Translations under genes and position numbers: made by a program
Shown: positions 1 through 64,000 of the stretch, in pieces
Position numbering within the stretch: the stretch's first letter is position 1
Layout of the letters: each line of letters begins with the position of its first letter
Notes under the pieces: generated by a model
Told to the model about the DNA's origin: nothing
What the model saw: the letters and a program-made list of their open reading frames with translations, nothing else
The model's database searches: none
Assembly (NCBI GenBank): GCA_039815185.1
Contig: JBCBZT010000014.1
Span: 64,001-128,000 of the forward strand
Direction of reading: 5' to 3'
Origin: Cyanobacteria bacterium P01_A01_bin.123
GTDB lineage: Bacteria; Cyanobacteriota; Cyanobacteriia; Phormidesmidales; Phormidesmidaceae
Length of the DNA stretch: 64,000 nt

Positions 1-2
1 GG

Positions 3-380
3 CAAGTTCAGGTGCCGATTATGCTAGTCGCCGGGAGTCATGATCCCGTTGCCCCTGCCCTACTAGAACAGATTCGTCCCTTTAGCTGGCTGACAGGGTT
101 GGATAACTATCTGGTCTTAATTCAAGGGGGCACCCACATCTATTCTGTTGCCGATACATCAATCGATGGGGCGTTGTCACTGCCTGCTGAGTTAGCTGGG
201 CCGGATCCGGCCCTTGCCCGTCAGTATCTGAAGGCAAGCAGTCTAGCGTTTATGAAAACCTATGTTGCAGATCAAGATGACTATCAGGTTTACCTGAGCT
301 CCGCCTATACCCAAGCCATCAGCCAGCCGCCGCTCAAACTCGAGTTGGTCAGCACCCTCCCACTCGCCGACAACTATTGA
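3..380 (+). CDS. C-terminal fragment of an alpha/beta hydrolase (cyanobacterial dienelactone-hydrolase-like), 5'-truncated by the window edge
   Basis: Open frame from the window start; 'MLVAGSHDPVAP' (catalytic Asp region) and 'GGTH' (catalytic His). Confidence 0.7.
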   Translation, partial: QVQVPIMLVAGSHDPVAPALLEQIRPFSWLTGLDNYLVLIQGGTHIYSVADTSIDGALSLPAELAGPDPALARQYLKASSLAFMKTYVADQDDYQVYLSSAYTQAISQPPLKLELVSTLPLADNY

Positions 381-676
381 ACGGCATAGCTGATTAACGG
401 CGTAACTGAGCTCAAGGGGTCACAATCTGGGTGAAGCAGTCGATTGTCCCGCTGACTCAAACATTCTAGCCATGTCTCTATCAGGGATTTGGGGACTAAC
501 ATTCCGCGACCCGTGAGACAATCGACTGCCTTATTACCCTAAACATCTCGGCTGTCTCTTGACCAGGGACTTCCGTCACGAAAACGCTGCTGTCGCTAGT
601 CCCAAAGTCCTATAGAGAATCGATCTTCAGATGCGTCGCTTTTAGTCAGTGAGCCTCATGTCAATGGCTAACTAGA

Positions 677-2056
677 GTGCTTACGATGAAGACTGAGTTT
701 GTTGCAAACACAACTATGAAAGCTCAATTGTGGACTCGAATTAAACCCATTCCTGTTTGGGTGGGCGGCATTGCGGCGGCGGTTGTCGTAGGTGGACTCG
801 TCATGGTCTATTTCCAGCAACGCCAGGGAGCAGCAAGTCTCTCATCTAATCAACAGACCATTCTGGTCGAGCGTCAAAACCTGACTCCCCAAATTCAGGC
901 CAGCGGTGTAGTTCAAGCAGAAAGCACGATCAACGTCAGCCCTGAAGACTCGGGCAAAATCGCAGAATTGTTTATTCAAGAAGGCGATGTTGTGGCTGAG
1001 GGACAGATTATCGCCCGGATGACCAGCCGTCGCCGTCAGGCTGATGTGGCTCAAAATCAGGCGGCTTTGGCTAAAGCTCAGGCAGCCCTGGCTCAAAGTC
1101 GAGCCGGTGCTCGTTCAGAAGATATCGCTGAAGCCCAAGCCCGAGTGGCGACAGCGCAAGCCTCATTAGAGGCAACTCGGGCCAAACTTCAGCAGGCACG
1201 TCAAGAGCTTACTCGGTTTCAACAACTCGCTGACCAAGGGGCTGTATCGGCTAATGAATTGGGAACTTACATCACGACTGAGCAAGAAATGAGTGCCAAT
1301 TTGGTTGCTGACCAGCAGCGGCTTGCCGAAGTTCAAGCGTCGCTGGCGGAGCTGCGTAACGGCACCCGTCCGGAAGAGATTCGCCAAGCCGAAGCCGACG
1401 TCGCTCAGGCCGAAGCTCAGCTAGCCGCAGTTCAAGTACAGCTTGAGGAAACGGTTGTACGGGCTCCTTTCGACGGCGTGATTACCCGCCGATTTGCCGA
1501 TACCGGCGATTTTGTCACCCCAACCACGGCAGCCTCGTCTGATGATGGGGCAACGTCGAGTTCGATCGCCGAGCTCTCTAGCGGCCTCGAAATTGAAGCC
1601 AAGGTGCCTGAAGCCAATATTGCTAAGCTGGCGGTGGGTCAACCCGCTGAGATTCGCAGTAATGCTTATCCCGATCAGGTGTTTACCGGGGAAATTACGC
1701 TGATCGCACCGCGAGCGATTCAAGAGGACAATATCACCGTCTTTCGGATCAAAGTTGCGGTTGAAAATGGCCAAGCTGAGCTGAGGTCTGGCATGAATGT
1801 CCGGATCACATTTTTAGGTAGCCCCGTCAATGATGCAGTGGTAATTCCGCTGGCGGCGGTGGTGACCCAAGACGATGGTGAAACTGGGGTTTACCTCGAA
1901 AGTGAAACCGCCAAGCCGACCTTTCAGCCCATTCAAATTGGATTGACGACAGGGACACAGGTTGAGGTCGTGGAGGGGCTCAATCCAGGCGATCGCATTT
2001 TGATTGAACCCCCGTCAGATCTTGTGATTGAGGGCGTTGACAACGTTGGATTCTAA
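677..2056 (+). CDS. Efflux periplasmic adaptor / membrane fusion protein (HlyD/MacA family)
   Basis: N-terminal TM; lipoyl half-motifs 'GKIAELFIQEGDVVAEGQII' and 'VRAPFDGVI'; long coiled coil; start may be a downstream ATG. Confidence 0.9.
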   Translation: MLTMKTEFVANTTMKAQLWTRIKPIPVWVGGIAAAVVVGGLVMVYFQQRQGAASLSSNQQTILVERQNLTPQIQASGVVQAESTINVSPEDSGKIAELFIQEGDVVAEGQIIARMTSRRRQADVAQNQAALAKAQAALAQSRAGARSEDIAEAQARVATAQASLEATRAKLQQARQELTRFQQLADQGAVSANELGTYITTEQEMSANLVADQQRLAEVQASLAELRNGTRPEEIRQAEADVAQAEAQLAAVQVQLEETVVRAPFDGVITRRFADTGDFVTPTTAASSDDGATSSSIAELSSGLEIEAKVPEANIAKLAVGQPAEIRSNAYPDQVFTGEITLIAPRAIQEDNITVFRIKVAVENGQAELRSGMNVRITFLGSPVNDAVVIPLAAVVTQDDGETGVYLESETAKPTFQPIQIGLTTGTQVEVVEGLNPGDRILIEPPSDLVIEGVDNVGF

Positions 2057-2105
2057 TCACCCCAAATTCTAGTCACCCTAGATTTTAACCCGTTGGATTT
2101 TAATC

Positions 2106-3308
2106 ATGAACGTGACCGAAAACTTGCAGATGGCGGTCAAAACCCTGAGCGCCAATCGACTCAGAAGTCTATTAACCATGCTGGGGATTATCATCGGCAA
2201 CGCGTCGGTGATTTCGATGGTGGCGATTGGGCAAGGGGCGCAAGAGTTTACCCAAGAACGGTTGGAGTCTTTTGGCCCGAATCAGCTGACAATCTATGCG
2301 GGTGGCCCTAGTGAATTTGGGGCCTTAGAAGATAGGGCTGAGATTACCTTGGCCGATGTCGATGCGATCGCGCAGCAGGCTACTGCCGTTCAAGAAATCG
2401 CACCCCAAATTTCATCCCAACAACAATTCACCTACGGCTCCCGTTCTCGCCAAAGTAACGTGATTGGGTCTACCCCCGGTATTCTCTATGTGCGGAGCTT
2501 GCAAATTGGGGAAGGCCGATTTTTGAACTCGACGGATATCGAACAAAGTGCCCAAGTGATTGTGCTGGGTTCAGCCCTGGCCCGGCGGCTGTTTATGGAG
2601 CAGTCTCCCCTGGGCAAAACAGTACAGGTGGGGAATTTCAACTTCCAGGTGGTCGGGGTGATGGCGGATAAAGGCAGTTTGTTTGGCATCAACTATGATG
2701 AAACAGCCTATGTGCCGATCACCACAATGGCTCATCAAATCTCGGGGCGGCGATCGCCCAATGGTATCCCCGTCGACTACCTTGAAATCTCCGCCAGAGA
2801 CCCAGACAGTATTCGGATAGCTGCGTTTCAGATTGGCAATGTGTTGACCCGCCGCCACGGTAAACGCGATTTTTCGATCTTTGCGAATAAGTCGTTTCAA
2901 GATTTGGTGGCCCAAATTACGGGGGGCCTCAGTTTGGTTCTAGCCGCGATCGCAGGCATTTCTTTACTCGTCGGTGGCATTGGGGTCATGAACATTATGC
3001 TGGTGTCAGTCACTGAACGTACCCACGAAATTGGCCTCCGCAAAGCCATTGGCGCAACCCAACGGGCGATTTTGACTCAATTTTTGATTGAGGCCGTCAT
3101 CCTATCGGTTGCCGGGGGCCTGATTGGGATTGGCGTGGGCAGCGGGGGAGCGTTTCTGGTCGGGCTGTTTAGCCCCGTAAAACCTGGCGTATCGGTCAAT
3201 GCCGTCGTTTTGGCGACAGGCGTTTCAGGCACTATTGGCCTGATTTTTGGCGTGATTCCGGCGCGGCAGGCGGCTAAGTTAGATCCGATTGTTGCGTTGA
3301 GAAGTTAG
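2106..3308 (+). CDS. ABC transporter permease, MacB/FtsX family
   Basis: 'RSLLTMLGIIIG', 'GGIGVMNIMLVSVTERTHEIGLRKAIGA', 'PARQAAKLDPIVALR'. Confidence 0.95.
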   Translation: MNVTENLQMAVKTLSANRLRSLLTMLGIIIGNASVISMVAIGQGAQEFTQERLESFGPNQLTIYAGGPSEFGALEDRAEITLADVDAIAQQATAVQEIAPQISSQQQFTYGSRSRQSNVIGSTPGILYVRSLQIGEGRFLNSTDIEQSAQVIVLGSALARRLFMEQSPLGKTVQVGNFNFQVVGVMADKGSLFGINYDETAYVPITTMAHQISGRRSPNGIPVDYLEISARDPDSIRIAAFQIGNVLTRRHGKRDFSIFANKSFQDLVAQITGGLSLVLAAIAGISLLVGGIGVMNIMLVSVTERTHEIGLRKAIGATQRAILTQFLIEAVILSVAGGLIGIGVGSGGAFLVGLFSPVKPGVSVNAVVLATGVSGTIGLIFGVIPARQAAKLDPIVALRS

Positions 3309-3324
3309 TCAATAGACGTTCATC

Positions 3325-4035
3325 ATGGCCCTGATTCAAATTTCCCAAATCACCAAAACCTACGGGGTCGGCAATCTCCGAGTGGATGCCTTGGCAGGCG
3401 TGAGTTTTACCGTTGAATCCGGTGATTACTGCGCCATTATGGGGGCATCAGGTTCGGGTAAATCGACCCTGATGAACATTGTCGGCTGTCTCGATCGCCC
3501 CTCTACGGGTCACTATCGCCTGGATGATGTGGATGTAGATCAGCTCCGTGATGACGAGTTGGCCCATATTCGGAATCGTAAGATTGGCTTTGTGTTTCAG
3601 CAGTTTCACCTGTTGCCTCAGCTGACGGCCTTAGAAAATGTGATGCTGCCCATGGTTTATGCCGGGGTGCCACAACAGGATCGCCATCAGCGGGCAGAAC
3701 ATGCCTTAGAGCAGGTCGGGTTGGGGCAGCGACTGCATAATCGCCCTAACCAGTTGTCGGGGGGGCAACAGCAGCGGGTCGCGATCGCCCGCGCAATTGT
3801 CAACCAACCCGTTTTGCTATTGGCCGACGAACCCACCGGAGCTTTAGATTCTCAAACCACCGAAGAGATTCTAGAAATTTTCGGCAGCCTTAACGCCAGC
3901 GGCATGACCGTAGTCATGGTCACCCACGAAACTGCGGTGGCGCGCAACACGCGCCGCGTAATCTGGTTCAGAGATGGCAAGGTGCTGCATCATTCGCTTG
4001 CCCCTGATGAGTTAAGCAATGGGGTTATGAGCTAA
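3325..4035 (+). CDS. ABC transporter ATP-binding protein (LolD/MacB-type)
   Basis: Walker A GASGSGKS, signature LSGGQQQR, Walker [10 protein letters not shown]. Confidence 0.95.
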
Positions 4036-4102
4036 GCACCATCTCCCGGAGTCTGGCGGCCTGCAGCAATAACAGACTCACCTGCTCAACAAAACAGGAG
4101 TT

Positions 4103-5212
4103 ATGAACAAGTTCCTATACATTCTTCTATTTCTTTCAGCCATTTTTGTCTCTGTGATGGTATACAAACTATCTGGGGTAGAGCACGTTTCCCCCAATTC
4201 TCTGCCATCTGGGGCCAACCTTGACGATGTTCGAACAGCAGTCGTGACTGAGATTCGTCAAGAACTTGACTATCAAGAGAATGCAGGCATGAGTGGGGTC
4301 GTCCGTCTCCAATGGGGTGACACCGTTCTCATCCATGAAGCTTATGGTTGGCAAGATCGCGAGGCTGAACAAGCAATGACTCTTGAGGTTGGGTTTGATA
4401 TTGGATCCATCGTCAAACTGATGACGGCCGCAACAGTTCTTAAACTAGCGGAGAATGGCCGATTGCAAACAGCTGATACAATCGGCCAGTTCTTTCCAGA
4501 TGCGCCTTCTACAATACGAGCCATTGCCCTTGATCAACTCCTGGTACACACGTCTGGTCTACCAGAATACCTGGGTGATGACTACGAGTTGCTCAATCAC
4601 GAAGCGGCACTCGATCGTATTTTTGCGGCTCGATTACGGTTTGCGCCAGGAACCCGTGAGGCTTACTCGAATACAGGCTACACGCTACTAGCCCTAGTCA
4701 TAGAAGTAGCTTCGGGGTTACCCTATGAGCAAGCTGTGCGTGAAGCAGTCCTGATTCCGGCAGGCACACCAAGCATCGGATATCGTCTTGCAGACTGGGC
4801 TCAAGATGACCTGGCAGTCGGATACCGGGATCAACAACGATGGGGCAAACCGCTTGACCATGCTTGGCTAGACGACGGCCCCTCATGGACTCTGCGTGGC
4901 AATGGTGGAATGCTTGCGACAGCAGATGACCTAGCCCGATGGTTTGAGGCAGTATTCACGGGAAAAATTCTTGGCCGTGAAGCGCTTAGCCGATTTCTCG
5001 ATCTCTTCGGTATTAGCCCCGATGATTATGGTTTGCGAATTGGTGAGGCGGGCGGTAACGATATTTTCAATGTGCTGTATGAGGGTTGGATTGATCTTGG
5101 GGTCAACCTCACATTTTTGACCAGCGTATCGTCACATAGTGCAGAGCAGGTCTGGAATGAAATCCGCGACGAAGTTTACAAACTTGCTCAAGCCGCTGCA
5201 ATCGAGTCATAG
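4103..5212 (+). CDS. Serine hydrolase, beta-lactamase/AmpC-like family, with N-terminal membrane anchor or signal
   Basis: SxxK 'FDIGSIVK', 'LLVHTSGL', YxN 'YSNTGY'; AGGAG RBS. Confidence 0.85.
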   Translation: MNKFLYILLFLSAIFVSVMVYKLSGVEHVSPNSLPSGANLDDVRTAVVTEIRQELDYQENAGMSGVVRLQWGDTVLIHEAYGWQDREAEQAMTLEVGFDIGSIVKLMTAATVLKLAENGRLQTADTIGQFFPDAPSTIRAIALDQLLVHTSGLPEYLGDDYELLNHEAALDRIFAARLRFAPGTREAYSNTGYTLLALVIEVASGLPYEQAVREAVLIPAGTPSIGYRLADWAQDDLAVGYRDQQRWGKPLDHAWLDDGPSWTLRGNGGMLATADDLARWFEAVFTGKILGREALSRFLDLFGISPDDYGLRIGEAGGNDIFNVLYEGWIDLGVNLTFLTSVSSHSAEQVWNEIRDEVYKLAQAAAIES

Positions 5213-5249
5213 CGCTTAACAAGTTCATTCAATTCCACAAAGGTATCCT

Positions 5250-6872
5250 ATGGGCATTATCTGGCTGCTGATCAAAGCCTCTTGGGTCAACGTCGTTATG
5301 GCGATCGCGGCGGGCATCATCAGCGGTGGGTGCAGTGCGCGGCTGATTGCGTTAATCAACACCGCCATCGATCAAAACTCTCCCCAGTCATTAATCGTTC
5401 CCTTTGCTGGACTCGCTTTGCTGTCGCTGCTCACAGGCAGCCTGTCCCAGTTTTTGCTGATCGACCTAGCCCAAGATTCGGTTTATCAACTGCGCTTGCG
5501 ACTGAGTCAACGGATTTTGTCTGCCCCCCTGCCGCAGTTAGAAACGGTTGGGCCCAGTCAGCTTTTGGCCGTTCTGACCAAAGATGTGCAGGCTATCTCA
5601 GATACGGTGTTTGTGATTCCCTTTCTTTGCATCGACATTGCCGTCATTGGCGGATGTTTGATTTATCTGGGTTGGCTGTCAGGTTGGGTATTTCTGGCGG
5701 TGCTGGTGTTTTTGATGATCGCGATCGCGCTGGTACAAATCCTGATTAGCTATGCCTATCGTTATCTCGGTCGCGCCCGTCAAGAAGTAGACCGTTTATT
5801 CAAGCACTTTCGCAGCATTACCGACGGCATCAAAGAACTCAAACTGCATTCAATCCGACGACAAACCTTTTTTGAAACTGACCTCACCGTCAGCGCCGCG
5901 GCCTCTCGCAACTATCAAAAGACGGCATTCAAGCTGGCGGCGCTGGCAACGGGCGGCGGCGAACTATTGTATTTTGTGCTGATTGGGCTTTTGCTGTTCG
6001 GGGTGCCCCAAGTTATTCCTACGGCTGAGGCCAGCTTACCCGCCTATATTCTGACACTCACCTACCTATTGGGGCCGTTAGAAAAACTGATTCAGCAGCT
6101 CCCCAACCTAGCCAATGCCAACGTTTCAATTCAAAAAGTCAACAAAATGGGGTTGACCCTGGCTGAAAATGCCGAAATTGATACGGTGGTCAAACAGCCA
6201 ACCCAACCCAACTGGCAAACCCTTGAACTCCATCAAGTGGTGCACACCTACCCCAGCGAGGAGACAGAGCACCCGTTTGCCGTCGGGCCAATCGACCTCA
6301 CGCTGAGGGCAGGAGAGCTCGTTTTTCTGGTGGGGGGCAACGGCAGCGGCAAATCGACGCTGGCAAAGTTAATCACGGGGCTATACGCACCCGATTCAGG
6401 GGAATTGCGGTTGGATGGTGTGCCGATCGCAGACACTAACCGCGAGTGGTATCGGCAAAACTTTTCAGCTATTTTTTCAGATTTTTATCTGTTTGAACGA
6501 CTAATCAGCACCGAATCGCTAACGCTTGACGCCCAGGCTCAGGCATACCTCAAGACCCTAGAACTCGATCAAAAAGTCGCCGTCCAAGACGGGCAGCTTT
6601 CGACCACGGCCCTGTCCCAAGGGCAACGTAAACGACTGGCACTGTTAGCAGCCTATTTAGAAGATCGCTCGATTTATCTCTTTGACGAATGGGCCGCTGA
6701 CCAAGATCCTGTCTTTCGAGAGATTTTTTACACGCAGCTCCTGGCAGAACTCAAACAGCGGGGCAAAACGGTGCTGGTGATTAGCCACGATGACCATTAC
6801 TTCCACCTGGCTGACCGCATCATCAAGCTAGACTACGGCCACATTGAGTCTGACCAGACGGTTGCTGTTTGA
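5250..6872 (+). CDS. Cyclic-peptide export ABC transporter (PvdE/SyrD/YojI family), fused TMD-NBD
   Basis: 'GIKELKL', GGNGSGKS, 'LSQGQRKRLAL', family-diagnostic 'FDEWAADQDPVFR'. Confidence 0.92.
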   Translation: MGIIWLLIKASWVNVVMAIAAGIISGGCSARLIALINTAIDQNSPQSLIVPFAGLALLSLLTGSLSQFLLIDLAQDSVYQLRLRLSQRILSAPLPQLETVGPSQLLAVLTKDVQAISDTVFVIPFLCIDIAVIGGCLIYLGWLSGWVFLAVLVFLMIAIALVQILISYAYRYLGRARQEVDRLFKHFRSITDGIKELKLHSIRRQTFFETDLTVSAAASRNYQKTAFKLAALATGGGELLYFVLIGLLLFGVPQVIPTAEASLPAYILTLTYLLGPLEKLIQQLPNLANANVSIQKVNKMGLTLAENAEIDTVVKQPTQPNWQTLELHQVVHTYPSEETEHPFAVGPIDLTLRAGELVFLVGGNGSGKSTLAKLITGLYAPDSGELRLDGVPIADTNREWYRQNFSAIFSDFYLFERLISTESLTLDAQAQAYLKTLELDQKVAVQDGQLSTTALSQGQRKRLALLAAYLEDRSIYLFDEWAADQDPVFREIFYTQLLAELKQRGKTVLVISHDDHYFHLADRIIKLDYGHIESDQTVAV

Positions 6873-6873
6873 T

Positions 6874-6914
6874 GATGAGGGTCTCAGGGAAACCTAAATC
6901 CTGAAACCCTCATC
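6874..6914 (+). terminator. Stem-loop right after the exporter operon (possible terminator or 3' stabiliser)
   Basis: GATGAGGGTCTCAGGG ... TCCTGAAACCCTCATC inverted repeat; no clear U-tract. Confidence 0.45.
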
Positions 6915-7134
6915 TCACAAAATGGAACAATGAGTCCAGCATTTTTAAAGACTAGCGAACCACAATCTTAGGAGAGGGGTTGGGATTGTCATAGCTTTTC
7001 CTCCCCTTTAAAGATGGTGTATTTTATGGTCTTTGATGGATACTTAAAGCTAATGGAAAAGTTCGCCCAGTTCCAGTTAACTGGGACAACAATGGGTGGG
7101 CTAGCTCCTCAAGCCTGGGTCTATAGTCTTAACG

Positions 7135-10100
7135 ATGGAAACTGATACGAACCCTGTTCCTTCTATTCCTGGCTACGTTATCGTTGAGCAACTTTCCAAG
7201 GGATCTAGGGCTGAGGTATACCGAGCATTACAACAAGGGCAGCAGCCAGTGGTGATTAAAGTGCTGCGCCATGAGCACCCTAGCTTTGAAGAACTGGTGC
7301 AGTTTCGCAATCAGTATGCGATCGCCCGTCGCCTAAATCACCCCAAAATTGCCTGCCCCCTGGCGCTAGAACGCTGCGGCAATGGGTATGCCCTAGTGAT
7401 GCCTGATGAGGGGTTTATTGCGCTGCCGGTGTACTGGCAGCAACACGATAGGCCAGGTTGTGATGTCTCTGGGGGGCTGGCGATCGCCAGTCAACTGGCC
7501 GGAGCCTTACACTACCTCACCGAGCAACGCATTCTCCATAAAGACATCAAACCGGATAACATCTTGATCCACCCAGAAACTGGGCAAATCAAACTTATTG
7601 ACTTCAGCTTGGCTAGCCTGCTGCCTGAAGAGCGCCAGCAATTCCCCAACCCCAACCTGCTTGAAGGCACCCTCGCCTATATTTCTCCGGAACAGACCGG
7701 GCGGATGAACCGGGGCATTGACTATCGTACGGATTTCTACTCCCTCGGGGTCACGATGTTTGAGCTGCTGGTGGGAGAACTCCCTTTTCAGACAGCTGAT
7801 CCCATGGGATTGGTGCATTGCCACATCGCTCGTCCCGTCCAGTTTTCTGAGACGAGCCAGCAATTGATTCCAGAGAGGGTGCGGGCAATCATCTTGAAAC
7901 TGATGGCTAAAAATGCTGAAGACCGCTATCAAAGTGCGTTGGGGCTTAAGCACGATTTAGACATCTGCCTGCAACAGTGGGACGCAACCGGAGACATTAC
8001 TGCGTTTGAGTTGGGTGAGCGGGATACCCGCGATCGCTTCCTGATTCCGGCAAGACTCTATGGCCGGGAAAAAGAAGTACAGCTTCTACTAGATGCCTTT
8101 GAGCGGGTAGCTGGGAATCAGGCGTCAAGCGAACTGATGCTAGTAGCAGGCTTTTCAGGGATCGGTAAAACTGCTGTTATCAATAAAATCCACAAACCCA
8201 TTACCTGTCAGAATGGCTATTTCATCAAGGGCAAATTTGACCAGTTCAACCGCAATATTCCCCTCTTGGCGTTTGTCCAAGCGCTGCAAGATTTAATCGG
8301 TCAGCTGCTGTCAAACTCGGATGCACAGTTGACTCAGTGGCGTACTCAGATTCTTGATGCGGTTGGCGAAAATGGTCAAGTTTTGATTGAGTTGATACCA
8401 GAACTGCACCAAGTCATTGGCCAACAACCTGCTGCACCGGAACTGTCGGGGACGGCAGCGCAGAACCGATTTAACTGGCTGTTTCAAAAACTGATTGCGG
8501 TATTTGCAACCGCTGAACAGCCGCTGGTGATGTTTTTAGACGACTTGCATTGGGCCGACTCAGCTTCGCTGAAACTCATCAAGGTACTGATGGATAACGA
8601 GAGCTGTTTACTCTTATTGGGGGCTTATCGAGATCATGAGGTTTCCCTGGCCCACCCATTGCGTTTGACGACAGCAGCGTTGATGGAAAACGGTAAGACT
8701 GTTAATACCATTGCCCTTGCCCCCCTTACCCTGCGAGACACAAACCAGTTTGTTGCGGATACATTAGGCTGCTCAACTCAGCGATCGCGCCTCCTTGCTG
8801 AACTGCTCAATCGAAAGACTCAAGGAAACCCCTTCTTCATTAGCCGATTTCTCAAGGCATTACACGAAGATGGATACATCCAGTTCGATCGGCACCAAGG
8901 CCATTGGGACTGTGATGTTACCCAGATTAATGCGCCATATCTGACCGATGATATTTTGGAATTTATGACGCAGCAATTACACAGATTGCCCCTCAAAACG
9001 CAGCAGGTACTCAAGTTAGCCGCTTGTCTCGGGAATCAATTCGATTTGGCAACCTTATCGTTGATTTCTGAGCAATCACAAACAGACACGGCTGCTGCCT
9101 TATGGAAAGCGCGACAAGAAGGACTGATTTTGCCCGTCAATGAAATCTATAAATTCTTCCAGAATACCGATACCCAAACGCCACCTCAAGCAGTTGCAGT
9201 CTCCTATAGATTTCTGCATGATCAGATACAGCAAGCCGCTTATGCCTTGATTCCTGAAGTTGATAAATCATCAACTCACCTTAAGATTGGGCGGCTGATC
9301 ATCGACCAGATTTCTGAGTCTGAATTAGAGCCGCGCTTGTTTGATATTGCTAACAACATCAGCCTAGGCAAAGCGTTAATTAATCACCCTATTGAGCAAT
9401 ATCGTTTTGGTCGGCTTCTGCTAAGAGCGGCTTGCAAAGCTAAGGCGGCAACTGCTTATAACGCTGCTGCTCAATACTGCCAAACCGGAATTACAATCCT
9501 CGGTCAACAAGCATGGCAGAATCGGCAGACTTTGATGCGTGAGTTCTATGAAGTCGGTGCGGAAGTTACTTATTTAAATAGTGATTTTAAACGATCTGAA
9601 GCCTTCACAGATATCGCGTTGGAGAGAGCTAATAGTGTCTTGGAGACAATTAAGAGTTACGAAATTAAAATTCTGGCTTATATTATCCAAAATAAAACAC
9701 TAGAGGGGTTGAAAATAGGGTTCAAAATTTTATCTGAACTCGGAATAACCTTTCCATCAAACCCTGACTCTATTTCAATCTTGTCAGGATTTTTTAAAAC
9801 AAAACTTTTACTATGGGGTCATTCTATTAAATCTATAGAGGGTTCTTCTATCATGAAGAATCCTCTGGCAAAAGCAAGGAGTGCTGTCATCAAGGCTATA
9901 CTCCCTGCTGCTTACATTAGCGCCCCAAACCTTTATCCTCTACTCATATTCAAGCAAATTGAGCTGCTCTTAAAATACGGCAATAATGATGCAGCACCCT
10001 CAGCTTATTGCTCATATGGCGTGATTTTGAGCAATTTCTTGGGTGATATTGAGACGGGCTATAAATTTGGTGAACTTGCCCTCAGGCTAATGTCAGATTC

Positions 10101-13100
10101 AATCATCAATAAAGTGGAGGCTGGGGTTAATTTTACGGTTTATGCTTTGATTAGACCCTGGAAGCATCACCTCAATCAGAGCATGTCTGCCTTATTTGGT
10201 AACTATCATCACGCCCTAGAAAGTGGAGAGAATGAATATGCTGCTTGGTCAATTTTGACCTATCTGCGAAATGCAAGATCGATTGGCATGGAGCTCAATG
10301 AAAATGCAAAGCAGCATGCTGCTTATATCAAAATTTTGGCAAAAACCCAACGGAGTGCAGTTGTTAATTATGCCTATCCAAGTTATCTGTTCACGTTAAA
10401 ACTACTTGATCGAGATGAGATACTAGCGGATCTTGATAGTAAAGGGCTGGATCAAGCAAGTCTGATGTCCTCTCTAACGGATGCCAACGATCGAGCAGGA
10501 TTGTGTGCAGCTTACTTGTATCAACTCATGCTGGCCTATTGGCTCGGTGACTTTGATAAAGCACTGGAATCTATTACGCTTTGTCAGAAATATCTAGACA
10601 GTATCATCGGTTTCTATGAAGTCCAGCAGTATTGGTGGTTTGCTGCCTTGACATGGCTAGCGGTCTACCCCCAAGCTCCTGACTCAAAACAGCGCTTGAG
10701 ACAAATTCATCAAAGTCGAAAAAAGCTGAAGAAATGGGCACACCATGCACCGATGAATGCGCAGCATAAGTTCCATCTAGTTGAGGCAGAGCGCTACCGA
10801 GTCTTAAAGAAGATGGCGATCGCAGCTGATTTATACGATCGGGCTATCAGTGGTGCTAAAGACAATGGATATATTCAAGAAGAAGCGCTGGCTAATGAAC
10901 TCGCAGCTAAGTTCTACTTAGCATGGGGTAAAGAAAAAGCAGCGGCGGGCTATCTGCAAGCAGCGTACTATTGTTATGCCCATTGGGGCGCTCAAGCTAA
11001 AACGGATGATTTAGCAAGGCGCTATCCCGAGTTGTTGCAGCCAGTCTTGCAGCAAGCAGCGCCAAATCCGCTGGAGACTCTCGTAACCGTTGCGGCTCCC
11101 AATCTCTCAATCCATGGGTCTACGGATCTGAGCCACGCTTCTGGTTATAACTTCAACACCACTCTTGATTTCGCCGCTGCGCTCAAAGCCTCCCAAGCCC
11201 TTTCTCAATCAATTCGACTGGATGAGTTGTTGCGCCAGTTCATTCAGATTATTCTGAAAAATTCGGGGGCCGATCGCTGTGCCTTGATCCGCCCTAACAG
11301 CGCTGGTGGGTGGCAGGTCAAAGCTATTGCCACACCCCAAGCCATAGATCTGTGCTCGGAACCGTTGGCAGGCAATTCAAACCTCCCAATTAAGCTGATT
11401 CAGTACGTTAAAAACACTTATGAAGTGGTCGTGATTGATGACCTTAATACCGACTTACCCATCATTGATGACTATTTGAGTCAGCACCGACCCAAAAGTT
11501 TACTGTGCTTGCCCATTCACACTCAAGGCCGGTTGATTGGCATTTTGTACTTAAGCAATCAATCGACGAGTGGTGTTTTCACCTACGATCGCATCCTAAT
11601 ACTCAACTTTCTTTGTACCCAGGCTGCCATTTCCCTTGAAAACGCCCGACTCTATCAAACCCTCGAAAACTATTCCCAAAGCCTAGAAGCCAAAGTTGAA
11701 GAACGCACCACTGCCCTACGGGAGAATGAAGAACGCTTGAGGCTTGCCCTCAGAGCAACCAACCAAGGCTTTTTTGATCTGAACCTGCAAACGGACGAAG
11801 CGATTGTCAGTTCAGGATATGCCCTGATGCTGGGATACGATCCAGCCACCTTCCATGAAACCGCAGCCACTTGGCGATCGCGTCTGCATCCCGACGATCA
11901 AGCACAGACTAGTCAAGCCTATCGGGCCTATGAAGCGGGTCAAACCTCCCAGTACATTGCTGAATTTCGCCAGCAAACCCAGCAGGGAGATTGGAAGTGG
12001 ATTCTCTCAATGGGGCAATTTGTTGAGTGGGATAGAGATGGGCGACCCATCCGACTGCTAGGCACCCATACTGACATTAGCGATCGCAAGTTTGCTGAAA
12101 CTCAACTGCAAGACCAAAATGAACTGCTCGCACAAATTGCTCAAGGCCAACCATTGCCTGACGTGCTCAATGCCCTCATCGATACGGTAGAACGTAGTTT
12201 GGATGGGGTGCTCTGTTCAGTCTTATTGCTCGGCAAAGACAATCGCCTCCGTTTCGGTGCGGCACCCAACTTACCTGCCGATTACAACCAGGCAACCGAT
12301 GGCGTCTTGATTGGTGAAGGCGTGGGATCTTGCGGGACTGCAGCCTTTCGTAACCAAACCGTCATCGTGGCTGATATTGCCACTGATTCTCTTTGGTGTC
12401 CCTATAAGGACTTGGCCTTAAGCCATGGTCTCAGGGCCTGTTGGTCTAGCCCGATTACTGCCAGTGGAGGGGAGGTTCTAGGCACATTCGCGATGTATTA
12501 CCAACAGGTGCGATCGCCCCAATCCCATGAATTAAAGATAATTTCGCAGATGGCTCATATTGCGGGTATTGCCATTGAACGCCAACAGGCAGAAGCGCGA
12601 TTGCGTCGCAGCGAAGCAACCCTGCTGGAGGCCCAACAGATCGCTCACATTGGTAATTGGGAGTTTGATATTCCCAGCCAAACCGTCACCTGGTCACCAG
12701 AAATGTTCCGTATGTTTGGGTTGCCCCCAGCGCAATCGCCCCCCTCCTACGCAGAGTATCTGCAGATGCTCCCAGTCGACGATCGCCTACGCTTGCAGCA
12801 ATACGTTGAGCGGGCGATCGCGGAAGCAATACCCTACACCATTGAATACAGCAGGGTTAGACCGGATGGATCGCTGAGTCACCATGAGTGCCGTGCAGAA
12901 GTGGAACAGGATTCACAAGGACAAGTCATGCGGTTGTATGGCACTGTCCTCGACATCACCGAGCGCAAACAAGCCGAACTCGCCCTGCAAAATCTGATTG
13001 CAGGCACAGCTGCCACCACGGGGCAAGATTTTTTCCCAGCACTCGTGCAGCACATCTCTGAAGCCCTGAATGTTTCCTACGCGATCGTCACCGAAAAAAT

Positions 13101-14742
13101 TGGCGATCAGCTGCAAACTCTTGCTTTCTGGGCTAATGGTGTTTTAGTTCCCCCCCATACCTATGCGCTGGCCCAGACTCCCTGTGAGCTTGTGTTGCAA
13201 ACTGGAGAGTTTTATTGCAGTAGCAACGTCCAGCAATGGTTCCCTGACGATCCAGACTTAGTTGAACTGGAAGCAGAGAGCTATCTAGGTATTGTGTTGC
13301 CAAACAATCAAGGGCAGGCGATCGGCCATCTGTGCATCCTTCATCAGCAGCCGATCACGAATTTACAACGGGCAAAACAAATTCTCCGGGTCTTTGCGGC
13401 TCGGGCTGCCGCTGAACTCGAACGGCAGCAGTCTGAAGCCCTGATCACCCACAACGCGTTGCATGATCCGCTGACAGGTTTACCGAATCGAACCCTGTTG
13501 TTAGAGCGGCTAGAGCTTGCGATCAACCGCTCCCAACGGATTGGGGACTACCGCTATGCTGTTCTATTTCTCGATCTAGATCGATTCAAAGTGATTAATG
13601 ACAGTTTGGGGCATGTGATTGGCGATAAGCTTCTGGTTGCGATCGCCCAAAGATTAAAAACTCATTTGCGACAAATGGATTTAGTGGCTCGCCTCGGGGG
13701 AGATGAGTTTTTAATTCTGTTAGAAGATACCAGCAGCACCGAAGAAGTGGTTCAAATTGCTGAACGGATCCTGGCGGATTGCCAAACACCGCTCACCATC
13801 GATATCCATAAAATTTTCACCGGCATCAGCATTGGCATCGTTCTCGGCACAACGAGTTATCACCGGGCCACCGATTTGATTCGCGATGCAGATATCGCCA
13901 TGTATCGTGCTAAAACGCAAGCGAGTAATTCCTATAAATTCTTTGATGCGACGATGCACACCCAAGCCCTGAACCGTCTTACCCTAGAAACCGATCTGCG
14001 TAAGGCACTCGCTCAAGAAGAATTCATCATCCACTATCAACCCATCTTTGATTTGCACGCCCATCGACTGGTTGGATTTGAGGCATTAGCTCGCTGGCAG
14101 CATCCTACCCGAGGATTAATTTTCCCCGATAATTTCGTCTCTATTGCCGAAGAAACAGGTTTGATTGCTTCCCTCGACAGTTGGGTAATTCATCAAGCTT
14201 GCCAACAAATCGTGAGTTGGCAGGACAAATTCACTGATTATGCCCCTCTAAAAGTTAGTGTCAACCTCTCTGCTCAGGATCTGAGTAACGCAAATTTAAT
14301 TCAGGATATTGATGATATCTTGGCCACTACTGGCTTAGCGGGTGACTCAATTACGCTAGAAATTACTGAGAGTATGTTGATTGAAGATATTGACCAAACC
14401 ATTGATTTATTAGCTCAACTCGCATCAAGACAGATTCAGATCAGTATTGATGATTTTGGCACTGGTTATTCGTCTCTTAATTATCTCCATCGCCTACCCG
14501 TCCATAGCTTGAAGATTGACCGTTGTTTTGTGAGTCAGATGCAGGCAGAAAACCGAAACTACCAGGTTGTGAAGACGATTATTACTTTGAGTAATCAGCT
14601 CGGATTAATCACCGTGGCAGAGGGCATCGAGACATCACAACAATTGCAAAGGCTACAGCAGCTTGGCTGTCAGTTAGGGCAGGGCTACTTATTCTCAAAG
14701 CCACTTACCCCCCCTGAAATCGAGTCTCATTTTCTCCAATGA
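7135..14742 (+). CDS. Giant signalling protein: Ser/Thr kinase - AAA ATPase - helical region - GAF - PAS - GAF - PAS - GAF - GGDEF - EAL
   Basis: HKDIKPDN/DFS/SPE kinase motifs; GFSGIGKT P-loop and 'FLDDLHWAD'; PAS 'LHPDD...W'; 'RQMDLVARLGGDEF'; 'GFEALARW', 'DDFGTGYSS', 'VAEGIET'. Confidence 0.92.
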   Translation: METDTNPVPSIPGYVIVEQLSKGSRAEVYRALQQGQQPVVIKVLRHEHPSFEELVQFRNQYAIARRLNHPKIACPLALERCGNGYALVMPDEGFIALPVYWQQHDRPGCDVSGGLAIASQLAGALHYLTEQRILHKDIKPDNILIHPETGQIKLIDFSLASLLPEERQQFPNPNLLEGTLAYISPEQTGRMNRGIDYRTDFYSLGVTMFELLVGELPFQTADPMGLVHCHIARPVQFSETSQQLIPERVRAIILKLMAKNAEDRYQSALGLKHDLDICLQQWDATGDITAFELGERDTRDRFLIPARLYGREKEVQLLLDAFERVAGNQASSELMLVAGFSGIGKTAVINKIHKPITCQNGYFIKGKFDQFNRNIPLLAFVQALQDLIGQLLSNSDAQLTQWRTQILDAVGENGQVLIELIPELHQVIGQQPAAPELSGTAAQNRFNWLFQKLIAVFATAEQPLVMFLDDLHWADSASLKLIKVLMDNESCLLLLGAYRDHEVSLAHPLRLTTAALMENGKTVNTIALAPLTLRDTNQFVADTLGCSTQRSRLLAELLNRKTQGNPFFISRFLKALHEDGYIQFDRHQGHWDCDVTQINAPYLTDDILEFMTQQLHRLPLKTQQVLKLAACLGNQFDLATLSLISEQSQTDTAAALWKARQEGLILPVNEIYKFFQNTDTQTPPQAVAVSYRFLHDQIQQAAYALIPEVDKSSTHLKIGRLIIDQISESELEPRLFDIANNISLGKALINHPIEQYRFGRLLLRAACKAKAATAYNAAAQYCQTGITILGQQAWQNRQTLMREFYEVGAEVTYLNSDFKRSEAFTDIALERANSVLETIKSYEIKILAYIIQNKTLEGLKIGFKILSELGITFPSNPDSISILSGFFKTKLLLWGHSIKSIEGSSIMKNPLAKARSAVIKAILPAAYISAPNLYPLLIFKQIELLLKYGNNDAAPSAYCSYGVILSNFLGDIETGYKFGELALRLMSDSIINKVEAGVNFTVYALIRPWKHHLNQSMSALFGNYHHALESGENEYAAWSILTYLRNARSIGMELNENAKQHAAYIKILAKTQRSAVVNYAYPSYLFTLKLLDRDEILADLDSKGLDQASLMSSLTDANDRAGLCAAYLYQLMLAYWLGDFDKALESITLCQKYLDSIIGFYEVQQYWWFAALTWLAVYPQAPDSKQRLRQIHQSRKKLKKWAHHAPMNAQHKFHLVEAERYRVLKKMAIAADLYDRAISGAKDNGYIQEEALANELAAKFYLAWGKEKAAAGYLQAAYYCYAHWGAQAKTDDLARRYPELLQPVLQQAAPNPLETLVTVAAPNLSIHGSTDLSHASGYNFNTTLDFAAALKASQALSQSIRLDELLRQFIQIILKNSGADRCALIRPNSAGGWQVKAIATPQAIDLCSEPLAGNSNLPIKLIQYVKNTYEVVVIDDLNTDLPIIDDYLSQHRPKSLLCLPIHTQGRLIGILYLSNQSTSGVFTYDRILILNFLCTQAAISLENARLYQTLENYSQSLEAKVEERTTALRENEERLRLALRATNQGFFDLNLQTDEAIVSSGYALMLGYDPATFHETAATWRSRLHPDDQAQTSQAYRAYEAGQTSQYIAEFRQQTQQGDWKWILSMGQFVEWDRDGRPIRLLGTHTDISDRKFAETQLQDQNELLAQIAQGQPLPDVLNALIDTVERSLDGVLCSVLLLGKDNRLRFGAAPNLPADYNQATDGVLIGEGVGSCGTAAFRNQTVIVADIATDSLWCPYKDLALSHGLRACWSSPITASGGEVLGTFAMYYQQVRSPQSHELKIISQMAHIAGIAIERQQAEARLRRSEATLLEAQQIAHIGNWEFDIPSQTVTWSPEMFRMFGLPPAQSPPSYAEYLQMLPVDDRLRLQQYVERAIAEAIPYTIEYSRVRPDGSLSHHECRAEVEQDSQGQVMRLYGTVLDITERKQAELALQNLIAGTAATTGQDFFPALVQHISEALNVSYAIVTEKIGDQLQTLAFWANGVLVPPHTYALAQTPCELVLQTGEFYCSSNVQQWFPDDPDLVELEAESYLGIVLPNNQGQAIGHLCILHQQPITNLQRAKQILRVFAARAAAELERQQSEALITHNALHDPLTGLPNRTLLLERLELAINRSQRIGDYRYAVLFLDLDRFKVINDSLGHVIGDKLLVAIAQRLKTHLRQMDLVARLGGDEFLILLEDTSSTEEVVQIAERILADCQTPLTIDIHKIFTGISIGIVLGTTSYHRATDLIRDADIAMYRAKTQASNSYKFFDATMHTQALNRLTLETDLRKALAQEEFIIHYQPIFDLHAHRLVGFEALARWQHPTRGLIFPDNFVSIAEETGLIASLDSWVIHQACQQIVSWQDKFTDYAPLKVSVNLSAQDLSNANLIQDIDDILATTGLAGDSITLEITESMLIEDIDQTIDLLAQLASRQIQISIDDFGTGYSSLNYLHRLPVHSLKIDRCFVSQMQAENRNYQVVKTIITLSNQLGLITVAEGIETSQQLQRLQQLGCQLGQGYLFSKPLTPPEIESHFLQ

Positions 14743-14866
14743 ACGCTCTGACTGGCCGGCTTGAGCAATGCTTGGGCTGCGTCGCCTGAAGCAGTAATTA
14801 ATGCGAGGTAATCAAAATCAGAAAAGTTTGTAAAGATGATGAGCGTATTGGGTTGAGTAAGCTCCA

Positions 14867-15286
14867 ATGATCAAGATCGAGCGTGGTACATCACGACATG
14901 ACCTCCTTGAGCTGATCGCGGATCTATCTGGGCCATGGTATGAACCGATGGCGTTTTCAGGGTTTGGTACAGATTTCCAAAGGGCTGTTCTCGCAGAGGG
15001 CAGCGTGGTCGATGCCTATGCTGCTGTTGATTGTGCACTCCTCGACTGGGCCCGCACAATCAACACACAAACTGTTTTAGAACAGCTTGCCGCCATTGTT
15101 CAAGCTCCACCTGGGGCAGACTTTTACAGTGACCTGGCCAGTCGGCGTCAGGCTCAATGGGACGATGCCATTAGCTGGATTATCCAAGCGATTCAAGATG
15201 CCAACCCCGATGAATTTCAAGAATTACGTGGATCCCTAGAATTCGTCCTGCTCAAGGATTACATTGAAAATGACGATTGTGAATAA
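14867..15286 (+). CDS. Hypothetical acidic protein (139 aa)
   Basis: ATG-start ORF filling the gap between genes; no recognised motif. Confidence 0.55.
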   Translation: MIKIERGTSRHDLLELIADLSGPWYEPMAFSGFGTDFQRAVLAEGSVVDAYAAVDCALLDWARTINTQTVLEQLAAIVQAPPGADFYSDLASRRQAQWDDAISWIIQAIQDANPDEFQELRGSLEFVLLKDYIENDDCE

Positions 15287-15416
15287 CTCGATAAGCCTAG
15301 GAAATAGGGATGGAGTAGCACAATGTATGAGCTGACAAATCCAGCTCTTTGCTTCACATTAGGCAGGCATACTCCATAGTCCTAAGCACAGCAGTTTTAT
15401 TAGAGAAATCACGGCA

Positions 15417-16034
15417 ATGAAAAAAATTATTCTTGCAGTTGCAATAACAAGCTTGGCTGTCACGGGATGCACGTTAGGCGGATCAGAAAGCTCTGCAGAA
15501 CTGCCTATCGTGGAAGAACCAGAAAGTTCTACGGAAGCGCCCATTGTAGAGGCACCGCAAGAATCGGATACACAAACCGCTACGTTCGCCGATGGTTCAG
15601 TTGAAATGCAGTTTCCAGTTGGATGGCATGAAAACGATAGCGAACATCCCTATGATCTCCAATATTTTTCAGAATTTGAAAATATGAATACTGGCTTATT
15701 TCTGTACAAATCAGAAGATTTGGCAGCAGAGTCGACGCCTCAAGCAATATTTGAATGGCACGTTGAAGATTTAGGTGCTAAACGGGAGAACTTTACGGTT
15801 CAAGAGCCAGAGCAAACAGAGAATATTGGTGATAACACCATCACGACAGTTGTTTATTCTGGTGATAAAGATGCATCGAGGTTCTACTACAAATTTACTT
15901 TGGTAGAGTTTGCCGAGGATCCCGATCGATTTTTAGTGGCGCTTCAGGTGGCAATCCCCAGTGAGTGGAGCGCGAGCAAGCCAATTCTTGAAGAGATTAT
16001 GCGTTCTGCCAGAATTAGCTCGGCAAGCCTATAA
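15417..16034 (+). CDS. Lipoprotein of unknown function (possibly PsbP/DcrB-like fold)
   Basis: Signal peptide with lipobox 'LAVTGC', acidic linker, globular C-terminal domain. Confidence 0.7.
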   Translation: MKKIILAVAITSLAVTGCTLGGSESSAELPIVEEPESSTEAPIVEAPQESDTQTATFADGSVEMQFPVGWHENDSEHPYDLQYFSEFENMNTGLFLYKSEDLAAESTPQAIFEWHVEDLGAKRENFTVQEPEQTENIGDNTITTVVYSGDKDASRFYYKFTLVEFAEDPDRFLVALQVAIPSEWSASKPILEEIMRSARISSASL

Positions 16035-16167
16035 AACTGTAGCCATAAGCTTTAGCTTGCGAGTGTGAGCGAGTGATCTGTAGCGCGTCGCGCCATACAC
16101 CCCCAGGAGCGCCCAATTGCTGAAAGCGCTCTTGGCAGCACAATAGCAACGTTATACGTACAGCGTC

Positions 16168-17160
16168 ATGAGGCGTCTCAAGATTAAGCGGTTAATAGCA
16201 GTCGCGATCGCGGCCTTGGGATTATGTTTGTACTTGAATAATGCCTCGTTTCTTGCTGCTCCAATTGGGGCTGAGCCCATTCTGGTTGCCCATCGGGGCC
16301 TGAGCCAAGACTTTGATCGTGAAGGTCTCAATAACGACACTTGCACCGCCACTCGCATGCTGCCAACGTCCCACGAGTATTTAGAAAATACGATCCCGTC
16401 TATGGAAGCGGCGTTTGCCTATGGGGCCGATATCGTTGAATTCGATATTCACCCCACTACTGACAACCACTTTGCCGTCTTTCACGATTGGACGGTTGAC
16501 TGCCGTACCAACGGGACTGGGGTTACTCGTAAACACACCCTTGAAACTCTGCAAGCGCTTGATATTGGCTATGGCTACACTACTGATGGCCAAACCTACC
16601 CGTTTCGTGGAAAGGGGGTAGGGATGATGCCTTCATTAGAAACAGTACTGTCCACTTTTCCAGATCGCAAGTTTGTAATCAACATCAAAAGCCAAGACCC
16701 TAAAGAAGGCAAGCTCCTTGCCGATCGACTAGCTAAACTCTCTCCAGAACGCCAAGCTCAGATGATGGTTTACGGTGCAGCCCAGCCAGTCAATATTATT
16801 CGAGAACAACTGCCTCCCATTCGCACGCTTTGGCCGCATCGGCTGAAACAGTGTCTGAGCCGCTATCTAGCCTTTGGTTGGGCCGGGCATGTACCTACTA
16901 TTTGCCAACGGAATATGCTGATGGTGCCAGCTAACTATGCCCGGTGGCTGTGGGGGTGGCCCAACCGCTTTCTGCAGCGCATGGATAAAGTTGGCACAAG
17001 CGTCTTTTTGATTGGCAATTATGACGGTGAAGGTTTTTCAAAAGGATTTGATGATCCTGAACGTCTCAAAGAACTGCCCTCAGACTATGCGGGTGGTATT
17101 TGGACAGATCGGATTGATTTGATTGGCCCAGCCGTTGAGGAAGGGAGCTTTTCATCATGA
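16168..17160 (+). CDS. Glycerophosphodiester phosphodiesterase family protein
   Basis: 'VAHRG', 'ENT', 'GADIVEFDIH', 'FHD', 'GIWTD'. Confidence 0.9.
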   Translation: MRRLKIKRLIAVAIAALGLCLYLNNASFLAAPIGAEPILVAHRGLSQDFDREGLNNDTCTATRMLPTSHEYLENTIPSMEAAFAYGADIVEFDIHPTTDNHFAVFHDWTVDCRTNGTGVTRKHTLETLQALDIGYGYTTDGQTYPFRGKGVGMMPSLETVLSTFPDRKFVINIKSQDPKEGKLLADRLAKLSPERQAQMMVYGAAQPVNIIREQLPPIRTLWPHRLKQCLSRYLAFGWAGHVPTICQRNMLMVPANYARWLWGWPNRFLQRMDKVGTSVFLIGNYDGEGFSKGFDDPERLKELPSDYAGGIWTDRIDLIGPAVEEGSFSS

Positions 17161-17781
17161 AAGCTGGAGAGACTGGCCAAAATATCCTTCGATGCCAGCT
17201 AAAATCGCCTCCATCGCTAAGGCAGCCAGCAATAACCCCAAAATTCGAGTGATCACATTTACCCCTGTTTGCCCTAGGCTCTTCTGAATCCAGTCTGCAG
17301 AGAGCAAGGCCACAAAGGTGATGAGCAACACAGCCAGTAAGGCCAATGCCGTCAGTGCCTGATCAACGAAGCCAAACTTCATGTTGTCTGTCAATAACAC
17401 CACGGTCATGATGCCGCCTGGCCCGGCGATCAGGGGGGTCGCCAATGGAAACACTGCTAAATCAATGGATGAAGCCGGATCAGTCGATGCCGAGTGCCCT
17501 CCAGCATCTTGCAAAACCATCTGTAAGCCCACAATCAGCAACAAAATTCCGCCCGCTGTCCGAAAGGCTGGCAGGCTGATCTCTAAAGCCTCCAGCAGAG
17601 GCTGACCCATGACTAAAAATGCAAACAAGATGACGGTTGAGATGCCTACTCCTAACAATGCGATGCGTTGACGGCTGACCTGAGGCTCCTTTTGCGTGAT
17701 GGCAATAAAGAGCGGCACCAACCCGATTGGATCAATCACCACAAACAACGTGACCGCATCCTGAAGAAAGTGTTGAAACAT
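17155..17781 (-). CDS. marC: MarC family membrane protein
   Basis: 'LFVVIDPIG', 'AVFPLATPLIAGPG', 'ITRILGLLLAALA'. Confidence 0.9.
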   Translation of the reverse strand: MFQHFLQDAVTLFVVIDPIGLVPLFIAITQKEPQVSRQRIALLGVGISTVILFAFLVMGQPLLEALEISLPAFRTAGGILLLIVGLQMVLQDAGGHSASTDPASSIDLAVFPLATPLIAGPGGIMTVVLLTDNMKFGFVDQALTALALLAVLLITFVALLSADWIQKSLGQTGVNVITRILGLLLAALAMEAILAGIEGYFGQSLQLS

Positions 17782-17848
17782 AGGGATTCTACAGAATCAG
17801 TAAGTCTGAGGCCAGTATCCCCCAATATTGAAGGATTGAGGGGCTTAG

Positions 17849-18280
17849 CTAGTTGTTGTGAAAGAACACCACATCACAATGGGCATGACGAATGACACGA
17901 CTTTCCATGGTTCCCAGCAGATAATCAACGGGTTCTGGACGATCTGCCCCCAGGAAGATTAAATCGACTTTTTCTTCTTCAGCAACTTCTAGGATTTGCG
18001 CATGGGTCGAACCATAGCGCACGCTTAACCCGGCAATGAGATCCTTGGGGATGTGGTCATTCGCAAACGTTTCTAAAGATTCCAGCGCTTTGGCCTGCGC
18101 TTTTTCAATAAAGTTTTCGGGTAGTAATGGGCTGACAAAATAACCGCCGTAGTCAGCCATCACGGTCATGACGATAAATTGCCCTTCTAAGGCCTTAATG
18201 TAAGCAATCGCTCGATCTAAAAAGGTTAGCTTAGCATTGAGCTGATTGATATCGATAGGAAGTAGAACTTTAAGCATCAT
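17849..18280 (-). CDS. Universal stress protein (UspF/TeaD-like)
   Basis: 'VLLPID', 'VDLIFLGA', 'YLLGTMESRVIRHAHCDV'. Confidence 0.85.
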   Translation of the reverse strand: MMLKVLLPIDINQLNAKLTFLDRAIAYIKALEGQFIVMTVMADYGGYFVSPLLPENFIEKAQAKALESLETFANDHIPKDLIAGLSVRYGSTHAQILEVAEEEKVDLIFLGADRPEPVDYLLGTMESRVIRHAHCDVVFFHNN

Positions 18281-18317
18281 AATGGCTCCTAGTGCGGATT
18301 GCTGGCTGCGTTAATCT

Positions 18318-19820
18318 TCACTCAGCAGAACTGGCCGACGCCGCCATCGCCATCTCTGGATCGTCTATGGTCTCTAACTGAATGCGGGTAATCGTCAGGT
18401 TCATCGCGCCTAAGAAAATAGACACGAGGGGACTGAGAATGTTGAAAAAGCAGAAGGGTAAATAGCTCAGGGTGGGCACGCCCAGAACGCCTGAGTGAAA
18501 TGCACCGCCAGAATTCCAAGGAATCAAAACCGATGTCACGGTGCCAGCGTCTTCAACCGCCCGAGAAAGGTTTTTAGGGTGTAACCCATACTTGAGATAG
18601 GCGGAACGAAACATGCGAGCGGGTACAACGATGGCGATGTACTGGTCTGAAGCAGTGGCATTCATGAAGAGACAGGTTGCAACCGTTGCCCCGACCAAGG
18701 TGCCTGCCCCACGAGCGCCAGCCAGAATGGTATTGGCCAATTTTTGCAACATACCGCAGGCTTCCAACATGCCCCCAAACAGCATGGCGGTGATAATCAG
18801 CCAAATCGTATTCAGCATGCTGCTCATACCACCTCTGGAGAACAGGCCATCAATTACTTCATTACCCGTCTCAATACTGAAGCCATCGGCAGCCACCCCC
18901 ACCAAAAGTCCGTAAGCCCCGCCAAGGGTAAAGTTGCCATCCAGCATCGTCGTTAGGAGACCGCCCTGAAAAATCACAGCGGCAAGGCATCCTAAAAGAA
19001 CTCCAAAAACGAGCGCTGGCAGAGCAGGCACCCGCAGGGCAACCATCGTAACCACTAGCAGGGGTACCGCCAACAAAAGCAGATTCAGGTTGAAGTTGTC
19101 TAGAATGACGCCTTGAACCTCGGCGATCGCGTCCCCACTTAAACTGTCGCCTTGATAGAAAAAACCAAGCACAAGAAACCCAATTAGGGCCAACCCAATA
19201 GCAGGCCCTGATGAGTAAACCATGTGACGAATGTGGGTAAACAGATCGGTTCCTGCCATGGCGGGAGCCAGATTGGTGGTATCCGATAAAGGCGACATTT
19301 TATCGCCGAAATAAGCGCCTGAAATGACGGCTCCCGCTACCATGCCGACCGGGACATTAAAGGTCTGGCCGATGGCAATCAGAGCAATGCCAATGGTGCC
19401 GCTAGTCGACCAACTACTCCCTGTACAGAGCGCCACAATACAGCTGACAACACAGGAGACAAACAGGAAGACTCTAGGGTTAATAATTTCTAAGCCGTAA
19501 TAAATCATCAGCGGCACAATGCCACTGGCAATCCAAATGGAAATGAGTGAACCCACCACAAATAGGATTAAAACGGCCTGGAGTGACATGCCAATTGATT
19601 TGATCACCTGCTCCTCTAGGAAGCGATAGGGAATTTTCAGGGCAAACACGCCGATTAATCCGGCAAGCAGTGCGGATAGGCTCAAGGCGATTTGATTGGG
19701 GCCAAATGTAGCGTTATCCTTAAACAAAAGGACATTAAAAACCATCAGAGCAATCAAAACCCCAATGGGAATCAAGCATAAGAGAACGGAGGGTTCGCGC
19801 CTGTCCAACTCTTCTTGCAT
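18318..19820 (-). CDS. nhaC: NhaC-family Na+/H+ antiporter or amino-acid transporter
   Basis: 'TGSSWSTSGTIG', 'SGAYFGDKMSPLSDTTNLA', 'SRAVEDAGTVTSVLIPWN'; GAGGAG RBS. Confidence 0.88.
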   Translation of the reverse strand: MQEELDRREPSVLLCLIPIGVLIALMVFNVLLFKDNATFGPNQIALSLSALLAGLIGVFALKIPYRFLEEQVIKSIGMSLQAVLILFVVGSLISIWIASGIVPLMIYYGLEIINPRVFLFVSCVVSCIVALCTGSSWSTSGTIGIALIAIGQTFNVPVGMVAGAVISGAYFGDKMSPLSDTTNLAPAMAGTDLFTHIRHMVYSSGPAIGLALIGFLVLGFFYQGDSLSGDAIAEVQGVILDNFNLNLLLLAVPLLVVTMVALRVPALPALVFGVLLGCLAAVIFQGGLLTTMLDGNFTLGGAYGLLVGVAADGFSIETGNEVIDGLFSRGGMSSMLNTIWLIITAMLFGGMLEACGMLQKLANTILAGARGAGTLVGATVATCLFMNATASDQYIAIVVPARMFRSAYLKYGLHPKNLSRAVEDAGTVTSVLIPWNSGGAFHSGVLGVPTLSYLPFCFFNILSPLVSIFLGAMNLTITRIQLETIDDPEMAMAASASSAE

Positions 19821-20357
19821 GGTCAAAACTCCTCAAACCTATTGGATGGTTGTGCTAAATTTGTTGGCCTTAAGTCACTTGATATGAAAGTAACTGGGTA
19901 TGAACAAGCTGACCGCTACCGGTTCTTAGGAATAAACATCTCAACTTATTGCTTGAAAATCAAACCGATTACTGAAAAATCCGATGACTTGCTTTGTTCG
20001 ACATAATGCAGCGTATTCATGCACGCTTGCCTGATTTTACAGAAACCTGACTTTGCAGAAAGCGTAACAATGCCCAAAGCAAGAGCCCTACAAGCTCTTA
20101 AGAACCTATCTTTCAATCTATCGAGGGATCTGTGGCAGTTGATACAAAAAGCGCTTGCTGATACCGATGCAGCGCTTATGTGCCGTATTTGAGCGGTTAT
20201 CTAATCACCCGGTTCAGATCCTGCCCAGTCTGTGGGACGACGAACATGACACGCCGACCGTGATCTTCAGAGATCTTAAAGATCTGTTATCGGTGAAACT
20301 TAGCCGCAGAAGAGTAGCTTGGAGGAGTGCACTTGCCCTTGACCGTATCTGGCAGGT

Positions 20358-21758
20358 ATGAACGTAATGTCAACTTATTACCAACCACCAAGAACCCCAA
20401 TGTTGTCAGCTGTTGAGTCCAAATCAGATATAGATAATCAGAAGGTATATTTTCGCTGCATCGCGGGCTGCCCTGGTCAGCACTCAATATATGACGTGAT
20501 TTACACTTGCCCATTATGTGGCAGCCTACTGGAAGTACATCATGAACGTGAACCGCTAAAAAAATACGATGCGTCCCAATGGAAACAACTGTTCGACTCG
20601 CGAGCTAGCACAACGACATGGCCCTACGGTAGCGGCGTATGGGGCATGCGTGAGTGGGTGATTCCTTCATTGGCTGACAAAAATGTAGTCAGCATGTTCG
20701 AAGGCAACTCGAACTTGTTTTGGGCCGAAAGATTAGGGAAGCAACTCGGCGTCCCTGACTTGTGGATCAAACTCTGCGGCAATAGCCACACCGGCAGCTT
20801 TAAAGATCTCGGCATGACCGTGCTGGTCAGTGTGGTTAAACAAATGATGGCCCAAGGCAGTCCTGTCAAAGCAGTTGCCTGCGCCAGCACCGGCGACACC
20901 AGCGCCGCATTGGCGGCTTATGCGGCCTATGCTGGAATCCCGGCAGTTATCTTCTTGCCCGCAGGTAAAGTCAGCACTGCGCAACTGATTCAACCCGTCG
21001 CCAATGGTGCGCATGTGCTCGCGCTCGACACCGACTTCGACGGATGCATGAAAATTGTTAAAGAAGTCACACAAGACAATTCGATCTACCTTGCTAATTC
21101 GATGAACAGTCTGCGCATCGAAGGCCAAAAGACGGTCGGCATCGAAATCGTTCGGCAGTTTGATTGGCAAGTGCCTGACTGGATTGTGATTCCGGTTGGC
21201 AATCTTGGCAATATCAGTGCGCTCCACAAAGGATTCCAATTGATGATGGACCTCGGGTTGATCACTCGAATGCCGAGGTTAGTCGCGGCTCAAGCGGCCA
21301 AGGCCAATCCCTTTTATGAATCATTCAAAATCGAGTTCAAAGAAAAAGTTACGGCCATAGCACAAGACACGTTGGCCAGCGCCATCAGGATTGGCGACCC
21401 GGTCAGCTACGCGAAGGCAGTCAAAGCGATCGTGGAAACGGATGGCCTGGTTGAACAGGCCACCGAAAACGAATTGGCTGCTGCTGCTGCTCAAGCTGAC
21501 TTGACCGGCATGTTCACCTGCCCACACACCGGTGTCGCGCTGGCCGTGCTAACTAAACTGATTAAGCGTGGTGTGATTAAATCCAGTGACAAGACGGTGG
21601 TGATCAGCACGGCCCATGGTTTGAAATTCACCGACTTTAAAGTCGGGTACCACGAATCGACACTGGAAGACGTGACCAGCCAATACGCTAACCCCGCTGT
21701 TCACTTGGCAGCCAACGTGGATGCTGTGAAAGCTGAAATCGAAAGACGGCTTAGTTAA
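20358..21758 (+). CDS. thrC: Threonine synthase, plant-like type (start may be ATG 20400)
   Basis: PLP-lysine motif '[10 protein letters not shown]', '[14 protein letters not shown]', '[10 protein letters not shown]', 'PVGNLGN'. Confidence 0.92.
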
Positions 21759-21784
21759 GCGATCTAAGCCCGCTGAGCTGTTGG

Positions 21785-22642
21785 CTAATTCGCAAAGTCC
21801 TGGGGCCCGGTATATCCTGAGAGGGCAGCTAGATTTTGCAGCGTTTGCACCCCGCTATAGAGTTCTCCATTAATTTCCCAGGTGGGATAGCCGCTTACCC
21901 CCGCAGCCTCACAAGTACCAGGTTGCGGGTCAACACCTTCAGCATCGCATTCCACATAGGTGAGGAACTTATAGGCTTCCTGGCCAAACAGAGCTTGCTG
22001 GGCTTCGCAATGGGGACACCACCAGGCACCATATTTTTTCGCGCCGATATCGGTTAGGTGTTGGGCTAGGGCGATTTCGGATGGGCCAGAATGAGTCTCA
22101 ACCACAGGTGGCGGATTGCCTGCATTAAAGCTGTCAGGATTTTGAGCATAAGCGTACAACCCGGTGGTGGCAATTAGCGCCACGACTGCGACAGAGAGAC
22201 CTGGTAAAATCAATTGCCCAAAACTTTCCCAGCGATTACCCACCAGCGTCAGTATCCATAAGCCTAAGCTGAGAATGGCTGAGAGCAGGCATGGCAGACA
22301 AGGCTCTTGCACAATCCCAAACATGACGTAGAGCAGATAACCGCTGAAGACGGTCATAGCAGTGCCGCCAACGAACAATCCCAGCCAAGTCGGCCCCTCC
22401 AGAGACTTGGCTTTAGTGATAGTCGGTGCGATCGCGAAAGCCCCCATCAACCCGTAGGCGATCGCACCCAATAGCGGTAATGAAATTCCCCCCAGTTGCG
22501 CATAGGCACTCGTATTTAGGGGGCTATCGCCTTTAGCCAAGCAGCCGATCGAGAGGAGTAGACCGGCAGCGGCAACCCCGGCAATTAAGTAGCGAGAATA
22601 ACGGTGTATCCAAGTGGTGGGTTGCTTTCGTCTACGTGCCAT
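21785..22642 (-). CDS. VKOR-thioredoxin fusion (disulfide formation, LTO1/SynDsbAB-like)
   Basis: TM domain with CLPC; C-terminal 'YGAWWCPHC', 'GYPTWEING'. Confidence 0.88.
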   Translation of the reverse strand: MARRRKQPTTWIHRYSRYLIAGVAAAGLLLSIGCLAKGDSPLNTSAYAQLGGISLPLLGAIAYGLMGAFAIAPTITKAKSLEGPTWLGLFVGGTAMTVFSGYLLYVMFGIVQEPCLPCLLSAILSLGLWILTLVGNRWESFGQLILPGLSVAVVALIATTGLYAYAQNPDSFNAGNPPPVVETHSGPSEIALAQHLTDIGAKKYGAWWCPHCEAQQALFGQEAYKFLTYVECDAEGVDPQPGTCEAAGVSGYPTWEINGELYSGVQTLQNLAALSGYTGPQDFAN

Positions 22643-22671
22643 ATGGTTAAATCCTTCAAGATAATAGTGGA

Positions 22672-23595
22672 TTAAATCTGATCTATTTCCAGGGCCAGAG
22701 CCTGCAAATCTGCGGGGGGCAGGTTTGCGACGACGGCATAGAGGTAATCCTCGTCGCGCCAGAGCACAATGCCCGTGCCGTCCGGTTGGTAAAGGGTGAT
22801 GTAAGTCAGCTGAAATTGCGAGAACTGCCGGAGCTGCGGAAACTGGTTATCGTCTAAGTCAAGTTGATAGGCTGAGACCGTTTGATTCGCGCTCAACTGA
22901 TAAGTCAGCCGTAATCCATTGGTTTTCCCGATTTGGCAGTTGCTCCCCCCCAATAGCTCCCCCTGATCGCCAGGGAGTAGGGGTAATGCCGCCACAGTAG
23001 TTTGAAAGCTCCGTAACTGCCGGGGGATTTCATCCGGTTGGTGCGCGACAAAATCTACTGGGCCATTGGGGTTAGCGAGGGATTTTTGGTGGTCTTGCAA
23101 AAGCCAACTCAGCGCTGATTCGGTTTGCTCAACCGCAGTTTCCGTTGGGGAAATCGTTATAGCGGGCCCAATGGGTTGAGTGTTGGGGAATTGAGTTTGG
23201 AGTTGTGCATTGAGGGTGCGAACCTGCCCAGTTAGAGTCAGGGTACTAAGGCCAAAGGCGATCGCCAGCCCAGCAGCTATACTGCTGATCAACCAGGGCA
23301 AGCGGGGCTTAAATCGAGGGGTTCGGATGGGGACCGGGACAATTTTTGACTGCTGGGTTAATTCGGTTTGGGCAACGGTCAAAATCTGCGATCGCAGCTG
23401 TGTCTCCGGCTTTTCTTCGGGTAAGCCATAGGGCATCATGGCCAAGGCTTCCTGTAACGCAGAGACCTCTGCCCTAAGTGCTGGGATCTCCGCCAGATAT
23501 TTTTGGAACTGCTCTGCTTCTTCAGAGCTGAGATCCCCTAGTACGTAGCCTGCCGCTAATTCTTTGATTTCCTGGGGCGTCAGCGGTGTGGTCAT
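22672..23595 (-). CDS. Membrane-bound anti-sigma factor (RskA-like N-terminus)
   Basis: 'ELAAGYVLGDLS', single TM, 4-bp overlap with the sigma gene. Confidence 0.8.
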   Translation of the reverse strand: MTTPLTPQEIKELAAGYVLGDLSSEEAEQFQKYLAEIPALRAEVSALQEALAMMPYGLPEEKPETQLRSQILTVAQTELTQQSKIVPVPIRTPRFKPRLPWLISSIAAGLAIAFGLSTLTLTGQVRTLNAQLQTQFPNTQPIGPAITISPTETAVEQTESALSWLLQDHQKSLANPNGPVDFVAHQPDEIPRQLRSFQTTVAALPLLPGDQGELLGGSNCQIGKTNGLRLTYQLSANQTVSAYQLDLDDNQFPQLRQFSQFQLTYITLYQPDGTGIVLWRDEDYLYAVVANLPPADLQALALEIDQI

Positions 23596-24191
23596 AGGGC
23601 TTCCTCCCCGAGCACGTCTTGTAACTGCTTTCGCAGTTGTAATAAGCCCCGTCTGGCCCAGCTTTTCACTGTACCCAAAGGGAGGTTCAACTGTTCGGCA
23701 ATATCCCGTTGGGATTGGCCCTCGTAGTAGCTCAGTTCGAGCACTTCTCGCTGATCTGCTTTCAAGGTAGCCAATGCCTTACGGACGAGGGCCCGATGTT
23801 CTTGCTGGGTAATCTGATTCATGGGGATAATCGAATCGATGGGCGACCGAGTATGTTGCCATTGGTTCAAGTACTTTTGCTGGGTAGATTGCGATCGCAA
23901 TCGATCAATCGCTCTAGAGCGCGTCAAGGTCGTCAGGTAGCTAACCAGAGAACCTCGATGCGGGTCGTAAGATTGTGTCCGCACTAAGATCAGAAACACC
24001 TCTTGGGTTAAATCCTCTGCTTCAGCGGCGTGACGCAGTACTTTCAGAGCAGTGCTGTAGACCAAACTGGCATAGCGATCATAGAGAACCCCTAGAGCAG
24101 GCAGTTCCCCTGCCCAAAGTCGACGCATGAGCGCAATGTCGGATTCACGCTCAAGCATCGGTTGATGCGCATAGGCCCCGGTCTGAGTCAC
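23592..24191 (-). CDS. ECF sigma-70 factor (SigK-like)
   Basis: 'LYDRY', 'AEDLTQEVF', 'RSRAIDRLR', region 4 'IAEQLNLPLGTVKSWARRGL'. Confidence 0.92.
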   Translation of the reverse strand: MTQTGAYAHQPMLERESDIALMRRLWAGELPALGVLYDRYASLVYSTALKVLRHAAEAEDLTQEVFLILVRTQSYDPHRGSLVSYLTTLTRSRAIDRLRSQSTQQKYLNQWQHTRSPIDSIIPMNQITQQEHRALVRKALATLKADQREVLELSYYEGQSQRDIAEQLNLPLGTVKSWARRGLLQLRKQLQDVLGEEAL

Positions 24192-24223
24192 AACCCCCCT
24201 TATCTTTGATGTCCTATTAGTTA

Positions 24224-24249
24224 TACGGCTACGGATGAGAAGTGGATGC
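24224..24249 (-). promoter_or_regulatory. Putative autoregulatory ECF promoter GCATCC-N16-CGTA
   Basis: Minus strand GCATCC acttctcatccgtagc CGTA, about 30 nt upstream of the sigma start; resembles the (T/C)(G/C)ATCC...CGTA promoters of SigK/RpoE-type ECFs. Confidence 0.6.
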
Positions 24250-24452
24250 AGCCAGGAATAATTCCGGTACTTGATGGACTACTGCTGTGAAGATAGCGCC
24301 TGTAAGTCCTGTGATTGGGTGTTTGTGGAGGGCTCGTGATTTGAGTCACGTCTAACAGTTGATGACAATCACACGGAGATCGGAGGGCTATCACCAGGCG
24401 GTTATGGCAGTCATTAGATACTAATTTTGTCGCAACTGAATAACACTGAATT

Positions 24453-25028
24453 ATGTCTCTGCCCCTACCTACCGTCCTCCAGTCTTGCCGTCGTGTCTTA
24501 GGCCAGCTTCAGCGTCCGGTATTGAGTTTCACTTTGAGCTTGGGGTTAGCAACTGCCGGATGGCTAAGTGGCCCTGTGACAATGGAAGCTTTGGCAGAGT
24601 CAGAGCCCAGCCAATCAATTCAGTCCGAAGTGGTGCAGACTCAGCCTTTGCAAACTTCATTAGCAGATGGCATTTACTTCTACGGTCAGGTTCCCCAAAC
24701 AGGGCAATTTGGGGTTGAATACGTTGTTTTCCAAGTTGTTGATCAGCAGGCTATTGGTGCATTCTTTATGCCTTCGTCTTCCTATGATTGCTTCCACGGT
24801 GAAATCACCCCAGACCGGATGGATTTAACGGTCATCGGTAGCTACGATCAGACGCCCTCTAACTATGCGATCGCCTTGAGCCCTGCAATGACCCTGACAG
24901 CAGCAGCAGGTGAAACAGCAGTACCGCTCAGTCTCGCAGGCTATCATCCGATCGATACTGTTAGTGCTGCAGAGCAAGAATTGCTAGCGACCTGCGTTGT
25001 CGATTTACAGCCTGAGCTGGCGCTTTAG
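24453..25028 (+). CDS. Conserved cyanobacterial hypothetical exported protein
   Basis: Signal-like N-terminus; 'DGIYFYGQ...EYVVF...GAFFMPSSSYDCF'. Confidence 0.7.
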   Translation: MSLPLPTVLQSCRRVLGQLQRPVLSFTLSLGLATAGWLSGPVTMEALAESEPSQSIQSEVVQTQPLQTSLADGIYFYGQVPQTGQFGVEYVVFQVVDQQAIGAFFMPSSSYDCFHGEITPDRMDLTVIGSYDQTPSNYAIALSPAMTLTAAAGETAVPLSLAGYHPIDTVSAAEQELLATCVVDLQPELAL

Positions 25029-25154
25029 GGTGCAGGTTTGCATCGGGCAGGGAGTCGTTAGAATGAGCCTCCGGCCTAGGTAAATGAGCATTTATAGCGA
25101 AATTTCGGTAAGCTAGTCAGGGAAAAGTTCAGCCAGTGAGTCTTTGTTGTGGAT

Positions 25155-25346
25155 ATGATTCTGCCCGGTTCTCCCGTTCGTGTGACGAACTTAGACGATA
25201 CCTATTACGGATTTCAAGGTCAGGTGCAGCGCATTAGCGATGGCAAAGTTGCGGTGTTATTTGAAGGCGGCAACTGGGATAAGCTGGTCACCTTCAACTT
25301 GTCAGAGCTTTCTCTAGTCGATAATCGCAAAGGCCGAAAGAAGTAG
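25155..25346 (+). CDS. ndhS: NDH-1 subunit S (ferredoxin-binding, SH3-like)
   Basis: '[12 protein letters not shown]...[31 protein letters not shown]'. Confidence 0.93.
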
Positions 25347-25358
25347 GGACTCATCACC

Positions 25359-26009
25359 ATGCGCCTACCGCTCCCCCAATTTTCGACCCAAGCCTTAGGC
25401 CAAGATCACATCGCTGAAGTCGTTGAGACGTCGACCACCGAATTTTTGGCCCAATGTCTTGATCCTGATGCGTTGGCTTTCCCTGAGATGCCGCCCTTTG
25501 GGAGTTGGGTGACTGCCATCGATGAAGACACGAGCAACCAAATTTATGCGGTGGTTTACCATGCCACAACTAGCCCTATCGACTCAGTCCATCGGGCCCG
25601 AGCCCTGGGGTTATCCCTAGCAGATCTGCGGGAACAACAGCCCCAGATTTTTGCCATGCTTAAGACCGAATTTCGAGCCGCTATCGTGGGTTATGAGGTT
25701 AGCGGTTCTGGGGGGACGGGAACGATTTATCAGCATCTACCACCGCGCCCCCCCCAAGTTCATCAGGCAGTGTATCGCTGTTCTCCAAAAGCTGTATTGC
25801 GTTTTAGTGAGCGACTTGATTTTTTGCGCACGCTCTTGGATGTACCCGGTGCTCCTGTAGATAGCTTAGCGGCGGCAGCGATTCGTCATATTTATCAGCT
25901 CCGTAAAGCCGATCGGGCCTGGTTGGTACAGGCGGGGCGATCGCTGAGTGTGGTGCTTAAAGACGATTACGATCGGCTGCAAATTATTTTGAGCCAAATT
26001 CATATATGA
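25359..26009 (+). CDS. Conserved cyanobacterial HAS-barrel domain protein
   Basis: 'MRLPLPQF...IAEVVETSTTEFLAQCL...PPFGSWV'; usual neighbour of ndhS (recalled). Confidence 0.7.
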   Translation: MRLPLPQFSTQALGQDHIAEVVETSTTEFLAQCLDPDALAFPEMPPFGSWVTAIDEDTSNQIYAVVYHATTSPIDSVHRARALGLSLADLREQQPQIFAMLKTEFRAAIVGYEVSGSGGTGTIYQHLPPRPPQVHQAVYRCSPKAVLRFSERLDFLRTLLDVPGAPVDSLAAAAIRHIYQLRKADRAWLVQAGRSLSVVLKDDYDRLQIILSQIHI

Positions 26010-27184
26010 AAACCTATGACTGGATTGTGGTCGGCAATGGTCTGGCTGGGGCAGCTGTAGGGTATGAATTGACACATCTGGGGCATGATGTGCTGGTACT
26101 GGAGCAGTCAGAACAGTCCAACAGTGCAACCCGCTATAGCTATGGTGGCGTGCCCTATTGGGCAGGCACCACGGAGATTACGCGACAGCTAGCGGCTGAG
26201 GGCATTGAACGCCACCGGAACCTGTCAGAGGAGCTGGGCAAGTCGACTGAATTTCGCGAACTGGACTTGTTGATGCCCATTGATGTTGGGATTGATCCGG
26301 TTGCGATCGCCCAAGACTACCAAAAGTTTGCCATTCCACCACAATTAATCAGTGTTGCCGAAGCCTGTGAGATAGAACCGCAACTCAATGCCGACGTGAT
26401 TGCCGGGGCATTAATCGTCGGCCATGGGCACGTGAATCCAATGGCTGTGGTGCAGGCCTATAACCACGCTATGGTGCAGCAGGGGGGTGAACTCAAGATT
26501 GCGCCCGTGACCGGGCTGGTGCGGATTGGCGATCGCGTCACTGGGGTTACGACGCTTACCCAAGCCTACGCAGCCGCGAATGTGATCATAGCTGCCGGTG
26601 CTTACAGCCGCCAGATGATGCAGGCCACTGGGTTGCCGATTAAGCTTTACTTTACCCAAGCTGAAATGGTGCGTACGCCCCCGGTTGACTTTCACCTGCG
26701 ATCGCTGGTGATGCCTGCCGATCTCAAGCGGTTTGACCTAGAAGATCAGGCCAGCAGCATTGAGATGGACAATTGCTGGGACGCTCCTAATGCAGCGCAA
26801 GATATTTTGCCCCCAATTCTTGATGCGGGGGCAATTCAGCTTAAAGACGGCTCCCTCTGTATGGGGCAAATCAGCCGGGTGCGGCCAAGTTTGCATAGCG
26901 ACGTCGATGCGGCCCAAAGTGAAGCCCAAATTCGCGCTATCAACGAAGCATGGATGCCGATTCTCAAGGGGATTCCTGGTACCTGGCATGCCTGCCCGGT
27001 GAGCTTTAGCCGCGATAAGCTGCCCTTAGTTGGGCCGATACCCAAGGTTACTGGCGTACATCTATTCACTGGATTTAGCAGCCCATTCTCCCTCCTGCCG
27101 CCGATTGCAGCCCGGTTTGCGCGCTGGGTTGACGGTGCAGAAGATGAGATGATTCCCCAGATGCGGCCCGACCGCTTTGCTTAG
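26006..27184 (+). CDS. FAD-dependent oxidoreductase (DAO/glycine oxidase family)
   Basis: 'VVGNGLAG' Rossmann motif, 'IIAAGAYS', 'DKLPLVGP'. Confidence 0.88.
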   Translation: MKTYDWIVVGNGLAGAAVGYELTHLGHDVLVLEQSEQSNSATRYSYGGVPYWAGTTEITRQLAAEGIERHRNLSEELGKSTEFRELDLLMPIDVGIDPVAIAQDYQKFAIPPQLISVAEACEIEPQLNADVIAGALIVGHGHVNPMAVVQAYNHAMVQQGGELKIAPVTGLVRIGDRVTGVTTLTQAYAAANVIIAAGAYSRQMMQATGLPIKLYFTQAEMVRTPPVDFHLRSLVMPADLKRFDLEDQASSIEMDNCWDAPNAAQDILPPILDAGAIQLKDGSLCMGQISRVRPSLHSDVDAAQSEAQIRAINEAWMPILKGIPGTWHACPVSFSRDKLPLVGPIPKVTGVHLFTGFSSPFSLLPPIAARFARWVDGAEDEMIPQMRPDRFA

Positions 27185-27313
27185 GGCGTGTCATCAATTC
27201 AACGCGAAAAGCCTTATGGCTGAGCCTTGCCACGCCCGACCCAACTCAACGAGCTAGGGGCGATAGCTGTTTTTCTAAAAGCAATGGACAATCTAATTGA
27301 CGGCAGCCCCTAG
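27182..27313. mobile_element. Putative MITE (about 130 bp) with imperfect terminal inverted repeats
   Basis: Left TAG-GGCGTGTCATCAATT; right end reverse-complemented TAG-GGGCTGCCGTCAATT (11/15 match); no ORF inside. Confidence 0.6.
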
Positions 27314-27566
27314 ACTTTACCGACAATGACCGGGTCAGCTTATGGAATGATTAATTGACTCTAATCTATGGATTGTTGAATAAGACTTTATTTTTATCAA
27401 GGGTGAATGATAGGCTGACATTACAGTCTTGGTGTGATGGCATTGTTATTGGGCTGTAGCAACTGTTGGGGGTCTTTACGGTTTAAGATTTTCTAAAGTA
27501 TTCTCCACTGCGCGATCCCCTATCGATCTAAGGGTCTTCCTTTATTGACGCACGTTAGGTATTTCT

Positions 27567-29774
27567 ATGACCGCTGTAACTCCTAAACCCACCATTCCCG
27601 CGTTTTGCGAAGGCATTCAGTACTTTGGCGAAGCGCCACCCAATTTTGAGCGCTACGGCACTTCCCCTGTAATTGCGTCAGGACAGGCTGCGATCGCCTC
27701 TCCCAGTCATCCCGCTGCGGTTTATCAAACCCTGTTGGCCGCCGATGCCCTCCGTTATCTAACGCTACAAACGACGGCAACCAAGGCATCGGGGCATCCG
27801 GGTGGGTTCGCTAGCATTGCCGACGCGATCGCGTCCTTGGTGATGCTAGGCCACAAAAATCTGATTACTGAAGTCGGTCACCATGCCCCTGGGTTTTACA
27901 GCACGGTCTTTCTCGATCGCTCCCTAGAGGCGATGGGCATTGAAACCGTACAGCAGCTTGGTGAACGGTTTCGCGAAACCCACGGTTTGTTGGGTCACCT
28001 TTCCGGTCAAATTCCGGGCTTGCTCAACCCTGCAGGCCCTCTAGGGCAGGGGCAACACTTTGCCATGGCGGGGGCCCGCCTCCATCCTGGTATCCTCTTC
28101 CCCGTCACCATTGGTGATGGGGGTTTGGGGGAACCCTACATCATGAGTAGCTTTGGCCACTTTCACACGGCCTACCCTGGTGTAACCAACTTCCTGCCGA
28201 TACTGGTATGGAACGGCTACTCCCAAGAGCACCACAGTATGGTTTCCACTCAGTCCAATGAAGATATGGTGGCGTACTGGCGGGGTAATGGCTTTGAAAA
28301 AGTCATTTTGGTGGATGCTAAAGCTTTCGATGATGCCGGCCAACCCGGTGATTATGTGGACAGCACGGCGTTTTCGTTCCAGCAGCGACTTGCCTTTACC
28401 CAAGCTGTGCTAGAAGCGACTGACCGCGCTGCCCAAGCAGCCCTCGACGGCACCCTCACCGTGCTGATTGTCAAACAGCTTAAGGGCGCTGGAGTGCACA
28501 AACGGGGAGCCCAATCCCACAACCTTTACCCGGGTGACACGCTGGAAAAAGACTATATTGTGTCCGCCCTCCAGGCGCGATCGCTGCCTGCGGCTGCCTG
28601 GCAAACCGTACGCACCAATTTTGAACGAGCTAACGGCGGCCCTTCCTCCAGTACAGCCGTTACCGAATCTGAATATGCCATCCCTGACTTGGGCGCTATT
28701 CCCCTCAATGAATTTCCGGTTGGGGGTGACAAACAGATCGCAACCACTGCGATGGGTCATCTAGTGGCTTATGTCGGGCAACAAGATCCACAATTTGTTG
28801 TGGCGAATGCCGATGGTAACGCCGCCTCCGGTATCAACAACATCAACGTTGCACTCAAAATTATCCACCCCACTGCTGATACGACCTACTATCAGCAGCC
28901 CCAAGGCCAAGTCTATGAACCCTTGAGCGAAGATGCCTGTGCTGGGTTCGCGGCTGGCGCTGCTCTGTTCGGTGCCCGCACCCTATGGTGTTCCTACGAG
29001 TCTTTTGCCATCAATGGATTACCCATTTGGCAAACCGTGACTCAGGCGATGGCTGAGCTGCGTCGCCCGACTCCGTCCACCATTACCCTGTTCACAGCGG
29101 GGGCGCTAGAACAAGGTCGTAACGGCTGGACCCACCAACGCCCAGAAATTGAAAATTACTTTGCGGGGATGATGCGCAACGGCAATGTATTTCCCCTCTT
29201 CCCGACTGACGCCAACGGGATTCAAGCCTGCTATGAGTGGGCATTGACAACGAAAAACAAAGGCATCACGATCACTGCTAGTAAGTCGCCGTTACCTATT
29301 CGCACAACTTTGGATCAAACCCGGCAGGCACTGGAAAAAGGGGCGATCGTCCTAGAATCTACCCCTGGCGATAAAACCGTCGTTTTTGCCGTGATTGGTG
29401 ACATGACGCTGCTGCCTGTCTACGAAGCCGCCACCCAGTTGGCAACCCAGGGCATTGGTTCTCGCATTGTGAGCGTGGTCAATCCGCGACGGCTCTATCG
29501 CCCTACCGACGTCGCCTGGGAGAGCTGTTCCCAAGCCGATGGCGACTTTCTCAGCGATGCCGACTTCGGAGAGCTTTTTGCGGGTGATATCTTGCTAGGC
29601 ATTACAGGGGGTACCAGTGCAACTCTAGAACCCGTGATGTTGCGCTCTACCTTACCCAGAGATGTATTTGCTTGGAAACGCGGTGAAACGACTGCGAGCG
29701 CAGCAAAACTGATGGCTTTAAACGGCATCACCGCCGAGAATTTCGTCAGCCGTGCTCAGCAACTTTTGGCGTAA
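27567..29774 (+). CDS. ThDP-dependent phosphoketolase/transketolase-like enzyme (cyanobacterial clade)
   Basis: 'SGHPGG', 'GHHAPG', 'AGPLGQG', ThDP motif 'GDGG...WNGY', 'LSEDAC', 'NGWTHQRP'. Confidence 0.85.
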   Translation: MTAVTPKPTIPAFCEGIQYFGEAPPNFERYGTSPVIASGQAAIASPSHPAAVYQTLLAADALRYLTLQTTATKASGHPGGFASIADAIASLVMLGHKNLITEVGHHAPGFYSTVFLDRSLEAMGIETVQQLGERFRETHGLLGHLSGQIPGLLNPAGPLGQGQHFAMAGARLHPGILFPVTIGDGGLGEPYIMSSFGHFHTAYPGVTNFLPILVWNGYSQEHHSMVSTQSNEDMVAYWRGNGFEKVILVDAKAFDDAGQPGDYVDSTAFSFQQRLAFTQAVLEATDRAAQAALDGTLTVLIVKQLKGAGVHKRGAQSHNLYPGDTLEKDYIVSALQARSLPAAAWQTVRTNFERANGGPSSSTAVTESEYAIPDLGAIPLNEFPVGGDKQIATTAMGHLVAYVGQQDPQFVVANADGNAASGINNINVALKIIHPTADTTYYQQPQGQVYEPLSEDACAGFAAGAALFGARTLWCSYESFAINGLPIWQTVTQAMAELRRPTPSTITLFTAGALEQGRNGWTHQRPEIENYFAGMMRNGNVFPLFPTDANGIQACYEWALTTKNKGITITASKSPLPIRTTLDQTRQALEKGAIVLESTPGDKTVVFAVIGDMTLLPVYEAATQLATQGIGSRIVSVVNPRRLYRPTDVAWESCSQADGDFLSDADFGELFAGDILLGITGGTSATLEPVMLRSTLPRDVFAWKRGETTASAAKLMALNGITAENFVSRAQQLLA

Positions 29775-30558
29775 AGGTCAACTGATAGCGATAGAGCGCT
29801 ACCGGACGATTTAAGGCTTTGAAATAGTCTGGATCTCGGGAAGATAGATAAATTGCCGTGACTTGATTGGCTGTAATCACGGCCTCGTTATCCTCTTCCA
29901 CCTGAGAGTAAGCTGTCGTTGTTTCCACTTCGTTCAAGAAGGGCTGGGTAGTACCTCGAAACACTTGCTGAAATATTTCTGAGGTAACAAATTTATCCGC
30001 TGAGGGCGACTCTGTGGCTCGAGCGGTGATGGTGGAAACCAACTGGCGATCGCCCCTTAAAATCGTAATCTGACGGTTAGGATTATCCGGGTCAACCTTA
30101 ACCGCTTTGACAGCCTCGTCTCCCAAATAGGCTCGTGCTAAACTCAGCCCGTTGTAGGCTCGGTCTGAAACTATCTCTGGTGCAGACTGCTTGAGCTGGG
30201 GCAAAAATCGATTGAAATGACGCGGAGTTGCCGGGACAAACTTGACTAAGCAATCAACTGGACGGTTCAAGTATTGACGATTGCCTTCAAAGCCAGGCGT
30301 AATGATTTCTGGAGCTAAAGGCGCAACCATATCTATCAACACTGTGCGCATTTTCCAGGTTCCCGCCATCCAAGTAGGATAGGCCAAATCGCCCTCGGCC
30401 ACATCAACTGGAGGTTTGCCCTCCCATTGGGGGAATTGGACCAAGCGATCGCTGAGGTCTCCAGCCCTAGCTTCACCACTGCAAAAGAGCCATACTAGCA
30501 GCAACAGCGTAATCAAAAAAAGTTTGCGTCGAATGCGTTTGGGCTGCCAACGGGACAT
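29746..30558 (-). CDS. Conserved cyanobacterial exported protein (DUF6816-like)
   Basis: Signal peptide; 'GDLAYPTWMAGTW', 'DRAYN', 'NEVETTTAY'. Confidence 0.65.
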   Translation of the reverse strand: MSRWQPKRIRRKLFLITLLLLVWLFCSGEARAGDLSDRLVQFPQWEGKPPVDVAEGDLAYPTWMAGTWKMRTVLIDMVAPLAPEIITPGFEGNRQYLNRPVDCLVKFVPATPRHFNRFLPQLKQSAPEIVSDRAYNGLSLARAYLGDEAVKAVKVDPDNPNRQITILRGDRQLVSTITARATESPSADKFVTSEIFQQVFRGTTQPFLNEVETTTAYSQVEEDNEAVITANQVTAIYLSSRDPDYFKALNRPVALYRYQLTFTPKVAEHG

Positions 30559-30592
30559 AGTTATCGTTTAAGGGATGTCTCAAATCAATTTT

Positions 30593-31297
30593 TCAAGCTT
30601 TTTTTTCTGTGCTGAGCCTGTGCTCAGATTTTGGATACATTACTCGGAATAACGTTTGCTCGCATATACCCCAGTAATAGATACATACATTGAGGATAGC
30701 CAGCATTTTCGTACCATCTTCTAACAAAGCAGGTGTTCCCTTACCGGGGAGTTTAGCAACATCTGAAATGCCTGAAATAATTAGCAGCACTAGTGCAATG
30801 AGAAGTAAAATATAAGGTGTTGACAATAAAATTTTTCGATAAATCCACCCATATGCGACAACTGAAATTCCATAGGTTAGATATGAAATTAGCTTGGGGA
30901 CACTTAGGAAAACTTTAAATATCAGTGTCAACCTAAATAAGTCGTCAGCCAAAAAAATGGTAAGAAGAATTGCTGAAGACAAAATGAATCTCTTATAAAT
31001 ACTCCTGACTTTGTGAGAACGTAAAAACAGATATGTAAACCAACAGATACCAACGGCTACACACCAGAAAAAATCAGATATACCAGTAAACAAGCCATAA
31101 AAAGGAAATGTATCTGAGAAAAAATCTGAAAATAACGTGTTGATAATATAGCCACGTTTTCCACCTCCAAGTTTCGCGTAAATGCCGAGAAACATGAAAG
31201 TTGAGAGAAAGAAAAGATTTAAAAGACTAAAAGGAAGACTAGTTCTTAAAAAAAGAATACTTTCACGAATACCAAAGGTTTTGGATAAAAAAAACAT
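30593..31297 (-). CDS. Hypothetical polytopic membrane protein (AT-rich)
   Basis: About 6 hydrophobic segments with 'ADD' and 'ED.K' motifs; TTG start uncertain. Confidence 0.65.
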   Translation of the reverse strand: MFFLSKTFGIRESILFLRTSLPFSLLNLFFLSTFMFLGIYAKLGGGKRGYIINTLFSDFFSDTFPFYGLFTGISDFFWCVAVGICWFTYLFLRSHKVRSIYKRFILSSAILLTIFLADDLFRLTLIFKVFLSVPKLISYLTYGISVVAYGWIYRKILLSTPYILLLIALVLLIISGISDVAKLPGKGTPALLEDGTKMLAILNVCIYYWGICEQTLFRVMYPKSEHRLSTEKKA

Positions 31298-31503
31298 TGA
31301 CTTACATACTCTCGTAAAAGAAAACCACCCTACATATATGTAAAATCTAGAATCCTGTTCAAACCAACCAAATATTAACGAATTTTGAAATTTTAGGACG
31401 ACAAGCCTAGACTAGGAGGCTAGCTAGACCAGTAAGGAGAAAGTATCAAAATCTATCAAGCCTTAAACGGCTATATTAGTCTGTAGATATATATAAATCA
31501 CAA

Positions 31504-32190
31504 CTAGTATTGATAATTCAGAAGCCCAATTTCACGATGGCAAATCTCTTCAATCATCGATTGTGATTCTTTGCTTAAGATTTGCTTGTAGTTTAGATTC
31601 TTGGGACGATTATTATACTTTGTCTTTGGGATATTAAGAGCGCTAGGCAGACCTAAAATTTTGGAGACTTTCTCCAGTTCATAATCTAGGTCTTCAAATC
31701 GAGCGATGTAGTCTACGGCTATTTCACCTAAAATACTGTAAATTCCAAAGTTGGAAATCTTATTTGAATCTTCACGTTGTAAAAAGCTACATAGACTCGG
31801 AGGTTCAGACAAGCCTGCGGTCTTCCAGTAGTACCATGATACAGCTTTATCCCACGGATTTCGTTCAAAGCAGAATTTAAAGTAATTATTCCATACTGAT
31901 TGAGGAATAGTAGCCCGGACATCTTGGGCTGTTGTATGGTTGACATACTGGATACGGCTTCTTGTTTTCAAAAGCTTTAGCCAAGCATAGAAGTGGTAGT
32001 TTCGGATTGATGGAATATAGTTTTGTTTGCCAAGACCTGTATGGGCGTGGCGAATTTTTTCATCTTTGGGCACGAGAGGAGCAAGAACATCTTTTCTCTC
32101 ACAATGATGAGATAAGCCAATTTCTATACTTGTTCCAGCTGTTTTTCGGGTCTTGAGAAAGATAAATTTATACTTGTGGCAGATGATCAT
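31504..32190 (-). CDS. Sulfotransferase (Sulfotransfer_2 / carbohydrate O-sulfotransferase-like)
   Basis: 5'-PSB 'FLKTRKTAGTS', 3'-PB 'RNPWDKAVSWY', 'DYIARFEDL'. Confidence 0.85.
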   Translation of the reverse strand: MIICHKYKFIFLKTRKTAGTSIEIGLSHHCERKDVLAPLVPKDEKIRHAHTGLGKQNYIPSIRNYHFYAWLKLLKTRSRIQYVNHTTAQDVRATIPQSVWNNYFKFCFERNPWDKAVSWYYWKTAGLSEPPSLCSFLQREDSNKISNFGIYSILGEIAVDYIARFEDLDYELEKVSKILGLPSALNIPKTKYNNRPKNLNYKQILSKESQSMIEEICHREIGLLNYQY

Positions 32191-32326
32191 TTTAATAACC
32201 CTGATTCCTAACTTTAGAAGCTGTGATCAAATCAACTCGAGACTTGGAGCGTGAAGCTGCTTAATTGAATTAGTGAGTTGAAACAGACTCGCGAAAGGTT
32301 GTAGTGAATCCGAATATTTCTGCTTT

Positions 32327-33181
32327 TTAGTACAAAAACCAATCTGAAATATCTAAGTTGTACTCGCTCTCAAGCCTAACTAGATCATCACTCAAAGCAT
32401 CAAGTATAAATTTCTTCTGGACTTCAGTTAGAGGAGAAACAGTCTTGCTGTCATTGAGCAGTGGCTTAGCCAATACACCCCGAACTTTATTTTTAAGAGG
32501 ATCTGGTGCCAAGTTCTTCAACGGTTTCCAGTAACGTGAGTTCCTTAGTAAATGCCAGATTGTATCAGTTCTGTAGGAATTCTCAGAGTTATGTACCTTA
32601 CCGAGAGAAAATTTGAAAGATGAATCTAGGTCTAGGAAGTTGCAAACATTCTCCATCACAATACTAGGCTTATCCCTAAGATCCTCAGTTTTCAGGAGAA
32701 GAATATTTTCAAGAGAAAAACCATCGACAAATTTATCGACTATTACAGCATATCTAGCACGTTCAATTACCTCCGCAGGAACACTCGTCGGTGTCTCTTT
32801 TTTTAGGAATTCAGAATACCAACCCTGATAGGTACCATGCCTCCTCATTGACTCGATCTTCTGTACAGGATTTCTCAGAAGATAGATAAATTTAAATTCT
32901 GACTCTATAGTTTTTATGCGCTGAATAACCGTTTCTACTGCCAGTAAAGAATTAGTATAGCTAGGAGATGCTTCTAAAGCTGTCAAATGTTTATCCGGAT
33001 CCCACTCCCATAAATCTCTATAATACTCAATTCCCTTAGTCCATTGATGATCCTTGGAAAAGAAATTGGTTTCTTTGATTTTAGAAACTGAGATTTGTGG
33101 ATGTTGAGATAAATACGAAAATAAACTTGTTGTTCCTCCCTTTTGAGTACCTATAATTATACTAAGATTATTTATCTCCAT
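32327..33181 (-). CDS. PAPS-dependent sulfotransferase (heparan-sulfate-ST-like)
   Basis: 'IIGTQKGGTTSL', 'KETNFF', 'EASPSY', 'LRNPVQKIES'. Confidence 0.9.
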   Translation of the reverse strand: MEINNLSIIIGTQKGGTTSLFSYLSQHPQISVSKIKETNFFSKDHQWTKGIEYYRDLWEWDPDKHLTALEASPSYTNSLLAVETVIQRIKTIESEFKFIYLLRNPVQKIESMRRHGTYQGWYSEFLKKETPTSVPAEVIERARYAVIVDKFVDGFSLENILLLKTEDLRDKPSIVMENVCNFLDLDSSFKFSLGKVHNSENSYRTDTIWHLLRNSRYWKPLKNLAPDPLKNKVRGVLAKPLLNDSKTVSPLTEVQKKFILDALSDDLVRLESEYNLDISDWFLY

Positions 33182-33372
33182 AGCTATTCCCAGAAATGAA
33201 AGTCCAGTAGACGACTAACTCCGAAAGATGTTTTAAGAACTCTCTGAACTGAATTTGGTTATCTAAGTCATCCAAGAATCAAGATAAAACTCTTCTTTAG
33301 ACTTCTAGATCCAAAAAAAAGTTAAAGTTTTAAATTTCCTTTGGCTTTACTGGAGATTCAACAGGAACAAAA

Positions 33373-34272
33373 TCAGGATCCGCCTACTCTTTCTTCTCGG
33401 AAGGCACTAATTTCTGCTTTAGAATAAAAATGATTAACGTATTTAGACAAATACATTTTGTCTAAATAGCTTTCAGGAAGTGAAAGGGTTTTCTTAAATA
33501 ACTTGTAACATTGAGCATAGCTTTTATCTGCCCCAATGTTCTCAGACTTTACTTCAAAGTCCTTGATTCCTAAAAAAATGTTGAATGCTTCCGCTACTAC
33601 TTGGTTGAGAACTTCTAATTTTAATATTAAAACATCTGCTTGCTCACCTTCGCATATCTGATACCCTCTTTCCATGTCAAAGGGAATTGAAAAAACATCG
33701 ATCCCGAAAGTTGGCTTCATTTCTAAATCAAACCAGCTTAATGGTACATCATGGTATGAGAACTCTTCTAAAAAAAGCCTTTTCAATTCATCAAGTATAG
33801 ACTCCATATTATCTGTTTTGATTTTCTCTCTTAAAGAGAAACCAAATAGATACTCAAGATTTTGAAAGAAACTAGATATATTCTTAGCCACTGGATCTCT
33901 GGTAAGAGTAATGACCTTTAGCTTTTCTCTCTTTGATTGTTTTAGATATCTCCTGATATAAAAGCTATGTATGAGTGGGGTATGAATAGCCTGTATTCGA
34001 GAATAGTTTTCTCTATAAAAGCCTTCACTTTTATGGAGGCCTGGATCAGATAAATAATGAGTATGATATATGGAATATTTGTCTGGATCCGGGTTGAGGG
34101 TTTTTAATGATTCATATATAGCTGTGGAAGCGACTTTTCCCATTTGATGAACAACTATGGGCTGCTTGTTAGTTGAACTATCTAAGAATAATACTTTTAG
34201 ATGATGATATGCTCTCGCAAAATGGTAATTGCTTCTCAGTATTTTCTGAAAGAGTATTTTAGGTGATTCCAT
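33373..34272 (-). CDS. Sulfotransferase-like putative capsular polysaccharide synthesis protein
   Basis: 'HQMGKVAST' and 'TRDPVAKNISSFFQ' resemble the PSB and PB loops. Confidence 0.7.
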   Translation of the reverse strand: MESPKILFQKILRSNYHFARAYHHLKVLFLDSSTNKQPIVVHQMGKVASTAIYESLKTLNPDPDKYSIYHTHYLSDPGLHKSEGFYRENYSRIQAIHTPLIHSFYIRRYLKQSKREKLKVITLTRDPVAKNISSFFQNLEYLFGFSLREKIKTDNMESILDELKRLFLEEFSYHDVPLSWFDLEMKPTFGIDVFSIPFDMERGYQICEGEQADVLILKLEVLNQVVAEAFNIFLGIKDFEVKSENIGADKSYAQCYKLFKKTLSLPESYLDKMYLSKYVNHFYSKAEISAFREERVGGS

Positions 34273-34292
34273 CTCAAGAAAATTTTGAACCT

Positions 34293-35477
34293 CTAATTCT
34301 CAAAGAAAAATTTTCGACAAATTTCTTCTAAGTTTGCATTAAATCGAGAAATCTCAAAGTGTTTGCAAACTTCTTGCCTCAGCCACTCAGGATTGTACAA
34401 GTTTTGGTTAGCATAGGTACCTTGGAGGATTTCGATCAGCTTAGCTGCGATCGCAGCTTCGTCATCTGGATCGACTAAGCAGCCTAGCTTACCGTTGAGG
34501 AGGGGATCAACTGAACCATCTTGGTTCCCGGCTAGAACAAGTCTACCCGATGCTAAAGCTTCAAGGTAGACAATGCCAAACCCTTCTCCCTTGCTGGGCA
34601 TGGCAAAAACATCACATAGACTGTAGTAGTCCGGTAATTCTTCGTCAGGCACAAACCCCGTTAAAGTAACGCAATCCTGCAAGTTAAGTTCGGCAATCAT
34701 TGCTTCAATTCGGGGTCGATCGTCACCTTTTCCCACTAGAACATAATGGACATCTGGAACCTGTTGGCGAATTTTGGGCAACATCCGCAAAATCTTGTCG
34801 TACCCCTTGTAGTGGGCGAATCCTTGTAGGCGAGTGACGGTTAAGATAATGGGTTGCTCTGGTTTTAGGTTATGACGATCAAGGAGATAGGTAGGTTTGG
34901 GTTGCAGCTTAAACCGAGCAGGATCAAACGTATTCGGCAATACACACATTTGATCGGGGTTGAGATACCCCTCGGCGAGCACGCGATCGCGCGTGTACTG
35001 ACTAACCGCGATTACCCGATCTGCGCCCTGTAAGGCTTTCTGATAGGCGGTATTTTTGATATCCCATGCTTCTATGCCATGCAAAACCACCCAATAGGGA
35101 ATACCTAAGCGTTGGTAGAGCTTATGGCAAAGGACAACGTAGTAATTAATTTCGGTCGTGACAATGAGGGCTGGGCGATAGATTAAGGCATTTACTAAAA
35201 TCGTGGCGGCTGATAAGAGGGTTCGAAACCGTCGCCGCCAGCCGTTAGTGTCGCAGACCCGCTCGCCAAACGCAAAGAAGCGAGTCTGCGGCAAAAAGGA
35301 GAAGTCACTGACAGCATCGGAAGTAGACCGCTCATACTTGAGAAACACGCTATAACGTGCATCTGGGTACACCTTCTGGATTCCTTGTAAAACCAAGGCA
35401 GAATAGACCTGCACGCCGCCTTTGAATCCAAAAAAATTGGGCGCTAGGACGAAAAAGTGGTTGGGTGATGCTGTCAT
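34293..35477 (-). CDS. Glycosyltransferase family 4
   Basis: 'GGVQ', 'HGIEAW', 'YKGYD', 'PSKGEGFGIVYLEALASG'. Confidence 0.92.
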   Translation of the reverse strand: MTASPNHFFVLAPNFFGFKGGVQVYSALVLQGIQKVYPDARYSVFLKYERSTSDAVSDFSFLPQTRFFAFGERVCDTNGWRRRFRTLLSAATILVNALIYRPALIVTTEINYYVVLCHKLYQRLGIPYWVVLHGIEAWDIKNTAYQKALQGADRVIAVSQYTRDRVLAEGYLNPDQMCVLPNTFDPARFKLQPKPTYLLDRHNLKPEQPIILTVTRLQGFAHYKGYDKILRMLPKIRQQVPDVHYVLVGKGDDRPRIEAMIAELNLQDCVTLTGFVPDEELPDYYSLCDVFAMPSKGEGFGIVYLEALASGRLVLAGNQDGSVDPLLNGKLGCLVDPDDEAAIAAKLIEILQGTYANQNLYNPEWLRQEVCKHFEISRFNANLEEICRKFFFEN

Positions 35478-35487
35478 GACGCTAAAT

Positions 35488-37188
35488 CTATGACGATACG
35501 GCAGTGGGAGCGGTTCGCTGGATCAGGGACTGTCCATCGAGATGCTGAGGGATGGGGGCATCCATCAATCCTAGAATAGTAGGTGCTAAATCAATAGCTT
35601 GTCCTTCTGGCAGATCCGAACCCGCTTCAATGCCAGGCCCCTTCGCCATCACGAATCCCCTAGAGGTATGCCCACCAGGACGATAGTAGGTGAGTGGGCC
35701 AATCCGGCCTAGATCAGGGCTGTCAATGACATCTGTTGGGTTGTTATGCCAAGACACGACTAAATCCGCATCGGGACGTTTTTCATCGCCATAATCTCCC
35801 GCTGGGCGGGTGCGAGCCACCGATTTAACGATTGGCTGGCCTGTTCTGGCATCAGTTAGTCGATATAGAATCTCGGTCAATTCATCACAAATTGACTCAT
35901 ATTCTGAAGGTTTGACAAACCCATCGCGATCGCGTCCTTCTAAGTTAATGCGAATAAAGCCCTCGGCAACGCCAGGTAAGACAAATGCCTTCATCTCAGG
36001 CCATAGACGTTGATACCACATGTTTGGCATCCAAGCTAAATCTTCACCCTGCTTTAGCATTTCATAGGGGGAATCCAGAGCTGGTTCAGGACCAGAATTG
36101 AGCACTTTGTCAAACTTGCTGGGTGTCCAGCGATGGAACAAGCGTTTGATTGGATTAACCCCGTACCGCTCTTGCCAAACTTCGCCCGGCCAGGTTTTGC
36201 GCTTTGGATTAGCAATTTGTGCTGGTGGGGTAGTATCTAGTTTCCCTAGGGCTATACCAGCCTTACCTGGGAAATTGTATCGATAGAGCAACTCGGGCAA
36301 AAAGGCCATGTTGCAGAGGTCAGCCATGTTGTTGGTGATGCCATGAACCCCAAAAACCACTACGTAAGCATCCTGAGGTAAATCGGCAATAATCTCACCA
36401 ACGGCTTGATCAACGGCTTGTACCGCCTTAATCATGGGATTATTCGCTGAGTTGTTGGCGGAATCGGGATGCAGGGGATGATCTACCTCGCTAAAGTGGA
36501 GCAAATCATGGCCTGCGGAGTGGGTTTCTCCAAAGACCGTGATGAATAAATCCCAAGGCTTCTGCTTCAGGAAATCGCGACAAATTTTTGAGCGGGTGGA
36601 TGCACTGTCAGCAACCGCTTTTTGAATCCACTCTAAATAATTTGGATCCCACCAAACGCCAAAATCACGCTTGAACAAAGGATTGCGACCATACTTCTTA
36701 TTGATGTCAGGCAACAAGCTAGTTGGGGTCGAACGGGGATCCATGTGGGAGCCACTATGACCGCCCCAAACGGCGATCTCAACACCATTGAAATCTTCGC
36801 TAACCCCAGACATTGGCACATCAAATAGGCCAATTTGGTAGTTTGGGTCGAAGTCATAAAAAGCTTTGAATTCTTTATAGTCGTACCCTAAGGATTGCCC
36901 CTCATCGGTTCTATCCTGGGTAACCTGATAGCTATCTGCATGGTATTTAGCCGTGTCCCAGTAGCCAGTTTTGCTGGGTAAACAGCCCGTTGAAAAAATT
37001 ACCCAGTTGCGCTCGGAGCATATACTATCAACGGGTTCACCGCACAAATCAAATTGAGTTCTGAGCCTTCCATAAGCTCCTTGCTGGCGAAGTGTCGCTA
37101 GATTCTTAAGATATCCTTGATCCATTAAGCGCTCTAACAAAACAGGATCAGCAGCATCTAGTCCAATTGCAATTACGGGCCTTTTCAC
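35488..37188 (-). CDS. Alkaline-phosphatase-superfamily type I phosphodiesterase / nucleotide pyrophosphatase
   Basis: 'IGLDAAD', 'W..FSTG..P', 'ETHSAGH', 'HG', 'IRINLEGRD', 'IDLAPTIL'. Confidence 0.85.
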   Translation of the reverse strand: MKRPVIAIGLDAADPVLLERLMDQGYLKNLATLRQQGAYGRLRTQFDLCGEPVDSICSERNWVIFSTGCLPSKTGYWDTAKYHADSYQVTQDRTDEGQSLGYDYKEFKAFYDFDPNYQIGLFDVPMSGVSEDFNGVEIAVWGGHSGSHMDPRSTPTSLLPDINKKYGRNPLFKRDFGVWWDPNYLEWIQKAVADSASTRSKICRDFLKQKPWDLFITVFGETHSAGHDLLHFSEVDHPLHPDSANNSANNPMIKAVQAVDQAVGEIIADLPQDAYVVVFGVHGITNNMADLCNMAFLPELLYRYNFPGKAGIALGKLDTTPPAQIANPKRKTWPGEVWQERYGVNPIKRLFHRWTPSKFDKVLNSGPEPALDSPYEMLKQGEDLAWMPNMWYQRLWPEMKAFVLPGVAEGFIRINLEGRDRDGFVKPSEYESICDELTEILYRLTDARTGQPIVKSVARTRPAGDYGDEKRPDADLVVSWHNNPTDVIDSPDLGRIGPLTYYRPGGHTSRGFVMAKGPGIEAGSDLPEGQAIDLAPTILGLMDAPIPQHLDGQSLIQRTAPTAVSS

Positions 37189-37443
37189 AATTATCTCCTT
37201 ATCATTTACTCAAATTCAGTCAACGGGGTTTATTGAGACTTTTTGGAAAGGGGGAGGTGGCATCTTTCCCAACTCAACTTCACGCTCATGCTATAGTCTA
37301 GTAATTTTTAAGTTGGTTGAGCCACACTACTAATTAAATCTGCAGCAGTCTTCATACTTTCTGTGCTGCTACATTAATCTTACAAAAATCTCTTCAGAGG
37401 ATTTTCACTACTTATAGACAGATGCTCAAGATTGACCTCGACT

Positions 37444-39381
37444 TCAATCATGTTTAGCATCCATTGGTCGCGGTTTCGAGAGCTGGAAACCTTGGGCGTA
37501 GGCGATTCCCAAAGTTTTCACATGACTTAAAACGGCTGGGGTTTCAACGCCTTTTGCAATCATAGAAAGATCCACGCCACTGTGTTTTCTCATCATCTCC
37601 TGAAATGTTTTAAAACCATTGGAAATTTCATCTGTAGACTTCGCCAGGCAGATATTGAACTTGACGAAGCTAACAGGGTAATTCTTCAGCAAGTCGCTGC
37701 AATTTCGATGTACCCCAAAATTATCAATAATTAGTTGACAACCTAGTTCATTTAATCCATTGGCAAACTTTGTAACTTCTGGAAAGTACTCAACGGCGAT
37801 CGATTCTGAAACTTCAAAACACAACTGATCTGCACGAAGATTTGACTGGGTTAAACACTCAGCAACAAAATCTATAAATTGACGATCGCAAACACTAGCC
37901 CGAGACAGATTAAAGGAATGGATGTTGGGCAAATTTTGAGACTGAGATGGCTGAGTTGTTAAGGCATGAGTTTTAAGAAAGCGACGTAATACCCATCTAT
38001 CTAAAGTGCGTGCTAGTCCATAATGCTCAATGACAGGCATAAATTCCCTTGGATTGCCAGGTGTGTCACCACCTAATCGCACAAATACTTCTTGCTGGGC
38101 CAGGGGATGCTCCAAATGCTCAATAGCGATAACGGGTTGTTGATAAAGTTGAAACTGATCTTGCTCAAATCCTGCGGTGATGCGCTTCAGCCAAAGGTCT
38201 TGATCAGGAATAGCTCGAATGCTTTGGTTCTGTAGAAAGTCTTGATAGGTTTTCTTCAACAGGAAGAAAGGGCTGACTACGGAACTGGTTAAGTGCTCTC
38301 GTTCACAGGCGATAACCCAATTATCCGTTGATGGGGTGCCGTGTCTAACCCAATGCAGCGCAAGCCTGCGCAAATCATTGGCGATGTAAGCTGGCACCAG
38401 CAGCGGACGTTTCCAATCGGTGATGCCTAACATACGGATATAAAACCGACTCAGCCCAATACATCGAAGTAACGTTTTGAGATAATCAAGCTGTAATCGG
38501 CTATTGGGAATTAGATGCTCAACCACCATGTCTGGGTTGTACCAAACTTCCCAGCCTCCTTTTTGGATGTGAAGGGCTGCTTCCAAATCTTCGCTGGCTA
38601 ATCCTGCCCCTTTGCCCTTGTTATCCAAAAACAGCTTTTCAGGCACTGACGCTAGCCAAGCCTTACGCCTAACTGCCAATCCGGCTCCAGGAGGCAAGAT
38701 CTTAGTCTTAGGTTCGTATCGATGGGGTTGGCTACCCCGCTCAACAATGGCTAAATAGGAGGCTATTTTTTGGAATCCTTCCGGGGGTGAGCCTTCAAAC
38801 TTGCCGTGAATTTGACTACCAAAGGCACCCGCTTTGGGATAATGTTGACTGAACTCAAATGCATTTTTGACCCAGTCATGGGCGGGTAGGTTGTCATCAT
38901 CTAAAAATGCGACCAATTCACCCTGAGCTAACTGAATTGCATGCTGGCGGGCGTGAGCGGCACCCTGCTCAGCCGCGAAACCATACCTCAAAGTGCAACT
39001 TCTAATCCACTCCTGCTGATAAGCTTGCACAACATCAGCAGTGGCATCAGTACTGTTGTTGTCACAGACAATCACTTCCCAGGAAATGTCATCAATGCCA
39101 GTTTGCGATCGCAGCCGATCTAAGACCAACGGTAGCCGTTTTGCACCGTTGTAGGTTGGGATGGCTACAGTAATATCCATAATCTGGCGTTGTTCCTTGG
39201 CCGCAGGTTCAGTTTGAGCGAACTGGGTAGCCGCGAAGGGACTATCTGTACTAGTTGATGCTGTATCAATTGATTCGGGTGCGATTTGGGAAACCATGGA
39301 AGGGGTGACCATCCTGCCTCTGTTAGCGGCAATGAACGCCATGAAAGTCAAATCAGAAACCAAACTATTTGCATTTTTCAA
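37444..39381 (-). CDS. hpsE: HpsE-like GT2 glycosyltransferase fused to a degenerate EAL domain (true start may be ATG 39297 or 39180)
   Basis: 'DITVAIPTYNGAKRLP', 'DNNSTD', DxD-like 'FLDDDN', 'PPGAGL', 'SEDLE'; C-terminal 'LYQQP..EVFVRL', 'FNLS', 'FEVSE', 'IDNFG', 'AKGVET', 'QGFQLSKP'. Confidence 0.82.
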   Translation of the reverse strand: MKNANSLVSDLTFMAFIAANRGRMVTPSMVSQIAPESIDTASTSTDSPFAATQFAQTEPAAKEQRQIMDITVAIPTYNGAKRLPLVLDRLRSQTGIDDISWEVIVCDNNSTDATADVVQAYQQEWIRSCTLRYGFAAEQGAAHARQHAIQLAQGELVAFLDDDNLPAHDWVKNAFEFSQHYPKAGAFGSQIHGKFEGSPPEGFQKIASYLAIVERGSQPHRYEPKTKILPPGAGLAVRRKAWLASVPEKLFLDNKGKGAGLASEDLEAALHIQKGGWEVWYNPDMVVEHLIPNSRLQLDYLKTLLRCIGLSRFYIRMLGITDWKRPLLVPAYIANDLRRLALHWVRHGTPSTDNWVIACEREHLTSSVVSPFFLLKKTYQDFLQNQSIRAIPDQDLWLKRITAGFEQDQFQLYQQPVIAIEHLEHPLAQQEVFVRLGGDTPGNPREFMPVIEHYGLARTLDRWVLRRFLKTHALTTQPSQSQNLPNIHSFNLSRASVCDRQFIDFVAECLTQSNLRADQLCFEVSESIAVEYFPEVTKFANGLNELGCQLIIDNFGVHRNCSDLLKNYPVSFVKFNICLAKSTDEISNGFKTFQEMMRKHSGVDLSMIAKGVETPAVLSHVKTLGIAYAQGFQLSKPRPMDAKHD

Positions 39382-39835
39382 TGCTTTGGCTAGTCAAAAC
39401 TGCATTAGGGGAAGTGAGTATTAGAGTTTAGCTGCAACGGGGCAGTTTAACTCCATATCACTGAAGGTTAGCCCATACGCCTAACCGATGTCGAACATTG
39501 GTGTGCGAGTGATTGTAACCGACCCCACAGTACACCCCTACAATAAACCTGGTTGCAATTACAGACGCGACCCGGTTGAATTAATGTAGCCGACTGCAGC
39601 ACTGCAAGGACTAAAGTCACTTGCGTAAATGAATCTCCTTACAATAGCAACACATTTTTCAATCCAGGCTCAACACAGCAAATGCAGCTTTACTCAGTCT
39701 TTATCGAAGATCAACAGCGGATCGAGAAAACTCCCACATTGTAAGTATTTGATGAAGTTGGCCGTTTGGTATTTCCGTATTTCGACGCAGCTAACGGTTC
39801 TTGAAAATATAAATCTCATCTGATTTAAAGACTTC

Positions 39836-39863
39836 TTAGGGGCGCAAGGCCTTGCACCCCTAA
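39836..39863. repeat. REP-like palindromic element
   Basis: TTAGGGGCGCAAGG|CCTTGCACCCCTAA, a near-perfect palindrome of the cyanobacterial TAGGGGCG...CCCCTA type. Confidence 0.6.
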
Positions 39864-39955
39864 AAGAGGGAAATGACAGGCTGGATGCGGCTAGGGGTTA
39901 GCGAAGAACGAGGGCGAGAGTTAACTATTTCTTGGCTAAACTGCTGAAACAATGA

Positions 39956-39975
39956 TGTTGTCATCGTTGACAACA
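39956..39975. promoter_or_regulatory. Perfect 8-4-8 inverted repeat, candidate operator
   Basis: TGTTGTCA-TCGT-TGACAACA in the divergent hpsE / histidine kinase intergenic region. Confidence 0.4.
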
Positions 39976-40314
39976 CATCGTTATTTTTATACTGGAAATG
40001 TTTAGATCTATGTTCTAGATCTTATGTCTCTTAGAAAGACTGTTTTGCCTGGCTGACGTAAACTTATCGATGTCTATCCCAAAGACGTAATATCAATCCC
40101 TGCCTCTCAAGCAATTGATATCCCAAAATCGGAGCTTAACCCAACTTTAACACTTCACTAAAAAGGTGTCTGAGATAACTTTTTAAAATACGCAGGTTCT
40201 TGGAGTTTTTGATCTGGAGGTTATTCGCAGTTAATCATTCGGATTAAACCTATCATGTCCTCTAAGGGGTGTCTCGCGGTTGATGGTTGTGTGTCTGTAG
40301 TCAGGTTGCTGTAA

Positions 40315-41772
40315 ATGGATAAGTTGAATCTCGACTCTTCTTTAGAGTCTCTGAAACTCTACAACTTTCAAGTTGAAATTGACAATTTAGGGATACTGGC
40401 ATATCAAGCTTTTGAGCAAAACTCTTTGTTGCCTGGGGTGATTTTGACCCGAGCGGGACAGTTCTCAGGGGCAATTTCTCGTCGTCGCTTTTTGGAGATC
40501 GTGAGTCGGGCCTATGGTCGTGAATTGTTCTTGCAGCGATCGCTAGAAGTCTTATACGACTTTATTACGGTTGACCCCTTAGTTTTGCCCATATCGACAC
40601 CGATTATCCAAGCGGCTCAAGGGGCACTTCAGCGTCCGTCAGCATTGCTCAATGAGCCTGTAGTCGTTCAAATGACTGGGGCAATCTATCGGTTAGTTGA
40701 TGCCCATGAATTGTTGACAGCCTATGCAGAAATTTATCAATTGACGGCCCAACTTTTGCAAGAAAAGACTCGAGCTGAGTTGATCAAAACTGAGCGATTG
40801 GCTGGATTGGGCAAGTTGATGGCGGGGGTCGCCCATGAAATTCGTAACCCGGTCAATTTTATTGGGGGTAATCTTAAGCATTTAGCGGAGTACACCGATA
40901 ACTTAATTGGGTTAATTCGCCTGTATGAATCTAACCAATCGGGGGATTTAGGCCGGGTTGAAGCCCTCAAGCAGGAAATTGACTTGGAATTTGTGCTGAC
41001 GGATTTACCCCAGCTTTTGCAGAGCATCGAAATGGGGACGGATCGATTGGGCAATCTGGTCAATGGCGTTAGAGCATTTTCGCGCATGGATGAGCAAGAA
41101 CTACGCCCGGTCGATTTGCATCAGAGTTTAGAGAGTACGCTGTTGATTCTGAATAATCGCCTGAAACAGGGAGTTAACGTTGAGAAGCGCTATGGTGATT
41201 TGCCAATGATTGCAGGCTATTCGGGGCAAATGGGGCAGGTATTTATGAATTTAATTGGCAATGCTGTGGATGCATTGCTGGCCCATGATACTGATTTGAC
41301 TCAAGCCTCAGGGCTAGCTAACCCCTATCCAGAAGGAATTTCGTTAATCTCAACTCCCCTATGGCAACCTTGTATTGATATCGAAACTCAGGTTTTGGAA
41401 ACCATTCCACGCAATCTCCTTGAAACTCATCAGCAGTGGAAGGAAGACCCAGCGAAGACCTGGATATCGATCAAAATCCGCGACAACGGGCCGGGAATTC
41501 CCTTAGAGGTTCAATCCCGGGTATTTGAAGATTTTTTTACGACCAAGCCTGTTGGTCAGGGAACTGGGTTGGGTCTTTCGATCAGTAAGGACATTGTGGA
41601 AAATAGGCATGGTGGTTTTTTGATGCTGCGATCGCCGTGCTTTCCACCTGCTGGCGAGTCTGAGGGCAGTGGAACTGAATTTGAGATTTTGCTGCCTGTG
41701 GTTGGGTTGGCTGACGAAGACAATGAAGACAATTACGATGATGTTTGTGTTGGCGATGCCATATCCCACTAG
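40315..41772 (+). CDS. Cytoplasmic sensor histidine kinase with N-terminal CBS-like domain
   Basis: H-box 'AGVAHEIRNP', N-box 'QVFMNLIGNAVDA', 'DNGPGI', 'FFTTKPVGQGTGLGLS'; no TM. Confidence 0.9.
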   Translation: MDKLNLDSSLESLKLYNFQVEIDNLGILAYQAFEQNSLLPGVILTRAGQFSGAISRRRFLEIVSRAYGRELFLQRSLEVLYDFITVDPLVLPISTPIIQAAQGALQRPSALLNEPVVVQMTGAIYRLVDAHELLTAYAEIYQLTAQLLQEKTRAELIKTERLAGLGKLMAGVAHEIRNPVNFIGGNLKHLAEYTDNLIGLIRLYESNQSGDLGRVEALKQEIDLEFVLTDLPQLLQSIEMGTDRLGNLVNGVRAFSRMDEQELRPVDLHQSLESTLLILNNRLKQGVNVEKRYGDLPMIAGYSGQMGQVFMNLIGNAVDALLAHDTDLTQASGLANPYPEGISLISTPLWQPCIDIETQVLETIPRNLLETHQQWKEDPAKTWISIKIRDNGPGIPLEVQSRVFEDFFTTKPVGQGTGLGLSISKDIVENRHGGFLMLRSPCFPPAGESEGSGTEFEILLPVVGLADEDNEDNYDDVCVGDAISH

Positions 41773-41871
41773 CTCATTGGCATCCGTGTCATCAACCTTT
41801 GCGTCGTGGGGTTATCCCTTACGGGAACCCGGTACAGTAATAGTGCAGCGCTTTCTTGTTTGTCTGAGCCC

Positions 41872-42489
41872 ATGCCGCCCTTGTCCCAGCATGCTATTGT
41901 GCACCAAAGCTTTGCGGTAATTGATCGTGAAATCGGGGCGCATGAGTTGACGCCAAAGGCTTATGCGGTGGTGCGGCGGGTGATTCATTCGACTGCGGAT
42001 TTTGAGTTTAAGCACCTCATCCGGTTTAGCCCAGGCGCGATCGCAGCCGGTATGAATGCCCTACAGCAACAGGTGCCCATCATTACCGATGTGACCATGG
42101 TGCAGCAGGGGATTCAAGGCATGGTGGAGCGGACCTTTCAGAATCCGCTGATTGCCGCGATCGCCCAAGAGATTGAGCCCCAACCGGGGAAAACCCGCAC
42201 GGAGCTAGGGATGCTTAAAAGTTTGGCCCAGTATCCCCAGGCAATTGTGGTGATCGGCAACGCACCAACAGCTCTGCTGGCGCTTTGTGATGCGATCGCG
42301 GCAGGGCAAGCCCATCCATCGCTGGTGATTGGGGCTCCGGTGGGATTTATTGCGGTCGAAGACGCTAAGTGGGCGCTGGCTCAGACGACGGTGCCCCAAA
42401 TTCGAGTTGATGGGCGCAAGGGGGGATCAGGAGTGGCAGCGGCAATGCTGAATGCCCTCATTGTGCTGGCTTGGGAAGCGTTACCGTGA
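41872..42489 (+). CDS. cobH: Precorrin-8X methylmutase
   Basis: 'RRVIHSTADF', 'IGNAPTAL', 'PVGF', 'GRKGGS'. Confidence 0.92.
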   Translation: MPPLSQHAIVHQSFAVIDREIGAHELTPKAYAVVRRVIHSTADFEFKHLIRFSPGAIAAGMNALQQQVPIITDVTMVQQGIQGMVERTFQNPLIAAIAQEIEPQPGKTRTELGMLKSLAQYPQAIVVIGNAPTALLALCDAIAAGQAHPSLVIGAPVGFIAVEDAKWALAQTTVPQIRVDGRKGGSGVAAAMLNALIVLAWEALP

Positions 42490-43793
42490 CGAGTCCAGAT
42501 ACTGCTGGGGCAGAGATTCAAGAACAGCCTCTAATTCAAGTGGTTGGTATTGGCCTAGACGGGGCGGCAGGCTTAGCTCCGGCTCGGATAGCGCAAATTC
42601 AACAGGCGCAGGTGTTGATCGGCAGCGATCGCCATTTGGCCTATTTCCCTAATTATCCGGGTCAAATCTGGTCTTTGGGTGTCTTTCAAGCCACTATTAG
42701 CAAACTCCGACAACATTTGGAACACTACCCCCAGCACCGCGTAGTAATCCTGACCTCAGGAGACCCGCTGTTTTTTGGGCTAGGTCGGTTGCTACTGGCA
42801 GAGTTACCCCAGGACTGGCTGCACTTTTATCCCCATCCCAGTTCGATACAGCTGGCCTTTAGTCGGCTAAAGTTACCTTGGCAAGATGCCCGATTGCTCA
42901 GCGCCCATGGCCGTTCTCTGGATACGCTGACTGAAGCCCTACAACAAGGGGCAGACAAAATCGCGGTGTTGACAGATTCGACCCATTCGCCTGCGGCTAT
43001 TGCCCGATTGCTTGATTCATTGCAGTTATCTGTCATCTACCAACTTTGGGTCTGTGAAAACTTAGGAGATGCAACAGAGCAAATTCGTCAGTTTTCCCCA
43101 AATACCCTACCCGACGCAGACTTTGCGTCATTGAATGTTGTAGTGCTAGTGCGCCAGGAGGGGGAAATGCGTCCCTTAGAGTCGGGCAGCCTACCACCAT
43201 TCGGTCTCAGTGATGACTGTTTCCTCAGCTTTCCCGATCGCCCTGGACTGATGACCAAGCGGGAAGTCCGGATTTTAGCCCTAGCTGAACTAGCTTTACT
43301 GCCGGGACAAATCGTGTGGGATGTGGGTGCAGGTACGGGATCCGTGAGTCTCGAACTGGCACGGCTGCAGCCCACTGCTACCCTTTACGCTATCGAAAAA
43401 ACAGCCATGGGCGCTAGCTTAATTCAGCAAAACTGCGATCGCTTTGGTATTCCCACTATTCAAATTATTCAAGGCAAAGCCCCCGCCGCCCTAGCCCCCC
43501 TACCTTATCCCGATCGCGTCTTCATTGGCGGCAGTAGCGGCACCATGACTGAGTTGCTAACCCTTTGCTGCGATCGCTTGCGTCCCAGTGGGCGGATTGT
43601 CGCCGCGATCGCCACCCTCGAAACCCTCGCAGAAGTGACCCAATGGCTACGGGGGCTATCTGAGCAGGCCTGGACTTACCGCCTACTTCAAGTGCAGCTC
43701 AGTCGCTCAGTTGCCGTCGGCCCCTTAACCCGGTTTTCGCCCTTAAACCCGGTAACGTTAGTGACACTGTGCCGACAATCAGGAAGTGGATAG
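42486..43793 (+). CDS. cbiET: Bifunctional precorrin-6Y C5,15-methyltransferase CbiE/CbiT
   Basis: 'VVGIGLDG', 'SGDPLFFGLG', 'MTKREVR', 'WDVGAGTGSV', 'VFIGGS'; GTG start overlaps the cobH stop. Confidence 0.92.
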   Translation: MTSPDTAGAEIQEQPLIQVVGIGLDGAAGLAPARIAQIQQAQVLIGSDRHLAYFPNYPGQIWSLGVFQATISKLRQHLEHYPQHRVVILTSGDPLFFGLGRLLLAELPQDWLHFYPHPSSIQLAFSRLKLPWQDARLLSAHGRSLDTLTEALQQGADKIAVLTDSTHSPAAIARLLDSLQLSVIYQLWVCENLGDATEQIRQFSPNTLPDADFASLNVVVLVRQEGEMRPLESGSLPPFGLSDDCFLSFPDRPGLMTKREVRILALAELALLPGQIVWDVGAGTGSVSLELARLQPTATLYAIEKTAMGASLIQQNCDRFGIPTIQIIQGKAPAALAPLPYPDRVFIGGSSGTMTELLTLCCDRLRPSGRIVAAIATLETLAEVTQWLRGLSEQAWTYRLLQVQLSRSVAVGPLTRFSPLNPVTLVTLCRQSGSG

Positions 43794-43818
43794 GGCGTGC
43801 TAAGTGTTAGGCACTCAG

Positions 43819-43853
43819 CAAAATCCAAAATCCAAAATCTAAAGTCTAAAGTC
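43819..43853. repeat. Heptamer tandem repeat (STRR-like)
   Basis: (CAAAATC)3(TAAAGTC)2 between convergent genes. Confidence 0.7.
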
Positions 43854-43860
43854 CCCACCC

Positions 43861-44682
43861 TTATCCTCTCCGCTGATAAGCCCGGATTGCCAAGCTACTA
43901 AACACAGCCGTAATTGCTCCGCTCCACAACAGCGTTGCTAGGGCGTGAGACACAACCTCACCGCCTGAGGCTAGACCTCTGAGCGCTTGGGCGGCTGAGG
44001 AAACGGGATTGATGGCGACAAACCCCTGAAGCCAGTCAGGAAAGCCTTCTTTCGGCACGTAGCCAACACTAAGAAAGGTCATCGGTAGCAACCACGGCGT
44101 CATGGAAACTTGGATCGACTCGGCAGACCCCGCTCGAACGGCAATGAAGACGGCAATCCAAGCGAAGGATGAGGTGAAAATAACGGTGAGTAGCAAAAAT
44201 GAGATCGCGCCCAACACCCCTGTCTGAAACCGAAAGCCCAGCAAATGGCCGATCAGCACAATGATGATCACCTGGGCCAGCAGTCGTCCAGCACCGCCCA
44301 AAATGCGGGCGGCTAGGGCCGCAGACCGGGCAATCGGCATCGCTCGAAGCCGAGTATCCATGCCGCTCTTGAGATCATGGTAAAGGGCCGTACCCACACT
44401 AACGGTGCTAAACAACAACCCTTGCACGACGCTCAGGGGCACCAAAAATTGGGCGTACTCAGCATAGCTGCCCTCGGGCAATACCACTCGGGCAAAACTG
44501 GCGGTAAAAATCACCATTAACGATACGGGAAATGCCGTTGCGCCGACGAGCACGGCTGGACTGCGGGCATCTAATAGCAGATTACGCTGGGTCACAACCC
44601 AAATATCGTGCAGGGTGCGCCCCAGGCCCCCTTCTTGGCGAGCCGCCACTCGTTCAGCAGCCTTAGCCGCAAGATTTTCCAT
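43861..44682 (-). CDS. ABC-2 permease (DrrB/DrrC-like)
   Basis: 'D...G...RLRAMPIAR', 'FPDWLQGFVAINPVS'; start reassigned to ATG 44682 to avoid overlap. Confidence 0.85.
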   Translation of the reverse strand: MENLAAKAAERVAARQEGGLGRTLHDIWVVTQRNLLLDARSPAVLVGATAFPVSLMVIFTASFARVVLPEGSYAEYAQFLVPLSVVQGLLFSTVSVGTALYHDLKSGMDTRLRAMPIARSAALAARILGGAGRLLAQVIIIVLIGHLLGFRFQTGVLGAISFLLLTVIFTSSFAWIAVFIAVRAGSAESIQVSMTPWLLPMTFLSVGYVPKEGFPDWLQGFVAINPVSSAAQALRGLASGGEVVSHALATLLWSGAITAVFSSLAIRAYQRRG

Positions 44683-44693
44683 AGATAAACCCC

Positions 44694-45515
44694 TCAAGAG
44701 ACTTGGCGATAGAGACGCAGTGCGATCGCGCTCAGCAGTAGCAACAATCCCACCAGCCATCCCACCGCCCACAGGGCCGGAACCAGTAAGTCTGTGCCAT
44801 TTGCCAAGGCTCGCAAGGCATCTGCCGTCCGACTTACGGGTTGCAGCGATACCACAGGTTGCAACCACACCGGGAAATTATCTGCCGGACTAAACCCCGT
44901 ACTTAACAGCAACAGTGGCGTGTAGGGCACAATCAACAACGCATTCACTAACGCGGGCTGTCGCAACTTCAGCGCAAATACGGCATAGCCCATCACCATC
45001 GTTGCCGTAAACAACAGCGTCAGCGCAAAGTAACCCAAAATGGACAAGATGCCCGTCTGGAAGCGAAACCCATAGACATGGGCAAATGTCAGCAAAATCG
45101 CTGTGGCGATCACTGCTCGCACCAAATAAGCCAGCACCAATCCCCCCAATATGGCTATCCGCGAAATTGGCATAGCTCGACACCGCTGCACCATGCCACT
45201 TTCCATATCGTTAGCCAAGGCCACCGCTGCCCCCATGGCCGCAAAAAACATGGCTTGGAGGGTAATAATCGGTAGCAAATACTGCACATAATCAATCCCC
45301 TGTCCTGCCATCAATCGCTGAAACGAAAGTAAAAAGCCACTCAGAAAAATAACGGGAAACAGCACCACCGATACAATTACCGCGGGTAACCGACTCAGAC
45401 GAATCAAATTGCGCCACGTAATCGTCAAACTATCTGCGATCGCCCGATCAATGCCCGCCTCACGACGTTGGGCAATTAGGGTTTGGGCTTTGGTTTGGAG
45501 GGTTGGGGAAAGCAT
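44694..45515 (-). CDS. ABC-2 permease (DrrB-like)
   Basis: 'DMESGMVQRCRAMPISR', 'FPVWLQPVVSLQPVS'. Confidence 0.85.
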   Translation of the reverse strand: MLSPTLQTKAQTLIAQRREAGIDRAIADSLTITWRNLIRLSRLPAVIVSVVLFPVIFLSGFLLSFQRLMAGQGIDYVQYLLPIITLQAMFFAAMGAAVALANDMESGMVQRCRAMPISRIAILGGLVLAYLVRAVIATAILLTFAHVYGFRFQTGILSILGYFALTLLFTATMVMGYAVFALKLRQPALVNALLIVPYTPLLLLSTGFSPADNFPVWLQPVVSLQPVSRTADALRALANGTDLLVPALWAVGWLVGLLLLLSAIALRLYRQVS

Positions 45516-45517
45516 CG

Positions 45518-46453
45518 TTAATGACCCGTCGTATGCCCTGTCAACGCAAAAAATACATCGTCTAAGCTGGGGCGGCGGAGGGAGATGTCAGCTAGCACAA
45601 TGCCAGCGGTGTCCATTCGGCGTAGGACTTCCGTCAGGGTAGTGACGCCATCTGGGGCGGCGATCGCAAAGGCATCTCCTTCGGCACACACATCTCCTAG
45701 CCCCGTCAGGGCTTGGTGCATTTGGGCTTGGTCGCGGGGGTTAGCAAGGCGCAGTTCACAAAATGTGCCACCGACTTTGTCTTTGAGGTTATCGGCAGTG
45801 CCTTCGGCAATCACGGTGCCTCGGTCGATTACCACGATTCGATCGGCAAGTTCGTCGGCTTCTTCGAGGTACTGAGTGGTGAGCACAATCGTGATGCCTT
45901 GGGCTTTTAGATCGCGCACCACATCCCAAAGCTGCTGACGACTGCGGGGATCAAGTCCGGTAGTGGGTTCGTCGAGGAACAGTACTAGGGGTTCGGCGAC
46001 GATGCTGGCCGCTAAATCTAATCGTCGTCGCATGCCGCCCGAAAATTCTTTGACCTGACGGTTAGCTGCGGACAATAGATCAAACTGCTCTAGTAATTCT
46101 GTGGCGCGCTTTTTGGCTTGTTCGGTGGAAAGGCGCAGCAAGCGACCAAACAAAATCAGGTTTTCACGGGCAGTGAGTTCTTCATCGACAGCGGCGAACT
46201 GCCCAGTTAGGCTAATTAACGCCCTTACTGCGGCGGCTTGGGTGACGACGTCATACCCTGCGATCGCGGCCTTACCGCCATCGGGTTTAAGCAGCGTTGT
46301 CAGGCAATTAATCGTCGTGGTTTTGCCTGCCCCATTTGGCCCCAGCACGCCCAAGATTGACCCTGCCGGTACCTTGAGGTCAACGCTTTGCAACGCCACG
46401 GTTTTGCCAAACCGTTTGTGCAACCCTTCTACCGCCACCATGACATCGGTCAT
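45518..46453 (-). CDS. drrA: ABC ATP-binding protein, DrrA family
   Basis: GPNGAGKT, 'GQFAAVDEELTARENL', FSGGMRRRLD, 'LDEPTTGLDP', 'RPSLDDVF'. Confidence 0.88.
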   Translation of the reverse strand: MTDVMVAVEGLHKRFGKTVALQSVDLKVPAGSILGVLGPNGAGKTTTINCLTTLLKPDGGKAAIAGYDVVTQAAAVRALISLTGQFAAVDEELTARENLILFGRLLRLSTEQAKKRATELLEQFDLLSAANRQVKEFSGGMRRRLDLAASIVAEPLVLFLDEPTTGLDPRSRQQLWDVVRDLKAQGITIVLTTQYLEEADELADRIVVIDRGTVIAEGTADNLKDKVGGTFCELRLANPRDQAQMHQALTGLGDVCAEGDAFAIAAPDGVTTLTEVLRRMDTAGIVLADISLRRPSLDDVFFALTGHTTGH

Positions 46454-46569
46454 CTTTACCTACCCACTCATATTTATGCAGCCACCATACTTCTACAGTA
46501 ACCACATCTGATTTGAAGACCTGCGTTTTTAGCCCAGGGAAAACCTAGGGTTCTGGTTATGAACCAGGT

Positions 46570-47265
46570 TTATGCAGCAGTCAGTTCGTCTAATTTGGCC
46601 CTAACCGCTTGAATGTCTTGCCACATCAGCCATTTAGGCTTGCCTTTTTCGCGGGAGGGGTTCCGTAAGAGATAGGCGGGGTGAAAGATAGGCATGCATA
46701 GGTGACCTTCCCATTCGAGCCACTGACCCCGGATTTTGGTAATTCCTCGCTTTTCTCCAGTTACCCCTTTCATGGCTGTTGCCCCAGTCAACAAAATGAT
46801 TTTGGGGTCAGCTAAGCGAATTTGTTCTAGCAGGTAGGGACGACAGGCATTGACCTCGTCTGGGGTGGGGGCACGATTCCCGGGTGGGCGACACTTGACC
46901 ACATTACAGATGTACACATCCTTTTCGGGGTCTAACCGCACCGAGGCCAAAATCTTTTCTAGCAACTGTCCTGATTTGCCGACGAAAGGGAGTCCCTGCT
47001 CATCTTCATTTTGCCCGGGCCCTTCACCAATGATCAAAATGGGGGCAGACGGATTACCCCGACCGACCACCACATTAGTTCGCCCGGCTGCAAGACCGCA
47101 GCGTTGACATTGCTTGCACGGTACAGAGAGCGCCTCCATAGAGCCAAAAGTTCCCGGTGGAATGGGCACCGCTGCACTTGTGGGAATTAATGCTGGATCA
47201 ACCGTTTCAGTTGATGCAGAGGGGGCAGGATCTGCTGCAAATAGCCCCATTTGCTCGTCAGCCAT
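46570..47265 (-). CDS. udg: Uracil-DNA glycosylase, family 4 (Fe-S)
   Basis: 'CQRC', 'IGEGPG', 'PFVG', 'NVVKCRPP', 'HPAYLLR'. Confidence 0.92.
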   Translation of the reverse strand: MADEQMGLFAADPAPSASTETVDPALIPTSAAVPIPPGTFGSMEALSVPCKQCQRCGLAAGRTNVVVGRGNPSAPILIIGEGPGQNEDEQGLPFVGKSGQLLEKILASVRLDPEKDVYICNVVKCRPPGNRAPTPDEVNACRPYLLEQIRLADPKIILLTGATAMKGVTGEKRGITKIRGQWLEWEGHLCMPIFHPAYLLRNPSREKGKPKWLMWQDIQAVRAKLDELTAA

Positions 47266-47498
47266 GAATTTCTCGTGGTTGCATCACACAGCCCGTATTG
47301 TAAACGGAAAGTTCGAAGCACCTGATATTTTTGTGAACCCGACTCAATCATGTTTGAGATCATCCCCTTACCTTAGAAGGGGGTGATAGAATCACTCACA
47401 ATACTTGTGGATTGCGGGTATCTGTAAAATCCGCGCGTGTGGATGATTTTTTGGTGTTGAGTGATACGTCTTTAAGTTCTGAGGAGTGAATAAAACCT

Positions 47499-48428
47499 AT
47501 GGCTTCTATTCAGCGGGTCTCCGTACTCTCTGGTTTCGCTGCAGCTGCAGCCCTTGCTGGTGCATTGCCTGGACATGCTTCCGAGATAGCGATCGCGGCA
47601 AATGCTTTTGATGCTAATGCAAATGTGGCGAGTCAACCGCTAACGTTAGATGATCTCTCTGCAGCCTCTCTTGAGGGCGTACAGTTTGCCGATCAGACGT
47701 TGGGGCTTGACACGACCGTTACTGAACTGCCCGTATCTGAGGAAGCTGAGGTGACGGCAGACACCACAGCGATCGAACAACTAGATGCTGATACCGTTGG
47801 AGTCGAAACTGAAGCCGTTGAGACTGAGGCTGAGGCTGAAGTTGCTGAAATAGACTCTGAGCCTGTGGCTGATGCCTTAGTACACGATGAAGCTGTTACG
47901 ACGTCGGCTTCTTTGCTTTTACAATCTGACGAAATATTGGCTTTGATCGAAACCCCTGCCGCTGATCGTGAAGCTGCAGATGGGCCTGAGGTTTTGGCTC
48001 AATCCACAGCACCTCTATATCGGGGCATTGCACCAGCCTACTTAGGTGTGGGTGGCAACATTGGGATTATTGATTCTGATGAAAGCGGTACCGGCGATTT
48101 CGCTTTTAGCTTGTTTGGCAAGGTTTCCTTAGGTCCCCGGTTTTCGGTTCGTCCTGCCTTGTTTGTTAGCGAAGACGACACGTCCCTAGCCATTCCGATC
48201 ACGTTCAATTTCAGTCCTTTGCAGCTATATGGTTTCACTGTTGCGCCTTTTGTGGGTGGTGGAGTTGACATCAGTGGCGACACGGGTGCTTTGGTCAACG
48301 CAGGGATTGATGTTCCCATTTCCCAACAGTTTACGTTGACGGCTCAGGGTAACTTCCGCGTCACCGGTGATTCTGGTTTGGGGCTCTTGCTAGGGGTGGC
48401 TTACAACATTCCGTTGTTCTTTGAATAA
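47499..48428 (+). CDS. Exported protein with an acidic low-complexity N-region and a probable C-terminal outer-membrane beta-barrel
   Basis: Signal peptide, E/A/T-rich stretch, amphipathic strands 'YLGVGGNIG', 'APFVGGGV', 'LGVAYN'. Confidence 0.65.
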   Translation: MASIQRVSVLSGFAAAAALAGALPGHASEIAIAANAFDANANVASQPLTLDDLSAASLEGVQFADQTLGLDTTVTELPVSEEAEVTADTTAIEQLDADTVGVETEAVETEAEAEVAEIDSEPVADALVHDEAVTTSASLLLQSDEILALIETPAADREAADGPEVLAQSTAPLYRGIAPAYLGVGGNIGIIDSDESGTGDFAFSLFGKVSLGPRFSVRPALFVSEDDTSLAIPITFNFSPLQLYGFTVAPFVGGGVDISGDTGALVNAGIDVPISQQFTLTAQGNFRVTGDSGLGLLLGVAYNIPLFFE

Positions 48429-48524
48429 AACTACCAGATGGAACTAATGGCTTAAATGAATTGGCATTGAGTGGTTTGCTCTAATGGCAATGTTCTTAAA
48501 TGGCAATGTTCTTAAGGGAGTACG

Positions 48525-48551
48525 AAAGGGACGCGACGCGTCCCTTTTTTT
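48525..48551 (+). terminator. Rho-independent terminator
   Basis: AAAGGGACGCG-A-CGCGTCCC followed by T7. Confidence 0.8.
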
Positions 48552-48593
48552 GGGGAACCCTAAGCCCGGCGTTCAACGCGCAAGGGTGCTTCT

Positions 48594-50042
48594 GTGCAAT
48601 CAACACCATCTGACTGGCAGCAAGTTGAGGCTGTCTTCCAACGCATTTGGGGCTATAACCGCTTTCGCCCACCCCAAGGAGAAATTGTGCAAACCCTGCT
48701 TCAGGGAAGCGATGCGTTGGTGATTATGCCCACGGGTGGCGGTAAATCTATCTGCTTTCAACTGCCGGCTCTGCTGCAGCGAGGACTGACCCTGGTGATT
48801 TCGCCGCTAGTGGCGCTGATGGAAAACCAGGTTAGCGAACTCCACGACCGCAATCTGCCTGCGGCTACCCTCCACAATGAACTGCCTAGCCGCCAGCGAC
48901 GGCAGGTTATGGCTGATCTAGAACAACAGCGGTTGCGGTTGCTTTATTTATCACCAGAAACGTTGCTAAGTCTGCCTGTGTGGCAGCGGTTATGTAACCC
49001 GGCGCTGAAACTTAATGGTTTGGTACTTGATGAAGCCCATTGTTTGGTGCAGTGGGGCGAAACCTTTCGTCCGGCTTATCAGCGGTTGGGTGCAGTGCGG
49101 CAAGCGCTGCTTCGGGTGAGGGGAGAAGGGGCCGCGATCGCGATCGCGGCCTTTACCGCTACTGCTGATCCCACAGCCCAACGTTGTTTGAAAACGACGC
49201 TGCAATTGCACCAGCCCCAAGTGGTGCGGCTTAGCCCCTATCGAGCCAATTTAGATCTGAGTGTGCAACAGGTTTGGACGCTTCGGGGGCGTCAGCAACG
49301 GGTACTCAGCACTATTCAGGCTCAAGGGAGCTCGGCAGGGCTGGTGTATGTGCGCACACGGCGGGACAGTGAAGCGCTAGCCCAATGGCTGAAACAGCAG
49401 GGGTTTCGCTGTGCAGCCTACCATGCGGGACTCACGCCTCAAGAACGGCGGCGACTCGAAGGAGACTGGATTCAAGACCGATTACAGTTTGTGGTGTCTA
49501 CCTCTGCCTTTGGCATGGGGATCAACAAATCGGCAGTGCGCTGGGTGATCCATTACCACGCCCCAACGCTGCTGAGTGAGTATGTGCAGGAGGTCGGACG
49601 TGCCGGACGCGATGGTAAACCTGCCTGTGCCCTGACTTTGGTCAGCGAACCCACGGGATGGCTGGATGGCACTGACAAACAGCGAGCCAGTTATTTCCAG
49701 CAACGTCACCAAAAGCTGAAGCAGCAAGCTCAGCAGATTGCCCGTCAAATTCCTGCTGAGGGGACGGTGGCAGCGGTGAGTCGGCAGTTTAAACAGGGGG
49801 CGATCGCGTTGGCTCACCTCCACCGTTTAGGCCAGCTACAGTGGATTGATCCCTTTAACTATCGTTTGGTCAGCGGGGTGAGTAAACCGCTGTCTCCAGA
49901 GAATAACTCCAGCCAAACGATGCGTCACTATCTCTACAGTCGTCAGTGTCGCTGGCAGACATTGCTTGACCAGTTTGGGTTTCGCGCCGATGCCCAGCGA
50001 CTCCAGCGGTGTGGACACTGCGATAATTGTCAGCGGTCTTAG
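48594..50042 (+). CDS. recQ: RecQ-family DNA helicase (short form, no HRDC)
   Basis: 'MPTGGGKS', 'DEAHC', 'TATA', 'AFGMGI', 'QEVGRAGRDG', Zn site 'CGHCDNC'. Confidence 0.92.
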   Translation: MQSTPSDWQQVEAVFQRIWGYNRFRPPQGEIVQTLLQGSDALVIMPTGGGKSICFQLPALLQRGLTLVISPLVALMENQVSELHDRNLPAATLHNELPSRQRRQVMADLEQQRLRLLYLSPETLLSLPVWQRLCNPALKLNGLVLDEAHCLVQWGETFRPAYQRLGAVRQALLRVRGEGAAIAIAAFTATADPTAQRCLKTTLQLHQPQVVRLSPYRANLDLSVQQVWTLRGRQQRVLSTIQAQGSSAGLVYVRTRRDSEALAQWLKQQGFRCAAYHAGLTPQERRRLEGDWIQDRLQFVVSTSAFGMGINKSAVRWVIHYHAPTLLSEYVQEVGRAGRDGKPACALTLVSEPTGWLDGTDKQRASYFQQRHQKLKQQAQQIARQIPAEGTVAAVSRQFKQGAIALAHLHRLGQLQWIDPFNYRLVSGVSKPLSPENNSSQTMRHYLYSRQCRWQTLLDQFGFRADAQRLQRCGHCDNCQRS

Positions 50043-50181
50043 ATATTGATTGTCGGTATCATGCTTAACGGGCATGGGGCTAATTCAGTTACCCTTAGTG
50101 CAGACCCAAAAAATCCTTGCAAAATTCGATCTCTACCTAACTTCAGCAGTAAGGTGGAGGCCAACAGTGGATAGGAGGTCT

Positions 50182-50736
50182 ATGGTGAGACTCGTCATGG
50201 TAGGTGGCCCTGGTGCAGGCAAAGGCACTCAGGCAAAGCGGTTACAGGCAGCCTTCAACATTCCCTGGATCTCAACGGGAGATCTGCTATATCAGGCGAT
50301 TGCAGCTCAGACACCATTGGGACAAAAGATCCAACCGATTGTGGAAAAAGGTGAATTGGTGGATGACACCACCATGATTGAGTTGATGCGCGATCGCCTC
50401 CAGCAAACCGATGCGGTCAATGGTTGGCTTTTGGATGGCTATCCCCGCACCGCGTTCCAGGCAGAAGAGTTAGACTTTTTGCTCGATCAGCTGGGGCAAA
50501 AGGTAGACTGGGCTATTTGGCTAGATGTGCCCAAAACGATCTTAATGGAGCGGTCTTTGCAGCGATCGCGTACCGATGATAATCCAGAAGCCGTGCAGCG
50601 CCGGATTGACCTCCTTTACGAACGAACCGTCCCCATTTTGGATTACTACGGCTATCGCCAGCGACTATTAAAGATAGATGGTACGCAATCTCCTGAAGCC
50701 GTTGAACAAGCCATCCGAATACAATTGAACGACTAG
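50182..50736 (+). CDS. adk: Adenylate kinase (short, LID-less)
   Basis: 'GGPGAGKGT', 'ISTGDLL', 'LDGYPRT'; AGGAGG RBS before ATG 50182. Confidence 0.88.
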   Translation: MVRLVMVGGPGAGKGTQAKRLQAAFNIPWISTGDLLYQAIAAQTPLGQKIQPIVEKGELVDDTTMIELMRDRLQQTDAVNGWLLDGYPRTAFQAEELDFLLDQLGQKVDWAIWLDVPKTILMERSLQRSRTDDNPEAVQRRIDLLYERTVPILDYYGYRQRLLKIDGTQSPEAVEQAIRIQLND

Positions 50737-50800
50737 TCTAGTATTCCTATACCCAAGGTAAGTAGTAAGTAGCAGAATGTGGGTTGGCTGCAAGGTATTG

Positions 50801-51403
50801 TTAGGCCTTCTTCCGGGCGATGAACTGAACGACAGAAGCCATCCCCGTATGGCCTTCTCCTTCAGAAACTTCTCGTTCAATTTCTCTCAACATCACTGTG
50901 TCTAGGCTTGAGAATTCTCTATTAAGCTTGTCAATTGTCATCAGCATATCTACATCCTTTGGCCCGCCCGTATCTTTAGACAATTGATTTTCGGAGTAGG
51001 CCTCTAGCAATAATATTCCATTAACTTTGAGGGATCGCTCAATTAATGGATAGAGCTTATTGCGAATCACGCTCGGCAGGTGGGCCGAGATTGATATAAC
51101 GGAGCCATAGTGATTTTCTTTGGGCTCAAAGTTAGTCAAATCGGCTACTTCTGTTTCGATCGTGACTCCCCTTGATTCAGCTAATTTCTTGGCTTTATCT
51201 AACCCGACTTTTGAGCAATCGACACCAAGCACACTCAAACCGCGTGATGCGAGAAAAACGGCATTGCGACCCTCGCCCTCAGATAGCGACAACACAGGAC
51301 CGCTGAGAATGTCTGCATGCTGCGCTAGGAATGAATTGGGTGCAGTGCCATATAGGTAACCACTGTCATCGTAGCGGTTATTCCAAAATGATTCGTCATA
51401 CAT
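50801..51403 (-). CDS. Class I SAM-dependent methyltransferase (TehB-like)
   Basis: 'FWNNRY', 'YGTAPNSFL', 'EGEGRNAVFLA', 'GGP', 'EGEGHTG'. Confidence 0.85.
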   Translation of the reverse strand: MYDESFWNNRYDDSGYLYGTAPNSFLAQHADILSGPVLSLSEGEGRNAVFLASRGLSVLGVDCSKVGLDKAKKLAESRGVTIETEVADLTNFEPKENHYGSVISISAHLPSVIRNKLYPLIERSLKVNGILLLEAYSENQLSKDTGGPKDVDMLMTIDKLNREFSSLDTVMLREIEREVSEGEGHTGMASVVQFIARKKA

Positions 51404-51463
51404 GATGATTCCCCATTAGACTATTCAGTGCGATCGCATTCAGGAGTTATCCCCTTAGTTCTT

Positions 51464-52264
51464 ATGCTTGAACTTTACCAATTTGAAGCCTCCCACTACA
51501 GCGAAAAAATTAGGTTGATTCTCGATTACAAAAAATTGCCCTACCGCAAAATTGAAGTCACCCCAGGCGTTGGGCAAATCGACCTATTCCAAAAATCTGG
51601 GCAGCGTCAAGTGCCTGTGCTCAAGGATGGCGACGAAGTGATCCCCGATTCCACTGCGGTCGCCCTGTATCTCGATCAAAAATATCCAGAGCAGCCTGTG
51701 ATTCCCGCTGAATCCAAACAGCGAGGGCTGTGCTTGATGATGGAAGCCTGGGCAGATGAGTCCATTGGTCTGAATGCGCGCAAGGCGATGATTGGGGCCT
51801 TCAATCAGCATCCCAACTTTCGCACCGCCCTCTTACCCGCAACTACGCCCAACTTGATTAAAGATTTGGTGGGGGCTGTCCCAGGAGATTTGCTCAACCT
51901 ACTTGGCACTGGGGTTGGTTTTGGATCTGATGCCGTCAAAAAAGCCCATGATAATCTGCGCCAAGACCTCAAAGCCCTTTGTCTAATTCTGTTAGAGAGC
52001 CCCTATTTGGTCGCTGACCACCCTACACTGGCTGACTTTGCCGTGGCTGGCCTGTCGATGTATATCAAGTTTCCAGCCCAGCAATATGTGGATTTGCCAC
52101 CGGGCATTTGCGATAAGGGGGTTCCTGGTCTGGCCGATGATCCCGCCTATCAAGAATTCTTTGCCTGGCGCGATCGCCTCTATGCCGATTACCGCGAGGT
52201 GCGTGTGCCCACCACACCGTCAAGTTCCGGTGGCAGTAGCCCCCAATCTATCAATATCGATTAG
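51464..52264 (+). CDS. Glutathione S-transferase family protein
   Basis: 'MLELYQFEASHYSEK', 'QVPVL', 'DST', 'PTLADFAVA'. Confidence 0.88.
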   Translation: MLELYQFEASHYSEKIRLILDYKKLPYRKIEVTPGVGQIDLFQKSGQRQVPVLKDGDEVIPDSTAVALYLDQKYPEQPVIPAESKQRGLCLMMEAWADESIGLNARKAMIGAFNQHPNFRTALLPATTPNLIKDLVGAVPGDLLNLLGTGVGFGSDAVKKAHDNLRQDLKALCLILLESPYLVADHPTLADFAVAGLSMYIKFPAQQYVDLPPGICDKGVPGLADDPAYQEFFAWRDRLYADYREVRVPTTPSSSGGSSPQSINID

Positions 52265-52343
52265 TCATTTAAGACAATATCGATTAGTCATTTAGACCAA
52301 CCCCGAAGGCTTACACTGAGGGGACGTGCTGTGTTGAGGGCGG

Positions 52344-53705
52344 TTGGGCGTGACTACCATTACTGGGACTTTGGTGGATTTGTTGAGTGATGCGCAAGTC
52401 TTTCCCTGGGACACCTGGATTACTCAAGCCGCTCCGCCCAACCCGGCGATCGCGCCAGCACCAATGGCTCAGTTCGCTACCCAATCCCCTCCACCGGCCT
52501 GTGTGGTTTGCCCTGAAACTGAAGCCGAACTGGCAGCAGTGATGGCCTGTGCCCACCAAAATCGCTGGCGAGTCATTCCTTTTGGTCAAGGCACTAAGTT
52601 GGCTTGGGGTGGGGTAGGTACAGCCGTTGATCTGATGGTGAGTACAGCCCGCCTCAATCACATCGTTCACCATGCGGTGGGTGATTTGACGGTAACCGTA
52701 GAAGCTGGGGTCAAATTTACAGATTTGCAGGCGGTGCTGGTCAAAACTCACCAGTTCCTAGCGTTAGATCCGGCCTATGCTGACCAAGCGACATTGGGTG
52801 GCATCGTGGCCACTGCCGATGCCGGAGCGTGGCGTCAACGTTATGGTGGCGTCCGCGATATGCTGATTGGCCTCACCCTGGTGCGCTCAGATGGTCAAAT
52901 TGCCAAGGCGGGTGGACAGGTGGTGAAAAATGTCGCGGGCTATGACCTGATGAAACTGATGACGGGTGCCTATGGCACGCTGGGCATTGTGTCTCAACTG
53001 ACGTTTCGCACCTATCCCTTGCCAGAGGCTTCACAAACAGTGGTGATGGCTGGAGAATCCGGGGCGATCGCTGCCACCCTAGCCGCGCTCAAACAATCGG
53101 TGCTAACGCCAGTGGCGTTTGATTTACTGTCGCCGAGGATGGTGGAAAATTTAGGTTTACAGCCCCAATTAGGCTTAGCGCTTCAGTTTCAAGGCATTCC
53201 TGACGGGGTAGCTGAACAAGTGACGCGATCGCGCCAATTTGCTCAAGCCCTCAATTGCCAAGACCTGGTCGGTGCTGCCGATGTCTACTGCTGGCATACC
53301 CTGGGTAATCAAGTTTGTTCTCCCCAGGCATCACCCAACGATTTAATTGTGCTAAAACTTGGCATCCTGCCCAGCGCAGCTGTGACGCTATTGACTGAGC
53401 TAGAGCTATTGCTGGCTAATATCGCCTGGTATGGCCGAATTCATGTCAGTAGCGGGGTTGGCAGAGTCGCGATCGCCTGCGATCAGCACAACATTGAAAG
53501 CATGAGAGAAAAATTGCTCAAACTGCGAGCCCGCTGCGAAAGTGAGCGAGGATTTTTAACCCTATTGCAGGCTCCCCAATCTCTCAAGCAAACCTTGGAC
53601 GTTTGGGGTTACGCTGGTTCAGCATTACCACTGATGAAGCGAATAAAGGCGCAATTTGATCCGCTAGCACTCCTCAGTCCGGGGCGGTTTGTGGGCGATA
53701 TTTAA
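52344..53705 (+). CDS. glcE: Glycolate oxidase FAD-binding subunit
   Basis: 'TVEAG', 'ATLGG', 'RYGGVRD', 'GGQVVKNVAGYDLMKL', 'FDP'; upstream of glcF. Confidence 0.85.
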   Translation: MGVTTITGTLVDLLSDAQVFPWDTWITQAAPPNPAIAPAPMAQFATQSPPPACVVCPETEAELAAVMACAHQNRWRVIPFGQGTKLAWGGVGTAVDLMVSTARLNHIVHHAVGDLTVTVEAGVKFTDLQAVLVKTHQFLALDPAYADQATLGGIVATADAGAWRQRYGGVRDMLIGLTLVRSDGQIAKAGGQVVKNVAGYDLMKLMTGAYGTLGIVSQLTFRTYPLPEASQTVVMAGESGAIAATLAALKQSVLTPVAFDLLSPRMVENLGLQPQLGLALQFQGIPDGVAEQVTRSRQFAQALNCQDLVGAADVYCWHTLGNQVCSPQASPNDLIVLKLGILPSAAVTLLTELELLLANIAWYGRIHVSSGVGRVAIACDQHNIESMREKLLKLRARCESERGFLTLLQAPQSLKQTLDVWGYAGSALPLMKRIKAQFDPLALLSPGRFVGDI

Positions 53706-53854
53706 GGCCACGACCCTCCTGGGCGCATAGACATATGTAGATACAGAGGATTCAGGATCATGTCGATTGACGGCGGCAAGATGCCCAACATACCGCCATC
53801 TACCGCGATAAGCTAAAGACACGCTGAATTGATCCTCCATTGCGATCGCTGGTT

Positions 53855-55210
53855 ATGCAAACGTCCGAAAAACCGCTTAAGCTCGACACCAGTTTAGAGT
53901 CGAATCAAGCTTCTGGCTTTGATCCCCACGAACCGCCCAAGCCTGAGTTAATTGATGCTTGTGTCCACTGTGGGTTTTGCCTCACCACCTGTCCCAGCTA
54001 TCGCGTCATTGGCAAGGAAAACGACTCGCCTCGGGGCCGCATTTACTTAATGGATGCGATCAATAAGGGCGAGGCTCCCCTATCCCCCGCTTCAGTACAG
54101 CATTTTGACTCGTGCTTAGGCTGTTTGGCATGCACTACAGCCTGCCCTTCTGGGGTGCAATATGACAAATTGATTGCCGCAACTCGCCCCCAAGTGCAGC
54201 GTAACCATCCCCGCAGTTTACCTGCCAAAGCCTTGCGGGCACTTATTTTTAACCTATTTCCCTATCCAGATCGGATTCGGTTGTTGTTAACCCCCTTAGC
54301 CCTGTACCAACGCTTAGGGGTGTCTAAACTTGTGCAGCGTACGGGGCTGCTCAGGCGAGTTTCACCCAACTTAGCCGCGATGGAATCATTGCTGCCCTCG
54401 GTTGACGTCAAATGTTTCCAAGACAATCTGTCTGAAACGGTCCCGGCTCAAGGGGAAAAACGCTACCGGGTCGGCATGATTTTGGGTTGCGTACAGCGCG
54501 TCTTTTTCTCAGGGGTAAATGAAGCTACCGCGCGGGTGCTCTCTGCCAATGGCTGTGAAGTCTTTATTCCCAAAAGCCAAGGGTGTTGCTCAGCCCTACC
54601 CGAACACCAGGGTGAAGAGGCCCAAGCAGCCGCACTAGCACGGCAGATGATTGATAGCTTTCAAGATCGCGAGGTTGATTACATCGTTATCAATGCGGCA
54701 GGGTGTGGTCATACGCTTAAGGAATACGGCCACATTTTGCGCCACGACCCTATCTATCGGGCCAAGGGCGAGGCTTTCTCGGCCAAGGTGAGAGATATTC
54801 ATGAGTTCTTGGCAGAAATCGGTATCACGGCTAAGCTACATCCCTTGCAGAGTGACCCGTTGACGCTGGTCTATCAAGATGCCTGTCATTTGATCCACGG
54901 TCAAAAAATTAGTGCCCAACCCCGCCAGTTGCTGCGACAAATTCCGGGGGTGCAGCTGAGGGAACCGCTGGATGCCGCCCTGTGTTGCGGCAGTGCTGGG
55001 GTCTACAACATGTTGCAACCCCAGGTGGCTGAAGAATTAGGGGCAATGAAAGCCAAGAATTTAGTGAAGACAGGGGCGACCGCGATCGCGTCGGCAAACC
55101 CCGGTTGTTCCCTGCAAATTAAAAAACATTTGGCTGAGCAAGGCCAATCGATACCGCTATATCACCCCGTTACGCTCCTGGATCGATCCATTCGGGGAGA
55201 CGCTCTGTGA
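53855..55210 (+). CDS. glcF: Glycolate oxidase iron-sulfur subunit
   Basis: 'CVHCGFCLTTCP', 'SPRGRI', 'CLGCLACTTACP', CCG motifs. Confidence 0.9.
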   Translation: MQTSEKPLKLDTSLESNQASGFDPHEPPKPELIDACVHCGFCLTTCPSYRVIGKENDSPRGRIYLMDAINKGEAPLSPASVQHFDSCLGCLACTTACPSGVQYDKLIAATRPQVQRNHPRSLPAKALRALIFNLFPYPDRIRLLLTPLALYQRLGVSKLVQRTGLLRRVSPNLAAMESLLPSVDVKCFQDNLSETVPAQGEKRYRVGMILGCVQRVFFSGVNEATARVLSANGCEVFIPKSQGCCSALPEHQGEEAQAAALARQMIDSFQDREVDYIVINAAGCGHTLKEYGHILRHDPIYRAKGEAFSAKVRDIHEFLAEIGITAKLHPLQSDPLTLVYQDACHLIHGQKISAQPRQLLRQIPGVQLREPLDAALCCGSAGVYNMLQPQVAEELGAMKAKNLVKTGATAIASANPGCSLQIKKHLAEQGQSIPLYHPVTLLDRSIRGDAL

Positions 55211-55233
55211 GATCAGCGCTGTACAGTAAACCA

Positions 55234-55306
<73 letters not shown>

Positions 55307-55463
55307 TTGCATAAGCACAGTTATAGATACTAGCAGACAACCTTGTGCATCTGCGCGCAGAATGTAAAATTTCAGCCCATGAATTCTAAATAGGCCATTC
55401 AAAAAGGGGTCGCAATCACCATAAACAGGGTAGGATGGGCGACACGGTCAATACAAACGCACT

Positions 55464-55982
55464 ATGCCCTCTGGTCGAACCCACGATCGCATTACGCTTT
55501 GGACATTGCCCCTGGTCACTACCCTGACGATGCGCTTAACGGTCAGCCTGTGGATCACGGCAGTTGTCAGCGCTGGGTTTCTCTTTGGTGGGTTGATGTT
55601 TGGCCCTGATCTCGATATTCATTCAGTGCAGTACAAACGGTGGGGCTGTTTTCGGTGGATTTGGCTACCCTATCGGGGTAGTTTGCTGCATCGTTCAACC
55701 CTCTCCCATGGGCCAATCATTGGCACAACGCTACGAGTGATCTATGTGTCGATATGGTTGGGGGTAGTCGTGGTTATTGTGGCAGGGTGTCTCAACGCGA
55801 TCGCCCAATCCGCTATTACCTGGCGAGATTTAGGTTTGAGCGTCAGTCAACTGCTACAAGCGCATAGTCAAGAGTGGTTAGGTTTATTGATTGGCATAGA
55901 ATTGGGTGCTTTGAGCCACTCTGTCAGCGATTGGGTCGTGTCTTCTGTTAAGCGGTCGCGACGACAGCGAAAACGCAAATGA
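55464..55982 (+). CDS. Membrane metal-binding protein (DUF2227-like)
   Basis: 'MPSGRTHDRIT', 'GPDLD', 'HRSTLSHGP', 'SHSVSD'. Confidence 0.8.
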   Translation: MPSGRTHDRITLWTLPLVTTLTMRLTVSLWITAVVSAGFLFGGLMFGPDLDIHSVQYKRWGCFRWIWLPYRGSLLHRSTLSHGPIIGTTLRVIYVSIWLGVVVVIVAGCLNAIAQSAITWRDLGLSVSQLLQAHSQEWLGLLIGIELGALSHSVSDWVVSSVKRSRRQRKRK

Positions 55983-56110
55983 GATCAGCGGCTTAGTCAC
56001 TGATAGGTGATTCCATTGCCAACCGTTTTAATCTCCAAGCGTTTTAATCTAAGGGGAGGCAAATTTTTACCTAGAGTCCGCCAACTTTGCTCGCAATCTA
56101 TTTCTAACCC

Positions 56111-57001
56111 ATGGCTTCACCTTCCAAAATCCCCGAGTCTGACACTCCAACTGCCCATACTTCTCCAGCCGATGCCACCTTGGCGGCCCTCCAGCGGTTG
56201 ATCGACATTGTCCGTCAACTGCGCGATCCTGAAAGCGGTTGCCCTTGGGATTTAGCCCAAACCCCCCAAACCCTGATTCCCTATGTGATTGAAGAAGCCT
56301 ATGAAGTGGTAGATGCCTTGCAGTTGGGAGATGCCAACGCGATCGCAGAGGAACTGGGCGACTTGCTGCTCCAAGTGGTGCTCCAGGCCCAAATTGCCAG
56401 TGAGGCCCAGCAGTTTGACTTGACCCAGGTTGCCAAGGGAATTGCTGACAAATTGATCCGTCGCCATCCCCATGTCTTTGGCGACGTGGCAGCGGATTCG
56501 GTAGAGGCTGTCCATCGTAACTGGGAGCAAATCAAAGCAGAAGAAAAGGGGATCGCCCACGAGCCTAATCGGTTAACCCCCAAATTGACCAAATACAGCC
56601 GCACCCTACCGCCACTGATGGCGGCCATGAAAATTTCTCAAAAAGCGGCTAAAGCTGGATTTGAATGGGACAGCGTCGATGGGGTTTGGGACAAGTTTCA
56701 AGAAGAACTGGGCGAATTTCGCCACGCGATCGCCCACGAACCCCTAGCTAATCAGCAGGCAGAATTGGGAGATTTGCTGTTTACCCTAGTGAATTTAGCC
56801 CGCTGGTATGGTCTCGATCCCTCAGCGGCGCTCCAAGGTACTCACCGCCGCTTCATTGACCGATTTGCCCAGGTAGAAGCCGCCGCGGGACAATCCCTGA
56901 ACAACTTTTCGATTGAAGAACTGGAAGCTTTCTGGCAGGCAGCTAAGGCCAATCTCAAACAAGCTTCAGCCACGGATGACCTCAATACGCCACTGGCATG
57001 A
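56111..57001 (+). CDS. mazG: Nucleoside triphosphate pyrophosphohydrolase
   Basis: 'GCPWD', 'EEAYE', 'EELGDLL', 'KLIRRHPHVF', second domain 'ELGDLLF'. Confidence 0.95.
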   Translation: MASPSKIPESDTPTAHTSPADATLAALQRLIDIVRQLRDPESGCPWDLAQTPQTLIPYVIEEAYEVVDALQLGDANAIAEELGDLLLQVVLQAQIASEAQQFDLTQVAKGIADKLIRRHPHVFGDVAADSVEAVHRNWEQIKAEEKGIAHEPNRLTPKLTKYSRTLPPLMAAMKISQKAAKAGFEWDSVDGVWDKFQEELGEFRHAIAHEPLANQQAELGDLLFTLVNLARWYGLDPSAALQGTHRRFIDRFAQVEAAAGQSLNNFSIEELEAFWQAAKANLKQASATDDLNTPLA

Positions 57002-57122
57002 TGGATCAACCCTCCTCCAAAGCCAGACTTACAGCCTCCCTGAGCTTTAAGCTCAAGCATTTTGCCAGCGCCTAAAAAGGCATGTTTTCAAATCGAATGT
57101 AGTTTAGCGGCGCGCCCAACAC

Positions 57123-57146
57123 CCGACTGAATGTTCGGTATATAAT
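57123..57146 (+). promoter_or_regulatory. Candidate TetR operator next to a -10 box
   Basis: CCGA-N8-TCGG immediately before TATAAT (57141-57146), upstream of tetR. Confidence 0.5.
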
Positions 57147-57173
57147 GGTGATCAGCCATTTAAAAATTGAGCC

Positions 57174-57749
57174 ATGGTAAAGCAAGGTGCAAAGCTTGAG
57201 GATCGACGCAAAAACGCTGTGGTAAAACTACTGCCTGTCTTTCGGCAGTATGGGTATGAGGGAGCAACCCTATCCCGCCTGTCAGACGCAACTGGGTTGG
57301 GAAGAGCCAGCCTCTACCATCACTTTCCGAACGGCAAGGAAGAAATGGCGGCAGGGGTTTTGGATTATGCTCGCGAAGTGGTGGGTGAAACGATTATTTC
57401 CCCCCTCAAGGCACCAGGGGAGCCGCTGACACGCTTGTGCACGATGAGTCAACGGGTGAGTGAGTTTTATCATCAAGGCCAAAGCGCTTGCCTGCTAGCG
57501 GTGTTGTCTTTGGGAGAAGCGGATGGGCTGTTTCATGACGCGGTTAAGCGATCGCTCGAAGGCTGGCTTAATGCCCTAACCCAAGTCTTGATTGAAGCAG
57601 GGATTGAACCGAACACGGCCCGGGAGCGCTCTGAAAATGCGGTGATGCAAATTCAAGGGGCACTGGTGCTGGTACGTGGCTTGGAGGATACAAGCTTGTT
57701 TGATCGGGTTATGGCACAACTGCCAGATCTGCTATTGGCGAAGGATTAA
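57174..57749 (+). CDS. TetR/AcrR family regulator
   Basis: HTH 'GYEGATLSRLSDATGLGRASLYHHFPNGKEE'. Confidence 0.92.
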   Translation: MVKQGAKLEDRRKNAVVKLLPVFRQYGYEGATLSRLSDATGLGRASLYHHFPNGKEEMAAGVLDYAREVVGETIISPLKAPGEPLTRLCTMSQRVSEFYHQGQSACLLAVLSLGEADGLFHDAVKRSLEGWLNALTQVLIEAGIEPNTARERSENAVMQIQGALVLVRGLEDTSLFDRVMAQLPDLLLAKD

Positions 57750-57753
57750 AAGT

Positions 57754-57780
57754 AACGGGCACAGCTATGCCGTGCCCGTT
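57754..57780. terminator. Hairpin between convergent tetR and gnd (REP-like or bidirectional terminator)
   Basis: AACGGGCACAGC-TAT-GCCGTGCCCGTT. Confidence 0.55.
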
Positions 57781-57812
57781 GCGTAAAGGGAATTAAAAGG
57801 CGATCACGCGAC

Positions 57813-59240
57813 TTACACAGCCGCCGTTTCCTTCATCCACTCGGTGTGGTAAATCCCATCTTTGTCGATGCGCTCATAGGTGTGCGCTCCGAAGTAGTCC
57901 CGTTGAGCTTGGGTCAGGTTTTGTGGCAAGCGACCCCGACGGTAGCTGTCGAAATAGTCTAGGGAAGCACTAAAGGCTGGCACAGGAATACCCAGCTGGG
58001 CTGCCATAGCAATCACTTCACGCCAGGCAGCCTGACGATCCAAGATGGTTTGTTTAAACTCAGGGGCCAGTAGCAGATTTGCCAAACTTGGATTTTCATC
58101 GTAGGCATGCTTAATCTTGTTCAAGAAGCCTGCCCGAATGATGCAGCCGCCTTTCCAAATTCGTGCTGTTTCACCCAAGTCAACCCCATACTCGTAAGTC
58201 TGTGAGGCCTTACCAATCAGGGCCATCCCCTGGGCATAGGAACAAATCTTAGAGCAGTACAAAGCATCCCGAATCTTATTGATGAATGCTTTGGTATCGC
58301 TGCCAGTGTAGGGGCTGTTTGGCCCTGTGAGCTGCTCTGAGGCCGCCATCCGCTCGTCCTTAATTGACGAAATAATCCGAGCGTTGACCGCAGCCGTAAT
58401 GGTAGGAATAGCGACGCCCATTTCCAAGGCACTCACCACCGTCCAGCGACCCGTGCCCTTTTGCCCTGCTGCATCTTTGATCAGCTCAACTAGGGGCGTT
58501 CCCGTTTCGTCGTCAATTTTGGTGAAGATGTCGGTCGTGATCTCAATCAGATAGGAGTTGAGTTCATCGGTCAAATTCCACTCACCAAAGACTTCGTGGA
58601 GTTCCTGGTGACCCAACCCCAGGGTGTTCTTGAGCAAGTCATAGGCTTCTGCAATCAGCTGCATATCACCGTATTCAATGCCGTTGTGCACCATTTTGAC
58701 GTAGTGCCCAGAGCCTCCGGGGCCAATATAAGTGACACAAGGGCCATCGTCGACCTGGGCCGCAATCTTGGTGACGATAGGTTCGAGGGAGTCATAGGCG
58801 GCGCGGGTGCCGCCGGGCATCATACTGGGGCCGTTAAGCGCCCCTTCTTCTCCACCGCTAACCCCCATGCCGATAAAGCTTAACCCAGTGGACTCAAGTT
58901 CTTTAACCCGGCGCTCGGTGTCTTCATAGAGGGAGTTGCCGCCGTCGATGATCATGTCATCATCGTCGAGTAAGGGCTTGAGTTGCTGAATCACGGCATC
59001 GACTGGACCACCTGCTTTCACCATCACCAAAATTCGGCGGGGGCGTTCGAGGGAGGTAACAAACTCTTCCAAGGAGTAAGCTGCCTTTACGTTTTTGCCC
59101 TGAGCCCTCTCGGCCATGAACTTGTCGGTTTTTTCGCGGGAACGGTTGTAAACGGCTATTGGGAACCCATTGCGCTCAACGTTGAGCGCCAGGTTTTCAC
59201 CCATCACAGCCAGACCAATTACACCAAAACTCTGTGCCAT
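57813..59240 (-). CDS. gnd: 6-phosphogluconate dehydrogenase, decarboxylating
   Basis: 'GLAVMG', 'GVSGGEEGA', '[14 protein letters not shown]', '[10 protein letters not shown]'. Confidence 0.98.
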
Positions 59241-59376
59241 AAGACTCCCTATCTACTTTCAGACTGTGCCTTGCTTTAGAATCTTGCATTGCCTGATAAA
59301 CAGGGTAGTCAAGGTTTTAACGATCCCCAGGGGGTGCAAAGGTTTTCTTAGGATTCGGAGGGCTACAGAGGATGGC

Positions 59377-61833
59377 TTAGCTGCGGAGGCTCACCTTGAA
59401 CTGTTTCTCTAAGGCTTCGCGAACTTTTTGGTGCACGGGTTCGACATCATTGTCGGTCAAGGTGCGATCGCTGGCCCGGTAAATCAATCGAAAGGCCAAA
59501 CTGCGCTGTCCTTCGGGGACAGTGTCACCGCGATATTCATCAAATAAGGTTACTGATTCGAGTAACTTGCCCCCGGTTTTGGTGATCAGCCGTTCAAGCT
59601 CGCCCACCGAAACTTCAGTAGGGGCATAGAAGGCAATATCGCGATCGCTGGGGGGAAAGGTCGAATACGACTTAAATACTGTCGCTGCACCGCGCTTGGT
59701 GGGGGCTAAACAGGTCACCATCACTGACCAATCCAGGTCAAACAGGTAGACCTCATCCGGTAGCCCCCGTGACTGGCGCAACTGGGGATGGAGTTGTCCA
59801 AAGGTGCCTAGGCGAGTTCTGCCCCTTACCCAGAGGGAAGCCGTACGTCCTGGGTGCAGCCGCGTGTCTTCGCTGTCGGGGCGAAAGTCTACAGCCAGAC
59901 CAATACGTTGAAACACCGCATCTAAAATGCCTTTGGCTGCATACCAGGTAAGGGGTTGATCTTGACCTGCGCTGACCCATTGACCCGAGCGGCGATCGCC
60001 CCCTATCACCCCACCCAGGGCTTCGGCTTCATGCTGGCCTGACTCATCGACCCAAAAGATATGCCCTATTTCAAACCCGTTGAGGGGGCCGTTACCCTGC
60101 TCCAGGTTGAACTGGAAGGCATCAATTAGACCCGTAATCAAGTCAGCTCGCAGGGCAGAATATTCGGAAAACAGCGGGTTGGCGATCACAACCTGCTTCG
60201 CGTCTAGCGGACGCGTGACTGAATAATGGATGAGCTCGGTTAACCCCGCCCCCCGGAAAGCTTCTCGCACTCGACGGGCTAGGGCTGCTTCTGGGGAAAG
60301 AAAGCCAGCGTCGGCTTCGTTGGGCAGCGTATCAGCGAAGTTGTCATAGCCATAAAGCCGGGCCACTTCTTCAATCAGGTCAATTTCGCGCTCCAAGTCA
60401 CGATAACGGTAAGGGGGGATGCTCACAGTCCACACCCCAGCAGTGTTAGCCTCCGCCTCGCAGCCAAGTTTGGTCAGCACCGTTTCCACATCTGTCGCAG
60501 ACAGTAACGATAACCCCTGGTCTGTTTTGATTGGCCCCAAAATCTCATTCACGCGGGTTAACCGCAGGGTTAAGGTGCGACTCGGGGTGATATGGCCGCT
60601 TTCAGTGCGATCGCTGGCTTGGGTAACTACGGTGGCACCAGCCAAGTCTTGCATCAATTGCAGAGCCCGATTACAGGCAGCTTCGAGTTCTGCCGGATTT
60701 ACCCCCCGTTCATAGCGGGCCGAGGCTTCTGTTCGCAACCCCTGACTGCGGGCCGAGCGCCGAATGGCGGCTGGGTCAAAATAGGCAGCTTCTAGCATCA
60801 CCGTTTGGGTGTCTCCATGCACCTCTGTGTCTTCGCCCCCCATCACCCCAGCCAAAGCAACGGGGATATCGTTCGCGGTAATCAGCAGGGTTTCGGCCTC
60901 GAGTTGGCGCTTTTGGCTGTCAAGGGTGACGAGGGTTTCGTCAGATTTGGCATAACGGACACCCAGCGTTAGTCGGTCGCTTTGGGTCACAGTTAAGAGT
61001 CGATCGCGATCAAACGCGTGGAGAGGCTGGCCCCATTCCAGCAATACATAGTTGGTAATGTCAACGATGTTATTGATCGGCCGAGTCCCTGCTGCCTGGA
61101 GGCGCTGCTGCAACCACAGCGGAGACGGGGTGATCTTGATCTGTGTTAACACGGTGCCCGTGTATATGGGACAGGCTTTGGCATCGCTAAGTGTCACCGA
61201 CAACCCAGTGGCACCATTACCCTCGATTATTGGTGCTGGCGCATCAGGAAGTTTCAGGGTTGCCCCGGTAATTGCACCAACCTCACGGGCAATACCGACC
61301 ATACTGAGAGCATCTGCCCGATTTGCCGTCGATGTCAAATCTAATACCACATCATCCAAGCCCAAATGGGGACGAGCATCTTCTCCCACCGACAGTTCCC
61401 CAGATAGCCCTGCGGGATCAAAAATATGAATTCCCTCAGACTCCTTTGCCAGACCGATCTCAGCCAAGGAACAAATCATCCCGGCTGACGGCACACCCCG
61501 TAGTTCTCGGGCCTTAATTGTCAGATCGACGATAGGCAGATACGTGCCGACCGTAGCCACTGCCACCTGAATCCCAGCTTTTACGTTGGCGGCACCACAG
61601 ACAATACTCGATGGGGTTTCACCACCAATATCCACCTGACAAACGTTCAGCTTATCCGCATTTGGGTGGGGGGTACACTGCAACACTTGCCCAACCACCA
61701 CCCCTGTTGCCCAAGTGCGTCGATCTTCAATGTCTTCAACTTCAAACCCGGCCATGGTTAAGGCATCTGCCAGTGCTTCGGGGGGCAGGTCAAAGTCAAC
61801 CAAGTCTCGCAGCCAGTTGAGAGAGATGCGCAT
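59377..61833 (-). CDS. pheT: Phenylalanyl-tRNA synthetase beta subunit
   Basis: 'HPNADKL', 'IVCGA', 'NRADALS', 'VDITNYV', '[12 protein letters not shown]', FDX-ACB C-terminus. Confidence 0.98.
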
Positions 61834-62512
61834 TGCGGTGGATCTGAAGATGGGCGAATTTTATTCTACCGCTTTCACTCCATCAAGGGCCGCTAAACTC
61901 AACCCTGGAGGATTAGCATAGACTACGCGCCCAAACCCTAGCTTGCTTGATTAATCGCTGCTGCCCAGTCGTGATCCGCTCCACAGGGTTAAAAAAATTG
62001 AACCCATCGGTAAAACAACTGAGCACATGGGCAAGCTAATCTAGACAGCTTATGTTATCGAGTGATTTAACATCGAGGCCCCAATTAAGACACAGTAATG
62101 GAACCTAATCGTCATATTACCTCACATAAACCCCTGGGTAGAGCTACAGTGATTATCCTGAGAATAGAGCCCTTAGCGCGTAAAACGGTTACAGAGGGGA
62201 GTGGTGATTGAGCCTAGAGAAATAAAGGATTAGCAGGCAGTTTTATCGGAAAAATGCCAAGGCTCAGGATATCTTTAGCAACTCTTTAATACATTTATGG
62301 GGTATATGGCATTACACCCCCCTTCGTTTCGGGGAATAATTGAAGTAACCTAACAATGGTTGGAACCCCCTGGGAGCATCAGCAACAAAGATCTAGGGAA
62401 TCAGCATTGACAAGGTTATTCCTAAGAAACACTTGTTGTGATTTAGATTATTAAAACCGTGGTTATTAGCGGTCAAAAAGTTACCAGCGGTCAAAAAGTT
62501 CAGCGAGGCTGC

Positions 62513-64000
62513 ATGAGTTATTGCATAAACCCAGCCTGTACCCAACCTAAAAATCCACCGTCTGCAAAACAGTGCAACCACTGTGGATCGCCCCTACTTC
62601 TGCGCGATCGCTATCGTATTGCCAGAGCACTTGGGAAAGGGGGGTTTGGGGCAACTTTCCTCGCCAGAGACGAGTCTCTCCCTGGGCGTCCACCTTGTGT
62701 GATCAAGCAGCTTCGGCCTTCGGCAGATGCGCCCCATGTCTTAGACATGGCGCGGGAATTGTTTAGGCGAGAGGCGAAAACTCTGGGTAAAATCGGCAAT
62801 CACCCGCAACTCCCGCGCCTGTTGGACTATTTCGAAAAGGAAAGCGAGTTTTATCTCGTTCAAGAATTTATCAGTGGGCTCACCCTCCAACAAGAGGTCA
62901 AACGAGGGGGGCCCTTCAGCGAAGCTGGGGTTAAGCAGTTCCTCTGTGAAGTTTTGCCGATGATGCAGTACGTGCACAGCCAGGAAGTGATTCACCGGGA
63001 TATCAAGCCCGCCAACCTAATTCGCCGCGACCAAGACAAGAAGCTAGTGCTGATTGATTTTGGGGCCGTCAAGGACAAAATCAACCCAGTTGAAGAAAAT
63101 AACGCCTCTGAACAAACGGCCTTAACGGCCTACGCCATTGGTACCCCAGGCTATGCCCCCCCTGAGCAAATGGCCTTGCGTCCTGTGTACGCTAGCGATA
63201 TTTACGCGATTGGAGTGACCTGCGTTTATTTGCTCACGGCCAAATCCCCCAAAGATTTGGCCTATGACCCCACCACAGGGGAGCTTCTATGGCGCGACAA
63301 GGTTAACATTAGCGACCACTTTGCGACAGTGCTCCAAAAGATGTTGGAGATTTCAGTTCGCCATCGCTATCAGTCTGCCGAGGCTATTTTTCGAGATTTA
63401 GATTTAGAGCCCTATCTAGAAAGTCTGGCTCAAAACATGGCGTTTCCGGTCAATTCATCCGCTAGATCGGGTAGTAATGGCCCCAATAGTGGCCCTGTAA
63501 CCTCTCCCAGCAGTGAGTTAACGTCTCCTTCTTCCCCGTCGTCTCGGATGGCTGAGGCGATTCGCGCCCGGCGCGCCCGTGCAGCCTCGAAGTCTTCAGC
63601 TACAGGGACTGGCCTCGGGCCTTCTGGGACTCGCATCGGCATGCCGATGTCTCGGAATGGAGCCAGCGAACAGAATACCGTTGGTCAACGAGGGCGCCAG
63701 AAAACCCTGACGGCAGAGGATGTCCAAATTGCCTACACAAAGGGTCGGCGAGATTTTTCCATGCAGACGCTGACACTGCTCAATTTTCAGCGCACGATGT
63801 TGGCGGATGCAAACTTTGCCCAGTCTAAGCTGCATAAAGCCAATTTTCAGGAGGCTGATTTAGCTAAGGCAAACTTTGGGCGAGCAAATTTGACCCAGGC
63901 GAGTCTGAAAAATGCCCAGTTGGGGCGGGCTTACTTCAGCTATGCCAATCTAGAAGGGGCAGATTTGCGAGGCGCAAATCTAAATTATGCTTGCCTCACC
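62513..64000 (+). CDS. spkB: Ser/Thr protein kinase with N-terminal 4-Cys Zn ribbon and C-terminal pentapeptide repeats (SpkB-like), 3'-truncated; absent from the ORF track
   Basis: Manual translation: MSYCINPAC...CNHCG, GKGGFG, VIKQL, HRDIKPAN, DFG, GTPGYAPPEQ, then A(D/N)LXX repeats to the window end. Confidence 0.88.
   Translation, partial: MSYCINPACTQPKNPPSAKQCNHCGSPLLLRDRYRIARALGKGGFGATFLARDESLPGRPPCVIKQLRPSADAPHVLDMARELFRREAKTLGKIGNHPQLPRLLDYFEKESEFYLVQEFISGLTLQQEVKRGGPFSEAGVKQFLCEVLPMMQYVHSQEVIHRDIKPANLIRRDQDKKLVLIDFGAVKDKINPVEENNASEQTALTAYAIGTPGYAPPEQMALRPVYASDIYAIGVTCVYLLTAKSPKDLAYDPTTGELLWRDKVNISDHFATVLQKMLEISVRHRYQSAEAIFRDLDLEPYLESLAQNMAFPVNSSARSGSNGPNSGPVTSPSSELTSPSSPSSRMAEAIRARRARAASKSSATGTGLGPSGTRIGMPMSRNGASEQNTVGQRGRQKTLTAEDVQIAYTKGRRDFSMQTLTLLNFQRTMLADANFAQSKLHKANFQEADLAKANFGRANLTQASLKNAQLGRAYFSYANLEGADLRGANLNYACLT

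Follow-up and report, generated by a model that had tools for sequence, protein, structure and literature searches.

A fusion of an HpsE-family glycosyltransferase with a degenerate EAL domain: a candidate c-di-GMP-controlled polysaccharide enzyme in cyanobacteria

The fused gene, its distribution and its neighbourhood

The window (the whole 64,000-nucleotide stretch analysed) contains a stop-free open reading frame at 37444..39381 on the minus strand, which encodes an HpsE-family GT2 glycosyltransferase (GT) joined to a degenerate EAL domain and comprises 645 aa when read from its TTG. Translation may instead begin at a downstream ATG, for example M24 or M68; in database cluster P0002 the protein has 622 aa, and the GT itself starts at M68. 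The GT2 domain, of the GT-A type, spans aa 68-374 (38260..39180, minus strand) and matches positions 1-307 of the HpsE model NF038302 with 442.2 bits against a cut-off of 300. A Pfam scan placed PF00535 at aa 71-200 and PF00563 (E 7.5e-41) on the EAL domain, which is of an RbdA-like subfamily and occupies aa 402-637 (37471..38178, minus strand). AlphaFold2 predicts a continuous helix bridging the two domains at aa 355-389 (38215..38319, minus strand). The initial annotation had described an uninterrupted GT2-EAL reading frame and had called for such a Pfam scan; the single frame and the three profile matches bear it out. All the motifs that it quoted were found: YQQP (aa 413-416), EVFVR (431-435), NLS (491-493), EVSE (523-526), DNFG (553-556), KFN (574-576), AKGVE (609-613) and QGF (630-632).

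The whole stretch is covered by single contigs from sequencing runs X2 and X3 (one study) and X5 (another study). The X5 contig shows 118 differences from the window, and its sole indel, at 37402, lies outside the reading frame. Both Pfam domains are present in 116 of the best 120 homologues (the window's own cluster counted). Within the window's order the fusion occurs in 59/173 genomes, with none seen in two genera (53 and 14 genomes), and its occurrence outside the order is patchy (Okeania, Dapis, Laspinema, Oscillatoria and Xenococcaceae). Leptolyngbya sp. PCC 6406, PCC 7375 and Oscillatoria sp. HE19RPO are among the named carriers. This patchiness would suit a chance read-through, a decaying passenger domain or an assembly artefact. 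However, the recurrence in related genomes, which the initial annotation had proposed as a check on read-through, the independent contigs, and the dN/dS of 0.17 and single EAL clade described below all speak against such an origin, and it is already refuted. A first search, in which three candidates were scored per genome, gave full-length matches in 2/401 genomes and had suggested a restriction to the window's order; this was later overturned. Two long relatives (G536 and G512) that had been considered GT-GT fusions are actually GT-EAL proteins with insertions. A phylum-wide search with an EAL profile returned mostly long, non-fused EAL proteins and was uninformative for the fusion.

The fused gene is followed on the minus strand by genes for a type I phosphodiesterase/nucleotide pyrophosphatase (35488..37188; PF01663), a GT4 glycosyltransferase (34293..35477), an NKWYS putative capsular polysaccharide protein (33373..34272; PF10364) and two sulfotransferases (32327..33181, PF00685; 31504..32190, PF03567). 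A PF01663 homologue lies downstream in 13/31 fused loci (3 kb flanks), and a second HpsE-family GT, of the HpsF-like type, is at most two genes away in 24/31. An R.[GS]G[DE]EF motif occurs in 32 ORFs of the genome, and EAL matches number 27. A promoter and terminator scan could not be told from chance (7 hits where 5.1 were expected; 2 where 2.7 were).

Ancestry of the two domains and erosion of the EAL active site

The GT resembles HpsE of Nostoc punctiforme (Npun_F0070; NF038302) in scoring above the family cut-off and in its intact DDD and SED motifs. The DDD at aa 161-163 (38893..38901, minus strand), the DxD metal/donor motif, is invariant in 116/116 sequences. The SED at aa 263-265 (38587..38595, minus strand) is invariant in the 116 aligned; its aspartate, D265, which we take to be the likely catalytic base, is present in 123/124 fusions. 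The GT-A fold is supported by structural Z-scores of about 22 to WrtF and TarS. Hydropathy analysis revealed no transmembrane helix in the GT (no 19-residue window above 1.3), QxxRW is absent from the ORF sequence and the Pfam scan gave no PilZ match. Because the GT is without transmembrane helices and QxxRW, the enzyme is likely non-processive. It is also likely to be cytoplasmic or membrane-peripheral.

In hps loci hpsE precedes hpsF, and the fused gene is likewise usually the first of a tandem with an HpsF-like GT. Unlike HpsE of the Npun_F0070 type, the fusion carries an EAL domain, sits in a paralogous clade and is not located beside hpsA-D. In a tree where genes from hpsA-hpsJ loci served as stand-ins for the N. 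punctiforme sequence, the fused GT fell in an HpsE-paralogue clade (42 rows, support 99/92), apart from hps-locus HpsE. This clade also holds 15 unfused rows (among them one from Coleofasciculus H7-2), sister GTs that operate with no EAL domain; like the two genera with no fusion seen, they count against a controlling role of the EAL. Five more proteins of the genome, all unfused, exceed the HpsE cut-off. Since NF038302 covers the HpsF-like paralogue as well as six proteins here, the label does not show orthology; on phylogenetic grounds, the fused protein is an HpsE paralogue and not an orthologue of hps-locus HpsE. The genome's hpsA is on a different contig from the fusion gene (C60 and C31, respectively), and no hpsA-sized neighbour was found in 20 fused neighbourhoods. 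Adjacency to hpsA is a weak criterion, as hpsE is also described away from hpsA in Leptolyngbya boryana (PMC10581220). The initial annotation had proposed a motility/EPS glycosyltransferase. The HpsE-family assignment held up; the motility part is weaker than proposed, given the paralogous clade, the coexisting unfused HpsE-type genes and the separate hpsA contig, and the link to gliding is thus unproven.

The nearest solved EAL structures are RbdA, followed by the receptor FimX. RbdA (PA0861) is the best PDB match by both sequence and structure (8PPS, 5XGE; Z 25.9, rmsd 2.9, 245 residues aligned), and the fused EALs nest among GGDEF-EAL proteins of this type (PAS-GGDEF-EAL phosphodiesterases). 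The EAL tree unites the fused EALs (SH-aLRT 98) in a group that also takes in P0176 and P0210, two short proteins that lack a GT. The fused sequences may thus stem from one fusion event. A FastTree tree had indicated two separate events, whereas IQ-TREE unites the 27 fused GTs with support of 86/90, a value that neither establishes nor rejects their grouping. P0176 and P0210 may be fragments, and long-branch attraction among fast-evolving EALs is possible in the EAL tree.

In RbdA-type enzymes DDFGSGMSS is intact and the general base is still Glu (E in 136/146); the fusion has neither. In the DNFG segment (aa 553-556; 37714..37725, minus strand) D553 is kept in 123/124, but loop 6 is eroded: DFG(T/A)GYSS is replaced by NFGVHRNC in this ORF, and DFG occurs at aa 554-556 in 0/116 sequences. 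The catalytic Glu of ExxE is replaced by K610 (37552..37554, minus strand), with K in 108/124 and E in 3/124. The complete catalytic set (E431, N491, E523, D553, D554, K574, E610 and Q630) was found in 0/124 non-redundant fusions. Across 133 intact relatives, 66 positions are conserved to 90% or more; the fusions keep 26 of these and lose 40, the losses including loop 6 and the helix after it. The lesion differs between lineages: E610K is found in the window's order, whereas in Laspinema, Oscillatoria, Okeania, Dapis and Xenococcaceae E523 is changed to C/G/S and D554 to G/H/K/Q, with the pocket retained. The three fusions with E610 have lost E523 and D554. In TBD1265, substitution of the E610 equivalent (E703A) is reported to abolish activity, and loop 6 to be essential (PMC12943098).

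The putative ligand pocket is preserved. E431 and R435 of the ExLxR motif (38077..38091, minus strand), which has E-x3-R and not E-x4-R spacing, are each kept in 123/124; D461 of the DRW motif in helix 2 (37999..38001, minus strand) is invariant (124/124); and QG(F/Y) at aa 630-632 (37486..37494, minus strand) retains Q in 124/124 and G in 123/124. Eight pocket residues (Q415, E431, R435, D461, N491, K574, Q630 and G631) are retained together in 122/124 fusions. E431, N491, D553, K574 and Q630 are each kept in 123-124/124, and E523 in 117/124. The E/N/E residues that the initial annotation had listed as ligand contacts are indeed present; E431, N491 and E523, together with D553, are metal ligands and not merely contacts. 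All four metal-1 ligands and the catalytic Lys K574 are present in the ORF, as they are in the majority of members, which leaves some hydrolysis possible. The proposed catalytic losses fared unevenly. The change from AEGVE to AKGVE, read as loss of the general base, is a family-wide lesion alongside loop 6; in KID to KFN only the D is lost, since K574 is kept in 123/124; and DDFG to DNFG holds for this ORF but not for the family, N554 being particular to the strain and D being present in 66/124.

Eight close pairs gave dN/dS values of 0.16-0.32 (median 0.17) for the EAL domain, which by this codon comparison is evolving under purifying selection. Q415, E431, R435, D461, N491, K574 and Q630 are among its slowest-evolving sites, while rates in loop 6 and beta6-alpha6 reach 2.3-2.5. 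The mean site rate of the EAL domain is about twofold that of the GT (1.56 versus 0.71), which counts against a gating role.

Predicted contact between the EAL domain and the donor-binding loops

The initial annotation had asked for an AlphaFold model. AlphaFold2 predicts a rigid two-domain unit (pLDDT 90.8; pTM 0.91 over both domains). A second model, in which the GT, c-di-GMP and the EAL domain were assembled as a complex, scored 0.74 compared to 0.25 for the best control. Of solved pairs, 116/157 reach the mark applied, and of mismatched pairs 2/215; this calibration holds only roughly here, as c-di-GMP rode along unscored. At least 93% of contacts were common to the runs, with a partner pLDDT of at least 82. 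The complex model places EAL helices 1 (aa 398-406) and 2 (aa 454-466), the latter carrying D461, on GT residues 107-111 and 133-139. The first of these segments includes the DNNS loop (aa 107-110; 39052..39063, minus strand), a predicted contact of helix 2 and presumably the nucleotide-sugar-binding loop of GT-A enzymes; the second (YGFAAEQ; 38965..38985, minus strand) contains A136.

Residue 136 differs with the fusion: all 27 fused HpsE-family GTs compared have A or V there, and all 87 unfused ones have E; in the wider set, E136 is retained in 2/124 fused proteins. It had been singled out as fusion-specific before the complex was modelled, and falls in the modelled interface. On the EAL side, interface conservation in fusions relative to intact relatives was +0.16 compared to -0.14 overall, a difference reached by 0/10000 random sets. 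Since the complex model was built on the same in-house alignments, the conservation test does not stand independently of the modelled interface. Because the fused sequences appear to derive from one event, the state of residue 136 may also simply have been inherited, or be an adjustment of structure only. Collectively, conservation, selection and the two structure predictions support the initial proposal of a degenerate, putatively ligand-binding EAL domain on a polysaccharide GT.

A possible EAL-based control of surface polysaccharide synthesis

The fused EAL shares its fold with the receptors FimX (Z 24-25) and LapD (Z 21.5-22.5) and, judged by its residues, resembles them in retaining the ExLxR arginine while losing catalytic ones. 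In LapD a Lys is reported to replace a metal-binding Glu (KVL; PMC3032553), whereas the Lys of the fusion is at the general-base site. FimX is described as retaining 4/10 conserved residues (PMC3527489), and the fusion retains more metal ligands. In contrast to both receptors, it is without GGDEF, PAS or a membrane part, and its output would be an enzyme in the same chain. That a GT2 and a c-di-GMP module can share one chain is described for BcsA (PilZ) and NfrB (MshEN) (PMC8461298, PMC8669469) and for BgsA (PMC5567048). The fusion differs in that its putative sensor is an EAL domain, its GT is without transmembrane helices or QxxRW, and the predicted contact is on donor-binding loops and not on a gating loop. 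The analogy with BcsA drawn by the initial annotation therefore applies at the level of logic only.

Other roles for the EAL domain were considered. It could bind c-di-GMP but serve, in the manner of FimX or BcsE, to recruit or localise the enzyme, with the HpsF-like partner, the pilus pole or a diguanylate cyclase as examples of a target; the GT contact would then be only structural. FimX, which is among the nearest solved structures, is described as working via PilB/PilZ (PMC12564702), and sister GTs exist without an EAL domain. We nevertheless consider recruitment unlikely: the predicted contact falls on the donor-binding loops, and away from the pocket and the patch that faces the GT the EAL surface varies strongly, so that a second conserved docking face is not evident. 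Slightly less likely again is that the domain works as a trigger PDE, slow or atypical in its catalysis, or that it binds pGpG, c-di-AMP or cGAMP instead. The retained metal ligands, K574 and Q630 would fit this reading, as would the three members with E610, and FimX-EAL has been crystallised with pGpG (PMC3527489). Yet those three members are the ones without E523 and D554, the full catalytic set and DFG are absent throughout, and the loss of catalysis by differing routes argues against selection on catalysis.

Ranking below both, and improbable in our view, is a ligand-independent EAL with a structural or inhibitory role, kept for its fold and its GT contact. The predicted conserved GT interface is compatible with such a role, and NCBIfam PRK09776, which we take to be the DgcE/YegE model, matches the EAL domain below its cut-off. 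DgcE of E. coli has a degenerate EAL that is reported to inhibit without binding c-di-GMP; this domain is also described as lacking both binding and catalytic residues (PMC6510439), whereas the polar pocket of the fusions is slow-evolving, and upkeep of the fold alone would not hold these sites.

Our preferred reading, to which we assign a probability of roughly 60%, is that the EAL domain, having lost catalytic residues, likely binds c-di-GMP and, as the models predict, controls the GT via its sugar-donor loops. c-di-GMP would be bound uncut, perhaps with one Mg on E431/N491/E523/D553, while K610 would fill the second-metal or general-base site. Bound c-di-GMP would shift helix 2, the carrier of D461, and so alter nucleotide-sugar binding or turnover. 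Going by other polysaccharide GTs under c-di-GMP control, activation is favoured over inhibition at about 60:40. The enzyme may attach a single sugar to the lipid-linked repeat unit from which a surface polysaccharide is built; in the window's genome this polysaccharide is probably sulfated. It would work alongside the HpsF-like GT usually next in the locus. It is about an even bet that this is the first EAL-gated GT, in which an RbdA-type EAL was captured once, lost catalysis by differing routes and co-adapted with the GT (E136 to A/V in the GT; F405, E406 and T459 in the EAL), c-di-GMP at helix 2 acting on the nucleotide-sugar site to switch slime or sheath synthesis at its repeat-unit step in filamentous cyanobacteria.

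Our literature search found no paper on a GT2-EAL fusion; supplementary domain tables (e.g. Table S1 of PMC3747582) and subscription journals could list the architecture. The word 'glycosyl' is absent from the main text of PMC3747582 and PMC10124867, but the architecture already features in database names such as 'EAL domain-containing protein/glycosyl transferase'. Cyanobacteria have few known c-di-GMP effectors; XcsA, a PilZ cellulose synthase, is named in a 2023 review that calls the phototaxis receptor unknown (PMC10124867). In L. boryana, of a different family, a diguanylate cyclase is reported to suppress gliding and biofilm formation (PMC10581220). The model provides residues for mutation, and the unfused sister enzymes are a natural control. 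If the model is true, EAL would join PilZ, MshEN and the BgsA domain among the sensors that GTs carry in their own chain, and control of this kind would reach beyond processive synthases to a GT that is likely non-processive. As a soluble two-domain protein, the fusion offers a testable link between c-di-GMP and surface polysaccharide in marine and terrestrial cyanobacteria that form mats.

A glycosyltransferase-EAL fusion and its distribution

The initial annotation had described a GT2 domain running into an EAL domain within one uninterrupted ORF, and domain scanning confirmed this fusion. A single stop-free frame on the minus strand of this cyanobacterial DNA (37444-39381; 645 aa from a TTG start) encodes an HpsE-family glycosyltransferase (GT; aa 68-374), matching the whole NF038302 model at 442 bits against a cut-off of 300, and an EAL domain (aa 402-637; PF00563, E 7.5e-41) that contains every motif quoted in that annotation. 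Single contigs from three of four sequencing runs (X2, X3 and X5) span the stretch, and a read-through or assembly artefact is very improbable. The X2 and X3 contigs come from one study, a possible source, and the X5 contig from another (118 differences, ORF free of indels); X8 contigs cover the stretch in pieces only.

Both PF00535 and PF00563 were present in 116 of the best 120 homologues, including the window's own cluster, and the remaining four were GT-GT tandems; named homologues came from Leptolyngbya, Phormidesmis, Leptothoe, Romeria and Halomicronema. Among the matches listed, at least 59 of 173 genomes of the window's order, Phormidesmidales, carry the fusion (57 by a match across both domains, two more on inspection; two partial and 299 weaker matches lie outside the count), and two of its genera (53 and 14 genomes) gave GT-length matches only. 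A named-genome scan returned at least 31 fusions among the best 80 of 439 loci, eight of them outside the order; these outside members include Phormidium pseudopriestleyi, Laspinema olomoucense, Oscillatoria sp. HE19RPO, Okeania sp., Dapis sp. and a Xenococcaceae genome. An even class-wide sample, with three candidates scored per genome, gave a fusion-length match in 19 of 401 genomes, 17 at coordinates already found in the order scan. The fusion is therefore frequent within one order and scattered outside it. The Okeania genome of locus L135 has a second fusion-length copy. Tandem GT2-GT2 proteins were also seen (clusters P0010, P0011, P0031 and P0118, and L098:8191-10164, where hpsE-like and hpsF-like genes are joined in one frame).

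A second HpsE-family GT lies at most two genes away in 24/31 fused loci, and a PF01663 gene falls inside the 3 kb flank in 13/31. Downstream of the fusion, on the same minus strand, the window holds genes for a PF01663 nucleotide-pyrophosphatase-like protein, a GT4, an NKWYS protein and two sulfotransferases. The sulfotransferase neighbours suggest that this genome makes a sulfated surface glycan. They and the NKWYS gene occupy a low-GC block (30000-34000; 36-40% vs about 51%), and gene content downstream of the fusion differs greatly from one genome to another. Ahead of the fusion, cbiT and a ~500-aa upstream gene occur in 12 of 20 neighbourhoods (L066-L085); in the window and its congener this side carries divergent genes that, by eye, resemble cobalamin methylmutase/methyltransferase genes. 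Upstream of the ORF, within a gap of 930 bp, lies a palindromic hairpin (39955-39976) with a terminator-like score on both strands, in a scan whose overall count was at chance level.

Relationship to the hps locus

Six proteins in the window's genome exceed the HpsE cut-off, one of them fused, and hpsA is on a different contig. Canonical loci (hpsA-hpsB-hpsC-x-hpsE-hpsF-...-hpsJ) located in other genomes served as tree references. The second of two trees took all 27 fused GTs of the first (nine from named loci, 18 from a set of 41), together with 15 unfused sisters and an outgroup of 12 rows. The fused GTs sit in a 42-row clade (27 fused, 15 unfused; 99/92) separate from the hps-locus genes, and their downstream partners cluster with the second, HpsF-like genes of hps loci. 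Okeania, Coleofasciculus, Symploca and Floridaenema are represented in both clades. Since the clades are separate and share genera, the fused GT is, on these trees, where related hps-locus genes represent N. punctiforme HpsE and HpsF, an HpsE paralogue. The label "HpsE-type" thus holds for membership of the HMM family, but not for orthology to the hps-locus HpsE. The paralogue may still contribute to gliding slime, as HPS loci are described as dispersed in passages of PMC12188702 and L. boryana hpsE as apart from hpsA in passages of PMC10581220.

DDD161-163 and SED263-265 are invariant in 116/116 fusions, GT dN/dS is about 0.07, and structural comparison places the fold with GT-A enzymes such as WrtF and TarS (Z about 22). 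Hydropathy revealed no membrane-span-type hydrophobic window in the protein, and QxxRW, given in part of PMC8669469 as a hallmark of processive enzymes, is absent from it. The GT is probably active and non-processive. In the Dapis sp. fusion (L172:2992-4812), SEN replaces SED and no downstream gene lies within the flank; this is possibly a GT-dead copy.

Catalytic loss and pocket retention in the EAL domain

The nearest solved relative of the EAL domain is RbdA (Z 25.9, rmsd 2.9, 245 aligned), followed by FimX. When 1.84 billion representatives were searched with a profile, most hits were GGDEF-EAL proteins that keep DDFGSGMS and a Glu at the catalytic position (E in 136/146 non-GT matches), some of them cyanobacterial, and all fused EALs form one clade nested among such proteins (SH-aLRT 98; quick tree, 79 rows). 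Reducing 199 fused sequences below 90% identity left 124. The full catalytic set (E431, N491, E523, D553, D554, K574, E610, Q630) occurred in 0/124, while Q415, E431, R435, D461, N491, K574, Q630 and G631 were all present in 122/124. By comparison with EAL structures, Q415, F447, D461, E613 and Y632 would be c-di-GMP contacts, and E431, N491, E523 and D553 metal-1 ligands. Passages of PMC12943098, PMC3527489 and PMC3032553 partly back both assignments. The 133 intact relatives, picked for ten key residues whose conservation is hence built in, share 66 positions at 90% conservation or more; the fusions kept 26 of these and lost 40, including F555, G556, G558, S560, S561, D576, G577 and E610. 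Within the order, position 610 is mostly K instead of E; the eight outside members have lost E523 and D554 instead, three retaining E610. According to parts of PMC12943098, E703A in TBD1265, equivalent to E610, abolishes activity, and loop 6, DFG(T/A)GYSS, is required for it. EAL dN/dS of 0.16-0.32 indicates purifying selection (8/820 pairs with usable dS, mutually dependent). Judged by sequence, the fused EAL is not an active EAL; the proposal of a degenerate, ligand-binding EAL is partly supported, with catalytic loss and a retained pocket that probably binds c-di-GMP.

The window's genome contains two further degenerate EALs (C113, L226:190-1329, in which some 130 further aa match no Pfam family; C82:117260-117937). 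In both, the general base is replaced by K or R, and the ExLxR arginine by Y or W. Unfused GGDEF-EAL clusters P0163, P0178 and P0222 share the general-base E->K change, two also with DN for DD. This change also occurs outside the fusion.

Predicted interface and proposed coupling

The AlphaFold check named in the initial annotation, run with AlphaFold2 from a 116-row alignment, gave a two-domain model (pLDDT 90.8, pTM 0.91) in which one long helix (aa 355-389) connects GT and EAL; the high pTM suggests a fixed orientation. Ahead of any complex model, comparison of fused with unfused GTs had singled out E136->A/V, Y187F and V286/V287. Modelled as separate chains with unscored c-di-GMP, GT and EAL scored 0.74 against 0.25 for the best control, with at least 93% of contacts shared between runs and a partner pLDDT of 82 or more; 116/157 solved complexes and 2/215 mismatched pairs reached the score mark, counts only approximate for a ligand-carrying job. 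PDB searches returned no GT-EAL complex.

In ORF numbering, the predicted interface pairs GT aa 107, 109-111, 115-116 and 133-139 with EAL aa 398-406, 454-466, 501 and 505. Residue 136 lies inside it; among the HpsE-family GTs in the trees it is A/V in 27/27 fused and E in 87/87 unfused proteins, and in the larger set it is E in 2/124 fused proteins. Fusions conserve the EAL side more strongly than intact relatives do (+0.16 vs -0.14 for all sites; 0/10000 random sets), although the fusions have one origin and the test depends in part on the model, built from alignments of the same family. EAL helix 2 contributes to the interface and also bears the invariant D461. The DNNS loop (aa 107-110) is the nucleotide-binding loop of GT-A enzymes, so the model gives a short predicted path from EAL pocket to GT donor site.

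The reading as a c-di-GMP-gated polysaccharide GT is partly supported. We favour, at roughly 60%, a mechanism in which the EAL would bind c-di-GMP without cleaving it and helix 2 would relay binding to alter donor binding or turnover, tuning one sugar-addition step in a surface polysaccharide. On analogy alone, activation would be somewhat likelier than inhibition. The retained pocket might instead serve localisation or partner recruitment, which we consider unlikely; slightly less likely again is a slow enzyme or a different nucleotide ligand, and we doubt still more that the EAL is a ligand-free structural module, as exemplified by DgcE in part of PMC6510439.

BcsA, NfrB and BgsA likewise combine a GT2 with a built-in c-di-GMP module (passages of PMC8461298, PMC8669469 and PMC5567048), and the EAL shares its sensor type with FimX and LapD; the fusion protein is not a BcsA. 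As the initial annotation had supposed, no GT2-EAL study was found in the literature (main texts in part, supplements outside scope), although databases carry the architecture as annotation. New here are the paralogy, the lineage-specific routes of catalytic loss and a predicted co-adapted interface on the donor site.
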